DNA from: a virus
Lineage: Duplodnaviria > Heunggongvirae > Uroviricota > Caudoviricetes
IMG/VR virus record: IMGVR_UViG_2734482565_000012
DNA: 40,525 bases
Direction: 5' to 3' (one strand)
In this document: positions 1 to 40,525 of the stretch, piece after piece
Position numbering within the stretch: position 1 is the stretch's first letter
How the letters are laid out: every line of letters starts with the position of its first letter
Made by a program: the position numbers and the translations under genes
The notes under the pieces: model-generated
The model's database searches: none
Told to the model about the DNA's origin: nothing
What the model saw: only the letters and a program-made list of their open reading frames with translations

Positions 1-63
1 CGTGGACTTCAGGTTGTCCTTCGCTTCGCGCGGGGTATGCCCCTTACTGCTGCCTTTACCCAT
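1..63 (-). CDS. J: tail tip / host-specificity protein J, first 21 codons only; gene continues beyond window start
   Basis: Minus-strand ATG at 61-63 translates MGKGSSKGHTPREAKDNLKST, matching the lambda J N-terminus as recalled; lies about 60 nt downstream of the I stop. Confidence 0.7.
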   Translation of the reverse strand, partial: MGKGSSKGHTPREAKDNLKST

Positions 64-123
64 TCCTCACGCTCCATAAACGACAAAACCGCCCGCAGGC
101 GGTTTCTCATAAAACATTTTGCA

Positions 124-646
124 TCAGCGACCAATCACCACAACCTGACCACCATCCCCTTCGTCTGCCGTGCTGATCTCCTGAGAAACCACACGTGACC
201 CCACGCGCATTTCCCCGTACAGAACAGGCAGAACATTACCCTGGGCAACCATGTTATCCAGTGACGAGAAATACGTGTTCTGTTTGCCGTTATCTGTACT
301 GGCTGCCGTGGGCGTCCTGGCTTTCGGTGCCAGCATCTGCGCCACACCACCCAGGATCATACTGGCCCCTGCTGCATACATACCCGATACAGCCGCGGCC
401 CCCAGCCAGCCCACAGGGTTCCACCATGCCACCGCAATCAGCGCCGCACCCAGCACCGCCTGAAACACACCGCCACTTTTGGCACCCGCCAGACGCGGAA
501 CGATGTGGATCACGGCACCATTTGCCAGCGGTTCATTAAGACGGGCAGATAATTCATTTTCGCCTGCATCACGCCCGGCAATGCGCACCTGATACCAGCC
601 GTCGCTCAGTTTCTGACGAAATGCCGGGAGCTGTGTGGCCAGTGCC
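124..646 (-). CDS. I: tail assembly protein I, 5' end lost in assembly gap
   Basis: ORF 124..588 has near-identity to lambda gpI C-terminal two-thirds as recalled. The frame stays open upstream of the listed GTG (..ALATQLPAFRQKLSDGWYQVRIAGRD..) up to the N-run at 647. Confidence 0.85.
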
Positions 647-1337
647 NNNNNNNNNNNNNNNNNNNNNNNNNNNNNNNNNNNNNNNNNNNNNNNNNNNNNN
701 NNNNNNNNNNNNNNNNNNNNNNNNNNNNNNNNNNNNNNNNNNNNNNNNNNNNNNNNNNNNNNNNNNNNNNNNNNNNNNNNNNNNNNNNNNNNNNNNNNNN
801 NNNNNNNNNNNNNNNNNNNNNNNNNNNNNNNNNNNNNNNNNNNNNNNNNNNNNNNNNNNNNNNNNNNNNNNNNNNNNNNNNNNNNNNNNNNNNNNNNNNN
901 NNNNNNNNNNNNNNNNNNNNNNNNNNNNNNNNNNNNNNNNNNNNNNNNNNNNAAGCGTCCCGGAACAGCGTGTAACAGTCCGTCACCCCGTGCTCAAAGC
1001 GCCGCCCGGTGAGATGCGGCACACAGCGGAACTTGTGAATCGCCCCGCGGCAGACCAGCCACCACGACAAATCACTCTGCACCTGCAGCCGCCGGTCGGC
1101 CTCACTCAGCCAGGGCAGACCACCGGGGTGGCTGTGGACCAGCGCCACAATCTCACCCTGCATCTCTGCCTGCAGCCAGTCCTCCGGAGCCATCCGGAAA
1201 TACTCCTCCGGCTCACCGGAAATATTCACGCAGGGAAAATATCTTTCCCCCTCCGGTGTTCTCACCACGAAGCCGCACGACTCCGCTGGCGCACATCGCC
1301 GGGCGTGCGCCAGAATCGCTGATTCTGTCTGTGTCAT
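606..1337 (-). CDS. K: tail assembly protein K (JAB/MPN plus NlpC/P60-type), interrupted by assembly gap
   Basis: N-terminal 128 aa (MTQTESAILAHARRCAPAESCGFVV..HSHPGG..) closely match lambda gpK as recalled. The C-terminal part is N-masked, so frame and length after the gap are not trustworthy. Confidence 0.8.
   Translation of the reverse strand: MTQTESAILAHARRCAPAESCGFVVRTPEGERYFPCVNISGEPEEYFRMAPEDWLQAEMQGEIVALVHSHPGGLPWLSEADRRLQVQSDLSWWLVCRGAIHKFRCVPHLTGRRFEHGVTDCYTLFRDAXXXXXXXXXXXXXXXXXXXXXXXXXXXXXXXXXXXXXXXXXXXXXXXXXXXXXXXXXXXXXXXXXXXXXXXXXXXXXXXXXXXXXXXXXXXXXXXXXXXXXXXHWPHSSRHFVRN
647..952. other. assembly gap (run of N)
   Basis: 306 consecutive N; interrupts K and the 5' end of I. Confidence 0.99.
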
Positions 1338-1342
1338 GGGAT

Positions 1343-2041
1343 TTACTGCGAAAGTTTGTTAATGGAAAGGAAGCCGCCAAAGTTGCCGACGTTATTGCGG
1401 AACTTACAACCGCTCAGGCATTTGCTGCATTTATCCTTCGTGATATCGGACGTTGGCTGGTCATATTCATCCGCGACAGCCGGACCGTGATAACCGCACT
1501 CATCACCGCGATAGGTCCAGGTGCAGGTATTAGCAAGCATGATGCGCCCCGGAAAAACAGCGCCGTCCGTTTCCGTCGGCGTGGACAGTACAAAGGAGGC
1601 ACTGACCGCGCTCAGTTCGCTGCACTGCTCAATACGCCAGCGGCTGATCACCTCCTGCTCCGGATCGGCGTCACTGTTTCCGTTGACGAAGTTCACCGCA
1701 TCCAGAAAACGGGCGTAAACCTTACGCCTGACCACCGTTCCGCCGACCAGACTCTGCAGGTCTTCCGCCATCCCGGTGACCATGCCGTGCAGATTAGAGA
1801 CTTTCAGCGTTGGCCTTGCACTGGCACCTTTGCCGTTCATCTCAAATCCACTCCCCTGAATGGGATAGGCCTGATACTGCCGACTCTGCCAGGTGACAGA
1901 CTCTCCTTTCTCGTTCTGCTCATTGCAGAAAAAGTAGCGATCCCCGCCTACCTCGGTCAGGTCGATTTCCCAGAGCACCACGCTGGCCGACTGCTCCGCA
2001 CGAATGCATTCATTCAGCGTTTCCTGTTGTATGTCCTGCAT
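1343..2041 (-). CDS. L: minor tail protein L
   Basis: 232 aa, near-identical to lambda gpL as recalled (MQDI.QETLNEC.RAEQSASVVLWEIDLTEVGG.RYFFCNEQNEKGE..GFLSINKLSQ). Confidence 0.92.
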   Translation of the reverse strand: MQDIQQETLNECIRAEQSASVVLWEIDLTEVGGDRYFFCNEQNEKGESVTWQSRQYQAYPIQGSGFEMNGKGASARPTLKVSNLHGMVTGMAEDLQSLVGGTVVRRKVYARFLDAVNFVNGNSDADPEQEVISRWRIEQCSELSAVSASFVLSTPTETDGAVFPGRIMLANTCTWTYRGDECGYHGPAVADEYDQPTSDITKDKCSKCLSGCKFRNNVGNFGGFLSINKLSQ

Positions 2042-2379
2042 CAGATCACCACTTCGTCAAACTGACACGAAAAATCGGTATAGGTGATATGTTCTGTCGC
2101 TGACCACGTTCGACACACCACTCTGATTTTTCTGTTAATACCCGGCGGGCGCCAAAAAAAAGATTTATAGCCTTCATGCCGGGCTAAAAATTTTTCAAAT
2201 GAATCACGTTCATTCGCCTCAACTTTGAAATCACAGGTGAAAACGCGCAGAGAATGATTAAGTCCATTTGGACTTCGTTGCTCATAACCATCACCAAATC
2301 TTACAGTTTTTATCGATGGTTTATTTTCTGTTTTCATTCCATCCTCTGGTAACCAGTGAAATTCTTCCGTATTAGCCAC
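2041..2379 (-). CDS. minor tail protein M
   Basis: 112 aa with lambda gpM-like motifs ([20 protein letters not shown]); sits between tape measure and L as in lambda. Confidence 0.8.
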
Positions 2380-5300
2380 TTAACATTCCCCCATCACGTC
2401 GCATATTTAACAGATTGCCCTGCACCCGCTGATCAACCATCCCCATAAGTGCTTTTATTGCCTGAGGGCCAATCTCTCCATTCTGGCCGTCATTTTGAAT
2501 AGTGATTTGGTATACAGGGGCATAGGTAATATCTCCGCCTCCATTACCACTTTTACTATTAATAGCTCTGACACCAAGAGAACCATCGGAAGTTCGTGTT
2601 AATGGCATAATGGCTTCCGGTCCAGCCTCACCAAAAACACCAGCCCCTTTTGCAAAAGCAAAAAATTGCGGGGAATCATAAATACCGTTCGAATACGTGC
2701 TCAATGACGGAGACTCATAAACACCGCCCTTTGCATTCGGAATAAATTTACTAATAGCACTCCCGATAGTTCCTAAAATCCCCCCAGAAGAACTGTTACT
2801 AATGCTGTCGAAAATCCCAGTAATTGAAGCCTTTAATGCTATTCGACTAAGATCCGAAATCACGGAAGTAGCGAAAGAACGAAAATTTGCCTTGCCTGTC
2901 GTGACAAAATCACCCAGCGCATCGGTCATCCCATCAAACATCTGAGTCGTGGTTGATTTTATCTGCTCACTGATATCCTTAGTGTCATCCAGCCAGTTAT
3001 TGAATCCCTGGGAGGCACCACTAACCCAGTCTCCTGCCTGAATATCGAGCTGCTCGTTTTTCTGTCTGACAATTTCTTTTTCCCGTTCCAGAGCATCATT
3101 CAGAGCCTGCATTTTCTCTTGAAAAACATGATCTGACATTCCACGGGATTTATCTGCATAGTCACGTTCAAGTTGCAGACGCTGATTGTTATATCCATGT
3201 TCAATCCGCAGTAATTCCTGCTGGCGTTGCTGATTTTTATCGCCAACCCCATAACCAGCAATCTGAATATCATACCCCTGCTGACGATTATCAATCGAAG
3301 CCTGCAATGAATCACGCCATGCTGTTATTTCGGCGGATTCCTTGATTAGCCTGTTATTTTTTTCAATCGCAACATTTTTCTCCATCAACGTGGTTATTTC
3401 TTCCCGGTGTAAGAGAAGCGATTTCTGATCCTGGGTTAATTTCGATGATGGTCGTGACTCTAGGTCGGCAATCCGCTGACGCCACTTAACCAGTTCCTGT
3501 TCAGAGGAACTTAATTTAACGGTCAACTCAGCTTGTGAACTTAGTAACGCATTCTGTTGATTCAGATGATCAATCATTCGTTGGGCTGCATCATCAGAAT
3601 AACCTTTCGCCTTTGGTTGCTTTGGATCTTTATAACGCTCATTTATTTGAGCGATAAGATTATTATATTCTTCCTTTGAATACTGATTCTTTAGCTTTTC
3701 CAGTTTTGCAAGTTCACTAGCTCTCTGCTGCTCCCGGGTCTGATATTGTTTTGAAAAGGCATCTGCTCTCTGTCTGAGTTCAATTCCTTCCTGTTGTCGC
3801 TTGTTGTAATCGTTTATTGATGAATTTAGTACGTCCTGAGCAATTTTTTCTGCTTGAAGTACGCCCAATTGCTGCTTTAATCGTGCCAGCCTTTTATTTT
3901 GAGCTCCGCCATCTCCAATGCCACCTAACCCGAAAACTCCGGGTCGGGTATTTTTTTCTATTTCATCAATTTGACGGAGAACATCTGAGATTTTTTGATC
4001 AAGGGAGGCCTCACGGCCAATATCCAGCATGGAATCCCATGCCCATTTTGCGGAGTCTGCGACAGCTTTCCATGCAGTCTCAAGATAACCAAGATTTTCT
4101 TTAATCTGGTTGGTGCGCTGGATCATTGAGGATGAGTATTCTTCTGTCGCAATGCGGGCGGCCTCCTGCTGGTTCCCTTCATCCTGTAGCGCCTTAATCT
4201 GGTTATAAGTCGCAAGTGTCAGAAAATGGTACTGATCATTAAGTTTTGATATGGCACTGACAGGATCCTTTGCAATTTCATTGAAGTCATTAACCAGTTG
4301 TTCGGTTGATATTCCTGTTACTTCGCTCGTTTTTACTATCGCTGTCGTCACTTGCTCCAGCGAACTGCTCGCTACCTTTCCCGAACGCACAAGCTGATTT
4401 AATACTGCCGCCGCAGCACCAGTTGTCGAATCAGCCGCATTCCCGGCACGTTGAGCTATATCGCCCAATTGCCCGCTGGTTGTCCCCAACTGATTTCCGG
4501 TAAGAATAAGAGATTTATTAAATTCGTCCTGCTCCTGAGAGCCTTTATAGTAAGCCAGTCCTAAGACCCCAACGGCTGCTGCGGCCAGGGTAAAAGGATT
4601 AATTAATCCCAGCACATAAGAACCTACACCTTTGATCGCCGGGCCAATCCCACCGAACATATCTTTTAGCTGGCCGCCCTGCTGCATTAACACCATAAAT
4701 GGCGACTGACCAGTGGACAACCCAACAACAATATCCGTCATTTGTACAGGCAACATGCGCATAGCAAAAGCCGTTTGTTTTGCCGACATTCCGGTTTTGC
4801 TTAATTGTGATTGAGTAACCTCAAGCTCACTCCGCATAGCACGAAGTTTTCCAGAAAGCTCCTCATACATTTCAGGAGAAAGCATCCCCTTAGCTTTTGC
4901 TTCATTGAGCTGTTTCTGTTGTTCTACCAGACGATTAAAAGCAGTTCCGACAGGATCAAGTTGAGCAATCAGACGTTGCAAAGCAACAACCTGTTCATCA
5001 TGCGCTTTTGCTGCTTCTCGCTCTGCCTGAGCCTCTCCGGTAAGCTCTCGCCGTGTTTCCTGTATTTTTCGGCTATAATTCTCAAACTGAGAACCATTTA
5101 TTTTCCCGGATGCAAACGCAGCATTAAGTTCATCATGCTGTTGTTCAAGATTTCTTAGCGCCGCAGCCAGAGGGTCGATCTTGTCCAGCATTCTTTGAAA
5201 GGCCTGAGCCTGCGCTTCCTGCTGGGCGGCAGCAAGTTTTCCGGCCTTCTCGGCTTCTCTCTGCGCTTGCGCAACCCCGCTCAATTCCTCTGTGGTTTCA

Positions 5301-5605
5301 TTAAGTTTACGGACAAGAAATTCATATTCTTCTTTATCAATAAGCCCTTTATCGAAAAATTTCTTTAATTCAGAATAGCGTCGACCGACAGTATCAATTG
5401 CGGCACCAACTGGATCAATAGCTGCTTTTAATTTTGCGAGCGCGTTCTTCTCATCTTCTGTTGCCTTAGTCACTTTCCCTGCGCTATTTGCAGCAGTTTC
5501 CCCAGCCTGCGTCATTTTGACTAATGAGGAGGTCAGATTGTCAGCATTATTTTTCGCTCCAGTGCTATCAATAATTATTGCGAGACGCGAGGTTTGCTCT
5601 GCCAT
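2372..5605 (-). CDS. tail tape measure protein
   Basis: 1077 aa, long coiled-coil-rich N-terminal two-thirds (repeated A/Q/E/K/L heptads), hydrophobic central segment, glycine-rich C-terminus; positioned between G-T and M. Confidence 0.9.
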
Positions 5606-5619
5606 TTATTAAAACTCCT

Positions 5620-5650
5620 GACAACAAAAAACCCACCGCGAAGTGGGTTT
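5620..5650 (-). terminator. intrinsic terminator-like hairpin between G-T and tape measure genes
   Basis: Plus strand aaacccac-cgcgaa-gtgggttt; on the minus strand the stem is followed by TTTTTGTTGT. Lies in a roughly 165-nt non-coding spacer. Confidence 0.4.
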
Positions 5651-5770
5651 CAGGCGACATAATAGTAGATATAGCGATTACGAGGCCACGCAATGCTTTT
5701 CTCCAGGAGCATCATCGATTTAATTAAAGACACCATCACATCTCTGTAACAGAGTGTACGTAATTAACAA

Positions 5771-6540
5771 CTACACACACTGCTCCTGAAAATACTGGTC
5801 ATCCAGTGCAAAGATCACTGCTTCAAATTCATCGCGCTCAATCAATACCGGATGAGTGGCTAAATATTCATTTATCTCTGTCAGAGATAAAGGCAAAGGC
5901 ACCCCAGCCATTCCAGCATAACGTCGGGCACGGGATATTACCGAATAGGCGTACAACAACTCCTTAAGCACCGGGTCTATTTCTGGTTCCGGTATCGGTG
6001 GCAACCTGAGTTTTTCTCGCTTCCATCTTGCCTTTTCCCCCCTTTCTCCCCCGAACTCCGATAACCACCGCTGGGCAGCTATGGCTTTTTTATCGTATCC
6101 TGCTTCTGCTGCTCTTTACCCTGGGCGATGCTGGCTGCTTCTGCAAGGATCTGCCAGTACAACTCTGGATTCTGCTTAAGCAGCGCGATCCCTCGTTCTG
6201 CCGTATATTCCAGTGCAACCTCAACACCATTAACCAGTTCACCAACCCCTTTCCAGTCTTTCAGCAGATAACGAGCGGCATTATCAATGAGTAAATCATC
6301 AACAGAATCCACCTCGGAAACCTTTGAAATATCAAACTCCTTCGTTCCGACGTGCAAACTGGCATCCATTTTCTCAATGTGGCGACGGATTAATGCATTA
6401 CGGGAGCGATACTGATCGTTATCGCTGCTTGCCACCAACAGTTTTAACCCGTCTACAGGTTTTAAGTCCTTCATTGGCGTAAACCAGCGTTCTCCACCAA
6501 TGATAATTTTCTGATTAAGAATAAACATCCATAACCTCAT
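5771..6540 (-). CDS. tail assembly chaperone G-T fusion made by programmed -1 frameshift
   Basis: Shifting -1 at the heptamer (plus 6085-6091) continues ..AIAAQRWLSEFGGERGEKARWKREKLRLPPIPEPEIDPVLKELL.. into ORF 5771..6004 with no stop. Same architecture as lambda G/G-T. Confidence 0.7.
6079..6540 (-). CDS. tail assembly chaperone G (zero-frame product)
   Basis: 153 aa acidic protein directly upstream of the tape measure gene; ends ..DTIKKP* at an A_AAA_AAG slippery heptamer. Confidence 0.75.
   Translation of the reverse strand: MRLWMFILNQKIIIGGERWFTPMKDLKPVDGLKLLVASSDNDQYRSRNALIRRHIEKMDASLHVGTKEFDISKVSEVDSVDDLLIDNAARYLLKDWKGVGELVNGVEVALEYTAERGIALLKQNPELYWQILAEAASIAQGKEQQKQDTIKKP
6085..6091 (-). 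other. slippery heptamer A_AAA_AAG for the G to G-T -1 frameshift
   Basis: Minus-strand codons AUA AAA AAG CCA UAG at the end of G; the -1 frame is open into the T segment. Confidence 0.65.
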
Positions 6541-6588
6541 TCAATGCGTCCCCCTGTAGGGCAGTACCACAGGAGGAATAACGGAAAA

Positions 6589-7551
6589 TCAACTAATCGC
6601 CTCAGCACTGGCTTTTGCGATCACGGCAGCCGGGGAATTTTTTTTTCTGGTTATCGTAGGTGCTTCATCTGCTGCGGTAATGCTCAATTGAACCTGGATA
6701 ATGTCGCTATTACCCCCATCAGGCCATTCACCTGACACCTGAACCTTCGGGAAACTGAAAGTGTATGCCCCCTCTCCATTCGAAAGCGTGAAGCTGAACG
6801 GAACTGTTTCTCCAGTCAGTGTTTTACTCCAGATTTCCCACGCGGCTTTAGACCATGAAAGCGTCACCGTACCGGACGGTGTAAAAGTAGTCGGAATATT
6901 TGCTCCTGCATAAGGCGAGCCAGTCCCGATACAACGCTGTGTCTGGAGTTTGTTATCGAACTGAATATCAAAACTGTCGATACAAAAACCGTTACCTCCG
7001 GCAACACCATTCAGGCTTACTGCTGAAACCTCCTTAAACGAATAACGTAGCTTTCCTGCACTATCCACAGGTTCGCCTTTGATAAAATTCGTATCATCGG
7101 CCTTTGATTCCCAGTCCAGTCCGGCAAAGGTTACGGTCGCTGTAATATCGCCGTCGTTAGGGATCTGCATTTTCCATGAGCCAACCTGCGCTCCTCTGAC
7201 GACAGAGGCAATTCCGACATCGGACGCATAGGTCGCCAGAGAAAATGTTATTCGCTCATTCCCCATTGTCAGAGAATCGCCTGACCATTCCGCGCCGAAA
7301 CAGGATGCAAGAAAATCATCATGTTGACCCCAGCGAAATTTGGTACCAACATCACCGCCGACATCCACAGTGCCAGGCGTCGCCCCCTGAGCCATCCGGG
7401 AGCCACCAATCTCATTATTTTCGCCTTTATTCTGGGTGGGTTTTACTCCCCAGCTTGTGCGTTTTAATAAACTCCAGTCACCACTTGCTGGCGTAGTGCC
7501 TGCAACCGTCTCCCGGATAAATGCCGAGATAACCTTTGCACCTGAACTCAC
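6589..7551 (-). CDS. major tail (tube) protein with C-terminal extension
   Basis: 320 aa, beta-rich and G/S/T-rich, immediately upstream of the chaperone gene; position and composition fit a lambda V-like tube protein. Confidence 0.75.
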   Translation of the reverse strand: MSSGAKVISAFIRETVAGTTPASGDWSLLKRTSWGVKPTQNKGENNEIGGSRMAQGATPGTVDVGGDVGTKFRWGQHDDFLASCFGAEWSGDSLTMGNERITFSLATYASDVGIASVVRGAQVGSWKMQIPNDGDITATVTFAGLDWESKADDTNFIKGEPVDSAGKLRYSFKEVSAVSLNGVAGGNGFCIDSFDIQFDNKLQTQRCIGTGSPYAGANIPTTFTPSGTVTLSWSKAAWEIWSKTLTGETVPFSFTLSNGEGAYTFSFPKVQVSGEWPDGGNSDIIQVQLSITAADEAPTITRKKNSPAAVIAKASAEAIS

Positions 7552-7577
7552 AGGAGCCTCCTATGTCATTAATTGCG

Positions 7578-7970
7578 CTAGAGCGCGCGATATGGAATTT
7601 GAAGATTAAGCTGGAACCAGCCATTCTTTTCGCCAACGGCTATTGAGGAAACAGCCTGGTAACTGAGACGATCGTCATCCTGAAACTCAAACAGTTCCCG
7701 CAATTTATCGGCTGTCTCAGTAATGAGTTTTGAACCAGAACCTGCGGGGACAAATAACTGAATAATGATTATCCCCGTGCGATAAACAACCGGCCCCGCG
7801 CCAATTTCATTAACTCCAGCCTGCCCGGGAATATTACTTAACCGCGCCCAGATTAACTTACCGGAAGGATCGAACGTTGGCCCGTTCGGATACAATACGT
7901 CTTTTCCATCAATAATCGTCTGTGCCGTCATTCTGGAAATAACCGTATTTCTGATTTCAGTAAACTTCAT
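7578..7970 (-). CDS. tail terminator protein (gpU-like)
   Basis: 130 aa, lies between the tail-completion and major tail genes; size and position match lambda U. Confidence 0.6.
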   Translation of the reverse strand: MKFTEIRNTVISRMTAQTIIDGKDVLYPNGPTFDPSGKLIWARLSNIPGQAGVNEIGAGPVVYRTGIIIIQLFVPAGSGSKLITETADKLRELFEFQDDDRLSYQAVSSIAVGEKNGWFQLNLQIPYRAL

Positions 7971-8347
7971 TTGTAAGCCTGTAAAACACCATGAAAAGCG
8001 TTGGCATACACGCCAGTTGGCGCTTGTTGTGAATGACCGTTTTCAAGAGCCTCTGCATAAGGAAGGTTATTCTGGATATAAATAACCCCGTAATTTGCAG
8101 CTTTCGAAATAACCCCGATCCCACGCTGAACAGCAATCGTACCGTTCGGATCCACGTTATCAGATATACCAAAATCGGGATGCTGTAACGACACCAGGTT
8201 GTTATTTCTGAAACGTCCGGTATCAACCGGAGCAGCAATATCAATAGCAGTAAGAATCTGCATAGCGATGTAGCGAATCTTCAGCCCTACATCTTCCTCA
8301 ATCATCCCGGCAAATATTGACGGTTCTATATCCCATGCCTTTGCCAT
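7967..8347 (-). CDS. tail completion / HK97 gp10-family protein
   Basis: 126 aa; 4-nt overlap with downstream gene; position in head-tail joining block. Confidence 0.5.
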   Translation of the reverse strand: MAKAWDIEPSIFAGMIEEDVGLKIRYIAMQILTAIDIAAPVDTGRFRNNNLVSLQHPDFGISDNVDPNGTIAVQRGIGVISKAANYGVIYIQNNLPYAEALENGHSQQAPTGVYANAFHGVLQAYK

Positions 8348-8731
8348 TTACGCTCTCCTTAACTGGATAGAGTAAACTGATGCGGAAGGATCTACACTTG
8401 CTGTAATTACCTCGTATCGTTGTAACTGCCTTGATACAGGATCATAAATCTCAATAATATGGTCGACAGCTGGTTTATCCGTAACCTCGCATACCAGAGC
8501 GGTTAATTTAAGGTCACCATGCAAAATATTAATCCCATCAATTCTGCCCAGCTTATAACGTGTCAACACGCCTCGCCCGGTATAGATTGCGGTTGATTCG
8601 CCGCCAGTTTCCGTCACAGGATCCCAGTGCCGGTGCGTAACGTAAGAACCAGAAAAATCACTCACGGCGTCCGCTAAATCCTCATCAAAAGCAGCGGCAA
8701 CCTCTGACTGAATCTCTTCACGAAGCCCCAT
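8348..8731 (-). CDS. head-tail adaptor / head closure protein
   Basis: 127 aa; synteny between connector and tail completion genes; start overlaps upstream stop. Confidence 0.5.
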   Translation of the reverse strand: MGLREEIQSEVAAAFDEDLADAVSDFSGSYVTHRHWDPVTETGGESTAIYTGRGVLTRYKLGRIDGINILHGDLKLTALVCEVTDKPAVDHIIEIYDPVSRQLQRYEVITASVDPSASVYSIQLRRA

Positions 8732-9126
8732 TATCCCCCCCTCACAACCCTGACTTGTGAGCGACTAAGTCCGTACGGTTTCAGCAGTGCTATCGCAAGC
8801 TGTAAATCGGGTTCAAGCAATGCAGTGCTGTTTGCTGGCAACTCAGAAAATGATTTCGATACACTGACCCCGTCAGCCGACACGGCTTTACTGATAACAA
8901 CGCCAGAATCATTTTTCTGCTGAAACAACTTACCGAATGAGGCAATTCTGGCTGCATATGCTCCCGCAAGTTTTACCTCTTCCGGAATACGGGATGGGTT
9001 AATTTTCAGGTTGAAGCCATTAAGCCAGGCATTAGCCATTAAAACAGCTTTATTTTTAGCGTTCTCACTCGTCCAGGCGTTCCCAAACGCATTATCAACG
9101 TCATCACAGGTCACGTAAGTGATCAT
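8731..9126 (-). CDS. head-tail connector protein
   Basis: 131 aa, first gene after the capsid block; product assigned by position only. Confidence 0.45.
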   Translation of the reverse strand: MITYVTCDDVDNAFGNAWTSENAKNKAVLMANAWLNGFNLKINPSRIPEEVKLAGAYAARIASFGKLFQQKNDSGVVISKAVSADGVSVSKSFSELPANSTALLEPDLQLAIALLKPYGLSRSQVRVVRGG

Positions 9127-9129
9127 GTG

Positions 9130-9306
9130 TTACTCCTGAGTTTTCCAGCCCATAGCCTTCCAGTTGTCAACTTCATCAGGATGAACATTAGCGATAGTTG
9201 GTGCGCCGGGAAACATCTGATAATCGGTCACCATAACCACTAACTCAATTTGCGTTTTTTGTGCGGCTTCACGCTGTGCTCTTTGCTCTTTAGTTAATCC
9301 GGCCAT
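9130..9306 (-). CDS. small hypothetical protein (58 aa) between capsid and connector genes
   Basis: Minus-strand ATG preceded by a G-rich SD-like run; MAGLTKEQRAQREAAQKTQIELVVMVTDYQMFPGAPTIANVHPDEVDNWKAMGWKTQE*; below the ORF-track length cutoff. Confidence 0.3.
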   Translation of the reverse strand: MAGLTKEQRAQREAAQKTQIELVVMVTDYQMFPGAPTIANVHPDEVDNWKAMGWKTQE

Positions 9307-9313
9307 ATGCCCC

Positions 9314-9338
9314 CCATTAAAAATGGGGCCGAAGCCCC
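9314..9338 (-). terminator. intrinsic terminator-like hairpin after the major capsid gene
   Basis: ggggc-cgaa-gcccc stem (plus 9325-9338); on the minus strand it is followed by AUUUUUAAUGG. Confidence 0.4.
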
Positions 9339-9348
9339 GTTTGAATGT

Positions 9349-10488
9349 TTAACCAAGAATCAGACAACCATGTGCCGGCTTCACTGATGAAACACCCCAT
9401 GCCAGTCCAACTTCATAGCGCACCTGGCGATACTGACGATACAGTGCAATCTGGAACGTAATCCCTGAAATCGGGTCCGTAACATTCATTACATCATCAG
9501 CATTATCGCCACCTTCCGGCATTGCCGGAGTACGGGATGCCAGCAGAAACGCGTTGCGATCAAACGCCATATTTGCAGTAAAGGCCCCAACAACTGTGAT
9601 GGCAGTATCATCGGCCAGATCCTGACGCAGTCCGGGCGCTGCAAGAGTAATCAGATTGCTGGTCGCTGCTGCCACAACATACTGATTCGGATCACCAGCG
9701 AACGTAACAATCTGACCTGCAGAAATACTCCCCGAACCAGTATCAATGGAAATAAGAACATCGCCTTCTTTTTTCTCTCCATTCACGAGATAACCAGTTG
9801 CAGCAACCTTTGGCGCTCGTTTCACACCTGCCGAACTGTGAATATTGAATCCCTCCAGACGCCCCAACACGCCCTCACGCAGTAGCTGTTCAGTGCCGGA
9901 TTCATTCACTTTAAACAATACAGACTGTTTTCCGCGCAAATTAGCAATGGCAGTGGAGCCAAGCACCATCTGCAGATCGGTTGTCGGTGCGCCGTTATCC
10001 TCCAGAACCTGACGAGCCAGAGCAGCATCAGAAAGATCATCTTTAACACCAAACGGCGTTGTCCCTGCGGTTCCCACGGCGCGGGAAGCACCGAAATACA
10101 ACGCACCAAGATCAGCCTCAACCTCGTTTGCAAGGGCGCGAAAAGCCTGCTTGAACTGATCAGCCAGAATGGTGTTGTAAGTCCCTGAAGGGCCAAGAGC
10201 CAGTTGTTCTTCACCATTCCATTTAACCGGTGCCATTTTGGATTTAGTAATTTTTACATCAACAGTGCCAATATTTTGATCACCGGTATTCGGAGCTGAC
10301 GGCCCCGGTACGATATCTTCGGTTTTCGCCTCAGGCGCAACTGGCGCGGTTACCGTCTGATCTTTTGCTGCGGCGTCAGCTTTTGCGTTTTTTGCTACCG
10401 CAGGGATAAAACCTACCTGCTCACGGGATACAACATCCAGGGCGGTATAAATAGTCGGGATCAACCCGGTCAGGGTATTTCCAGCCAT
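9349..10488 (-). CDS. major capsid protein
   Basis: ORF 9349..10581 trimmed to internal ATG at 10486-10488, which has an AGGAA SD (MAGNTLTGLIPTIY..). 380 aa, between scaffold and connector genes. Confidence 0.8.
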   Translation of the reverse strand: MAGNTLTGLIPTIYTALDVVSREQVGFIPAVAKNAKADAAAKDQTVTAPVAPEAKTEDIVPGPSAPNTGDQNIGTVDVKITKSKMAPVKWNGEEQLALGPSGTYNTILADQFKQAFRALANEVEADLGALYFGASRAVGTAGTTPFGVKDDLSDAALARQVLEDNGAPTTDLQMVLGSTAIANLRGKQSVLFKVNESGTEQLLREGVLGRLEGFNIHSSAGVKRAPKVAATGYLVNGEKKEGDVLISIDTGSGSISAGQIVTFAGDPNQYVVAAATSNLITLAAPGLRQDLADDTAITVVGAFTANMAFDRNAFLLASRTPAMPEGGDNADDVMNVTDPISGITFQIALYRQYRQVRYEVGLAWGVSSVKPAHGCLILG

Positions 10489-10586
10489 AATTAAATATTC
10501 CTTAAAAATTTGCGTAATTGTGAATAGATGGAGTAATGAGCTATCCAGCCCTGACACCAGCTCCCATCCGGAAGCTGACAAATGTG

Positions 10587-11351
10587 TTAATCAACGATTG
10601 TGATACCGTCTTTCAATGCGTTTTGCTTACCTGCAACATCCAGTGCATCAAAAGCAGAGCGTTTCATCGTTTTCTGACCAATATCATGCTGTGTCGGACG
10701 GGAGCCGCCGCCATTGTTGCCACTGGCTTTCAGGATGTAGTCTTTCTGAGGGTAATTTTCGACAAGGAACTCCAGCGCCTCATCAAACTGCGCCAGTTCG
10801 CCAGGCTTCGCGCGGGAATAAATTTTGTTGCCGGAAGCGTCATAAGCAACGATCCTCCCTTCTTCCACTTTGAATGCCTGCCCGAAGCGGGCTTGTAATA
10901 AATCTGCCGGGATCGCAATTTTATCGGCAATATATTTTGAACCCGCAAAACTACCGCCAATCATAGAATCGTAAAGCTGCTTCTCCAGCATCTGAGAGCG
11001 TTGCTTTTCTTCATCTAATTGCTGCTGAAAATTTTTCGTAATTTCTGCCTTAACCTGGTCAACCTGTCCCGCATCGAGCAGCTTTTTCTGGTCGATTTTT
11101 GACAGCATTTCCAGTGCCTCGATCGCCTTCTTCGGGTCTTCGATAGCGGCAAACTTAGCCAGTTTTTCCTCTGCAGCTTCTTTAGCCAGGCGATGATTTT
11201 TTGCCTCGCCATTAAGCTCTGTAATTTTTTTTGTCGCCAGCGGTGCATCGAAGCCAATTTCTTTACCATCGTCGTGCACATAAACTGGCAGGCCAGCAGT
11301 ATCAATTTCTGCGTATTGTTTTCCGTTAATCTCGACCGTTTTCAGTTTCAT
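10587..11351 (-). CDS. scaffolding protein
   Basis: Highly charged alpha-helical protein (EEKQRSQMLEKQLYD, AKEAAEEKLAKFAAIEDPKKAIEALE) directly upstream of capsid; start placed at MKLKTVEING (ORF-track start 11423 is an alternative). Confidence 0.6.
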   Translation of the reverse strand: MKLKTVEINGKQYAEIDTAGLPVYVHDDGKEIGFDAPLATKKITELNGEAKNHRLAKEAAEEKLAKFAAIEDPKKAIEALEMLSKIDQKKLLDAGQVDQVKAEITKNFQQQLDEEKQRSQMLEKQLYDSMIGGSFAGSKYIADKIAIPADLLQARFGQAFKVEEGRIVAYDASGNKIYSRAKPGELAQFDEALEFLVENYPQKDYILKASGNNGGGSRPTQHDIGQKTMKRSAFDALDVAGKQNALKDGITIVD

Positions 11352-11455
11352 ATTAGTACCTGGTTTAAGTCTTCCGACAGTTACGCTGCTCACCATCCGG
11401 ATCGCAGCAATAAAAAAGGCCACCCGAAGGTAGCCTGTTGTAATAAATGATTTAT

Positions 11456-12571
11456 TTAAATCCCTGCTTTTCTGAATACCTGTGCATCACGCTCACGGAG
11501 CTGCTTCAGCGTCAGCCATTCGCCTTTATCGGTGTAAAATTCATCTGGCGACATACCACCATCCCGAATCAGCTTTGCTCGGCTTTCCCCCACAATCTGT
11601 TTTTGTCTGGTGTAAGGCTGACGCAAAAACCATTCCCTGTAGGTTGTATCTCCGGCCACCACGCCATCCATGCTGGCCCGCTCAGCCGGGGAAATATCGC
11701 GAACATCAATACCCAGTTCCTTCGCTGATTTCAGAATGAACGTTTCCGTTGAGCGGCAGCAGAAATGAATTTTTCCCGGCCCCTGCAAATAAGGCACGCT
11801 GTGACCTACAGGTTTATTATTCAGCGTATATTTGAGGCGATCCCTGATTCGACATTGTGGCGTAGTACGATTATCAAGCGTTGATAACCATTGCTTACCC
11901 TTAATCAAATCATTATTCGCGCTGGCAAAACTCTCACGGGCAGTAGCAGCAAGATGTCCAACCGCTGTTTTTGCAATGCTGGCCGCATTAGCCCGGCTCA
12001 TCTGCAATGCACCATCCTGAAATCCCTTACTGACATGTCCCCGAATTTTTCTTGCGATCTGCTCATTGGTATCCCCCAGCAAAAAACCCTGACGCACTGT
12101 ATTTGTTATGCGTCTGAGCCGATCCGCCTCAAGATCTGAGGCCCACTCACTGAGCAGTCGTCCCTGGAATGGTCGCGCCATTGCAGCGGCATAAAGTGCA
12201 TCAGGAGAGATACCAACCAGAGGGTGAACATCAGCAACAAAATCAGGTAGCATAGAATCAAACAGACTTAACTGATAACCAGCCTCATAAATTGCCAGCT
12301 CGTTCAGCTCTCCGGAGAGACTGGTAAACATGCTGTTAATAGCAGTGCGGTTAACCTCTCTGACGCTCGCCAGAAGTGACTCCAGGCGCTTAACGGTAAA
12401 ACTACCTGGATCGAGGCTGTCCAGTGCTATCAGCAGGCGAGCAGTAAGTTCCGCATCGCTGTCATTCAGTATTTTCACCATTCTGGCAGCCACGCCAGTG
12501 CTATAGCGGGATATCCAGACTGCATGAGCAATTGATTCATCACGCAGCCGTTCATTCACGGTTTGCATCAT
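11456..12571 (-). CDS. head morphogenesis protein (phage Mu gpF / SPP1 gp7 family)
   Basis: 371 aa directly downstream of the portal gene with overlapping start and stop; typical minor head protein position. Confidence 0.75.
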   Translation of the reverse strand: MMQTVNERLRDESIAHAVWISRYSTGVAARMVKILNDSDAELTARLLIALDSLDPGSFTVKRLESLLASVREVNRTAINSMFTSLSGELNELAIYEAGYQLSLFDSMLPDFVADVHPLVGISPDALYAAAMARPFQGRLLSEWASDLEADRLRRITNTVRQGFLLGDTNEQIARKIRGHVSKGFQDGALQMSRANAASIAKTAVGHLAATARESFASANNDLIKGKQWLSTLDNRTTPQCRIRDRLKYTLNNKPVGHSVPYLQGPGKIHFCCRSTETFILKSAKELGIDVRDISPAERASMDGVVAGDTTYREWFLRQPYTRQKQIVGESRAKLIRDGGMSPDEFYTDKGEWLTLKQLRERDAQVFRKAGI

Positions 12572-13958
12572 TGATTTCCATCAGCATTACACTCTGATTT
12601 TTTAATTCATCGATCACTTCCTCTGGACGGGAATCCTGATCGATAAATTTCAACGCCTGCAACACCCGAACCGCATCAATCTGACGTATATCACCGCCCT
12701 GACGCAATGACTGAACAGCCAGCGCGGAGGATGAGTCAAACACCTGGGCAGATACATCCAGTTCAGTGCGCACATCCACATTGCCACCGCAACTCTCTCC
12801 GATCCATTCCGCCATTATCTGGAGAATATTATCGAGGGCATCTTCGAGGGAGTTCGCCATTGTATAAAGCGGCGAGTTTTCCTGCATTCGCTCTTCATTA
12901 GTCTGATCAACAGATTTGGTGGATGTATTTTCAGCACGCAGAAGTTTAGCGCCGGCATGACGCATCTGATTTTCCAGCTTCTCAAGTGATGTTTCGCCAG
13001 ATTCTATCGCTGCGCCACTATGTTCAACATATTCGAGGCCATTTTTTGTTCTGTCCTCAAAAATCGTAGCGGTGGATGCACCAACCGTCAGTTCTTCATT
13101 CCTGTCCAGCCCGTAGGCCACCAGCAATGGAACGCGGGCAACATGAAGAATATTGTCCTGCTCGCTCTGGCTTTGCCAGTGCTTGATATTCAGCAAGCCA
13201 AGATTAAGCAATGGCGGTGTACCACGCATAAATCCTGTTTTCTTCGTGTACAGTGTTACCAGAGGAATATCATCACGGCTGGTATTCCATGACTCATGAA
13301 GCGTCCAGACAGATTCGCCATTAGTGCCTTCGCTACGTCGATAAATTTCAACTCGACGGGGCATAATATGGCGGATCTGCTCCACCTTCTTCTGCCCGAA
13401 ATCATCACCATCAATAATGATGACCTCTTTTATACGCAAATCAGTGAGAACAACTTTCCCTTTTTCAACTTTCGATTTCCATCCAATAACCTGGCGTGGA
13501 TTCAGCATCGTAACGTACGGACGACCACCGGTCGCGTTTTCATCGGCTTTTGTCCGAATCTCTTTCATATCCGTTCGTGGATAGTCCACCAGCGCATGTG
13601 CCACACCATACTGAAATGCGAGGCTGAAAAATTGCTGCGCCCACACATCCAGTCGGCTCCCCTCCATGTCGATATTTTCTGCATATTCCCTGATTTTTGC
13701 CGGCGTTTCCTCACTCAATACTGTCGGCTCTGCAAATATGCGCCCAATATTTTGCTTGATGCTTTCTTCATACACAGGAAGTAGCGTAGCCACAGACAGG
13801 CGTTTTTTATAAGCGTCTTCATCTTCGTTAGGCCATTTTGGGAGATAATTTTCCCCCTGCCTGCGCATTTCAAGCGTACCGCCCATCAGTGCGTCGTTAA
13901 TATCCCACGCCTCCAGCATATCGTTATAGTCGAGGTTGGGTGTTGATATATCAGCCAT
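12552..13958 (-). CDS. portal protein
   Basis: 468 aa immediately downstream of TerL; acidic C-terminus; size and synteny. Confidence 0.85.
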   Translation of the reverse strand: MADISTPNLDYNDMLEAWDINDALMGGTLEMRRQGENYLPKWPNEDEDAYKKRLSVATLLPVYEESIKQNIGRIFAEPTVLSEETPAKIREYAENIDMEGSRLDVWAQQFFSLAFQYGVAHALVDYPRTDMKEIRTKADENATGGRPYVTMLNPRQVIGWKSKVEKGKVVLTDLRIKEVIIIDGDDFGQKKVEQIRHIMPRRVEIYRRSEGTNGESVWTLHESWNTSRDDIPLVTLYTKKTGFMRGTPPLLNLGLLNIKHWQSQSEQDNILHVARVPLLVAYGLDRNEELTVGASTATIFEDRTKNGLEYVEHSGAAIESGETSLEKLENQMRHAGAKLLRAENTSTKSVDQTNEERMQENSPLYTMANSLEDALDNILQIMAEWIGESCGGNVDVRTELDVSAQVFDSSSALAVQSLRQGGDIRQIDAVRVLQALKFIDQDSRPEEVIDELKNQSVMLMEINDANRE

Positions 13959-13960
13959 AA

Positions 13961-15271
13961 TTAAATCCGAAGTGATGTGACTCTTCCGGTCGGTTTGACA
14001 ATAGGGAATTGCTTAACGATGAAATAACCTCCGGCATCATTCGGGTGATCATTGCCAGATTTTTTATCAGGCTCCCCCTTCTCATCCCAGACCTGTTGCT
14101 CCAGAGATTCGGCATATAACGGGCAACGCTTCACATTAACTTTATAGCGACGCTCACCATTGGCATTGCAGAACATTGCATTCATTGAGTTAACGCGATC
14201 TTTTACTGGCGGGTTCGAGCTGTTCACCACAACGTTAAAACCAGCCTGCTTAAGCTGGGCTATATCCGTCGTACTTGCGTTACTTGATTTTCTGGAATCC
14301 CCGGAAGCATCTGGATAAATATAAATTTCCCTCACTTTCCGGTAATCATTCCCATCATACAGCCAGAAGCGTTCTTTAATGATGCGGATCATATCCGGCG
14401 TATCGTAGGCATTGATGATTTCAGTTACCGCACATGGAAGCCCCAAACGCAGCACATGGACGATTCCCGCCATCTTTCCAACGTTAAAATCCATCCCAAT
14501 ATAAATCGGCTCCCCTGGCTGCTCCACTTCTTCGCAATTATTCAGTTTCCGGTCAAACTGATGGTAAACAGTACCACTTGTCAGGTTAGTAAACTGTCCT
14601 CGAAGATAGGCTTTAATCAGCTCTGGAGGGTATGATTCAAGAAGCGAAGGAATGTAATCTGCTGGCAGGTTCTTTTCATTATCGAAAGTAGATGCCTGCA
14701 CCAGACCATACAGTGAGGCCAGCTCTGTTTTTTCACGCACGGCTTTAACAAACTGCTCGTAGACAAATTTGAATCCTTCCGGCGTGGTTGTAACGTCAAT
14801 ACCGTTGCGAAGTCCATCAATCTTATAACGCATACGTGCAATTATCTTGCGCCACGCCGTTCTGGCTTTTTCCTTCGGCAAAATGTCCAGTTCATCCACC
14901 AACGCATTACCAATTTTGAAACCGACGATCGTTTGTGGCTTCTCCATCGATCTGCAGATAGTGGTTCCCCGATACTGGCGTCCGTAATAAAAGTGAACCT
15001 CTTTATTTCCCTCATTAATTTTTACGTTCAATCCCCAGTCAGCAGCAACTTCTTCCACTGTAGGGTAAAAAATATCGCGAATTTGGGGATACGTTGGCGC
15101 AAAATATCCCTGATTTATACCTGGATGCTCCCAAATCCCCTTGCATATGCCGCCACACCCAACCCATGTTTTGCCCGAGCCAAAACCAGCAATATAGGCT
15201 TTAAATTTATGGGGCATTGAAAGAAATCGCGCCTGAGGCACATTAAGCGTCGGAGAGATCATCTTCATCAC
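13961..15271 (-). CDS. terminase large subunit
   Basis: 436 aa; Walker A-like AGFGSGKTW near the N-terminus; acidic nuclease-type C-terminal half; overlaps TerS stop. Confidence 0.9.
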   Translation of the reverse strand: MMKMISPTLNVPQARFLSMPHKFKAYIAGFGSGKTWVGCGGICKGIWEHPGINQGYFAPTYPQIRDIFYPTVEEVAADWGLNVKINEGNKEVHFYYGRQYRGTTICRSMEKPQTIVGFKIGNALVDELDILPKEKARTAWRKIIARMRYKIDGLRNGIDVTTTPEGFKFVYEQFVKAVREKTELASLYGLVQASTFDNEKNLPADYIPSLLESYPPELIKAYLRGQFTNLTSGTVYHQFDRKLNNCEEVEQPGEPIYIGMDFNVGKMAGIVHVLRLGLPCAVTEIINAYDTPDMIRIIKERFWLYDGNDYRKVREIYIYPDASGDSRKSSNASTTDIAQLKQAGFNVVVNSSNPPVKDRVNSMNAMFCNANGERRYKVNVKRCPLYAESLEQQVWDEKGEPDKKSGNDHPNDAGGYFIVKQFPIVKPTGRVTSLRI

Positions 15272-16337
15272 TCCTTACTCTGGCATCAACCACATTAATA
15301 TTGATCGCCACAGGCTGGGGATGTTCATTATCTTCCACCGTTTCGATCTCTTTGCGCAGCTTCTGGTTTTCCATTCTGCGCCGTTCAATTTCCAGTTCCC
15401 GTAGCCGCTTATCTGCACATAAAGCCCCGCCAGCAGAAAACAAACGCAACAATTCACGCCGGGCGGCAGCCTTATCCTCCAGCAGGATCTCAACGCCGAA
15501 TTTTCCGAATTTTGCCCCTGCATATAATTGCCGCGCATCCCCATCAAGCAGAGTGGTATCAGCCATATAAAGCTGTCCCGTTCCCTCACCGCAGCACTTC
15601 GGGCAGTCCGGATTGGGTATGGCGTTATCAACAAAGCCGAGGCCTCCATATTCCGGTTCGGGTTTGCCATCTCTGGAAGCCTGCGCCGCTGCCTTGTCGA
15701 ATTCTGCTATATCGCGCCACTGGTAGAGATGATTCTCGCCCCAGCAATAACGGCAGTTAACACGGCGAAATTGTGCAAGCTGATTGGGGTCGGCCAGGAC
15801 AATAGCCATCAACTGACTCACTAGTAAATCCAGGTCTGCGGTATAGCGTTTCTGGTACTGATTGCGGAAGTAGCTGATAGCGCGAAAAACCCTGGCATTT
15901 CTAAGCATACGACTGGCGTTGCTGTTAGCTGTCGCACCTTGCCCCTCATAACCGGCTAGTCGGTACGCCTCTGTCGGCTTTTTACCCTGAGCAACAAGCA
16001 TCGCAAACTTAGCCTGCTGGTCAGAAATGCCGAATTCATCGGGACAGAACGAAAATTCCTCCGCGTCGCCCTCATTCAGGCCCGCATCGAATACTGGCTT
16101 TTTTTCCTGAGATTTTTCGTTCCGCTTTTGTGCAGTCTGCGCAGATTTTTTCTGCGCACTTTTTTGCGCAGTTTTGCACATTTCTGTCTGCGCATTTTTC
16201 GGAGTTTTTTTGATGTAACGACGGGCTGTTGCGTAATTCAGTCCCCTTGCTTCACACCATGCCACCGGAGATATACCGGAGCGGGTGTATTCAGCAATAT
16301 ACTCCTGCTGCAACGCCCCCCAGTCCGGTCTGCTCAT
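15243..16337 (-). CDS. terminase small subunit (HTH N-terminus, Terminase_2-like core, Cys-rich C-terminus)
   Basis: 364 aa; segment KFAMLVAQGKKPTEAYRLAGYEGQGATANSNASRMLRNARV resembles the TerS family signature as recalled; directly upstream of TerL. Confidence 0.7.
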   Translation of the reverse strand: MSRPDWGALQQEYIAEYTRSGISPVAWCEARGLNYATARRYIKKTPKNAQTEMCKTAQKSAQKKSAQTAQKRNEKSQEKKPVFDAGLNEGDAEEFSFCPDEFGISDQQAKFAMLVAQGKKPTEAYRLAGYEGQGATANSNASRMLRNARVFRAISYFRNQYQKRYTADLDLLVSQLMAIVLADPNQLAQFRRVNCRYCWGENHLYQWRDIAEFDKAAAQASRDGKPEPEYGGLGFVDNAIPNPDCPKCCGEGTGQLYMADTTLLDGDARQLYAGAKFGKFGVEILLEDKAAARRELLRLFSAGGALCADKRLRELEIERRRMENQKLRKEIETVEDNEHPQPVAININVVDARVRSDEDDLSDA

Positions 16338-16340
16338 CAG

Positions 16341-16592
16341 TTAGTCCTGATTTTTATCCACCCTGAGTAGTTCGCGCAGAGCAAAGGCATCCCCTTTTCT
16401 GGCAAGCTTAAACAATGCCGCTCGTAACTCGGCTTCACCTTTCGCTCTGCCCTTACGGATGGCCGCATAAAAATCTGTCATTGCTTCCCGATTTTCTTTC
16501 AGTCGGTTCAGATCAACATCCAGAACGTCAGCGATTTGTTGTGCAGTCATCCGGCACGCTGCCAGAGACTCGACTTTCGAATACGGAATCAT
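16341..16592 (-). CDS. small HTH-like protein upstream of terminase (function unknown)
   Basis: 83 aa (..MTAQQIADVLDVDLNRLKENREAMTDFYAAIRKGRAKGEAELRAAL..); overlaps the end of the upstream ORF, so the true start may be internal. Confidence 0.4.
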   Translation of the reverse strand: MIPYSKVESLAACRMTAQQIADVLDVDLNRLKENREAMTDFYAAIRKGRAKGEAELRAALFKLARKGDAFALRELLRVDKNQD

Positions 16593-17478
16593 TTGTCACC
16601 CCCATTGATATGCAGGGTGTCTTCTTCCTGTATTTTTCGTGAAGGATTTTTACTGCAGCGTTGTTCCAGGTGACCTGATGGTGAATGCGTTTATGACTGG
16701 CACCCATAAGTGAGATTTTTACGCACGACGGCGCATACATGACGGAGTAAAAACTTTTAACGTAGGTTCCGGAATCCAGATACAGCTCGGTCATTCCGCC
16801 GCTGTTTTTCTGCGTCTGTTTCTGCCCTAACTGGACAGCACCGATCGTCATAAACAATTCACCACAGCGACCGAGATTCGTGTACGTATTCACATCCTCG
16901 TTAATGCGCCCCATGAATGAGAACGGTCGATCAACCGAACAGATAAAGCTGTTCATTGCCTTGCGTTTCACCCACGAAGCATGGCCGCCATTGTCACCAA
17001 GAAAATCCCCGCCCTGCGACATAGCGATGGAAAGAGCAGGTATTGATTCGTAGTACGCAAGCATTTCAGAAAGGATCTCATCCAGTTTCCTTATCGGGAA
17101 ATAGGCCTGGTCATAGTTGCGATCCACCCGAAACTGGAACTCGTGATAATCATCATCGAGCTGAATGAAGTATTTACACCCGACCAGTTTTGCCTGGTCG
17201 AAACAGGCATTACGGGCGTAAAAAATTGAGCGGCGGTCACTAAAATTATCGGCTTCGTCAAAACGACTAGCAATATCGGCTTTGGAAAATACCAGCACCT
17301 GTTCACCAAATTCAGCCATGTACTGATGCCGTGTCTTATCTTCATCATCAACAACGATAAAAATTTTCCCGGTATAGCCAGCACGACGCAACGTCCGGTA
17401 AGTCAGAACTTTGTCCGGTCGCCCGTGAGTCAGAATAAAGGCGCAAAAATCATCACGCATATTCCTCCTCCCCGCCAT
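16528..17478 (-). CDS. hypothetical protein with GT-A-fold glycosyltransferase-like motifs
   Basis: 316 aa; N-terminal FCAFILTHGRPD, then IFIVVDDEDKT, then QLDDDY (DxD-like) at GT2-like spacing; no predicted TM segment. Assignment is by motif only. Confidence 0.45.
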   Translation of the reverse strand: MAGRRNMRDDFCAFILTHGRPDKVLTYRTLRRAGYTGKIFIVVDDEDKTRHQYMAEFGEQVLVFSKADIASRFDEADNFSDRRSIFYARNACFDQAKLVGCKYFIQLDDDYHEFQFRVDRNYDQAYFPIRKLDEILSEMLAYYESIPALSIAMSQGGDFLGDNGGHASWVKRKAMNSFICSVDRPFSFMGRINEDVNTYTNLGRCGELFMTIGAVQLGQKQTQKNSGGMTELYLDSGTYVKSFYSVMYAPSCVKISLMGASHKRIHHQVTWNNAAVKILHEKYRKKTPCISMGVTNDSVFESRVSGSVPDDCTTNR

Positions 17479-18241
17479 GCATGATCTCCACCATGCGCTG
17501 CGTCATTCGGACAAATCCATTTTCAATAGCCTGCTGATAATCAATGATCACCAGCGCCGACTCCTCGAAAAGGCACTGAATTTCAGCGGGGGCATGAGCG
17601 TAATAGTCCGCAATTCTGCTGAAATTAAACACCGTGTGACGTTCTGCTGCACACAGGAGGAATTTCTCAATATCAGGATCAAGGGACGCCGAACGTATCC
17701 GGCTGATCAGCTCCTGAGTTTTCGTATCGTCGTACAGTTCACTGATATCCGGTTTACCGCCTGACGGCTCATAAACAGGCGTATCAATTTTCGTCGTATA
17801 CGGCTCCTCCTCATTTCCTGTACCGGGCAAAACATCCGTCAACAGTTCATCAATTTCTGCCGGGATGAAGCCTGTCAGGGAGACATCAAAATCAGCATTG
17901 ATTAGGTCCGACAGCTCCATCCGCAACAGATCTTCATCCCAGCCAGCATTCATCGGCAGGCGATTATCTGCCAGGCGGTACGCCTTTTTCTGCTCATCCG
18001 TCAGGCCAGACAGAACAATGACCGGAACAGAATCCATTTTGAGCATTTCAGCCGCCATAACACGACCGTGACCCGCAATAATTTCGCCCTTTTCGTCAAT
18101 CAGCACCGGATTAGTCCAGCCGAATTGCTTAATACTTTCTACCAGTTGTGCCACCTGCTCAGTACTGTGCGTCCTGGCGTTGTGCGCATACGGTGACAAT
18201 TCTTGTAATGGGCGATAGACTATCTTTAATTTCTCGCTCAT
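17453..18241 (-). CDS. ParB N-terminal (ParB/Srx nuclease-like) domain protein
   Basis: 262 aa; KIVYRPLQELSPYAHNARTHS..NPVLID..GEIIAGHGRVMAA is the ParB-like nuclease-domain signature; acidic C-terminal half. Confidence 0.85.
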   Translation of the reverse strand: MSEKLKIVYRPLQELSPYAHNARTHSTEQVAQLVESIKQFGWTNPVLIDEKGEIIAGHGRVMAAEMLKMDSVPVIVLSGLTDEQKKAYRLADNRLPMNAGWDEDLLRMELSDLINADFDVSLTGFIPAEIDELLTDVLPGTGNEEEPYTTKIDTPVYEPSGGKPDISELYDDTKTQELISRIRSASLDPDIEKFLLCAAERHTVFNFSRIADYYAHAPAEIQCLFEESALVIIDYQQAIENGFVRMTQRMVEIMHGGEEEYA

Positions 18242-18378
18242 ACAGCCTTGCTTTATGAATAAAACGCACCCCAGCAGCCAGTGCTACTGGGGGCGGAGGT
18301 GTTGCTGGTAAAGTTAGGTATTGGATCAATGAGTGAGTCAACATAATATTAAACTCACAATTATAAATCAGCCATATA

Positions 18379-19836
18379 TTAGGAGCGCCAAAAAAAACCT
18401 GAAAACAATATAATAACAGGATAAATTTCAAGGCGACCAAGAATCATAGCTATGCACATTAAATATTTTGCAATGTCATTAAGCACTCCGAATGACGATG
18501 CAGTAGCCCCAAAACCTAATCCCATATTATTAATACATGCAGCCACTGTTGCAAATGATGTAAGAAAATCATATCCCATACCATTTAACACCAGTATAAA
18601 AAACACCGTGAAGAGAGTATAAAGAAAAAAGAAACTCCATACAGACCTCATTACACGATCTGTAACTATCTTCCCTCCTACATTTACACTCAACAACGCT
18701 CTGGGATGAGAAAGCTGATTTATCTCGTGTTTGCTTTGTTTGAAAAGTATAAGAAATCGAAGTGACTTAATTCCACCACAGGTTGAACCTATACATCCCC
18801 CAAAGAAACTTGACAACAGCAAAAACACTATCGTGTGCGTGGGCCAGTTTGCATAATCCTGCGTAGCTAAACCATTATCAGTGAGCATGGAGCTGGCAAG
18901 AAAAAACGAATGAATAAAACTTCCATGCAAGTCATACATACCTATATGCCAGACCTGGAAAGAGGTAACAATGATCACCCCTAAGGCTATTAACAGAAAG
19001 AAACGAAGTTCAATATCTCTGATTAAAGGTTTTATCGTTTTTCTGCTAATAACAATATACCAAAGAGTGAAGTTGAAAGCCGATAGCAGGGAAAAAGAAC
19101 CAGCCACCAGCTCAACCAAATAGTTATTAAAATATCCGATACTCTCGCTATGAGTTGAGAAACCACCAAGCGAAACTGTGGAAATCCCGTGACAAATAGC
19201 ATCAAACAAAGGCATTCCTGCAAGTCTATAACAGACAATACAAGCAATACCTAATAAAGAATAAGTTATCCACAGTGTCCGTGACGTATCGGCCAGGCGG
19301 GGAGTGAGTTTGTCATCCTTAAATGGCCCCGGCATTTCTGACTGATAAAGCTTTGCACCACCAATACCCAATAATGGCAATACTGCAACCGCCAGAACAA
19401 TAACTCCTAAACCACCTATAAAATTTAACTGTGACCGATAGTACAAATATGCCCGAGGTAATGAACTAACATCATCAATTACAGTTGCTCCTGTTGTTGT
19501 TATTCCAGAAACCCCTTCAAACAGAGCATCAATGAACGTTAAATTAAGTTCTGAGTCAATCCATAAAGGGAATGCACTAATAACAGAAAACAAAATCCAA
19601 AACATTACAATTATAATAAACCCATCACGGGTACGTAATTGAATGCCAGATTTCTTAGTTGTATACCACGCTCCGCCACCAATGCAAAAAAATATAACGA
19701 AAGTTATAAAGAAAACGAACAGGCTTTTTTCTTTATAAAACAATGCTACAACCATTGGTGGCAACATTGAAAGACTATAGAGCCAAACCAGGAACCCACA
19801 CATATGAGTAACAACTCTTACATGAGATGTATTCAT
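18379..19836 (-). CDS. trkG: TrkG potassium uptake protein (Trk/Ktr family membrane subunit)
   Basis: 485 aa from MNTSHVRVVTHMCGFLVWLYSL.. (ORF track starts 6 codons earlier); near-identical to Rac-encoded TrkG of E. coli as recalled; AT-rich codon usage; multi-pass membrane protein. Confidence 0.9.
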   Translation of the reverse strand: MNTSHVRVVTHMCGFLVWLYSLSMLPPMVVALFYKEKSLFVFFITFVIFFCIGGGAWYTTKKSGIQLRTRDGFIIIVMFWILFSVISAFPLWIDSELNLTFIDALFEGVSGITTTGATVIDDVSSLPRAYLYYRSQLNFIGGLGVIVLAVAVLPLLGIGGAKLYQSEMPGPFKDDKLTPRLADTSRTLWITYSLLGIACIVCYRLAGMPLFDAICHGISTVSLGGFSTHSESIGYFNNYLVELVAGSFSLLSAFNFTLWYIVISRKTIKPLIRDIELRFFLLIALGVIIVTSFQVWHIGMYDLHGSFIHSFFLASSMLTDNGLATQDYANWPTHTIVFLLLSSFFGGCIGSTCGGIKSLRFLILFKQSKHEINQLSHPRALLSVNVGGKIVTDRVMRSVWSFFFLYTLFTVFFILVLNGMGYDFLTSFATVAACINNMGLGFGATASSFGVLNDIAKYLMCIAMILGRLEIYPVIILFSGFFWRS

Positions 19837-19973
19837 ATCTAAATATTCTTTCAATTATAACCACCTTGCTGCAATATTATGATTATACTGTATAAAATTT
19901 AACTCCTCTTAGATCTTACTTCACTGTTCCTTATGAAACAATCATCAAAATGAATCATATTGTAGTTAAGATT

Positions 19974-20438
19974 TTACTTTAAACACTGCTCGGTTATGTA
20001 TTGCTGAGCACCTTCAAGTTGGGCCTGCATCATTACCAGTCGTTCCCGGAGGGTGAAATAATCCCGTTCAGCGGTGTCTGCCAGTCGGGGGGAGGCTGCA
20101 TTATCCACGCCGGAGGCGGTGGTGGCTTCACGCACTGACTGACAGACTGCTTTGATGTGCAACCGACGACGACCAGCGGCAACATCATCACGCAGAGCAT
20201 CATTTTCAGCTTTCGCATCAGCTAACTCCTTCGTGTATTTTGCATCGAGCGCAGCAACATCACGCTGACGCATCTGCATGTCAGTAATTGCCGCGTTCGC
20301 CAGCTTCAGTTCTCTGGCATTTTTGTCGCGCTGGGCTTTGTAGGTAATGGCGTTATCACGGTAATGATTAACAGCCCATGACAGGCAGACGATGATGCAG
20401 ATAACCAGAGCGGAGATAATCGCGGTTACTCTGTTCAT
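19974..20438 (-). CDS. rzpR: i-spanin Rz
   Basis: N-terminal TM ([18 protein letters not shown]) followed by coiled-coil; immediately after the endolysin gene; start placed at MNRVTAII. Confidence 0.8.
20033..20218 (-). CDS. rzoR: o-spanin Rz1, embedded in Rz in the +1 frame
   Basis: 61 aa; lipobox LVVVGC; proline-rich ([15 protein letters not shown]); fully nested within Rz. Confidence 0.75.
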
Positions 20439-20932
20439 TGCTGACCCCACAAACAGATTTCACGCTCAATCTCACGACGAGTCATGAGACCTTTCCATTG
20501 CTTACCGCCAGCATATGTCCAGCGACGTAGCTGATCACATGCGCCTTTGATATCGCCCTGGTTTATTTTGCGAAGAAGCGTCGATGTTCTGAAATTGCCA
20601 GCGCCCACGTTGTAAACGAACGAGTAAAGAGCGCCGCGCGTTGTTTCCGGTATATCGACTTTGATGTACGGGTTAATTTGTCTGGCGACAGTGGCAAGGT
20701 CTTTATTCAAGAGTGTTTTGCATTCTGCTTTGGTATACGTTTTACCGAGCATGATGTCTTTTCCTGTATGCCCGTGACATACAGTCCATACACCAACAAT
20801 ATCTTTGTATGGTATGTAGCTGACACCTTCCAGACCATCGTTACCACTTGGGCCAGTGATTAACACTGATGCTATAGCAATTGCTCCGCCACCAATAGCA
20901 GCAGCAACGACTTTTCGTAATGATGGAGGCAT
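20435..20932 (-). CDS. SAR endolysin (lysozyme R, phage 21 type)
   Basis: 165 aa; N-terminal SAR segment [21 protein letters not shown] followed by catalytic region [21 protein letters not shown]; near-identical to P21 R as recalled. Confidence 0.88.
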
Positions 20933-21147
20933 TATTCACCTCTCGCAGCCTTGCGCTTATCTTCTTTAATCTTGAAATAAAGGTTTGTCAGGTACGTCAG
21001 CAGGCCAAATACCAGACTACCCAGCACACCGATTGCAGCCCACTGTGACGGAGTTACTCTATCGAGCAACTGTAAAAACCAGTAGCCAGCACTGCCTGCG
21101 GAGGTGCCGTAGGCAATGCCTGTTGAAATTTTGTCCATGGATTTCAT
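20932..21147 (-). CDS. pinholin (S21-type, dual-start motif MKSM)
   Basis: 71 aa from [25 protein letters not shown].. with GGAGGTGAGG SD upstream; two TM segments; highly basic C-terminus; stop abuts the endolysin start. Confidence 0.85.
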
Positions 21148-21249
21148 AGCCTCACCTCCGCACGGAACGGATGGCATAGTTATTATGTGTAGGCTTTCAG
21201 ACACATCAATCAGAGCCTTAATTGATATATATGCTGGAGACGATGCAAT

Positions 21250-21273
21250 ATAAAAAGCTCGCCGTAGCGAGCT
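21250..21273 (-). terminator. intrinsic terminator-like hairpin between lipoprotein genes and lysis cassette
   Basis: agctcgc-cgta-gcgagct stem (plus 21256-21273); on the minus strand it is followed by UUUUUA. Confidence 0.4.
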
Positions 21274-21398
21274 AATAAAATGTATTTCTCTGATATTATG
21301 TTTATTTGTATTAGCTCAGACTTGACATCACAGGTTTCGTATATAGAACATCATCAAATCTGTCAGTTTGCTATGAATGAGATATAGTAATTGAAGAG

Positions 21399-21794
21399 CT
21401 AACCTCGCATGTCAAAGCCAGATTTCTGAAAATCTCTGTAGACTTCCGGATTGTTGAAGGCCGGAAATTTGGCTTTATGAGCTGCGGACTTTATCGCTTC
21501 GCAATAGGCTTTATCACCGTTACTGGTAGATATTTTTAACGCCGTGCCATCCTGAGAGAATTCCATATGCAACCTGCATTTTTTCCCTTTCCAGTTATGC
21601 GGCTCATCAAGTTTGGCATTAATTGCAGCTCTGATTCCCCGCGCTTGCGCCCCCCATTCATCCTGATCATCCCAGCGTCCTGAACTGCAACTACCTGTAG
21701 CAGTAGTTTTGTGGCAATCTGAAGGGTGTAAAGGTGTGCATCCCGCAACAAAACCGACCCAAAAAGTCAACATAACGATTTTCTTTAATCCCAC
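21399..21794 (-). CDS. lipoprotein with TolA C-terminal (domain III)-like domain, paralog 1
   Basis: 131 aa; signal peptide plus lipobox FVAGC, +2 Thr; C-terminal ..KGKKCRLHMEFSQDGTALKISTSNGDKAYCEAIKSAAHKAKFPAFNNPEVYRDFQ.. matches the TolA C-terminal pattern. Confidence 0.7.
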   Translation of the reverse strand: MGLKKIVMLTFWVGFVAGCTPLHPSDCHKTTATGSCSSGRWDDQDEWGAQARGIRAAINAKLDEPHNWKGKKCRLHMEFSQDGTALKISTSNGDKAYCEAIKSAAHKAKFPAFNNPEVYRDFQKSGFDMRG

Positions 21795-21944
21795 TTCTTG
21801 CTCCTCAATCCATTAAAATCTCAGCAATAGTAGTTGTTACGTCCGCCACTGGCTCAGAGCTGACTATCCGCTAAATTTAGCTCAGTGCCGTAGCTGTGTC
21901 AGAACAAACCTAAGCCGAAACCGTTTATTACAAAACAATAAATA

Positions 21945-22373
21945 TCAGGGTTTAAAATCCAGCACCCCATTTTGAAATACTTTATATACTTCCGGCGAAG
22001 GGGGGGCAGGTATATCAGCATTCTTTATCGCATTCATCGCTTCACGACATAAATCGAGGTCTCCACTTTCTCTTTTAACCTCCAGTAGAAGGCCATTCGG
22101 GGCCATATGCATTCTCAGTGTACACTCTTTTCCTGAATACTTACTCGCATCCCCGAACTGTTTTTCGATGGCGCTCTTGATTTGATGGGCATACAGACGG
22201 ATATCCTCACTAACATCAGAAGTACGTTCAGATGAACTCACATACTGTGTCTCTATTGCTTTATCGGAGTAATATGATGTACGGTCATGATAATTTGTCG
22301 ATACAGCATCAGTGCACCCGATAATAATCCCACTAATAATCAACGTAAGAATTGATGCGCTACGAAAACCCAT
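21945..22373 (-). CDS. lipoprotein with TolA C-terminal (domain III)-like domain, paralog 2
   Basis: 142 aa; lipobox IIIGC, +2 Thr; C-terminal ..YAHQIKSAIEKQFGDASKYSGKECTLRMHMAPNGLLLEVKRESGDLDLCREAMNAIKNADIPAPPSPEVYKVFQNGVLDFKP closely parallels the E. coli TolA C-terminus as recalled (..AGQIKSAIESKFYDASSYAGKTCTLRIKLAPDGMLLDIKPEGGDPALC..VYEVFKNAPLDFKP). Confidence 0.75.
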   Translation of the reverse strand: MGFRSASILTLIISGIIIGCTDAVSTNYHDRTSYYSDKAIETQYVSSSERTSDVSEDIRLYAHQIKSAIEKQFGDASKYSGKECTLRMHMAPNGLLLEVKRESGDLDLCREAMNAIKNADIPAPPSPEVYKVFQNGVLDFKP

Positions 22374-22537
22374 TTTTCCTCACATATGTCATATAGTAAA
22401 GGATTATATATACCGTTGTTTTGGACGCTCAAACAGCGAATCAGATCAAATAAAACGCACATTTGTTAACATTTACACAAAGTCTGCGTGGGATATTCTG
22501 AAAGAATATCCATAATGTGGAGAGAATCTATTGAAGT

Positions 22538-22640
22538 GCATGGTGCCGGGTGCCTCCCGGTGAACAAAATGTTCGTGATACCTGTCGGCGACAGAAAAGG
22601 TTAATGGTATCACCCCACCGCACAGGGGGATTCACCATGC
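22538..22640. repeat. dense cluster of nested inverted repeats in the leader of the late operon
   Basis: gcatggtg(22538)...caccatgc(22640) outer arms; ccggg-tgcct-cccgg; gaaca-aaa-tgttc; gtgatacc...ggtatcac enclosing palindrome ctgtcgGcgacag. Confidence 0.4.
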
Positions 22641-22960
22641 AGGAGTTTTCTTAGCAAACTCACTGCGCGCCCGGCAACTCCCAACCACATAAAATGCGGA
22701 GTTTGTGGCATTTATGCATATAACTCGCAGGAATTATCTTAAAAAACTGATGTCGATCCGGATTAAAAAGAAGCAGGTCATCATCAGATGACTGGAAAAA
22801 AGGAAAACAAAAAATACTCATCATACAGTTTTGATTGCAGGGATGAGCCTGCTATGCACAATATGCAGAATATAAGCAAGATAAAAATATGCAGGCATAT
22901 TATTTCGGATCTTGTTATTAACACAACCTTTTTAATAATCATTTGGCATACAATAAACCA

Positions 22961-22990
22961 GCCCAAAAAGAACCGCCTAAACAGGCGGTT
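22961..22990 (-). terminator. intrinsic terminator-like hairpin in the Q to late-operon interval
   Basis: aaccgcc-taaaca-ggcggtt stem; on the minus strand it is followed by UCUUUUUGGG. Confidence 0.4.
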
Positions 22991-23310
22991 GGTCAATACA
23001 AAGGATGCTTCGTCTTTATTATAGTAATCTGAGGCGTCGGGTGTCTTGTATCAGACAACATATTGTCCCGCTAAACAGCGAATTACAAACCACCCTGCAA
23101 TGATCTCTCATCTCATTTTATATGAGTTGACGACATCAGGATAACGCATCATCAGCCCCTGCCAAGAAATATCAAAACTCCCGCCAGCAATGTGTTATCA
23201 CAATATTGTAAAAAAAACACAGCACCGAAACTATAACTGGTCTCTGTTATAATTTGGAGCAGAAAGACCAGTTGCCCAACTAGCAGCATTCTCCCCTGCT
23301 TTCCTGACGT

Positions 23311-23337
23311 AAAAAAACCGCATTAAGCGGTTTTTTT
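23311..23337. terminator. bidirectional intrinsic terminator-like hairpin just downstream of the Q-like gene
   Basis: aaaaaaa-ccgc-attaa-gcgg-ttttttt: perfect stem flanked by an A-run and a T-run, so terminator-competent on both strands. Confidence 0.55.
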
Positions 23338-23417
23338 ACGATGTCCATGTCTGCAATCCGCCTCGCGATACAGCTTTGCGAAGCATAGCAAAATTGAAGC
23401 AGTTTATACGTAAGAAA

Positions 23418-23960
23418 TCAAGCCATTTTCTCAGCAAATGATTCACGCATGGGAATATATAGGGCATACTCAGCAACAGCTAACCAATTAGCAATCCGTT
23501 TTTCGCATGTGCTAAAACACCACTCTGGGTGTGCATCATTTAGCAATTCAGCCATTTTGCGCTTAGTCATCCCCCGCCCTTCATAGCGTTGCCGGAGAAT
23601 GCAAATCAATCCTGGATGCTCTGCCAGCACCTCACTTATGACTCGATCAATACATAACGCCTCTGCATCAGTACAATGCGCCAGCCAGCTCTTTTGCTTG
23701 CCGTTGATCATCTCTCGCAAAAACGCTTCCAGCTCAGCTTTCTCTATTCCCGCTTTTTTCATTCTGCGCAGGGCTTCATTAATGGCTGTTTTCGTCAGTT
23801 TTTTGGATGCCAACAACTGATTGAACATATTCCCTGACCTGCCACCGCCAATATACGACCAGCGCCCCCACATACGTAGTTTTCCCTGAATCCAGACACT
23901 TTCCAGCGTGGTGAGGCGAAGGTGTTCTCCGCTTTTTCCTGTATTCGTTGGGTAAATCAT
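23418..23960 (-). CDS. putative late antiterminator (Q-like)
   Basis: 180 aa; last gene before the terminator-rich interval preceding the lysis genes; basic protein with Cys/His residues. Called by position; family not verified. Confidence 0.45.
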   Translation of the reverse strand: MIYPTNTGKSGEHLRLTTLESVWIQGKLRMWGRWSYIGGGRSGNMFNQLLASKKLTKTAINEALRRMKKAGIEKAELEAFLREMINGKQKSWLAHCTDAEALCIDRVISEVLAEHPGLICILRQRYEGRGMTKRKMAELLNDAHPEWCFSTCEKRIANWLAVAEYALYIPMRESFAEKMA

Positions 23961-24247
23961 AAATGACCTTTCTTTCTCCAGATTTCTTGTGTGCGAAAAA
24001 CCCCTTCAGCATGCATCAGGCGCAATTCTTCTTTGGTGTAATCGCTGGTTTTTACCCGCCCGTCGATTAGATCGTGGCATGAGCTACAGGCTATCGCCGC
24101 CTGCATATCATGTGGTTTTGTCGCTGTTCCGCACGTCCCCGCCAGCCTGTAATGCGCCAGCACAGAGGTTTCGGGATTGTGATTGCAGTAGCCAGGGATT
24201 CTGATCTGGCACATCTGGCCTTTAGCCGCTTTACGTAAATTCACCAT
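23957..24247 (-). CDS. DUF1364-type nin-region protein (YbcO-like, Cys-rich putative metal-binding)
   Basis: 96 aa; CQIRIPGYCNHNPETSVLAH..TCGTATKP..IACSSCHDLIDGR matches the YbcO-like pattern of lambdoid prophages as recalled. Confidence 0.6.
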   Translation of the reverse strand: MVNLRKAAKGQMCQIRIPGYCNHNPETSVLAHYRLAGTCGTATKPHDMQAAIACSSCHDLIDGRVKTSDYTKEELRLMHAEGVFRTQEIWRKKGHL

Positions 24248-24846
24248 TACGCAAACTCCAGTAGTTGTGCGGCCACATTTTCAACTTCCTCCTGAGAGGA
24301 GAATTTACGGAACAGAATCCAGTTCCACAGCACATTCAGTACAGATTTATAAACCTGCTGAAACTCGACTTCGTCCATATTCGCAAAAGCGATGGATTTT
24401 GCCCGACGCCCACGGCTACCGTCCGGATAAATATGCTCGGTGTAAAATCCGGCCTGAATGGTTACCCACTCGCGGAAAGCCTCAAACGACTTTAGCAACG
24501 CCGTATCCCGGGTTCTACGAGTCGCAACGGTGTTAAGGTATTGCTCTGCGGCATCACTCAGGGCTGGCGTGTGTTCCCGACCAACTGATTCGCACAGGTA
24601 ATCAACGAAACCAGACAGCAGTTCTCGTTCGCGAGGCGTGATCGCCCCACCGACCGGAGTCCAGTAATCGAATCCCAGTTGCAGGAGTTTGAAAAAACGC
24701 TTGTGGAATGCGTAGTTACGCACACGCTTAAAGTCTGCGTGTATCCACTCACCTATTTTGATTTGATGCAGAAAATCGCAACTCTCCGGCGTCGCCGGGA
24801 GAAGTAAACCAGAAGAGGTTTGTTTGACCAGTTGTATATGCGCCAT
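24247..24846 (-). CDS. conserved lambdoid nin-region protein (DUF1367-like), function unknown
   Basis: 199 aa; stop overlaps the downstream start; family name from memory only. Confidence 0.45.
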   Translation of the reverse strand: MAHIQLVKQTSSGLLLPATPESCDFLHQIKIGEWIHADFKRVRNYAFHKRFFKLLQLGFDYWTPVGGAITPRERELLSGFVDYLCESVGREHTPALSDAAEQYLNTVATRRTRDTALLKSFEAFREWVTIQAGFYTEHIYPDGSRGRRAKSIAFANMDEVEFQQVYKSVLNVLWNWILFRKFSSQEEVENVAAQLLEFA

Positions 24847-25126
24847 TTCTCAATCTCTCGATGGCGCAGCGCAGCAGATGCCAGTTGTTCAGGCTGACGA
24901 ATAAAGTATAAATAAACTGGCTATGGTGTAAAGCCCCACATAGCATGAACAAACACTACATATCAAATAGCTGGTACAAGGATAGAAATACGACACTTAT
25001 TATTAAAAACGATTAGATAAATTACATTTTAATGTTATGCAAAAGTTCTTTTTTATCATAACATTTCAATAAAAGCATTACAGATGCAATCATCCCGTCA
25101 TCATCAATTATTTAAGGTGGTTAAAC

Positions 25127-25213
25127 ATGGAAAATAACAAGTTCGCACATCTCGCTCCTTTTTTATCCGTAATCCTTTTCGCTTGTTGTTTTATATGGGC
25201 ATTATTTTTATAA
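25127..25213 (+). CDS. 28-codon hydrophobic small ORF (candidate small membrane protein or type I toxin-like peptide)
   Basis: AAGGTGG SD 6 nt upstream of ATG; MENNKFAHLAPFLSVILFACCFIWALFL*; single predicted TM; sits in an approximately 800-bp AT-rich tract with no other ORFs. Confidence 0.3.
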   Translation: MENNKFAHLAPFLSVILFACCFIWALFL

Positions 25214-25604
25214 AGTAGCCACATGATAAGTTGCTGGAATCATATTTCCCACTCAAGTCATTAACATTTGATAAGATATATCTAAAAGGACGCCTTTACA
25301 TTATTTATGCGTATATAATTTATTTATATACACAGTAAAGGTATCCTGGGAAAATATTTATCGTTAAAAAATACATCATAAATAATTAAGCTGAAATTTC
25401 AGAACACAACTAATACACACAATAAGGTTCAGTAACAGTAATCTATGTGGACTACATCGAGATTTTTTGATTAAACTTTAATAACTTATTCCTAACACAC
25501 AGAATGCATAAACTAAAAGTAAAACAAATAGTTATACGAAAAACAACCATATTTATTCTATCTTCTCCTCTAATCAACATATCAATTATGTGTTTCATAA
25601 CAGC

Positions 25605-25644
25605 TTGACATAACCCTCCAAAAGATGCATTTTTAATGCATGTT
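25605..25644 (+). promoter_or_regulatory. candidate sigma70 -35 (TTGACA) plus NsrR-type operator upstream of the yeaR-like gene
   Basis: TTGACA at 25605-25610; AAGATGCATTT-T-TAATGCATGTT (25622-25644) is an imperfect 11-1-11 inverted repeat matching the NsrR box AAGATGCATTT-N-AAATGCATCTT as recalled. Confidence 0.4.
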
Positions 25645-25659
25645 TTGGAGGAGGTGGTT

Positions 25660-25998
25660 ATGACACACAAGAGAATTCCTAAAGATTGGGTAATCAAACG
25701 CTCAACTCCGTTCTTCACAAAAGAGAACGTACCTTCAGCGTTATTAACACATCATAATACAGCAGCAGGTGTTTTTGGGCAGTTGTGCGTAATGGAAGGC
25801 ACTGTAACATATTATGGTTTTACTGATGAGAATGCTACTGAACCGGAGATAAAAGTAGTCATTAATGCTGGCGCTTTTGCAACAAGCCCACCACAATACT
25901 GGCACCGTGTTGAACTAAGCGATGATGCTCAGTTTAATATTAACTTTTGGGTCGCTCCAGACTTTTCGGGCGAAAAAGTCTATAGCACCAAAAAATAG
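25660..25998 (+). CDS. YeaR-like protein (DUF1971)
   Basis: 112 aa from MTHKRIPKDW with GGAGGAGG SD; RSTPFFTKENVPSALL..HNTAAGVFGQLCVMEGTVTYYGF..EPE..INAGAFATSPPQYWHRVE..FNINFWVAP parallels E. coli YeaR as recalled. Confidence 0.8.
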   Translation: MTHKRIPKDWVIKRSTPFFTKENVPSALLTHHNTAAGVFGQLCVMEGTVTYYGFTDENATEPEIKVVINAGAFATSPPQYWHRVELSDDAQFNINFWVAPDFSGEKVYSTKK

Positions 25999-26027
25999 AT
26001 GATCATATTAAAAATGCTTTAACAGTC

Positions 26028-26065
26028 AGACCCGGCAGGGCTATCCCCGACGGGTCTCATTTTTG
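26028..26065 (+). terminator. intrinsic terminator after the yeaR-like gene
   Basis: agacccg...cgggtct stem followed by CAUUUUUG. Confidence 0.5.
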
Positions 26066-26618
26066 TAAATATATTGGTTCTACATTGACAGGAGACTTCA
26101 ACCATAAGAAGTAATCTGAATACTTGAGCAATAAATTTACTTAAGATTAATGAGCGCACCTTGCCGGACAAAGATAAACCAAGGTAACACCTTTTTTCTA
26201 GCCAGTATGTAATCAATCAGAAAGCCGCTCCATAAGAACAACAGCAAGACAATAAATTGCCATTACAGCCGCAATAGCCAGCGCACATTTGAGAACCAGC
26301 ACGACAACCCCCTGTATTAGACGCACACCAGTCCTGATAAATATGAGGCTGTCTCGTCAGTGATTCAATACAACTATTGGGTATAGTTTCTGTGATTTTA
26401 TTCTGTAGAAATGGAACACAACAACCAGTCACCACCAGCACTTCCTTAAATGCTCTAAGTCAGAAACAAGCCAACATTTTAGTCCGCTTTGAGCGATCTG
26501 CAGACATTGCTAGCAGCCTTCTGTGTGAATTCTCAGGGAGCAGGTCGGCATAGCATCACGTTGAGGCTCTTACCCTACTTGTTCACACCAACCCTAACTC
26601 CACAGACTGATTCATAAA

Positions 26619-27620
26619 TTAGTAATCTGCGTGTTTCGCACTTTTCAGAAATGCTTTCATATTTTCATTAGGTCGCTCAATTTCGAAGTTACTTCCATAT
26701 AACTCTTGTAATTTTGGCCATAACTTACTTAATAACCCTCTCCTGCGATAAAATGGATGTATCCAAACGGTAGATAGGTACGGAGAATTTGCATTTGAAT
26801 TGTTTATTGTGACCAGCCCAACTAAACATTGTCGATAACCACTATTATCCATTGATTGTATTTCTTCGACGAATGGATACGCGATTACATCAGTCCAACC
26901 ATGATCGGTTGTATCCCATTGCATTCCGTCATGACATTCCTTCGACTGATAGCGGCGTAAAGCTACACACGCGAGCTTTTGCCAATCTGGAGAATTAATT
27001 GTGATCTCTTCATCGTATGACGCGCCTATTGGAGCGGGTATTGGTCTGATTAATCCAGCATGGCATTCATCATAGAACTTCATGTTTCCCTCAGAAACGT
27101 TGTGTACGTTGGGTTGCTCCATGTGTGCGCCATTCAAAAATAGCTCTGATAGTAGTGTATCTACACTGTAATCTTTATTGATTATTGTCGGCTTAGAGTT
27201 TTTCTTATTAAGGCCGCGAGTAACGATTTTTTGATCAATGTTAACAACATGGAATAATCCGTCGGGGAGGCTAGCGAACCACGATGGGGCATCGGACCAG
27301 AATAGCATGCCTTTTGTACTTCTTAAGAGTTTAATTAAGTTAATACAAGCTTCTTCACTAGTCTTGCCGTTGATGCGAAGTATGTTAGGACTAAAGTAAT
27401 ATTCATCCATATCAGGGAATGCAGCTTCGCAAAACTCCTGTACATAATTTAGCACCTGGATTCTACAGAGATCATCATAGCTGGTAATAACTAAGGGGGT
27501 ATCTTCATTACTATTATGATTATCAATAATGCAATCTATAGCGAGACTTACTGCTTTGCGTATCACTTCAGTTGAATCTAACGACTCTAAAAATTTTGTC
27601 TTTCGTGTGCGAATATCCAT
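26619..27620 (-). CDS. hypothetical protein B of AT-rich two-gene cassette (C-terminal GNAT-like motif)
   Basis: 333 aa; start 15 nt after the stop of gene A; C-terminal ..GYRQCLVGLVTIN..YLSTVWIHPFYRRRGLLSKLWPKLQEL.. resembles GNAT motif A; AT-rich codon usage; no resemblance to core lambdoid genes. Confidence 0.65.
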   Translation of the reverse strand: MDIRTRKTKFLESLDSTEVIRKAVSLAIDCIIDNHNSNEDTPLVITSYDDLCRIQVLNYVQEFCEAAFPDMDEYYFSPNILRINGKTSEEACINLIKLLRSTKGMLFWSDAPSWFASLPDGLFHVVNIDQKIVTRGLNKKNSKPTIINKDYSVDTLLSELFLNGAHMEQPNVHNVSEGNMKFYDECHAGLIRPIPAPIGASYDEEITINSPDWQKLACVALRRYQSKECHDGMQWDTTDHGWTDVIAYPFVEEIQSMDNSGYRQCLVGLVTINNSNANSPYLSTVWIHPFYRRRGLLSKLWPKLQELYGSNFEIERPNENMKAFLKSAKHADY

Positions 27621-27635
27621 GTATGACCTGCGCTA

Positions 27636-28658
27636 TTAAAATTCATGAATGAACGGTTTGTCATCTGGTTGCAAAATGGTGGTTTTATTCGTTGCTACAT
27701 TTAAACTGTTGTAGAGCATAATTGCCAGGTTCGATGCATTTTCAATCAGCGTTTCAAGATCCTGGTCTGTAATCACTACGAGGTTCCCTTCTTTATCCTT
27801 TCCACCACGATGCACTAAGTGATTTCGATTGAGGGTTGCCAATTCAATAGCTTCTATCGGACAGTCTTTTTGTACTTTTATATCGAATGTAGCTTCATAG
27901 CGGTCGATTACCTTTTTAGTGCTATGCCAGCTTGCACTGATCAAGTGTTCCTTGATTGACCTGATTAGCTCTCCCCTAATTTTCTCGATGGGTTCACCCT
28001 TGAAAGGCAACGCAGCAATATCTTTGCTTACTTTAAATTCAGTCTTACCTTTTTCTATACAATTGGCTATGTAGACATCATCTTTCTCTATAGAATTAAT
28101 GAATAGCTCAACATAAAGCGTTTCCAAAGCTGTAATAACATTCGTGTAGAGCAAACTAAGCAAGTGGTTTTTTTGCTGTTGTTCAGTTTTATCTTTTGCA
28201 AGTTTTTTTATTTTATCGATATTATCAATGAATTTTAAATACGGATTACCGGAAGACGTTACAGCGTCGTAGATATCATCATCGTACCAATCATCTATAT
28301 TATTTGAGTTTCCAGACCAGTCAAAACATTGTGTTTGTAATTCATCTACTAATTCCTCAATATACTCAGATTTAACATATTGACCGAAGATGGATTGTAG
28401 TTCTTCGCTCGCATCATACGGCCCGCCATATATGTAAGCATAGCCACCTTCTCTACTTTCATACGGACAAGCATTTGCCGGATCTTCAAAGTTTTCAAAG
28501 AACCAGTTTTTCATTACTTCGAGTTGATCTTTTTTGCTTATGTATTTTAAAGATTTTAGTGGAACTTTCTTTCCATTAACCTCGAAAACAATTTTCACGA
28601 TGTAACGCTCCCTTGTATCAATTGCGCAACTATTATACCACAGCGAAATACAGGGCAT
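27636..28658 (-). CDS. hypothetical protein A of AT-rich two-gene cassette (C-terminal HEPN-like R-x4-H motif)
   Basis: 340 aa from MPCISLWYNS with AAGGAGG SD (ORF track start 28727 is upstream of the SD); C-terminal ..AIELATLNRNHLVHRGGKD.. has RN-x3-H spacing; acidic N-terminal region. Confidence 0.65.
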   Translation of the reverse strand: MPCISLWYNSCAIDTRERYIVKIVFEVNGKKVPLKSLKYISKKDQLEVMKNWFFENFEDPANACPYESREGGYAYIYGGPYDASEELQSIFGQYVKSEYIEELVDELQTQCFDWSGNSNNIDDWYDDDIYDAVTSSGNPYLKFIDNIDKIKKLAKDKTEQQQKNHLLSLLYTNVITALETLYVELFINSIEKDDVYIANCIEKGKTEFKVSKDIAALPFKGEPIEKIRGELIRSIKEHLISASWHSTKKVIDRYEATFDIKVQKDCPIEAIELATLNRNHLVHRGGKDKEGNLVVITDQDLETLIENASNLAIMLYNSLNVATNKTTILQPDDKPFIHEF

Positions 28659-28688
28659 AACCTGCCTCCTTAAACTAACATACCATGA

Positions 28689-28712
28689 GCCAGCAATGTC
28701 CGCTATTGGCAC
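28689..28712. promoter_or_regulatory. perfect 7-bp inverted repeat immediately upstream of cassette gene A
   Basis: gtccgct-attggcacaa-agcggac about 30 nt upstream of the SD of gene A; a TTGACA hexamer lies a further about 40 nt upstream on the minus strand. Confidence 0.3.
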
Positions 28713-28796
28713 AAAGCGGACAACCACGCTAGCTCTCCCCTGTGCCAGAAAAATGTCAATTTACATATGAACTAATGCTCTTTGATCTAGTAACGT

Positions 28797-29228
28797 CTAT
28801 AAATACCGAAGATTTCCTTGATAAAATGCCAGTACACGTTTCATAACTTCACTCTTCCGGCACTCGCGACAGATTATGTTCTGACGCCTGTCATAGCGGC
28901 GTATTTCTCCGTCTGGTAATGACCAGATAAGGTCAGGATCAACCACAACCGTTTTTTTCACCTTTGCCCTGGATAGTTTTTTGCGGGCGTTTTTCCAATC
29001 CTTACGAGCCTGTTCAGACGGGAATAACCCATAGCCAGAGTTGTATACATCGCCACTGGCAACCAACTCTCTGGCAAGAATGCTCATCAGATATCTTGTC
29101 GCACCTGTCTTGGCCTCCAGTTGCCTTAACGTCTCGCGCCCACTCTGGCGTACCAACTCAACAACCTGCTCCTTAATTTTTTCACGCTCTTCCTGTGTAA
29201 AAACTTTTGCCATAAGCGCCTCCGGCAA
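28797..29228 (-). CDS. hypothetical early-region protein
   Basis: 143 aa ORF; basic; contains CRECRKSE; co-oriented with the replication operon. Confidence 0.55.
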   Translation of the reverse strand: MPEALMAKVFTQEEREKIKEQVVELVRQSGRETLRQLEAKTGATRYLMSILARELVASGDVYNSGYGLFPSEQARKDWKNARKKLSRAKVKKTVVVDPDLIWSLPDGEIRRYDRRQNIICRECRKSEVMKRVLAFYQGNLRYL

Positions 29229-29990
29229 TCACTTTTCCGACACAATACGACTGGAGGAATCGACAATCTGTCGGACAATATCCCGGTGCTTGTTCAGCTC
29301 CCGCAGCGCGGCGCAGACTCGCTCCCACTTCTGGACATGATTTTTCGCCCGACGCAGTTCGCGGTTTGCCATATGCAGCGATGGTAAAACTAGGTCATCC
29401 GCTTGCGTTTCAGTAAACGATGGCAGCGACTGCACAATGTCCGCCACAGTTTCTGTTTTAATATCTTCCTGTGTTGCCGCTTCCTGTACTGGTAACGCAA
29501 CACCGGCTGGCTGAGGAAAGGCTTTACCATCAGTTTCCGCTACCGATGCAGCTTTCGGCTCTGCTGGTAAATTATCGCCCGGCATGCAGTAACGAAATTT
29601 ACTGTTCTGGTTTACGCGAATCAGGCGTCCTTTGCTGATTGCCATTGCCAGCGTTGAAGCAACTTTGCGGGATGTTGTACCGAACAGCGTAGCCAGTTCA
29701 TCCGCCGTTTGTGGTCCGCGTTGTTCAATCGTCGCGGTTAAATCGCACTCTGAGATTTTCACTACAGTTGCCGTGGTGGTTTCTTCCGGCAGTTCTGCCT
29801 GCATTGGCTGTTCCTGCTGAACGTTGTTATCAGCCACACGCCAGGTGTACGCGCTTTTATCAACGAAACCAGCTTTTTTCAGTTCCCATAGTTCGTTCAG
29901 CACTTCTTCACGACTGATATCAAGTCGCGCAGCAAGTTCTATGGATGTGGCTTTTCCCATTGCTTTCAGTGCGTCAAAAACAGTCTCCAT
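29229..29990 (-). CDS. hypothetical protein with N-terminal winged-helix-like domain
   Basis: 253 aa from [43 protein letters not shown] with GGGAGG SD; a second similar helix-turn segment mid-protein ([29 protein letters not shown]). Confidence 0.6.
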
Positions 29991-30061
29991 AAAAATTTCC
30001 TCCCGGTAAAAATTACTTCTCAATTCCTGGCTGGACGACATTCGGACGCCAGCTCTCCCAG

Positions 30062-30730
30062 TTAAAATTCACCCATCGCCNNNNNNNNNNNNNNNNNNNN
30101 NNNNNNNNNNNNNNNNNNNNNNNNNNNNNNNNNNNNNNNNNNNNNNNNNNNNNNNNNNNNNNNNNNNNNNNNNNNNNNNNNNNNNNNNNNNNNNNNNNNN
30201 NNNNNNNNNNNNNNNNNNNNNNNNNNNNNNNNNNNNNNNNNNNNNNNNNNNNNNNNNNNNNNNNNNNNNNNNNNNNNNNNNNNNNNNNNNNNNNNNNNNN
30301 NNNNNNNNNNNNNNNNNNNNNNNNNNNNNNNNNNNNNNNNNNNNNNNNNNNNNNNNNNNNNNNNNNNGATAGCTGCCGCTAAGTGGTTCTTCCCGGTACC
30401 AGGTTTTCCGCTGAACGCAAAATTTGTACACCCGGTCATCAGTTCATCAGCGATGGATTTCGCCTGACTCAACGCGTATCGCTGCGCTTCGTTCTGCACC
30501 TGGTAATTCGAAAACGAGCATTTGCGGTGCAATGGCTGGATGCCAGAGCGATTCAGAATTTTTTCCACCCGCAACTGACGATTCTGACGGTTGATCTCCT
30601 CACAACGTTTCTGGCCTTCGGAAAGTTGCCACTCGCGCCACTCCGCTACCGTCTTGAATGGCGCGGTTACATGTGACGGGGCCAGTCTGCGGATACGTTC
30701 AAGAACGTCGCCTGTCGCAATATTTTTCAT
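30062..30730 (-). CDS. ydaV: DnaC/IstB-like replication ATPase, interrupted by assembly gap
   Basis: Walker [15 protein letters not shown]; matches Rac YdaV as recalled; C-terminal part replaced by N-run. Confidence 0.8.
30081..30367. other. assembly gap (run of N)
   Basis: 287 consecutive N within the ydaV-like gene. Confidence 0.99.
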
Positions 30731-30736
30731 GGTCAG

Positions 30737-31594
30737 TTACCCCCTGAAGCCTGGCGGGATCGCACTATCCGGTAACGAGACGGTGTTAACCTGTCGGAGT
30801 AACGTCTCAGGTCGAACACCTTTCGGCGCGAACAAGCCCTGGTATTCATTGGCGATGCTGTGTCGAATCACCTGCTCAGGTGAAAAACCCTGCTGGCGGA
30901 ATTTTTCCAGCTCCCGTATCGCCCCGTTAGCGCCCTGCTCCGTTCGAATCGGTTTTCGCAATGCCTGGCGAAATTCAACCCACTCACGCCAAAGCGAGAC
31001 AGAAATCCAGTTCGGCAAAGCAATATCCAGAGGGTCAAACTTTTTGACACCTCGATTCCCCCGGGGGGGATTTAGGGGGGGATCTGTTTTTAGATCTTTA
31101 TCTGTATCTTTATTAGTTGCCTTTGTGTTGACATCATGTTCAAACACCACTTCAACATCTGTTTGAACACCTGTTAAATTTCTCTCTTGTTTTGTTTGAA
31201 CATCTGCTTCCTTTCTGCTTCTTCTGGCCTGAACAGATGCTTTTCCTGCGGCTGATTTTTTGGTTAATTTTTCCCTGACTGATGCCAGATCTTCCTCAAT
31301 CCGAAGATGCACCCATTCCTCGCCGTTATCGCAAAAAAACTCCTGCAAGGATGGTTCAACATCAGCCCATCGCTCGTTAGTCAGACGGGCAATTTTTGCC
31401 AGCCTGTTTTTAGGTATTGGCTTTCCTGTTTGCCAGTAATTGAACATCAGCAACAAATACGCACCATGCTCCTCTGCTGACAAATGCATGGTGTCAGCCA
31501 GGTAATCAGCTATGTACAGTTGCATGTATGGTAATGCGGCCATAATTGCCCCGTATGATGCTGCCCGGTGGCTTAGAATAAGCACAAACAGCAT
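30737..31594 (-). CDS. ydaU: replication initiation-associated protein YdaU (DUF1376)
   Basis: 285 aa; ..MAALPYMQLYIADYLADTMHLSAEEHGAYLLLMFNYWQTGKPIP.. ; sits between ydaT and the dnaC-like gene. True start may be the internal Met at codon 18. Confidence 0.75.
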   Translation of the reverse strand: MLFVLILSHRAASYGAIMAALPYMQLYIADYLADTMHLSAEEHGAYLLLMFNYWQTGKPIPKNRLAKIARLTNERWADVEPSLQEFFCDNGEEWVHLRIEEDLASVREKLTKKSAAGKASVQARRSRKEADVQTKQERNLTGVQTDVEVVFEHDVNTKATNKDTDKDLKTDPPLNPPRGNRGVKKFDPLDIALPNWISVSLWREWVEFRQALRKPIRTEQGANGAIRELEKFRQQGFSPEQVIRHSIANEYQGLFAPKGVRPETLLRQVNTVSLPDSAIPPGFRG

Positions 31595-31606
31595 GGAAAC
31601 TTTTGC

Positions 31607-32029
31607 TTAATGAACAATGACAGAATCGTCGGAAGACCCGCCGCCGCTGAAATGCGCTTTCCGGTAAACGGCTTGGACTGCATCATCATGCGCATCAATT
31701 GCCGTACTTAACGCTTCCTGCGCCGCCAGTAATGCACGGCGTTCCAGGGTATCGAAGATGCAGAGTCGGTGACGCAGCTCGCGCGGAAGGATTGCCAGAA
31801 TTGCTGGGATCAGCTTCTGAATTTTTTCTCTTTGCGTTTTCGTTTCACCTTTCAACCAACGGTGATAGATATTCTGCTGATTATTCCAGTCCTTGCCTGG
31901 TACCAGGGGCAATTCGCCGCCCCCCTGGCGCAGATATTCTTCAGTAATGGCATTGGCTACCCATGCCTGCCCTTTTTCGGCTGCCAGGGCTAACAACACT
32001 GACTCGATGTGCTCATGCTTGATTTTCAT
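31607..32029 (-). CDS. ydaT: YdaT (CII-position regulator of Rac-type switch)
   Basis: 140 aa, immediately downstream of ydaS with overlapping stop/start; matches Rac YdaT length. Confidence 0.8.
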   Translation of the reverse strand: MKIKHEHIESVLLALAAEKGQAWVANAITEEYLRQGGGELPLVPGKDWNNQQNIYHRWLKGETKTQREKIQKLIPAILAILPRELRHRLCIFDTLERRALLAAQEALSTAIDAHDDAVQAVYRKAHFSGGGSSDDSVIVH

Positions 32030-32280
32030 GAATCAACTCCCATCAGCTTTTTCGTAGTAGTTTTATTTCTGCCAATAGTTAAAATTACATCAGCAGAAAA
32101 TAATCCGTTTGATGCATGAGCGATTTTTTCAGCGTAATTTGTTTCGCCGGTATATTCTGTGCGAGGCAATTTTCCGTTATCCATCCATTTGTAGATTGCT
32201 CTTTGGCTGACACCACAAACGTCGGCCACAACAGAAACGCGAACAGTTTTGATTACATCTTCAAGTGTTTTCTGGTTCAT
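32026..32280 (-). CDS. ydaS: Cro-like HTH regulator YdaS
   Basis: Start placed at MNQKTLEDVIKTVRVSVVADVCGVSQRAIYKWMDNGKLP (HTH); divergent from racR (ORF track extends to 32352). Confidence 0.8.
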   Translation of the reverse strand: MNQKTLEDVIKTVRVSVVADVCGVSQRAIYKWMDNGKLPRTEYTGETNYAEKIAHASNGLFSADVILTIGRNKTTTKKLMGVDS

Positions 32281-32341
32281 ATCACCCTCACAATGTGAAC
32301 TTTGAGTACATGCTATAACAGAACTGACAGTACATTCAAGA
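32281..32341. promoter_or_regulatory. divergent racR / ydaS control region with repeated AGTACAT motifs and tcaca-a-tgtga palindrome
   Basis: Two direct AGTACAT heptamers about 24 nt apart plus a short palindrome in the 61-bp spacer between the divergent repressor and cro-like genes. Confidence 0.45.
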
Positions 32342-32779
32342 GTGAATATCATTGAACTTATGGTTCATGAAGATAAAGCGCGTAAAGAGTTCGCCAGTAG
32401 GCTTGCGCTAGCCTGTGAAAACGCTGGTTATGAACAACATGGAAGGCAGGCAGAAATTGCCCGTCGAATGAAATTAACACCAAAAGCGGTTAGCAAATGG
32501 TTTAATGGCGAAACAATTCCTCGCCGAGAGAAATTAAGGGAATTAGCAACACTCATTGGAACAACACCAACCTATCTTTTGGGAGAGGATACAGAAGAAA
32601 GTGGACAGGTACGTTTCTATCAGGAGTTAAATCCAAGACAAAAAATCATCATTGACCTTCTGGACGAGCTCCCTGACAGTGAGACAGATGAACTTTTAAA
32701 AACTCTTGAGGAGAAAAAACAGAAGTACAATGCAATTTACGAAGAGCTAGCACGAAAGAAAAAACAAAAAGCCTCTTAA
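32342..32779 (+). CDS. racR: prophage repressor RacR (XRE-family HTH)
   Basis: ..MVHEDKARKEFASRLALACENAGYEQHGRQAEIARRMKLTPKAVSKWFNGETIP.. ; divergent from ydaS. Start ambiguous (GTG 32342 or ATG 32360). Confidence 0.85.
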   Translation: MNIIELMVHEDKARKEFASRLALACENAGYEQHGRQAEIARRMKLTPKAVSKWFNGETIPRREKLRELATLIGTTPTYLLGEDTEESGQVRFYQELNPRQKIIIDLLDELPDSETDELLKTLEEKKQKYNAIYEELARKKKQKAS

Positions 32780-32849
32780 ACCAGCATAAATCCGGTAGCG
32801 TCCCCCTCCGGGTTTGTGCTTCACTTTATCCCATCTCATTTTTTTACAC

Positions 32850-32900
32850 ACAAAATGTACTTATAGTACTTTACATCAATGAACACAAAGTACATTATAT
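32850..32900. promoter_or_regulatory. candidate early-left promoter/operator region with AGTACAT-type repeats
   Basis: ATGTACT-TAT-AGTACT palindrome followed by AAGTACATTAT; same heptamer as in the racR-ydaS spacer; TTTACA...CATTAT promoter-like hexamers. Confidence 0.35.
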
Positions 32901-33069
32901 ACCTACCAACCCACCCCGCCCCACAGAACGCAGGGCAATACTTCGAGTTACCAGGCAGTGGTCAGGGGTTAAGTAGCCAGCCCGAGGCGTATGAACATGA
33001 CGGCAGGGTTCAGATTTTGCAGTGCAGCAGGTTTCAGTTCCGCCACCCGGCGTTAAGGGGAGAGATAAG

Positions 33070-33204
33070 ATGGTGCATTACGAAGTAGTTCAGTATTTGA
33101 TGGATTGTTGCGGTATCACTTACAACCAGGCTGTGCAGGCTTTACGCAGCAACGACTGGGATCTCTGGCAGGCAGAAGTCGCTATACACAGCAACAAGAT
33201 GTGA
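33070..33204 (+). CDS. ydaG: small protein YdaG-like (44 aa)
   Basis: MVHYEVVQYLMDCCGITYNQAVQALRSNDWDLWQAEVAIHSNKM within ORF 33022..33204; GGGGAG SD-like sequence upstream. Confidence 0.55.
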   Translation: MVHYEVVQYLMDCCGITYNQAVQALRSNDWDLWQAEVAIHSNKM

Positions 33205-33214
33205 GATTCGCAAA

Positions 33215-33370
33215 ATGCAAAAAATCGACCTCGGCAACAACGAATCCCTGGTGTGCGGCGTGTTCCCCAACCAGGATGGAACGTTCACTGCCATGACGTA
33301 TACCAAAAGCAAAACATTTAAAACCGAAACTGGTGCGCGCCGATGGTTGGAGAAGCACACAGTAAGCTAA
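33215..33370 (+). CDS. ydaF: small protein YdaF-like (51 aa)
   Basis: MQKIDLGNNESLVCGVFPNQDGTFTAMTYTKSKTFKTETGARRWLEKHTVS*; below ORF-track cutoff; convergent with sieB. Confidence 0.55.
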   Translation: MQKIDLGNNESLVCGVFPNQDGTFTAMTYTKSKTFKTETGARRWLEKHTVS

Positions 33371-33855
33371 CGATTAAAACGTCTACTCCTGCTGTTCCAG
33401 AATAACTTCATAAAATGGGAGTATTTTTCGGTGACGAGATAATAAGAACAGTTTGCGCTATCACTCTGATGTTGAATGATGCCCTTCCGTTCTAATTTTT
33501 TCATAACCGGGTTACGGCAAGGAGAAGTGATAATAAGATTTCCTGTTTTAAGGAAATCTTTAAATACAGCGATTTCTTTCTCAGATAAACGAAGCAATAC
33601 TCGTTGCTCTGGTAGTAATGAATAATGCTTTTGAATATGTGCTCGCAATCTTGAGAAGGAAATGGCGACCACGAAAGAAAAGGCAAAAACGATAATCTGA
33701 AAGAGCCAAGGTATTTCAGTATAAGCATTGAATGCGACAGTAAACTCTTTCGGTATCAGCCAGAGAGTGAGACCAAAAATGATAATCGTATACATAAGTA
33801 TTTCGAGTGGCTCGTTAGCAAAAAGTTTCAACAATGGAGTAAATACATCCAACAT
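33367..33855 (-). CDS. sieB: superinfection exclusion protein SieB
   Basis: 162 aa from MLDVFTPLLKLFANEPLEILMYTIIIFGLTLWLIPKEF..; two TM segments; matches Rac SieB as recalled. Confidence 0.8.
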   Translation of the reverse strand: MLDVFTPLLKLFANEPLEILMYTIIIFGLTLWLIPKEFTVAFNAYTEIPWLFQIIVFAFSFVVAISFSRLRAHIQKHYSLLPEQRVLLRLSEKEIAVFKDFLKTGNLIITSPCRNPVMKKLERKGIIQHQSDSANCSYYLVTEKYSHFMKLFWNSRSRRFNR

Positions 33856-34296
33856 ATCAATAACTCTCAACTGTAAGGGTATTGAAATGTTAACACAAGC
33901 TCTCGCTGTAGGGGTATAGCCGAGACCACCGAAGCCCGGAGGTGGTGAAATAAAACCGGGCACAACACGAAGGCGCATTTCCGATATCCATAAAGAGTCG
34001 GTCTTGTCTGTTAAATTTAAATGGTGGGAGTGCGCCTCCGGTTGTAAATAACGACATTGCTGTGTGTAGTCCTGGCGGCATCAGTTTTTTTCTTGAAGTT
34101 CGGCTGATGTCCGCCCTTTTTAAAGTGAATTTTGTGATGCGGTGAATGCGGCTAAGCGCACGTGGCACAGTTAAAAGTCATGTTAGTCCTTATTGGTTTG
34201 GGTGGGAAAGCCGACTGTAATTGTTAACTGGTTGCAGTCACCTGGAGGCACCAGGCACCGCATCAACAAAGTTCATTTGTAAAAATGGAGATAATT

Positions 34297-34518
34297 ATGA
34301 TTGCACATCACTTCGGAACTGATGAAATACCACGTCAGTGTGTGACTCCTGGCGATTATGTTCTTCATGAAGGCCGGACATATATTGCCTCGGCAAACAA
34401 TATTAAAAAGCGAAAACTATATATTCGTAACCTGACCACAAAAACATGCATTACTGACCGCATGATTAAAGTCTTCCTCGGTCGTGATGGTTTACCTGTA
34501 AAGGCGGAGTCATGGTGA
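34297..34518 (+). CDS. kilR: FtsZ inhibitor KilR
   Basis: 73 aa [73 protein letters not shown], matches Rac KilR as recalled. Confidence 0.85.
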
Positions 34519-34688
34519 TGACTAAGAAAATAAAATGTGCTTACCACCTTTGCAAAAAAGACGTTGAAGAAAGCAAAGCTATTGAAAGAATGCTTCACTT
34601 CATGCACGGGATTTTATCAAAAGACGAACCGAGAAAATATTGCAGTGAAGCTTGTGCCGAAAAAGACCAGATGGCACATGAACTTTAA
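34518..34688 (+). CDS. ydaE: small Cys-rich protein YdaE-like (56 aa)
   Basis: ATG overlaps kilR stop (TGATG); [56 protein letters not shown]. Confidence 0.55.
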   Translation: MTKKIKCAYHLCKKDVEESKAIERMLHFMHGILSKDEPRKYCSEACAEKDQMAHEL

Positions 34689-34762
34689 TTAATTGACTAT
34701 TCGAAACTGAATTTATGCCAGAAATGGCAGGTATTCGCTCAACCTTAATTAAGGAGAAAAAC

Positions 34763-35038
34763 ATGATTACCAATTATGAAGCCACTGTTGTAACTACCGA
34801 TGACATTGTTCACGAGGTGAATCTGGAAGGAAAGCGCATTGGCTACGTAATTAAAACAGAAAATAAAGAAACCCCATTCACTGTGGTTGATATCGATGGT
34901 CCATCAGGCAACGTAAAAACACTTGATGAAGGTGTCAAAAAAATGTGCCTGGTGCATATCGGAAAGAATCTGCCCGCAGAAAAAAAAGCCGAATTTCTGG
35001 CAACTCTAATTGCAATGAAATTAAAAGGTGAAATCTGA
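34763..35038 (+). CDS. racC: RacC
   Basis: 91 aa from MITNYEATVVTTDDIVHEVNLEGKRIGYVIKTENKETPF.. with AAGGAGA SD. Confidence 0.8.
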   Translation: MITNYEATVVTTDDIVHEVNLEGKRIGYVIKTENKETPFTVVDIDGPSGNVKTLDEGVKKMCLVHIGKNLPAEKKAEFLATLIAMKLKGEI

Positions 35039-35043
35039 AAGAA

Positions 35044-35068
35044 ATAGCCTGCGTATGGCGCAGGCTAT
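35044..35068 (+). promoter_or_regulatory. perfect 10-bp inverted repeat between racC and recE
   Basis: atagcctgcg-tatgg-cgcaggctat; no following T-run, so it is not a canonical intrinsic terminator. Confidence 0.4.
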
Positions 35069-35139
35069 GAACAGTGTGTATCCGGCAAGATCATTCACTG
35101 AACAAAACGAATTTTAATCTGAGTTGAGGTTAAAAAACA

Positions 35140-37740
35140 ATGAGCACAAAACCACTCTTCCTGTTACGGAAAGCGAAAAAATCATCCGGTGAACCTGACG
35201 TCGTCCTGTGGGCAAGCAACGATTTTGAATCGACCTGTGCCACTCTGGACTACCTGATCGTTAAGTCAGGTAAAAAACTGAGCAGCTATTTTAAAGCTGT
35301 TGCCACGAATTTTCCTGTCGTTAATGACCTGCCCGCTGAAGGTGAGATCGATTTTACCTGGAGTGAACGCTATCAACTCAGCAAAGACTCCATGACATGG
35401 GAACTAAAACCGGGAGCAGCACCAGACAACGCTCACTATCAAGGCAATACCAACGTCAACGGCGAAGACATGACTGAGATTGAGGAGAATATGCTACTCC
35501 CAATTTCTGGCCAGGAACTGCCCATTCGTTGGCTTGCTCAACACGGCAGCGAAAAACCGGTAACGCACGTTTCACGCGACGGACTCCAGGCATTACACAT
35601 TGCTCGGGCTGAAGAACTACCGGCTGTTACTGCCCTGGCTGTTTCCCACAAAACCAGCCTGCTCGACCCGCTGGAAATTCGCGAACTCCACAAACTGGTT
35701 CGTGACACTGACAAAGTTTTCCCTAATCCTGGTAATTCAAACCTGGGACTGATAACTGCTTTTTTCGAAGCATACCTGAACGCTGACTACACCGATCGAG
35801 GACTGCTGACAAAAGAGTGGATGAAGGGTAATCGTGTTTCACACATCACTCGCACGGCTTCCGGTGCTAATGCTGGCGGCGGAAACCTCACCGATCGCGG
35901 CGAAGGTTTCGTACACGATCTGACGTCACTGGCGCGGGACGTAGCCACTGGCGTACTGGCCCGTTCAATGGATCTGGACATCTATAACCTTCATCCGGCA
36001 CACGCTAAACGCATTGAGGAAATTATCGCTGAAAATAAACCGCCCTTTTCTGTTTTCCGCGACAAATTCATCACCATGCCTGGCGGGCTGGATTATTCCC
36101 GCGCCATCGTGGTTGCGTCCGTAAAAGAAGCACCAATTGGGATCGAGGTCATCCCCGCGCACGTCACTGAATATCTGAACAAAGTACTGACTGAAACCGA
36201 TCATGCCAACCCTGATCCGGAAATCGTGGATATTGCCTGCGGTCGCTCCTCTGCCCCGATGCCGCAGCGAGTAACAGAAGAAGGAAAACAGGATGATGAA
36301 GAAAAACCGCAACCATCTGGAACAACGGCAGTTGAACAGGGAGAGGCTGAAACAATGGAACCGGACGCAACTGAACATCATCAGGACACGCAGCCGCTGG
36401 ATGCTCAGTCACAGGTAAATTCTGTTGATGCGAAATATCAGGAACTGCGGGCAGAACTCCATGAAGCCCGGAAAAACATTCCATCAAAAAATCCTGTCGA
36501 TGCCGATAAATTGCTTGCTGCATCACGTGGTGAATTTGTTGACGGAATTAGCGACCCGAACGATCCGAAATGGGTAAAGGGGATCCAGACTCGCGATTGT
36601 GTGTACCAGAACCAGCCAGAAACGGAAAAAACCAGCCCGGATATGAATCAACCTGAGCCAGTAGTGCAACAGGAACCGGAAATAGCCTGCAATGCCTGCG
36701 GCCAGACTGGCGGGGATAACTGCCCTGACTGTGGTGCGGTGATGGGCGACGCAACATACCAGGAAACATTCGATGAAGAGAGTCAGGTTGAAGCTAAGGA
36801 AAATGATCCGGAGGAAATGGAAGGCGCTGAACATCCGCACAATGAGAATGCTGGCAGCGATCCGCATCGCGATTGCAGTGATGAAACTGGCGAAGTCGCA
36901 GATCCCGTAATCGTAGAAGACATAGAGCCAGGTATTTATTACGGAATTTCGAATGAGAATTACCACGCGGGTCCCGGTGTCAGTAAGTCTCAGCTCGATG
37001 ACATTGCTGATACTCCGGCACTGTATTTGTGGCGTAAAAATGCCCCCGTGGACACCACAAAGACAAAAACGCTCGATTTAGGAACCGCTTTCCACTGCCG
37101 GGTACTTGAGCCGGAAGAATTCAGTAACCGCTTTATCGTAGCACCTGAATTTAACCGCCGGACAAACTCCGGAAAAGAAGAAGAGAAAGCGTTTCTGAGG
37201 GAATGCGCAAGCACAGGAAAAACGGTTATCACTGCCGAAGAAGGCCGGAAAATTGAACTCATGTATCAGAGCGTTATGGCTTTGCCGCTGGGGCAATGGC
37301 TTGTTGAAAGCGCCGGACACGCTGAATCATCAATTTACTGGGAAGATCCTGAAACAGCAATTTTGTGTCGGTGCCGTCCGGACAAAATTATCCCTGAATT
37401 TCACTGGATCATGGACGTGAAAACTACGGCGGATATTCAACGATTCAAAACCGCTTATTACGACTACCGCTATCACGTTCAGGATGCATTCTACAGTGAC
37501 GGTTATGAAGCACAGTTTGGAGTGCAGCCAACTTTCGTTTTTCTGGTTGCCAGCACAACTATTGAATGCGGACGTTATCCGGTTGAAATTTTCATGATGG
37601 GCGAAGAAGCAAAACTGGCAGGTCAGCTGGAATATCACCGCAATCTGCGAACCCTGGCTGACTGCCTCAATACCGATGAATGGCCAGCTATTAAGACGTT
37701 ATCACTGCCCCGCTGGGCTAAGGAATATGCAAATGACTAA
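35140..37740 (+). CDS. recE: exonuclease VIII (RecE)
   Basis: 866 aa; matches RecE of Rac as recalled, including C-terminal nuclease region ..[23 protein letters not shown]..; stop overlaps the recT start. Confidence 0.95.
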
Positions 37741-38542
37741 GCAACCACCAATCGCAAAAGCCGATCTGCAAAAAACTCAGGGAAACCGTGCACCAGCAGC
37801 AATTAAAAATAACGACGTGATTAGTTTTATTAACCAGCCATCAATGAAAGAGCAACTGGCAGCAGCTCTTCCACGCCATATGACGGCTGAACGTATGATC
37901 CGTATCGCCACCACAGAAATTCGTAAAGTTCCGGCGTTAGGAAACTGTGACACTATGAGTTTTGTCAGTGCAATCGTACAGTGTTCACAGCTCGGACTTG
38001 AGCCCGGTAGCGCCCTCGGTCATGCATATTTACTGCCTTTTGGTAATAAAAACGAAAAGAGCGGTAAAAAAAACGTTCAGCTAATCATTGGCTATCGCGG
38101 CATGATTGATCTGGCTCGCCGTTCAGGTCAAATCGCCAGCCTGTCAGCCCGTGTTGTCCGTGAAGGTGACGAGTTTAATTTCGAATTTGGCCTTGATGAA
38201 AAGTTAATACACCGCCCAGGAGAAAACGAAGATGCCCCTGTTACCCACGTCTATGCTGTCGCAAGACTGAAAGACGGAGGTACTCAGTTTGAAGTTATGA
38301 CGCGCAAACAGATTGAGCTGGTGCGCAGCCAGAGTAAAGCTGGTAATAACGGGCCGTGGGTAACTCACTGGGAAGAAATGGCAAAGAAAACGGCTATTCG
38401 TCGCCTGTTCAAATATCTGCCCGTATCAATTGAGATCCAGCGTGCAGTATCAATGGATGAAAAGGAACCACTGACAATCGATCCTGCAGATTCCTCTGTA
38501 TTAACCGGGGAATACAGTGTAATCGATAATTCAGAGGAATAA
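37733..38542 (+). CDS. recT: recombinase RecT (single-strand annealing protein)
   Basis: 269 aa from [26 protein letters not shown]..; ATG at 37733 overlaps the recE stop (ATGACTAA). Confidence 0.95.
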
Positions 38543-38597
38543 TTCAGCCTGGCGGTGTAATGCACCGCCAACTTGAAATATTTTTATGAGAAAAATT

Positions 38598-38792
38598 ATG
38601 AGATATGACAATGTTAAACCATGTCCATTTTGTGGTTGTCCATCAGTAACGGTGAAAGCCATTTCAGGATATTACCGAGCGAAGTGTAACGGATGCGAAT
38701 CCCGAACCGGTTATGGTGGAAGTGAAAAAGAAGCACTCGAACGATGAAATAAACGAACCACTGGAAATAATAATGGAGGTGTTCATGTATAA
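38598..38792 (+). pseudogene. ralR: ralR (restriction-alleviation / type I toxin) frame with in-frame TGA at codon 50
   Basis: ATG 38598: MRYDNVKPCPFCGCPSVTVKAISGYYRAKCNGCESRTGYGGSEKEALER then TGA (38745-38747); the same frame stays open 14 more codons (NKRTTGNNNGGVHV) to TAA at 38790-38792. Confidence 0.5.
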
Positions 38793-38973
38793 AATTACCG
38801 CCACTATTGAAAAGGAAGGTGGCACTCCTACTAACTGGACAAGATATTCAAAATCTAAACTAACGAAATCAGAATGCGAAAAAATGCTCTCAGGTAAAAA
38901 AGAAGCAGGCGTTTCCAGAGAGCAGAAAGTAAAACTGATAAATTTTAATTGCGAGAAACTTCAGTCCTCGTGA
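38785..38973 (+). CDS. ydaC: YdaC-like small protein
   Basis: GGAGG SD then ATG at 38785; MYKITATIEKEGGTPTNWTRYSKSKLTKSECEKMLSGKKEAGVSREQKVKLINFNCEKLQSS. Confidence 0.65.
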   Translation: MYKITATIEKEGGTPTNWTRYSKSKLTKSECEKMLSGKKEAGVSREQKVKLINFNCEKLQSS

Positions 38974-39072
38974 ATTGCATTGTATTCAAATTAAAACTTC
39001 ATAGCTGATTATTAATAATCAACATCGGGCGTCAATTTAAGTCTAACATTGGCGCCTGCCAGAGGTGATGCG

Positions 39073-39288
39073 ATGGCACAAGTAATCTTTAATGAAGAGT
39101 GGATGGTTGAATACGGCCTGATGCTTCGCACTGGTCTGGGGGCCAGACAAATTGAAGCATACCGCCAGAACTGTTGGGTGGAAGGCTTCCACTTCAAACG
39201 AGTATCTCCTTTAGGGAAGCCAGACAGTAAGCGAGGGATTATCTGGTATAACTATCCAAAGATAAATCAGTTTATCAAAGACTCATGA
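39073..39288 (+). CDS. xisR: excisionase
   Basis: 71 aa from [46 protein letters not shown]..; immediately upstream of int. Confidence 0.85.
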
Positions 39289-39289
39289 T

Positions 39290-40525
39290 ATGTCTAAATT
39301 ACCAACAGGTGTCGAGATTCGAGGTAAATACATTCGCATCTGGTTCATGTTTCGAGGAAAACGATGTCGGGAAACATTGAAAGGCTGGGAGGTTACTAAC
39401 AGTAACATTAAAAAAGCCGGGAATTTAAGAGCGTTGATAGTTCATGAAATCAATTCCGGTGAGTTTGAGTATTTAAGACGTTTTCCCCAGTCCAGCACTG
39501 GGGCAAAAATGGTGACAACGAGGGTCATAAAAACGTTCGGGGAGCTTTGTGATATCTGGACAAAAATTAAAGAAACAGAGTTAACAACAAACACAATGAA
39601 GAAAACGAAATCACAATTAAAAACACTCAGGATAATAATTTGTGAGAGTACTCCGATATCGCATATTCGTTATAGCGATATCTTAAACTACCGGAATGAA
39701 CTGCTGCATGGAGAAACGCTTTACCTGGATAATCCAAGATCCAACAAAAAAGGAAGAACCGTGCGCACAGTTGATAACTATATCGCCCTGCTCTGTTCGT
39801 TGTTACGTTTTGCGTATCAGTCGGGATTTATATCAACCAAACCATTTGAAGGAGTAAAGAAATTACAGAGAAACAGAATAAAGCCTGACCCGTTATCTAA
39901 AACAGAATTCAATGCATTAATGGAAAGTGAAAAAGGACAGAGCCAGAACTTGTGGAAATTTGCCGTATACTCCGGGCTTCGTCACGGGGAACTGGCTGCT
40001 CTGGCGTGGGAGGATGTGGATTTCGAGAAGGGAGTTGTGAATGTCAGAAGAAACCTGACGATACTGGATATGTTCGGTCCCCCAAAAACAAATGCGGGGA
40101 TCCGGACGGTAACACTACTGCAGCCTGCTCTTGAAGCACTGAAGGAGCAATACAAACTGACCGGGCATCATCGCAAAAGCGAAATCACTTTTTATCATCG
40201 GGAGTACGGCAGAACCGAAAAGCAAAAACTGCATTTTGTTTTCATGCCCAGAGTGTGTAACGGAAAACAGAAACCTTATTACTCGGTAAGCAGTTTGGGT
40301 GCGAGATGGAATGCAGCAGTAAAACGTGCTGGTATTCGCCGCCGTAATCCGTACCATACGCGGCATACTTTTGCCTGCTGGCTGTTGACGGCAGGAGCGA
40401 ACCCGGCGTTTATAGCCAGCCAGATGGGGCATGAAACTGCGCAGATGGTGTATGAAATTTACGGTATGTGGATTGATGACATGAACGACGAACAGGTAGC
40501 CATGTTGAATGCGCGGTTATCGTAG
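39290..40525 (+). CDS. intR: tyrosine integrase (Rac-type)
   Basis: 411 aa; C-terminal catalytic region with ..HTRHTFACWLLTAGANPAFIASQMGHETAQMVYEIYG.. (R-H-R-Y family pattern); stop is the last codon of the window. Confidence 0.95.
   Translation: MSKLPTGVEIRGKYIRIWFMFRGKRCRETLKGWEVTNSNIKKAGNLRALIVHEINSGEFEYLRRFPQSSTGAKMVTTRVIKTFGELCDIWTKIKETELTTNTMKKTKSQLKTLRIIICESTPISHIRYSDILNYRNELLHGETLYLDNPRSNKKGRTVRTVDNYIALLCSLLRFAYQSGFISTKPFEGVKKLQRNRIKPDPLSKTEFNALMESEKGQSQNLWKFAVYSGLRHGELAALAWEDVDFEKGVVNVRRNLTILDMFGPPKTNAGIRTVTLLQPALEALKEQYKLTGHHRKSEITFYHREYGRTEKQKLHFVFMPRVCNGKQKPYYSVSSLGARWNAAVKRAGIRRRNPYHTRHTFACWLLTAGANPAFIASQMGHETAQMVYEIYGMWIDDMNDEQVAMLNARLS

Follow-up and report, generated by a model that had tools for sequence, protein, structure and literature searches.

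AGTACAT repeats flanking the repressor of a Rac-like prophage as probable arms of five HK022/933W-type operators

Gene content of the immunity region

The window, the whole 40.5-kb stretch of viral DNA analysed here, contains the immunity region of a Rac-like prophage. Its immunity repressor gene (32360..32779, plus strand) encodes a protein of 139 aa that combines an HTH_3 N-terminal domain with a short helical, DicA-like C-terminal domain. The divergent neighbour (32026..32280, minus strand) encodes an 84-aa Cro-like regulator and occupies the position of ydaS in K-12. The repressor start at ATG 32360 is conserved, and the GTG at 32342 is GCG in 50 of 52 related haplotypes. The first-pass annotation described a 61-bp spacer between the two genes, a length that presumes the GTG start; from the conserved ATG the spacer is 79 bp. 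It also took the flanking genes to be racR and ydaS. The K-12 alleles are absent here, and an HK022-type cro and a DicA-like repressor gene stand in their place.

The repressor shares 100% identity with the "CI repressor" of Escherichia phage Tritos, for which a literature search found no paper. Its N-terminal domain shares 47% identity with residues 4-102 of HK022 CI (E 6e-32) and 51% with residues 1-73 of 933W-type cI, and matches Pfam HTH_3. The recognition helix, TPKAVSKWFNGE, is almost identical to that of HK022, TPKAISKWFNGE; the domain is thus of the HK022/933W type with its recognition helix conserved. Lys42 and Lys46 of the 933W repressor are also kept. In the 933W repressor model these two residues contact the operator, and the K46A mutant lost specific binding (PMC3317979).

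The remainder of the repressor resembles DicA of Qin. No match to the S24 peptidase domain (PF00717) was found in the 139-aa protein, which places it outside the LexA-like cleavable CI proteins, and the alignment stops before the S24 region of HK022 and 24B CI. The tail is predicted to form two helices (model pLDDT 82.6); a Foldseek search of the PDB with this model returned only generic Xre-type N-terminal domains, all at E >1e-3, and was uninformative on the tail. Residues 29-137 align to the DicA model NF007257 (E 2e-15), which shows a shared architecture, but the 56.8-bit score falls below the curated cut-off of 101 bits, so that by the NCBIfam score rule the repressor is not a member of the DicA family. 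Its N-terminal domain is nearer to HK022/933W CI. DicA itself has 135 aa and no RecA-cleavage site; its operators lie at two promoters, dicCp and dicBp, and an antirepressor lifts its repression (PMC10448788).

The Cro-like protein shares 62% identity with HK022 Cro (E 2e-34) and 56% with Cro of Klebsiella phage 2b. It has no match to PF15943 (YdaS_toxin), a model that K-12 YdaS matches at 2.6e-31.

These genes belong to a heterologous immunity cassette of 868 bp (32036..32903). When the 31500-33500 region is compared with K-12 Rac by blastn, only 31500-32035 (98.7%) and 32904-33500 (98.0%) align. The ends of the cassette lie at the YdaT-box and close to +1 of the leftward early promoter PL; between them are all five operators and the three promoters described below. 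The YdaT-box, TTGATT-N6-AATCAA (32019..32036), lies over the ydaT start codon and is the sole perfect match in the window; the motif has been published for YdaT of Rac and CP-933P (PMC11879457; PMC9986795). By this motif match it is the binding site of the CII-like protein, a neighbour element of the switch.

Distribution of the heptamer

The first-pass annotation reported a recurrent AGTACAT heptamer on both sides of the repressor gene, and every motif coordinate is confirmed. Two copies on the plus strand lie between the divergent genes (32305-32311 and 32329-32335). Downstream of the repressor, the reverse complement ATGTACT (32855-32861) is followed by TAT and then by AGTACT (32865-32870), and AAGTACATTAT occupies 32888-32898. 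The count across the 40.5-kb window is unremarkable, with five copies of AGTACAT/ATGTACT against 3.4 expected. Their placement is not: four of the five fall within the 218 bp of non-coding DNA that flank the repressor gene, where 0.005 would be expected. Among 195 heptamers ranked by enrichment in these two non-coding regions, AGTACAT comes first (Poisson P 3.5e-11), so the clustering also stands.

The spacer also contains a palindrome, TCACAATGTGA (tcaca-a-tgtga, 32288-32298), that had been listed beside the heptamers. It is present but is rejected here as an element and set outside the system. With 656 near-palindromes of this form (5-bp arms, 1-bp gap, at most one mismatch) in the window, its presence does not exceed chance. 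Haplotypes differ at two of its columns, and neither HK022 nor Klebsiella phage 2b has the palindrome. It overlaps the ribosome-binding region of the cro-like gene and the first bases of OR1.

Five putative dyad operators and three predicted promoters

The predicted recognition unit is a 15-17 bp imperfect dyad, TGWAC-N5-GTWCA, of which each AGTACAT is one arm; the repressor-site consensus reads T-G-(A/T)-A-C-T ... A-G-T-(A/T)-C-A. The two spacer copies, earlier described as repeats in direct orientation, are indeed both there, but as dyad arms with a flanking base and not as independent repeats. With up to one mismatch the dyad occurs nine times in 40.5 kb (3.7 expected), and five of these nine matches lie in the two non-coding regions. 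Every perfect match (3/3) falls within these regions flanking the repressor. The five sites have G-(A/T)-A-C at positions 2-5 of a 15-bp dyad, as in HK022/933W-type sites.

Three sites occupy the region between the divergent genes, with cores starting at 32296, 32320 and 32353 and the third over the repressor start. OR1 (GTGAACTTTGAGTACAT, 32295..32311; 15-bp core 32296-32310) has no mismatches and a position weight matrix (PWM) score of 17.0. It is the operator closest to the cro-like gene, covers the predicted start of the rightward promoter PR, and is homologous in position to HK022 1431 and to the annotated OR1 of 24B. OR2 (CAGAACTGACAGTACAT, 32319..32335; core 32320-32334; PWM 17.1) lies 24 bp from OR1 and overlaps the -35 of PR as well as that of the PRM-like promoter. 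The same +24 offset recurs in HK022, Klebsiella phage 2b, and the Salmonella phage and prophage relatives. OR3 (TTGAACTTATGGTTCAT, 32352..32368; core 32353-32367), which the first-pass annotation had missed, is the best site in the window (PWM 21.3). Its central bases include the repressor ATG at 32360, and its core recurs unchanged in HK022 OR1 and OR3. OR3 of 24B is likewise annotated over the cI ATG. This location suggests that OR3 serves as the autorepression site of the repressor.

The second set covers the leftward early promoter, TTTACA-17-CATTAT, with cores starting at 32856 and 32880 that are homologous to HK022 2263 and 2287. OL2 (ATGTACTTATAGTACTT, 32855..32871; core 32856-32870; PWM 18.9) abuts and overlaps the -35 of this promoter, and its haplotype differences are confined to the central spacer. 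OL1 (ATGAACACAAAGTACAT, 32879..32895; core 32880-32894; PWM 14.6) lies 24 bp from OL2 and overlaps the PL -10. An OL pair at +24 is also found in HK022, Salmonella phage ABTNLsp11242, the Salmonella prophages L089 and L090, and L092. One-base departures from the core pattern occur in the left arm of OR2 (AGAAC) and the right arm of OL2 (GTACT).

The five sites are the top five operator PWM scores of the whole window (21.3, 18.9, 17.1, 17.0 and 14.6), followed by 12.5; in shuffled sequence the fifth-best score never exceeded 10.2. The PWM was built from the operators of relatives only, but those had been found with the window-derived pattern, which makes the test partly circular. The 24B annotation and the 933W biochemistry are anchors independent of that pattern. 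Neither a third OL site nor an HK022-like extra operator beyond cro was found, the next PWM scores being at most 12.5 and elsewhere in the window.

Three promoter-like sequences are interleaved with the operators. The PR-like promoter of the cro-like/ydaT/ydaU operon (32310..32339, minus strand) has a -35 of TTGAAT (32339-32334), an 18-bp spacer and a -10 of TAGCAT (32315-32310). Its placement was transferred by coordinates from the -35 and -10 of the annotated 24B pR, and is therefore inferred rather than mapped; transcription would start near 32303. A promoter-like site is found at the equivalent position in HK022. The PRM-like promoter of the repressor (32324..32352, plus strand), CTGACA-17-TATCAT, was found by a promoter scan (10/12 matches). 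It is homologous to CTGATA-17-TATAGT of HK022 and to 24B pRM, whose annotated start is 1 nt before the ATG. A start at 32359/32360 would produce a leaderless repressor mRNA. As OR2 lies over the -35 of this promoter, the repressor may activate its own promoter or may only repress it.

The PL-like promoter (32870..32898, plus strand), also found by promoter scan, reads into ydaG, ydaF, kilR, racC and recE. Its HK022 counterpart is TTTACA-17-CATCAT, with TTTACA kept in all relatives, and over the 61-bp OL/PL segment the identity to HK022 is 82%. A conserved 158-bp leader follows PL. A put- or nut-like RNA in this leader was considered and dropped: a search of Rfam to E 1 gave no match, and shuffled sequences fold no worse (z +1.28).

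Conservation across relatives

The spacing of the sites (0/+24/+57 for OR, 0/+24 for OL) is the same in the window, Tritos, HK022, Klebsiella phage 2b and Salmonella phage ABTNLsp11242. It is also the same in Salmonella prophages with a 62-65% identical short repressor and in an 89% identical allele. The OR offsets are identical in seven relatives and in the annotated 24B record, which places OR1-3, pR, pRM and the leaderless start at equivalent positions. In the operator logo, G-W-A-C occupies positions 2-5 (1.0-1.8 bits), T or C position 6, and A or T the centre, with no constraint at position 7; biochemical measurements on the 933W repressor gave the same pattern (PMC3317979). The OR2 sites of 24B and SI8 entered the logo in their annotated register, 1 bp off, which slightly lowers the information and leaves the conclusion unaffected.

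Among 52 haplotypes, common polymorphisms affect none of 45 half-site columns and 28 of 159 other non-coding columns (Fisher p 9e-4), although the haplotypes are kin by descent and Fisher tests overstate their independence. Within the operators, changes fall in the central spacer and hardly ever in the half-site bases. The phage records Tritos and vB_EcoS-666R9 have an identical repressor gene and the five operators alike, with only spacer bases differing. An IMG/VR search yielded 80 loci, all 99-100% identical at the protein level, a set fit for polymorphism and not for deep comparison. Conservation in relatives, on which the first-pass annotation had made its proposal depend, holds for the G-W-A-C dyad, which persists. 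It does not hold for the heptamer word, which changes to AGTTCAC or GGTACAT.

The repressor allele and the operator word are exchanged together. The repressor is not an orthologue of RacR, to which it aligns over only 33 residues of the helix-turn-helix (12 of 33 matching), and the system is not of the K-12 RacR/YdaS type. In K-12 Rac, the published operator TAGGC-N3-GCCTA lies between the divergent genes and recurs next to a promoter (TTGACA-17-TATAGT) located downstream of racR. The window's two non-coding regions contain no (T/A)TAGGC-N3-GCCTA(T/A), and the window total is 4 against a chance expectation of 11.4. The swap is reciprocal, each of the TAGGC and TGWAC motifs being absent from the regulatory regions of the other allele.

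Discussion

Taken together, these comparisons favour the reading, at a probability of about 0.88, that the heptamers are arms of five operators in an HK022/933W-type lambdoid immunity switch of a Rac-like prophage. The earlier proposal of operator half-sites gains support from the enrichment, the HK022/933W homology, the spacing, the half-site conservation and the K-12 motif swap. Observed here are the sites, their non-random placement, the homology that links them to characterised operators, the pattern in which they are conserved, and the way they vary together with the repressor allele. From these we infer that the sites are bound, and also the order of occupancy, its cooperativity, the points where transcription starts and the route of induction.

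In the proposed mechanism, dimers of the 139-aa repressor would recognise the 15-bp dyads. Repressor at OR1 and OR2, 24 bp apart, would block the rightward promoter of the cro-like/ydaT/replication operon, and repressor at OL1 and OL2, also 24 bp apart, would block the leftward promoter of ydaG-ydaF-kilR-racC-recET. At high repressor levels, occupancy of OR3 over the start of the leaderless message could lead to negative autoregulation. By analogy, the Cro-like protein probably uses the same five sites in the opposite order. Because a DicA-like tail replaces the LexA-type cleavage domain, derepression probably proceeds through an antirepressor and not through RecA-stimulated cleavage.

One alternative is that the heptamers are independent monomer sites in direct orientation. 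Both copies in the OR spacer do share an orientation, and the left arms of OR1, OR2 and OL1 are TGAAC or AGAAC instead of TGTAC, making these dyads imperfect. A partner arm nevertheless lies exactly 10 bp from every heptamer, and OR3, the best site, is a perfect TGAAC-N5-GTTCA dyad without any AGTACAT. Relatives that alter the heptamer keep the G-W-A-C dyad, and the site bound by the homologous 933W repressor is 15 bp long and rotationally symmetric (PMC3317979). Monomer sites are accordingly given very little credence. It is somewhat less improbable, but still unlikely, that the main user of the sites is the Cro-like protein or some other factor, with the 139-aa protein binding elsewhere. Lambdoid Cro proteins share operators with the repressor, and here the Cro-like protein is nearer to its HK022 counterpart (62%) than the repressor is (47%). 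Such joint use by Cro and repressor is the norm, however, and no alternative to repressor binding. The near-identity of the recognition helix to that of HK022 CI and the retained 933W base-contact lysines also argue for the repressor, the Salmonella relatives of DicA architecture retain the same sites, and YdaT has a different motif in a different place.

The repeats might instead lack any present function, being inherited remnants in a cryptic prophage or a side effect of AT-rich promoter sequence. Rac-type elements are often defective, and the motifs overlap promoter hexamers that are themselves conserved. Against this, half-site columns are selectively kept relative to spacers and gaps that also overlap promoters, the phage records Tritos and vB_EcoS-666R9 retain the identical repressor gene with the five operators, and the motif swaps along with the repressor allele. 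A functionless relic is thus scarcely credible.

The closest characterised counterpart is HK022. The likeness covers the operator consensus, the identical OR3 core, the 0/+24/+57 and 0/+24 spacings, the homologous PL and PM-like promoters, the Cro-like protein (62%), the CI N-terminal domain (47%) with its near-identical recognition helix, and the OL/PL DNA (82%). HK022 CI binds cooperatively at adjacent operators and forms OL-OR loops (PMC8053113). Its CI differs in having an S24 (LexA-like) C-terminal domain where the repressor here has a short, helical, DicA-like tail. Here only two OL sites and no extra site downstream of cro were found, and the OR-OL distance is about 0.5 kb compared with about 0.7 kb. 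The neighbours are those of Rac, with ydaT for cII and ydaG/ydaF/kilR/recE for nun. With 933W and 24B, the region shares a rotationally symmetric 15-bp site (G-(A/T)-A-C at positions 2-5, T/C at position 6, A/T at the centre), three OR and two OL sites, OR3 over the cI ATG, a leaderless repressor transcript and Lys42/Lys46. Position 1 is mostly T here and C in 933W, and Ser41 of 933W is Pro. The 933W repressor also has an S24 domain, and is reported to be non-cooperative at adjacent sites (PMC3317979).

The layout itself recalls lambda: three operators separate the divergent repressor and cro genes, a second set lies at the leftward early promoter, and the repressor mRNA is leaderless. Adjacent lambda operators are about 24 bp apart centre to centre. 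Unlike in lambda, the operator sequence is of another kind, only two OL sites and no cleavable C-terminal domain are present, and the -35 of the maintenance promoter lies under OR2 instead of next to it. The first-pass comparison with lambda OR and OL, in which one repressor could shut both the cro-side and the early-left operons, is right in substance. The concept is not new: two-sided OR/OL control is textbook knowledge, the operator family is well studied, and control from both OR and OL has been demonstrated experimentally for PaaR2 in the Rac-like prophage CP-933P (PMC8630535). PaaR2 and YdaS of CP-933P are a repressor and a Cro-like protein that were shown to act at OR and OL/PL sets, with a leaderless repressor gene. 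CP-933P differs in its GTTTAGTAA-type 18-bp palindromes, its toxin-antitoxin pair downstream of the repressor and its other repressor family.

K-12 Rac holds its RacR/YdaS pair in the equivalent slot of an equivalent prophage type, again with a short non-cleavable repressor. Three dyads lie between its divergent genes, the third of them covering the ATG, and its promoter is leaderless (PMC9638921); two further dyads appear to lie over the leftward promoter downstream of the repressor. The proteins are not orthologous, however, and the operator word is TAGGC-N3-GCCTA instead of the TGWAC-N5-GTWCA found here. Knock-down of K-12 RacR derepresses kilR, ydaG and recET (bioRxiv 10.64898/2026.09.06.749655).

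The immunity region described here is present in 1037 of 5426 complete E. coli genomes (about 19%). The operator map, with five sites, three promoters and joints at the YdaT-box and PL +1, applies to a common, uncharacterised Rac-like immunity type. Because "racR" and "ydaS" labels assigned by position can mask a different immunity specificity, what has been published on K-12 RacR and its TAGGC operators is not transferable to these strains. The chimeric repressor, with an HK022/933W-type DNA-binding domain and a DicA-type tail, illustrates how domains are shuffled in immunity modules, and prompts the question whether there is cross-immunity with HK022-type and Stx phages. One tentative and rather doubtful possibility is that a non-cleavable repressor could confer SOS-proof cross-immunity to HK022-type phages, and might, within one cell, bind the closely related operators of 933W-type Stx phages and alter their induction.

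Identity of the repressor and its neighbor

Alignment with K-12 Rac (megablast, blastn) breaks off after 32035 (98.7% up to that point) and resumes at 32904 (98.0%), and the 868 bp between these joints are heterologous. The first-pass annotation had named the genes flanking the candidate operators racR and ydaS; the alignment break and protein comparisons show that they are not the K-12 alleles. RefSeq lists the product of the repressor gene (32360-32779, + strand) as a helix-turn-helix protein of 139 aa with ATG 32360 as its start, and the "CI repressor" of Escherichia phage Tritos has the same sequence (100% identity). The first ~100 residues share 47% identity with HK022 CI, and residues 1-73 share 51% with 933W-type CI; a domain search and CI alignment found no S24 peptidase domain. 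The protein aligns over its whole length with the DicA model NF007257 (E 2e-15, a score under the family cut-off), and its tail (residues about 85-139, LNPRQKIIIDLLDELPDSETDELLKTLEEKK...) aligns with DicA of prophage Qin. In the AlphaFold model, the N-terminal domain has five helices and is joined by a floppy linker to two C-terminal helices; the tail has no match among solved structures (Foldseek against the PDB). By these alignments, the repressor is chimeric, joining a DNA-binding domain of HK022/933W type to a tail of DicA type. The latter implies a non-SOS, possibly antirepressor-based, induction route. The neighboring cro-like gene (32026-32280, - strand) encodes a protein with 62% identity to HK022 Cro and without a match to PF15943, the YdaS family, which K-12 YdaS matches at 2.6e-31.

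The intergenic spacer had been given as 61 bp, measured from GTG 32342-32344, the start that an ORF finder would pick. This GTG is a minor allele, the codon being GCG in 50 of 52 related haplotypes, so that the real spacer is 79 bp. Elsewhere in the window, two N runs occur at 647-952 (306 bases) and 30081-30367 (287 bases); the second interrupts a ydaV-like ORF and thereby introduces X residues into its translation.

Predicted dyad operators flank the repressor gene

All of the motifs reported earlier were located where they had been placed: AGTACAT at 32305-32311 and 32329-32335 (+), the palindrome TCACAATGTGA at 32288-32298, ATGTACT-TAT-AGTACT at 32855-32870, and AAGTACATTAT at 32888-32898. 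The heptamer is not over-represented across the 40,525-bp window (5 observed, 3.4 expected). Its placement is far from random: the 218 bp of non-coding DNA flanking the repressor gene hold four of the five copies, against an expectation of 0.005. When all k-mers in these two regions were counted without bias, AGTACAT came out as the most enriched of 195 heptamers (Poisson P 3.5e-11).

A partner arm lies 10 bp from every AGTACAT, and the predicted recognition unit is therefore the imperfect dyad TGWAC-N5-GTWCA; that the heptamers are instead monomer direct repeats is unlikely. Allowing at most one mismatch, the window contains 9 such dyads against 3.7 expected; five fall in the two non-coding regions, and the three perfect matches are all among these five. 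These are OR1 (32295-32311, GTGAACTTTGAGTACAT), OR2 (32319-32335, CAGAACTGACAGTACAT), OR3 (32352-32368, TTGAACTTATGGTTCAT), OL2 (32855-32871, ATGTACTTATAGTACTT), and OL1 (32879-32895, ATGAACACAAAGTACAT). The proposal that the heptamers are operator half-sites is supported in the form of dyad arms; it had overlooked OR3, which lacks AGTACAT and carries the conserved repressor ATG at its center. A weight matrix was built solely from operators of HK022, a Klebsiella phage, and a Salmonella phage, themselves located by the pattern first seen in the window. With it, the five operators are the five best matches in 40.5 kb (21.3, 18.9, 17.1, 17.0, and 14.6; next best 12.5), and the fifth-best score never exceeded 10.2 in 30 shuffles. 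Three anchors do not depend on the window-derived pattern: the annotation of the 933W-type phage 24B, the biochemistry of the 933W repressor, and the K-12 exchange.

That the sites are a functionless relic, or are used only by another factor, is likewise unlikely. The 80 IMG/VR loci (repressor 99-100% identical) and Tritos together represent 52 distinct haplotypes for this region. Among them, 5 of 45 half-site columns vary, always as rare variants, versus 19 of 58 other columns in the operator clusters (Fisher p 0.011). Polymorphisms found in at least three haplotypes affect 0/45 half-site and 28/159 other non-coding columns (p 9e-4); given the shared ancestry of the haplotypes, both p-values are indicative only. 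Common changes inside operators lie in the central N5 spacer; in OL2, for instance, the window's TAT is AAA in Tritos. In the pooled logo, positions 2-5 are G-(A/T)-A-C, position 6 is T or C, position 7 is free, and the center is A/T, the pattern of base preference of the 933W repressor in mutational EMSA (PMC3317979). Lys42 and Lys46 of that repressor, modeled as base contacts, are conserved here; its K46A mutant loses specific binding (PMC3317979).

Directly after the repressor stop codon, a short CCGG...CCGG hairpin is followed by GTTTGTGCTT (32790-32822). Its stem is kept and its loop varies among haplotypes; it may be a weak terminator, and was not called by a terminator scan.

Overlap with predicted promoters and proposed regulation

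The promoter scan gave a PRM-like CTGACA-17-TATCAT (32324-32352, +), from which transcription would start at 32359/32360 and leave the repressor mRNA leaderless, and a PL-like TTTACA-17-CATTAT (32870-32898, +) reading into ydaG, ydaF, kilR, racC, and recE. A PR-like TTGAAT-18-TAGCAT (32339-32310, -) was placed by coordinate transfer from the 24B annotation. OR1 covers the putative PR start, OR2 the -35 elements of PR and the maintenance promoter, OR3 the repressor start, OL1 the predicted PL -10, and OL2 the PL -35. The suggested resemblance to lambda OR and OL is borne out, with three OR and two OL dyads flanking the repressor gene over predicted PR and PL.

Repressor dimers at OR1/OR2 and OL1/OL2 would silence both early operons, OR3 would mediate autorepression, and the Cro-like protein would use the same sites. 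Given the DicA-like tail, relief of repression would probably depend on an antirepressor, the known mode of control of DicA (PMC10448788).

Recurrence of the layout in relatives

Non-conservation of the heptamers in related prophages had been named as an outcome that would count against them; the layout recurs. OR spacing of 0/+24/+57 is found in Tritos, HK022 (locus L004, 1431/1455/1488), Klebsiella phage 2b LV-2017, Salmonella phage ABTNLsp11242, two Salmonella enterica prophages (L089 and L090; short repressor 62-65% identical), and an 89%-identical allele (L092). The OL pair at 0/+24, flanking a conserved TTTACA, recurs in HK022 (2263/2287), ABTNLsp11242, L089, L090, and L092. HK022 has promoter-like sites at positions homologous to the predicted PRM and PL, and the GenBank record of the 933W-type phage 24B annotates OR1, OR2, OR3, pR, pRM, and a leaderless pRM start at homologous positions. 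Cooperative binding of HK022 CI to adjacent operators, and CI-mediated looping between OL and OR, have been reported (PMC8053113).

Two further features were observed in these relatives. A HigB-toxin/HTH antitoxin-like pair lies between the short repressor and the OL pair in L089 (3053-3720) and L090 (3088-3755), comparable in position to rexAB of lambda and paaA2-parE2 of CP-933P; despite this insertion, the OL pair still precedes the next leftward gene. HK022 also has an operator-like dyad, GGTACTAAAAGTACA (1164-1178), in the interval separating cro from cII, at a distance of about 267 bp from OR1. It may correspond to the additional CI site that the loopometer paper mentions downstream of OR; no counterpart is present in the window.

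Exchange of the immunity cassette with K-12 Rac

The published RacR operator is (T/A)TAGGC-N3-GCCTA(T/A), and the racR-ydaS spacer holds three such dyads, the third over the racR ATG, plus a leaderless promoter (PMC9638921; PMC5700373). Here, the K-12 locus (L001) is found to carry two further RacR-type dyads downstream of racR, at 2547-2559 and 2572-2584 (TAGGCATAGCCTA, TAGGCATTACCTA). These flank a TTGACA-17-TATAGT promoter (11/12 matches) that ends at the cassette joint, the whole (2547-2588) pointing toward ydaG/ydaF/kilR and looking like an OL/PL for K-12 RacR. Term searches of RacR papers turned up no mention of such an OL/PL, and one of these papers describes the RacR regulon as not characterised in detail. 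The window's regulatory regions lack the K-12 motif, and the K-12 locus lacks TGWAC-N5-GTWCA. As each locus has its own motif on both sides, the two-sided architecture is common to both immunity types; read from the two loci, the operator word switches together with the repressor.

The exchanged cassette is bounded by the YdaT-box on one side and by about +1 of PL on the other, limits that place every specificity determinant inside and the transcribed leader wholly outside. At the left joint, and coinciding exactly with it, is a perfect YdaT-box, TTGATT-TTCATG-AATCAA (32019-32036), over the ydaT start codon. It is the sole perfect match in the window and corresponds to the published site of the CII-like protein YdaT of Rac and CP-933P (PMC11879457; PMC9986795). 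Beyond the right joint, the 158-bp leader after PL (32904-33061) is conserved at 88-98% in about 3800 E. coli genomes, beside differing immunity alleles; it has no Rfam match and folds no better than shuffled sequence.

Experiments on the Rac-like prophage CP-933P have already demonstrated two-sided control for PaaR2 and YdaS (PMC8630535), and RacR knock-down in K-12 derepresses kilR, ydaG, and recET (bioRxiv 10.64898/2026.09.06.749655; PMC11014345). The operator family is likewise already known from HK022 and 933W. The present allele occurs at ≥80% coverage in 1037 of 5426 complete E. coli genomes, and its public records carry only generic protein names and leave the operators unmarked. The new points are modest: an explicit predicted operator map for this common allele, and its chimeric repressor.

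Follow-up and report, generated by a model that had tools for sequence, protein, structure and literature searches.

Results

The ralR locus and its codon-50 stop

The window, by which we mean the whole stretch of DNA analysed (positions 1-40525; 40,525 nt), is a long piece of a Rac-type prophage, whose genes include those for tape measure, capsid, terminase, lysis and replication functions as well as trkG. Its right end falls exactly on the stop codon of intR, and its left end cuts tail genes. The genome nearest to the window is NCTC10444 (99.9% identity over 25 kb), in which the same gene lies beside ttcA, the Rac attachment site in K-12. The features that concern us here are as follows.

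37733-38542, + strand: recT, upstream of ralR in the same leftward early operon (coordinates transferred from a related locus)
38598-38747, + strand: truncated ralR (lar) open reading frame, 49 codons plus TGA, encoding the zinc-ribbon part of RalR (C9, C12, C30, C33)
38720-38735, + strand: 16-nt RalA target in ralR, AAGTGAAAAAGAAGCA, codons 41-46, unchanged from K-12
38742-38744, + strand: codon 49, CGA in the window and AGA in K-12; synonymous, marking the haplotype of the nonsense mutation
38745-38747, + strand: premature TGA at codon 50 (TGG, Trp, in K-12); changed base 38747, context UGA-A
38748-38792, + strand: part of ralR beyond the premature stop, 14 codons (NKRTTGNNNGGVHV) and TAA, with no difference from K-12
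38785-38973, + strand: rcbA/ydaC (DUF1187), 62 codons, WP_001302840.1; its start overlaps the original ralR stop
38791-38969, - strand: RalA antitoxin sRNA, 179 nt, full length (Rfam RF02694, 225.1 bits, E 5e-55, model 1-179)
38892-38907, + strand: the 16-nt repeat a second time, AGGTAAAAAAGAAGCA; RalA carries its complement, which pairs with the ralR mRNA

Translation of positions 38598-38792 on the + strand gave MRYDNVKPCPFCGCPSVTVKAISGYYRAKCNGCESRTGYGGSEKEALER, a stop, NKRTTGNNNGGVHV and a second stop, that is, 49 sense codons, TGA, 14 sense codons and TAA. This agrees with the original prediction, which had ended ralR after 49 codons and had placed the next in-frame stop, 14 open codons later, at the start of ydaC. 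The second stop is the original ralR terminator (TAA, 38790-38792), overlapping the start region of rcbA/ydaC (ATG, 38785-38787; ATGTATAA), and the part of ralR beyond the premature stop includes what remains of the invariant motif W-N-[KR]-R as well as the rcbA Shine-Dalgarno sequence, GGAGG (38775-38779). An alternative in-frame ATG at 38586, used as the start in some records, adds four residues and yields a 53-aa product; we preferred 38598, since MRY are the first residues both of the orthologs and of the family alignment.

The ralR gene of K-12 MG1655 (b1348) encodes the identical 64 amino acids except for a tryptophan at position 50, just as the original prediction had stated. Over 461 bp of aligned DNA, the window and K-12 are 99% identical, and within ralR they differ only in that AGA TGG in K-12 reads CGA TGA in the window. 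The substitution in codon 49 (AGA to CGA, base 38742) is synonymous, leaving TGG to TGA (W50*) as the sole coding change. The proposed single TGG-to-TGA change in a 64-codon gene is thus borne out, with one correction: the altered base is the third of codon 50 (38745-38747), and hence 38747 rather than 38746. Since 14 open codons after a stop are no rarity by chance, it is the 99% identity to K-12 that lends weight to the codon-50 stop, and not the open frame behind it.

Upstream of the ralR start, the T-run at 38579-38583 has one T fewer than that of K-12 (TATTTTTATG versus TATTTTTTATG); it belongs to the 5' untranslated region and leaves the reading frame unaffected.

RalA, its pairing site and rcbA are intact

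The RalA match of 225.1 bits compares with a gathering score of 170 for RF02694, and the DNA alignment showed zero differences from K-12 within the RalA coordinates. The intact antitoxin gene supports the earlier assignment of ralR to a type I toxin-antitoxin pair. We deduced the sequence of the 16-nt target from a plasmid table in PMC4041452; between the end of the target and the TGA lie 9 nt. The target and the second repeat copy match at 14 of 16 positions, 11 of them contiguous, as they do in K-12. Downstream, rcbA retains its own GGAGG 5 nt upstream of the ATG, and only 37 untranslated nucleotides separate the new stop from the rcbA start, so that little polarity would be expected. Fold prediction also placed a 9-bp GC-rich hairpin downstream of recT, at about 38550-38570.

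The rcbA gene itself has 62 codons in the window (TGA, 38971-38973), as against 69 in K-12, which has AGA there. The 62-codon form also occurs in E. ruysiae and in one MAG, both with an intact ralR, suggesting that the K-12 rcbA may be the extended version. Counted from the 5' end of RalA, the base that creates the rcbA stop is 2 nt upstream and falls in the promoter-proximal region.

A few E. coli contigs encode RalR-RcbA fusion proteins (P0012, P0015). The junction in P0012 (GGSEKEA/GVSREQ) coincides exactly with the two copies of the 16-nt repeat, which suggests that the pairing repeat is also a deletion substrate and that such deletions take away the C-terminus of the toxin together with part of ralA.

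The TGA allele is widespread in E. coli and confined to one haplotype

An exact 33-mer spanning codon 50 was used to count alleles in complete E. coli genomes. The W50* allele was present in about 311 of 5,426 genomes, roughly 19% of the ralR carriers (TGA, 311 genomes; TGG, about 1,246-1,306). The 261-bp region around the gene matched at 100% identity in at least 40 complete E. coli genomes and at 99% or more in 311, equal to the number of TGA carriers; the TGG alleles are 80-99% identical to the window over the same 261 bp. In a large protein collection, the exact 49-aa protein was found on at least 1000 contigs. The TGA carriers include O26, O111, O103, O157:H7 and O102:H6 strains and many clinical isolates.

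Combining codons 49 and 50, complete genomes held about 311 CGA-TGA, 123-124 CGA-TGG and zero AGA-TGA haplotypes. The confinement of TGA to the CGA background suggests one origin, and the data fit one recent mutation on the CGA haplotype that then spread. That O157:H7 and O26/O111/O103 strains share the allele suggests that it moved, either with the prophage or through recombination. In GTDB species-representative genomes, the six ralR loci found (E. ruysiae, two E. coli, S. flexneri and two MAGs) were all AGA-TGG, and this set gave no sign of the TGA allele outside E. coli. Other ralR lesions exist and are rare, among them a W50S variant, frameshifts and the two RalR-RcbA fusions, the latter deletions between short repeats.

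Many TGA carriers (for example, E2865 and O26/O103 strains) have another place that matches the ralR region. Another Rac-like prophage, beside yebY/copD, carries a diverged lineage of ralR with 92% protein identity, which about 102 genomes match at 95-99% identity, and some TGA-carrying strains may still possess an intact ralR paralog.

The stop removes the invariant end of the Lar domain

We scored the 49-aa product and a restored 64-aa RalR against curated profiles. With PF14354 (Lar; cutoff 28.6), the restored protein reached 53.5 bits over profile positions 2-58 of 58 (residues 5-54), and the 49-aa form reached 39 bits over positions 2-52. The corresponding scores with TIGR03655 were 55.3 and 40.3 bits (cutoff 39.6), and those with the RalR equivalog NF007260 were 166 and 126.9 bits, the latter over profile positions 1-49 of 64 (cutoff 113). 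The four-cysteine zinc ribbon (CPFCG ... CxxC; C9, C12, C30, C33) is present in the 49-aa product. The W-N-[KR]-R motif that closes the Lar domain lies at and after the TGA and is hence untranslated, the product being devoid of W50-V64.

A Lar-family profile search of 1.84 billion cluster representatives retrieved 3,968 proteins, and the 75 single-domain proteins among the best 150 matches, a diverse set, were aligned to K-12 RalR. W50, N51 and R53 were each found in 75 of 75 homologs, equal to the four zinc-binding cysteines, an invariance somewhat inflated because the 75 are top matches of a motif-containing profile, and with which the curated Pfam and TIGRFAM profiles agree. Position 52 was K or R in 63 of the 75. 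The Salmonella and Citrobacter orthologs retain R-W-N-[KR]-R.

We also considered position 49 as the normal C-terminus of the family, with K-12 RalR as an extended form. This is refuted with near certainty, since the Pfam and TIGRFAM domains reach residue 54, the orthologs keep the motif, the six GTDB species-representative loci all have TGG and none of the 75 aligned homologs has its C-terminus before RalR position 55. The original prediction had named a general ending of homologs at this position as the observation that would speak against it; all 75 run to position 55 or beyond.

Apart from the single-domain proteins, the Lar-family members P0054, P0078, P0109 and P0182 are some 220-370 aa long with 3-6 tandem Lar-domain matches, indicating that this small zinc-ribbon module is also found as multi-repeat proteins.

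In the AlphaFold2 model of RalR (mean pLDDT 78), a beta-hairpin (17-22/25-30) is followed by a helix at 43-52 (pLDDT about 87) and a disordered tail at 55-64, so that the stop is predicted to take away the last turn of RalR's only helix. A PDB sequence search with RalR returned spurious matches only, and a Foldseek search of the model against the PDB returned nothing at E <= 0.001; its best matches (all E > 0.09) were the zinc ribbons of eIF2-beta, ELOF1 and the Pol III C11 subunit. As modelled, RalR appears to be a bare zinc ribbon plus one helix that resembles no nuclease in the PDB. These searches add nothing about mechanism, and the fold does not account for the non-specific DNase activity reported for this 64-aa protein.

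Database annotation of the truncated gene

PGAP annotates the identical stretch as a 49-aa "endodeoxyribonuclease toxin RalR" (WP_001443846.1; E2865, NCTC10444) with no pseudogene flag, which is explained by the NF007260 score still exceeding its cutoff. The allele is accordingly of practical interest mostly for annotation, since a probably dead toxin may be counted as functional when toxin-antitoxin systems are surveyed in STEC and clinical E. coli. A published prophage survey gave a toxin call for records with the TGA allele and reported RalA as "not detected"; RalA is present in the window, which matches those records (ON470614/616) at about 99%. We rejected the idea that ON470614/616 are induced phages, since the source paper deals with PHASTER-predicted prophages, and these records say nothing on phage activity.

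The variant is already in RefSeq and UniRef and is an ordinary catalogued polymorphism, with nothing mechanistically new. Our literature search found no paper describing the truncated ralR allele.

Discussion

We consider it probable that W50* is a genuine heritable nonsense allele with an inactive 49-aa product, and that the gene is a young pseudogene. The gene, ralR/lar, lies in a Rac-type prophage, which in the nearest genome is integrated beside ttcA. In the proposed course of events, a single G-to-A transition on the CGA-49 haplotype turned TGG into TGA, and the mutated haplotype has since reached several percent of sequenced E. coli. Translation halts after Arg49, so that the product keeps the zinc ribbon and loses the last C-terminal helix turn with W-N-[K/R]-R. 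Experiments have shown that RalR requires residues of this motif to be toxic and to act as a DNase, and the 49-aa peptide is hence most likely non-toxic and inactive.

The published experiments bear directly on this last step. According to Guo et al. 2014 (PMC4041452), substitutions at RalR positions 14, 37, 39, 49, 51 and 52 lower toxicity, two of which, 51 and 52, lie past the stop, and purified RalR K52Q showed no DNA cleavage. Motif invariance and this mutagenesis together indicate that the 49-aa product has most likely lost its function, and ralR here is most likely a severe hypomorph at best. The intactness of RalA, the 16-nt pairing site and rcbA is accounted for by the recent date of the lesion and by the position of RalA antisense within rcbA. 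The loss of ralR would be tolerated because the early-left operon of the prophage is normally silent. Given the single haplotype, the allele frequency is explicable by one event followed by lineage or prophage spread, and with a single origin it could result from hitch-hiking; selection against the toxin, as proposed in the original prediction, may also lie behind the truncation.

Three other readings of the stop were weighed against an inactivated toxin. A sequencing or assembly error at 38747, which the original prediction had entertained, has practically no chance of being correct: it can draw on the prior plausibility of a single-base change and on nothing more, and it is refuted because about 311 complete genomes, assembled independently in many laboratories and on many sequencing platforms, have the identical base, and because at least 1000 contigs share the allele. 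That the 49-aa zinc-ribbon peptide is functional, for instance in alleviating EcoKI restriction without toxicity or in interfering with a full-length paralog, is very unlikely. The peptide retains the four cysteines and the beta-hairpin and passes the NF007260 (126.9 versus 113) and PF14354 (39 versus 28.6) cutoffs, so that residual or altered activity is conceivable, and its allele persists in many successful lineages. The missing motif, however, is as invariant as the cysteines in homologs that never end before position 55, substitutions at 51 and 52 already lower toxicity, with K52Q devoid of DNase activity (PMC4041452), and persistence is expected anyway of a neutral lesion in a silent prophage gene. 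The restriction-related activity in question is that of the Lar family, which King and Murray reportedly described in 1995 as alleviating EcoKI restriction and enhancing modification.

Somewhat less improbable, though still unlikely, is a stop read at times by Trp-tRNATrp, which, Trp being the original residue, would restore wild-type RalR in its full 64 aa at no more than a few percent of the normal level and make ralR an attenuated gene or "pseudo-pseudogene", down-tuned rather than dead. In a K-12 reporter (PMC10570021), Trp-tRNATrp competing with RF2 decodes UGA at a rate of about 2% at 37 °C and 4% at 25 °C, a 3' A next to UGA is a context favouring Trp readthrough (PMC9122581, citing Engelberg-Kulka 1981), the window reads CGA UGA AAU, and the 14 downstream codons are intact and K-12-identical. 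Because UGA-A is leaky in E. coli, some full-length wild-type RalR may still arise. Two other circumstances nevertheless account for the intact tail, namely that the allele is young and that the tail overlaps the ribosome-binding site and start of rcbA, and no recoding signal was found. The RF2 variant of K-12 terminates poorly, so that less readthrough would be expected in natural isolates, and nothing indicates that a toxin which is normally repressed would matter at 1% of its level or below. If such reading does take place, one in five E. coli with ralR would make the toxin in a stochastic manner, at about 1/100 of the dose and at a condition-dependent rate, a neat case of dose attenuation via a Trp-to-opal change.

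Programmed recoding through a SECIS-like element or a stimulatory structure was considered separately and rejected, as there is no structured element 3' of the UGA: no local hairpin of the kind expected for selenocysteine or structured recoding was predicted downstream of 38747, and the 261-nt region folded no better than shuffled sequences (z = -1.5).

Returning to the inactivated toxin, roughly 19% of ralR carriers would combine an intact RalA with a disabled toxin and thus form a small natural test case for the decay of type I toxin-antitoxin loci.

Among known systems, the closest is RalR/RalA of the K-12 Rac prophage (PMC4041452), which shares the locus and the order recE-recT-ralR-rcbA-xisR-intR, placed beside ttcA in the genome nearest to the window. 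In that system, overexpressed RalR is toxic and RalA neutralises it with a dependence on Hfq. The DNA is 99% identical, with RalA and the 16-nt pairing site unchanged, and a RalR HMM match is likewise found; unlike K-12 RalR, the toxin frame of the window stops at codon 50, so that the full-length 64-aa toxin is absent and W50-V64, including N51 and K52, is missing. The product shares with the Lar family (PF14354, TIGR03655) the CPFCG...CxxC zinc ribbon and the short helix, scoring above both cutoffs, and differs from it in that translation does not extend into the invariant W-N-[KR]-R motif with which the domain closes. The "pseudo-pseudogenes" of Salmonella (PMC9122581) resemble ralR in having an in-frame stop in an otherwise intact gene, with UGA readable as Trp, whereas the ralR allele is known here from its sequence and most of the readthrough in Salmonella concerns UAG, not UGA. 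Inactivated chromosomal type I toxins, among them the K-12 hok copies that PMC4041452 calls apparently inactive, also have a mutated toxin with a persisting locus and RNA partner; in contrast to these, the lesion in ralR is one point mutation on a young haplotype that is polymorphic in the species and not fixed.
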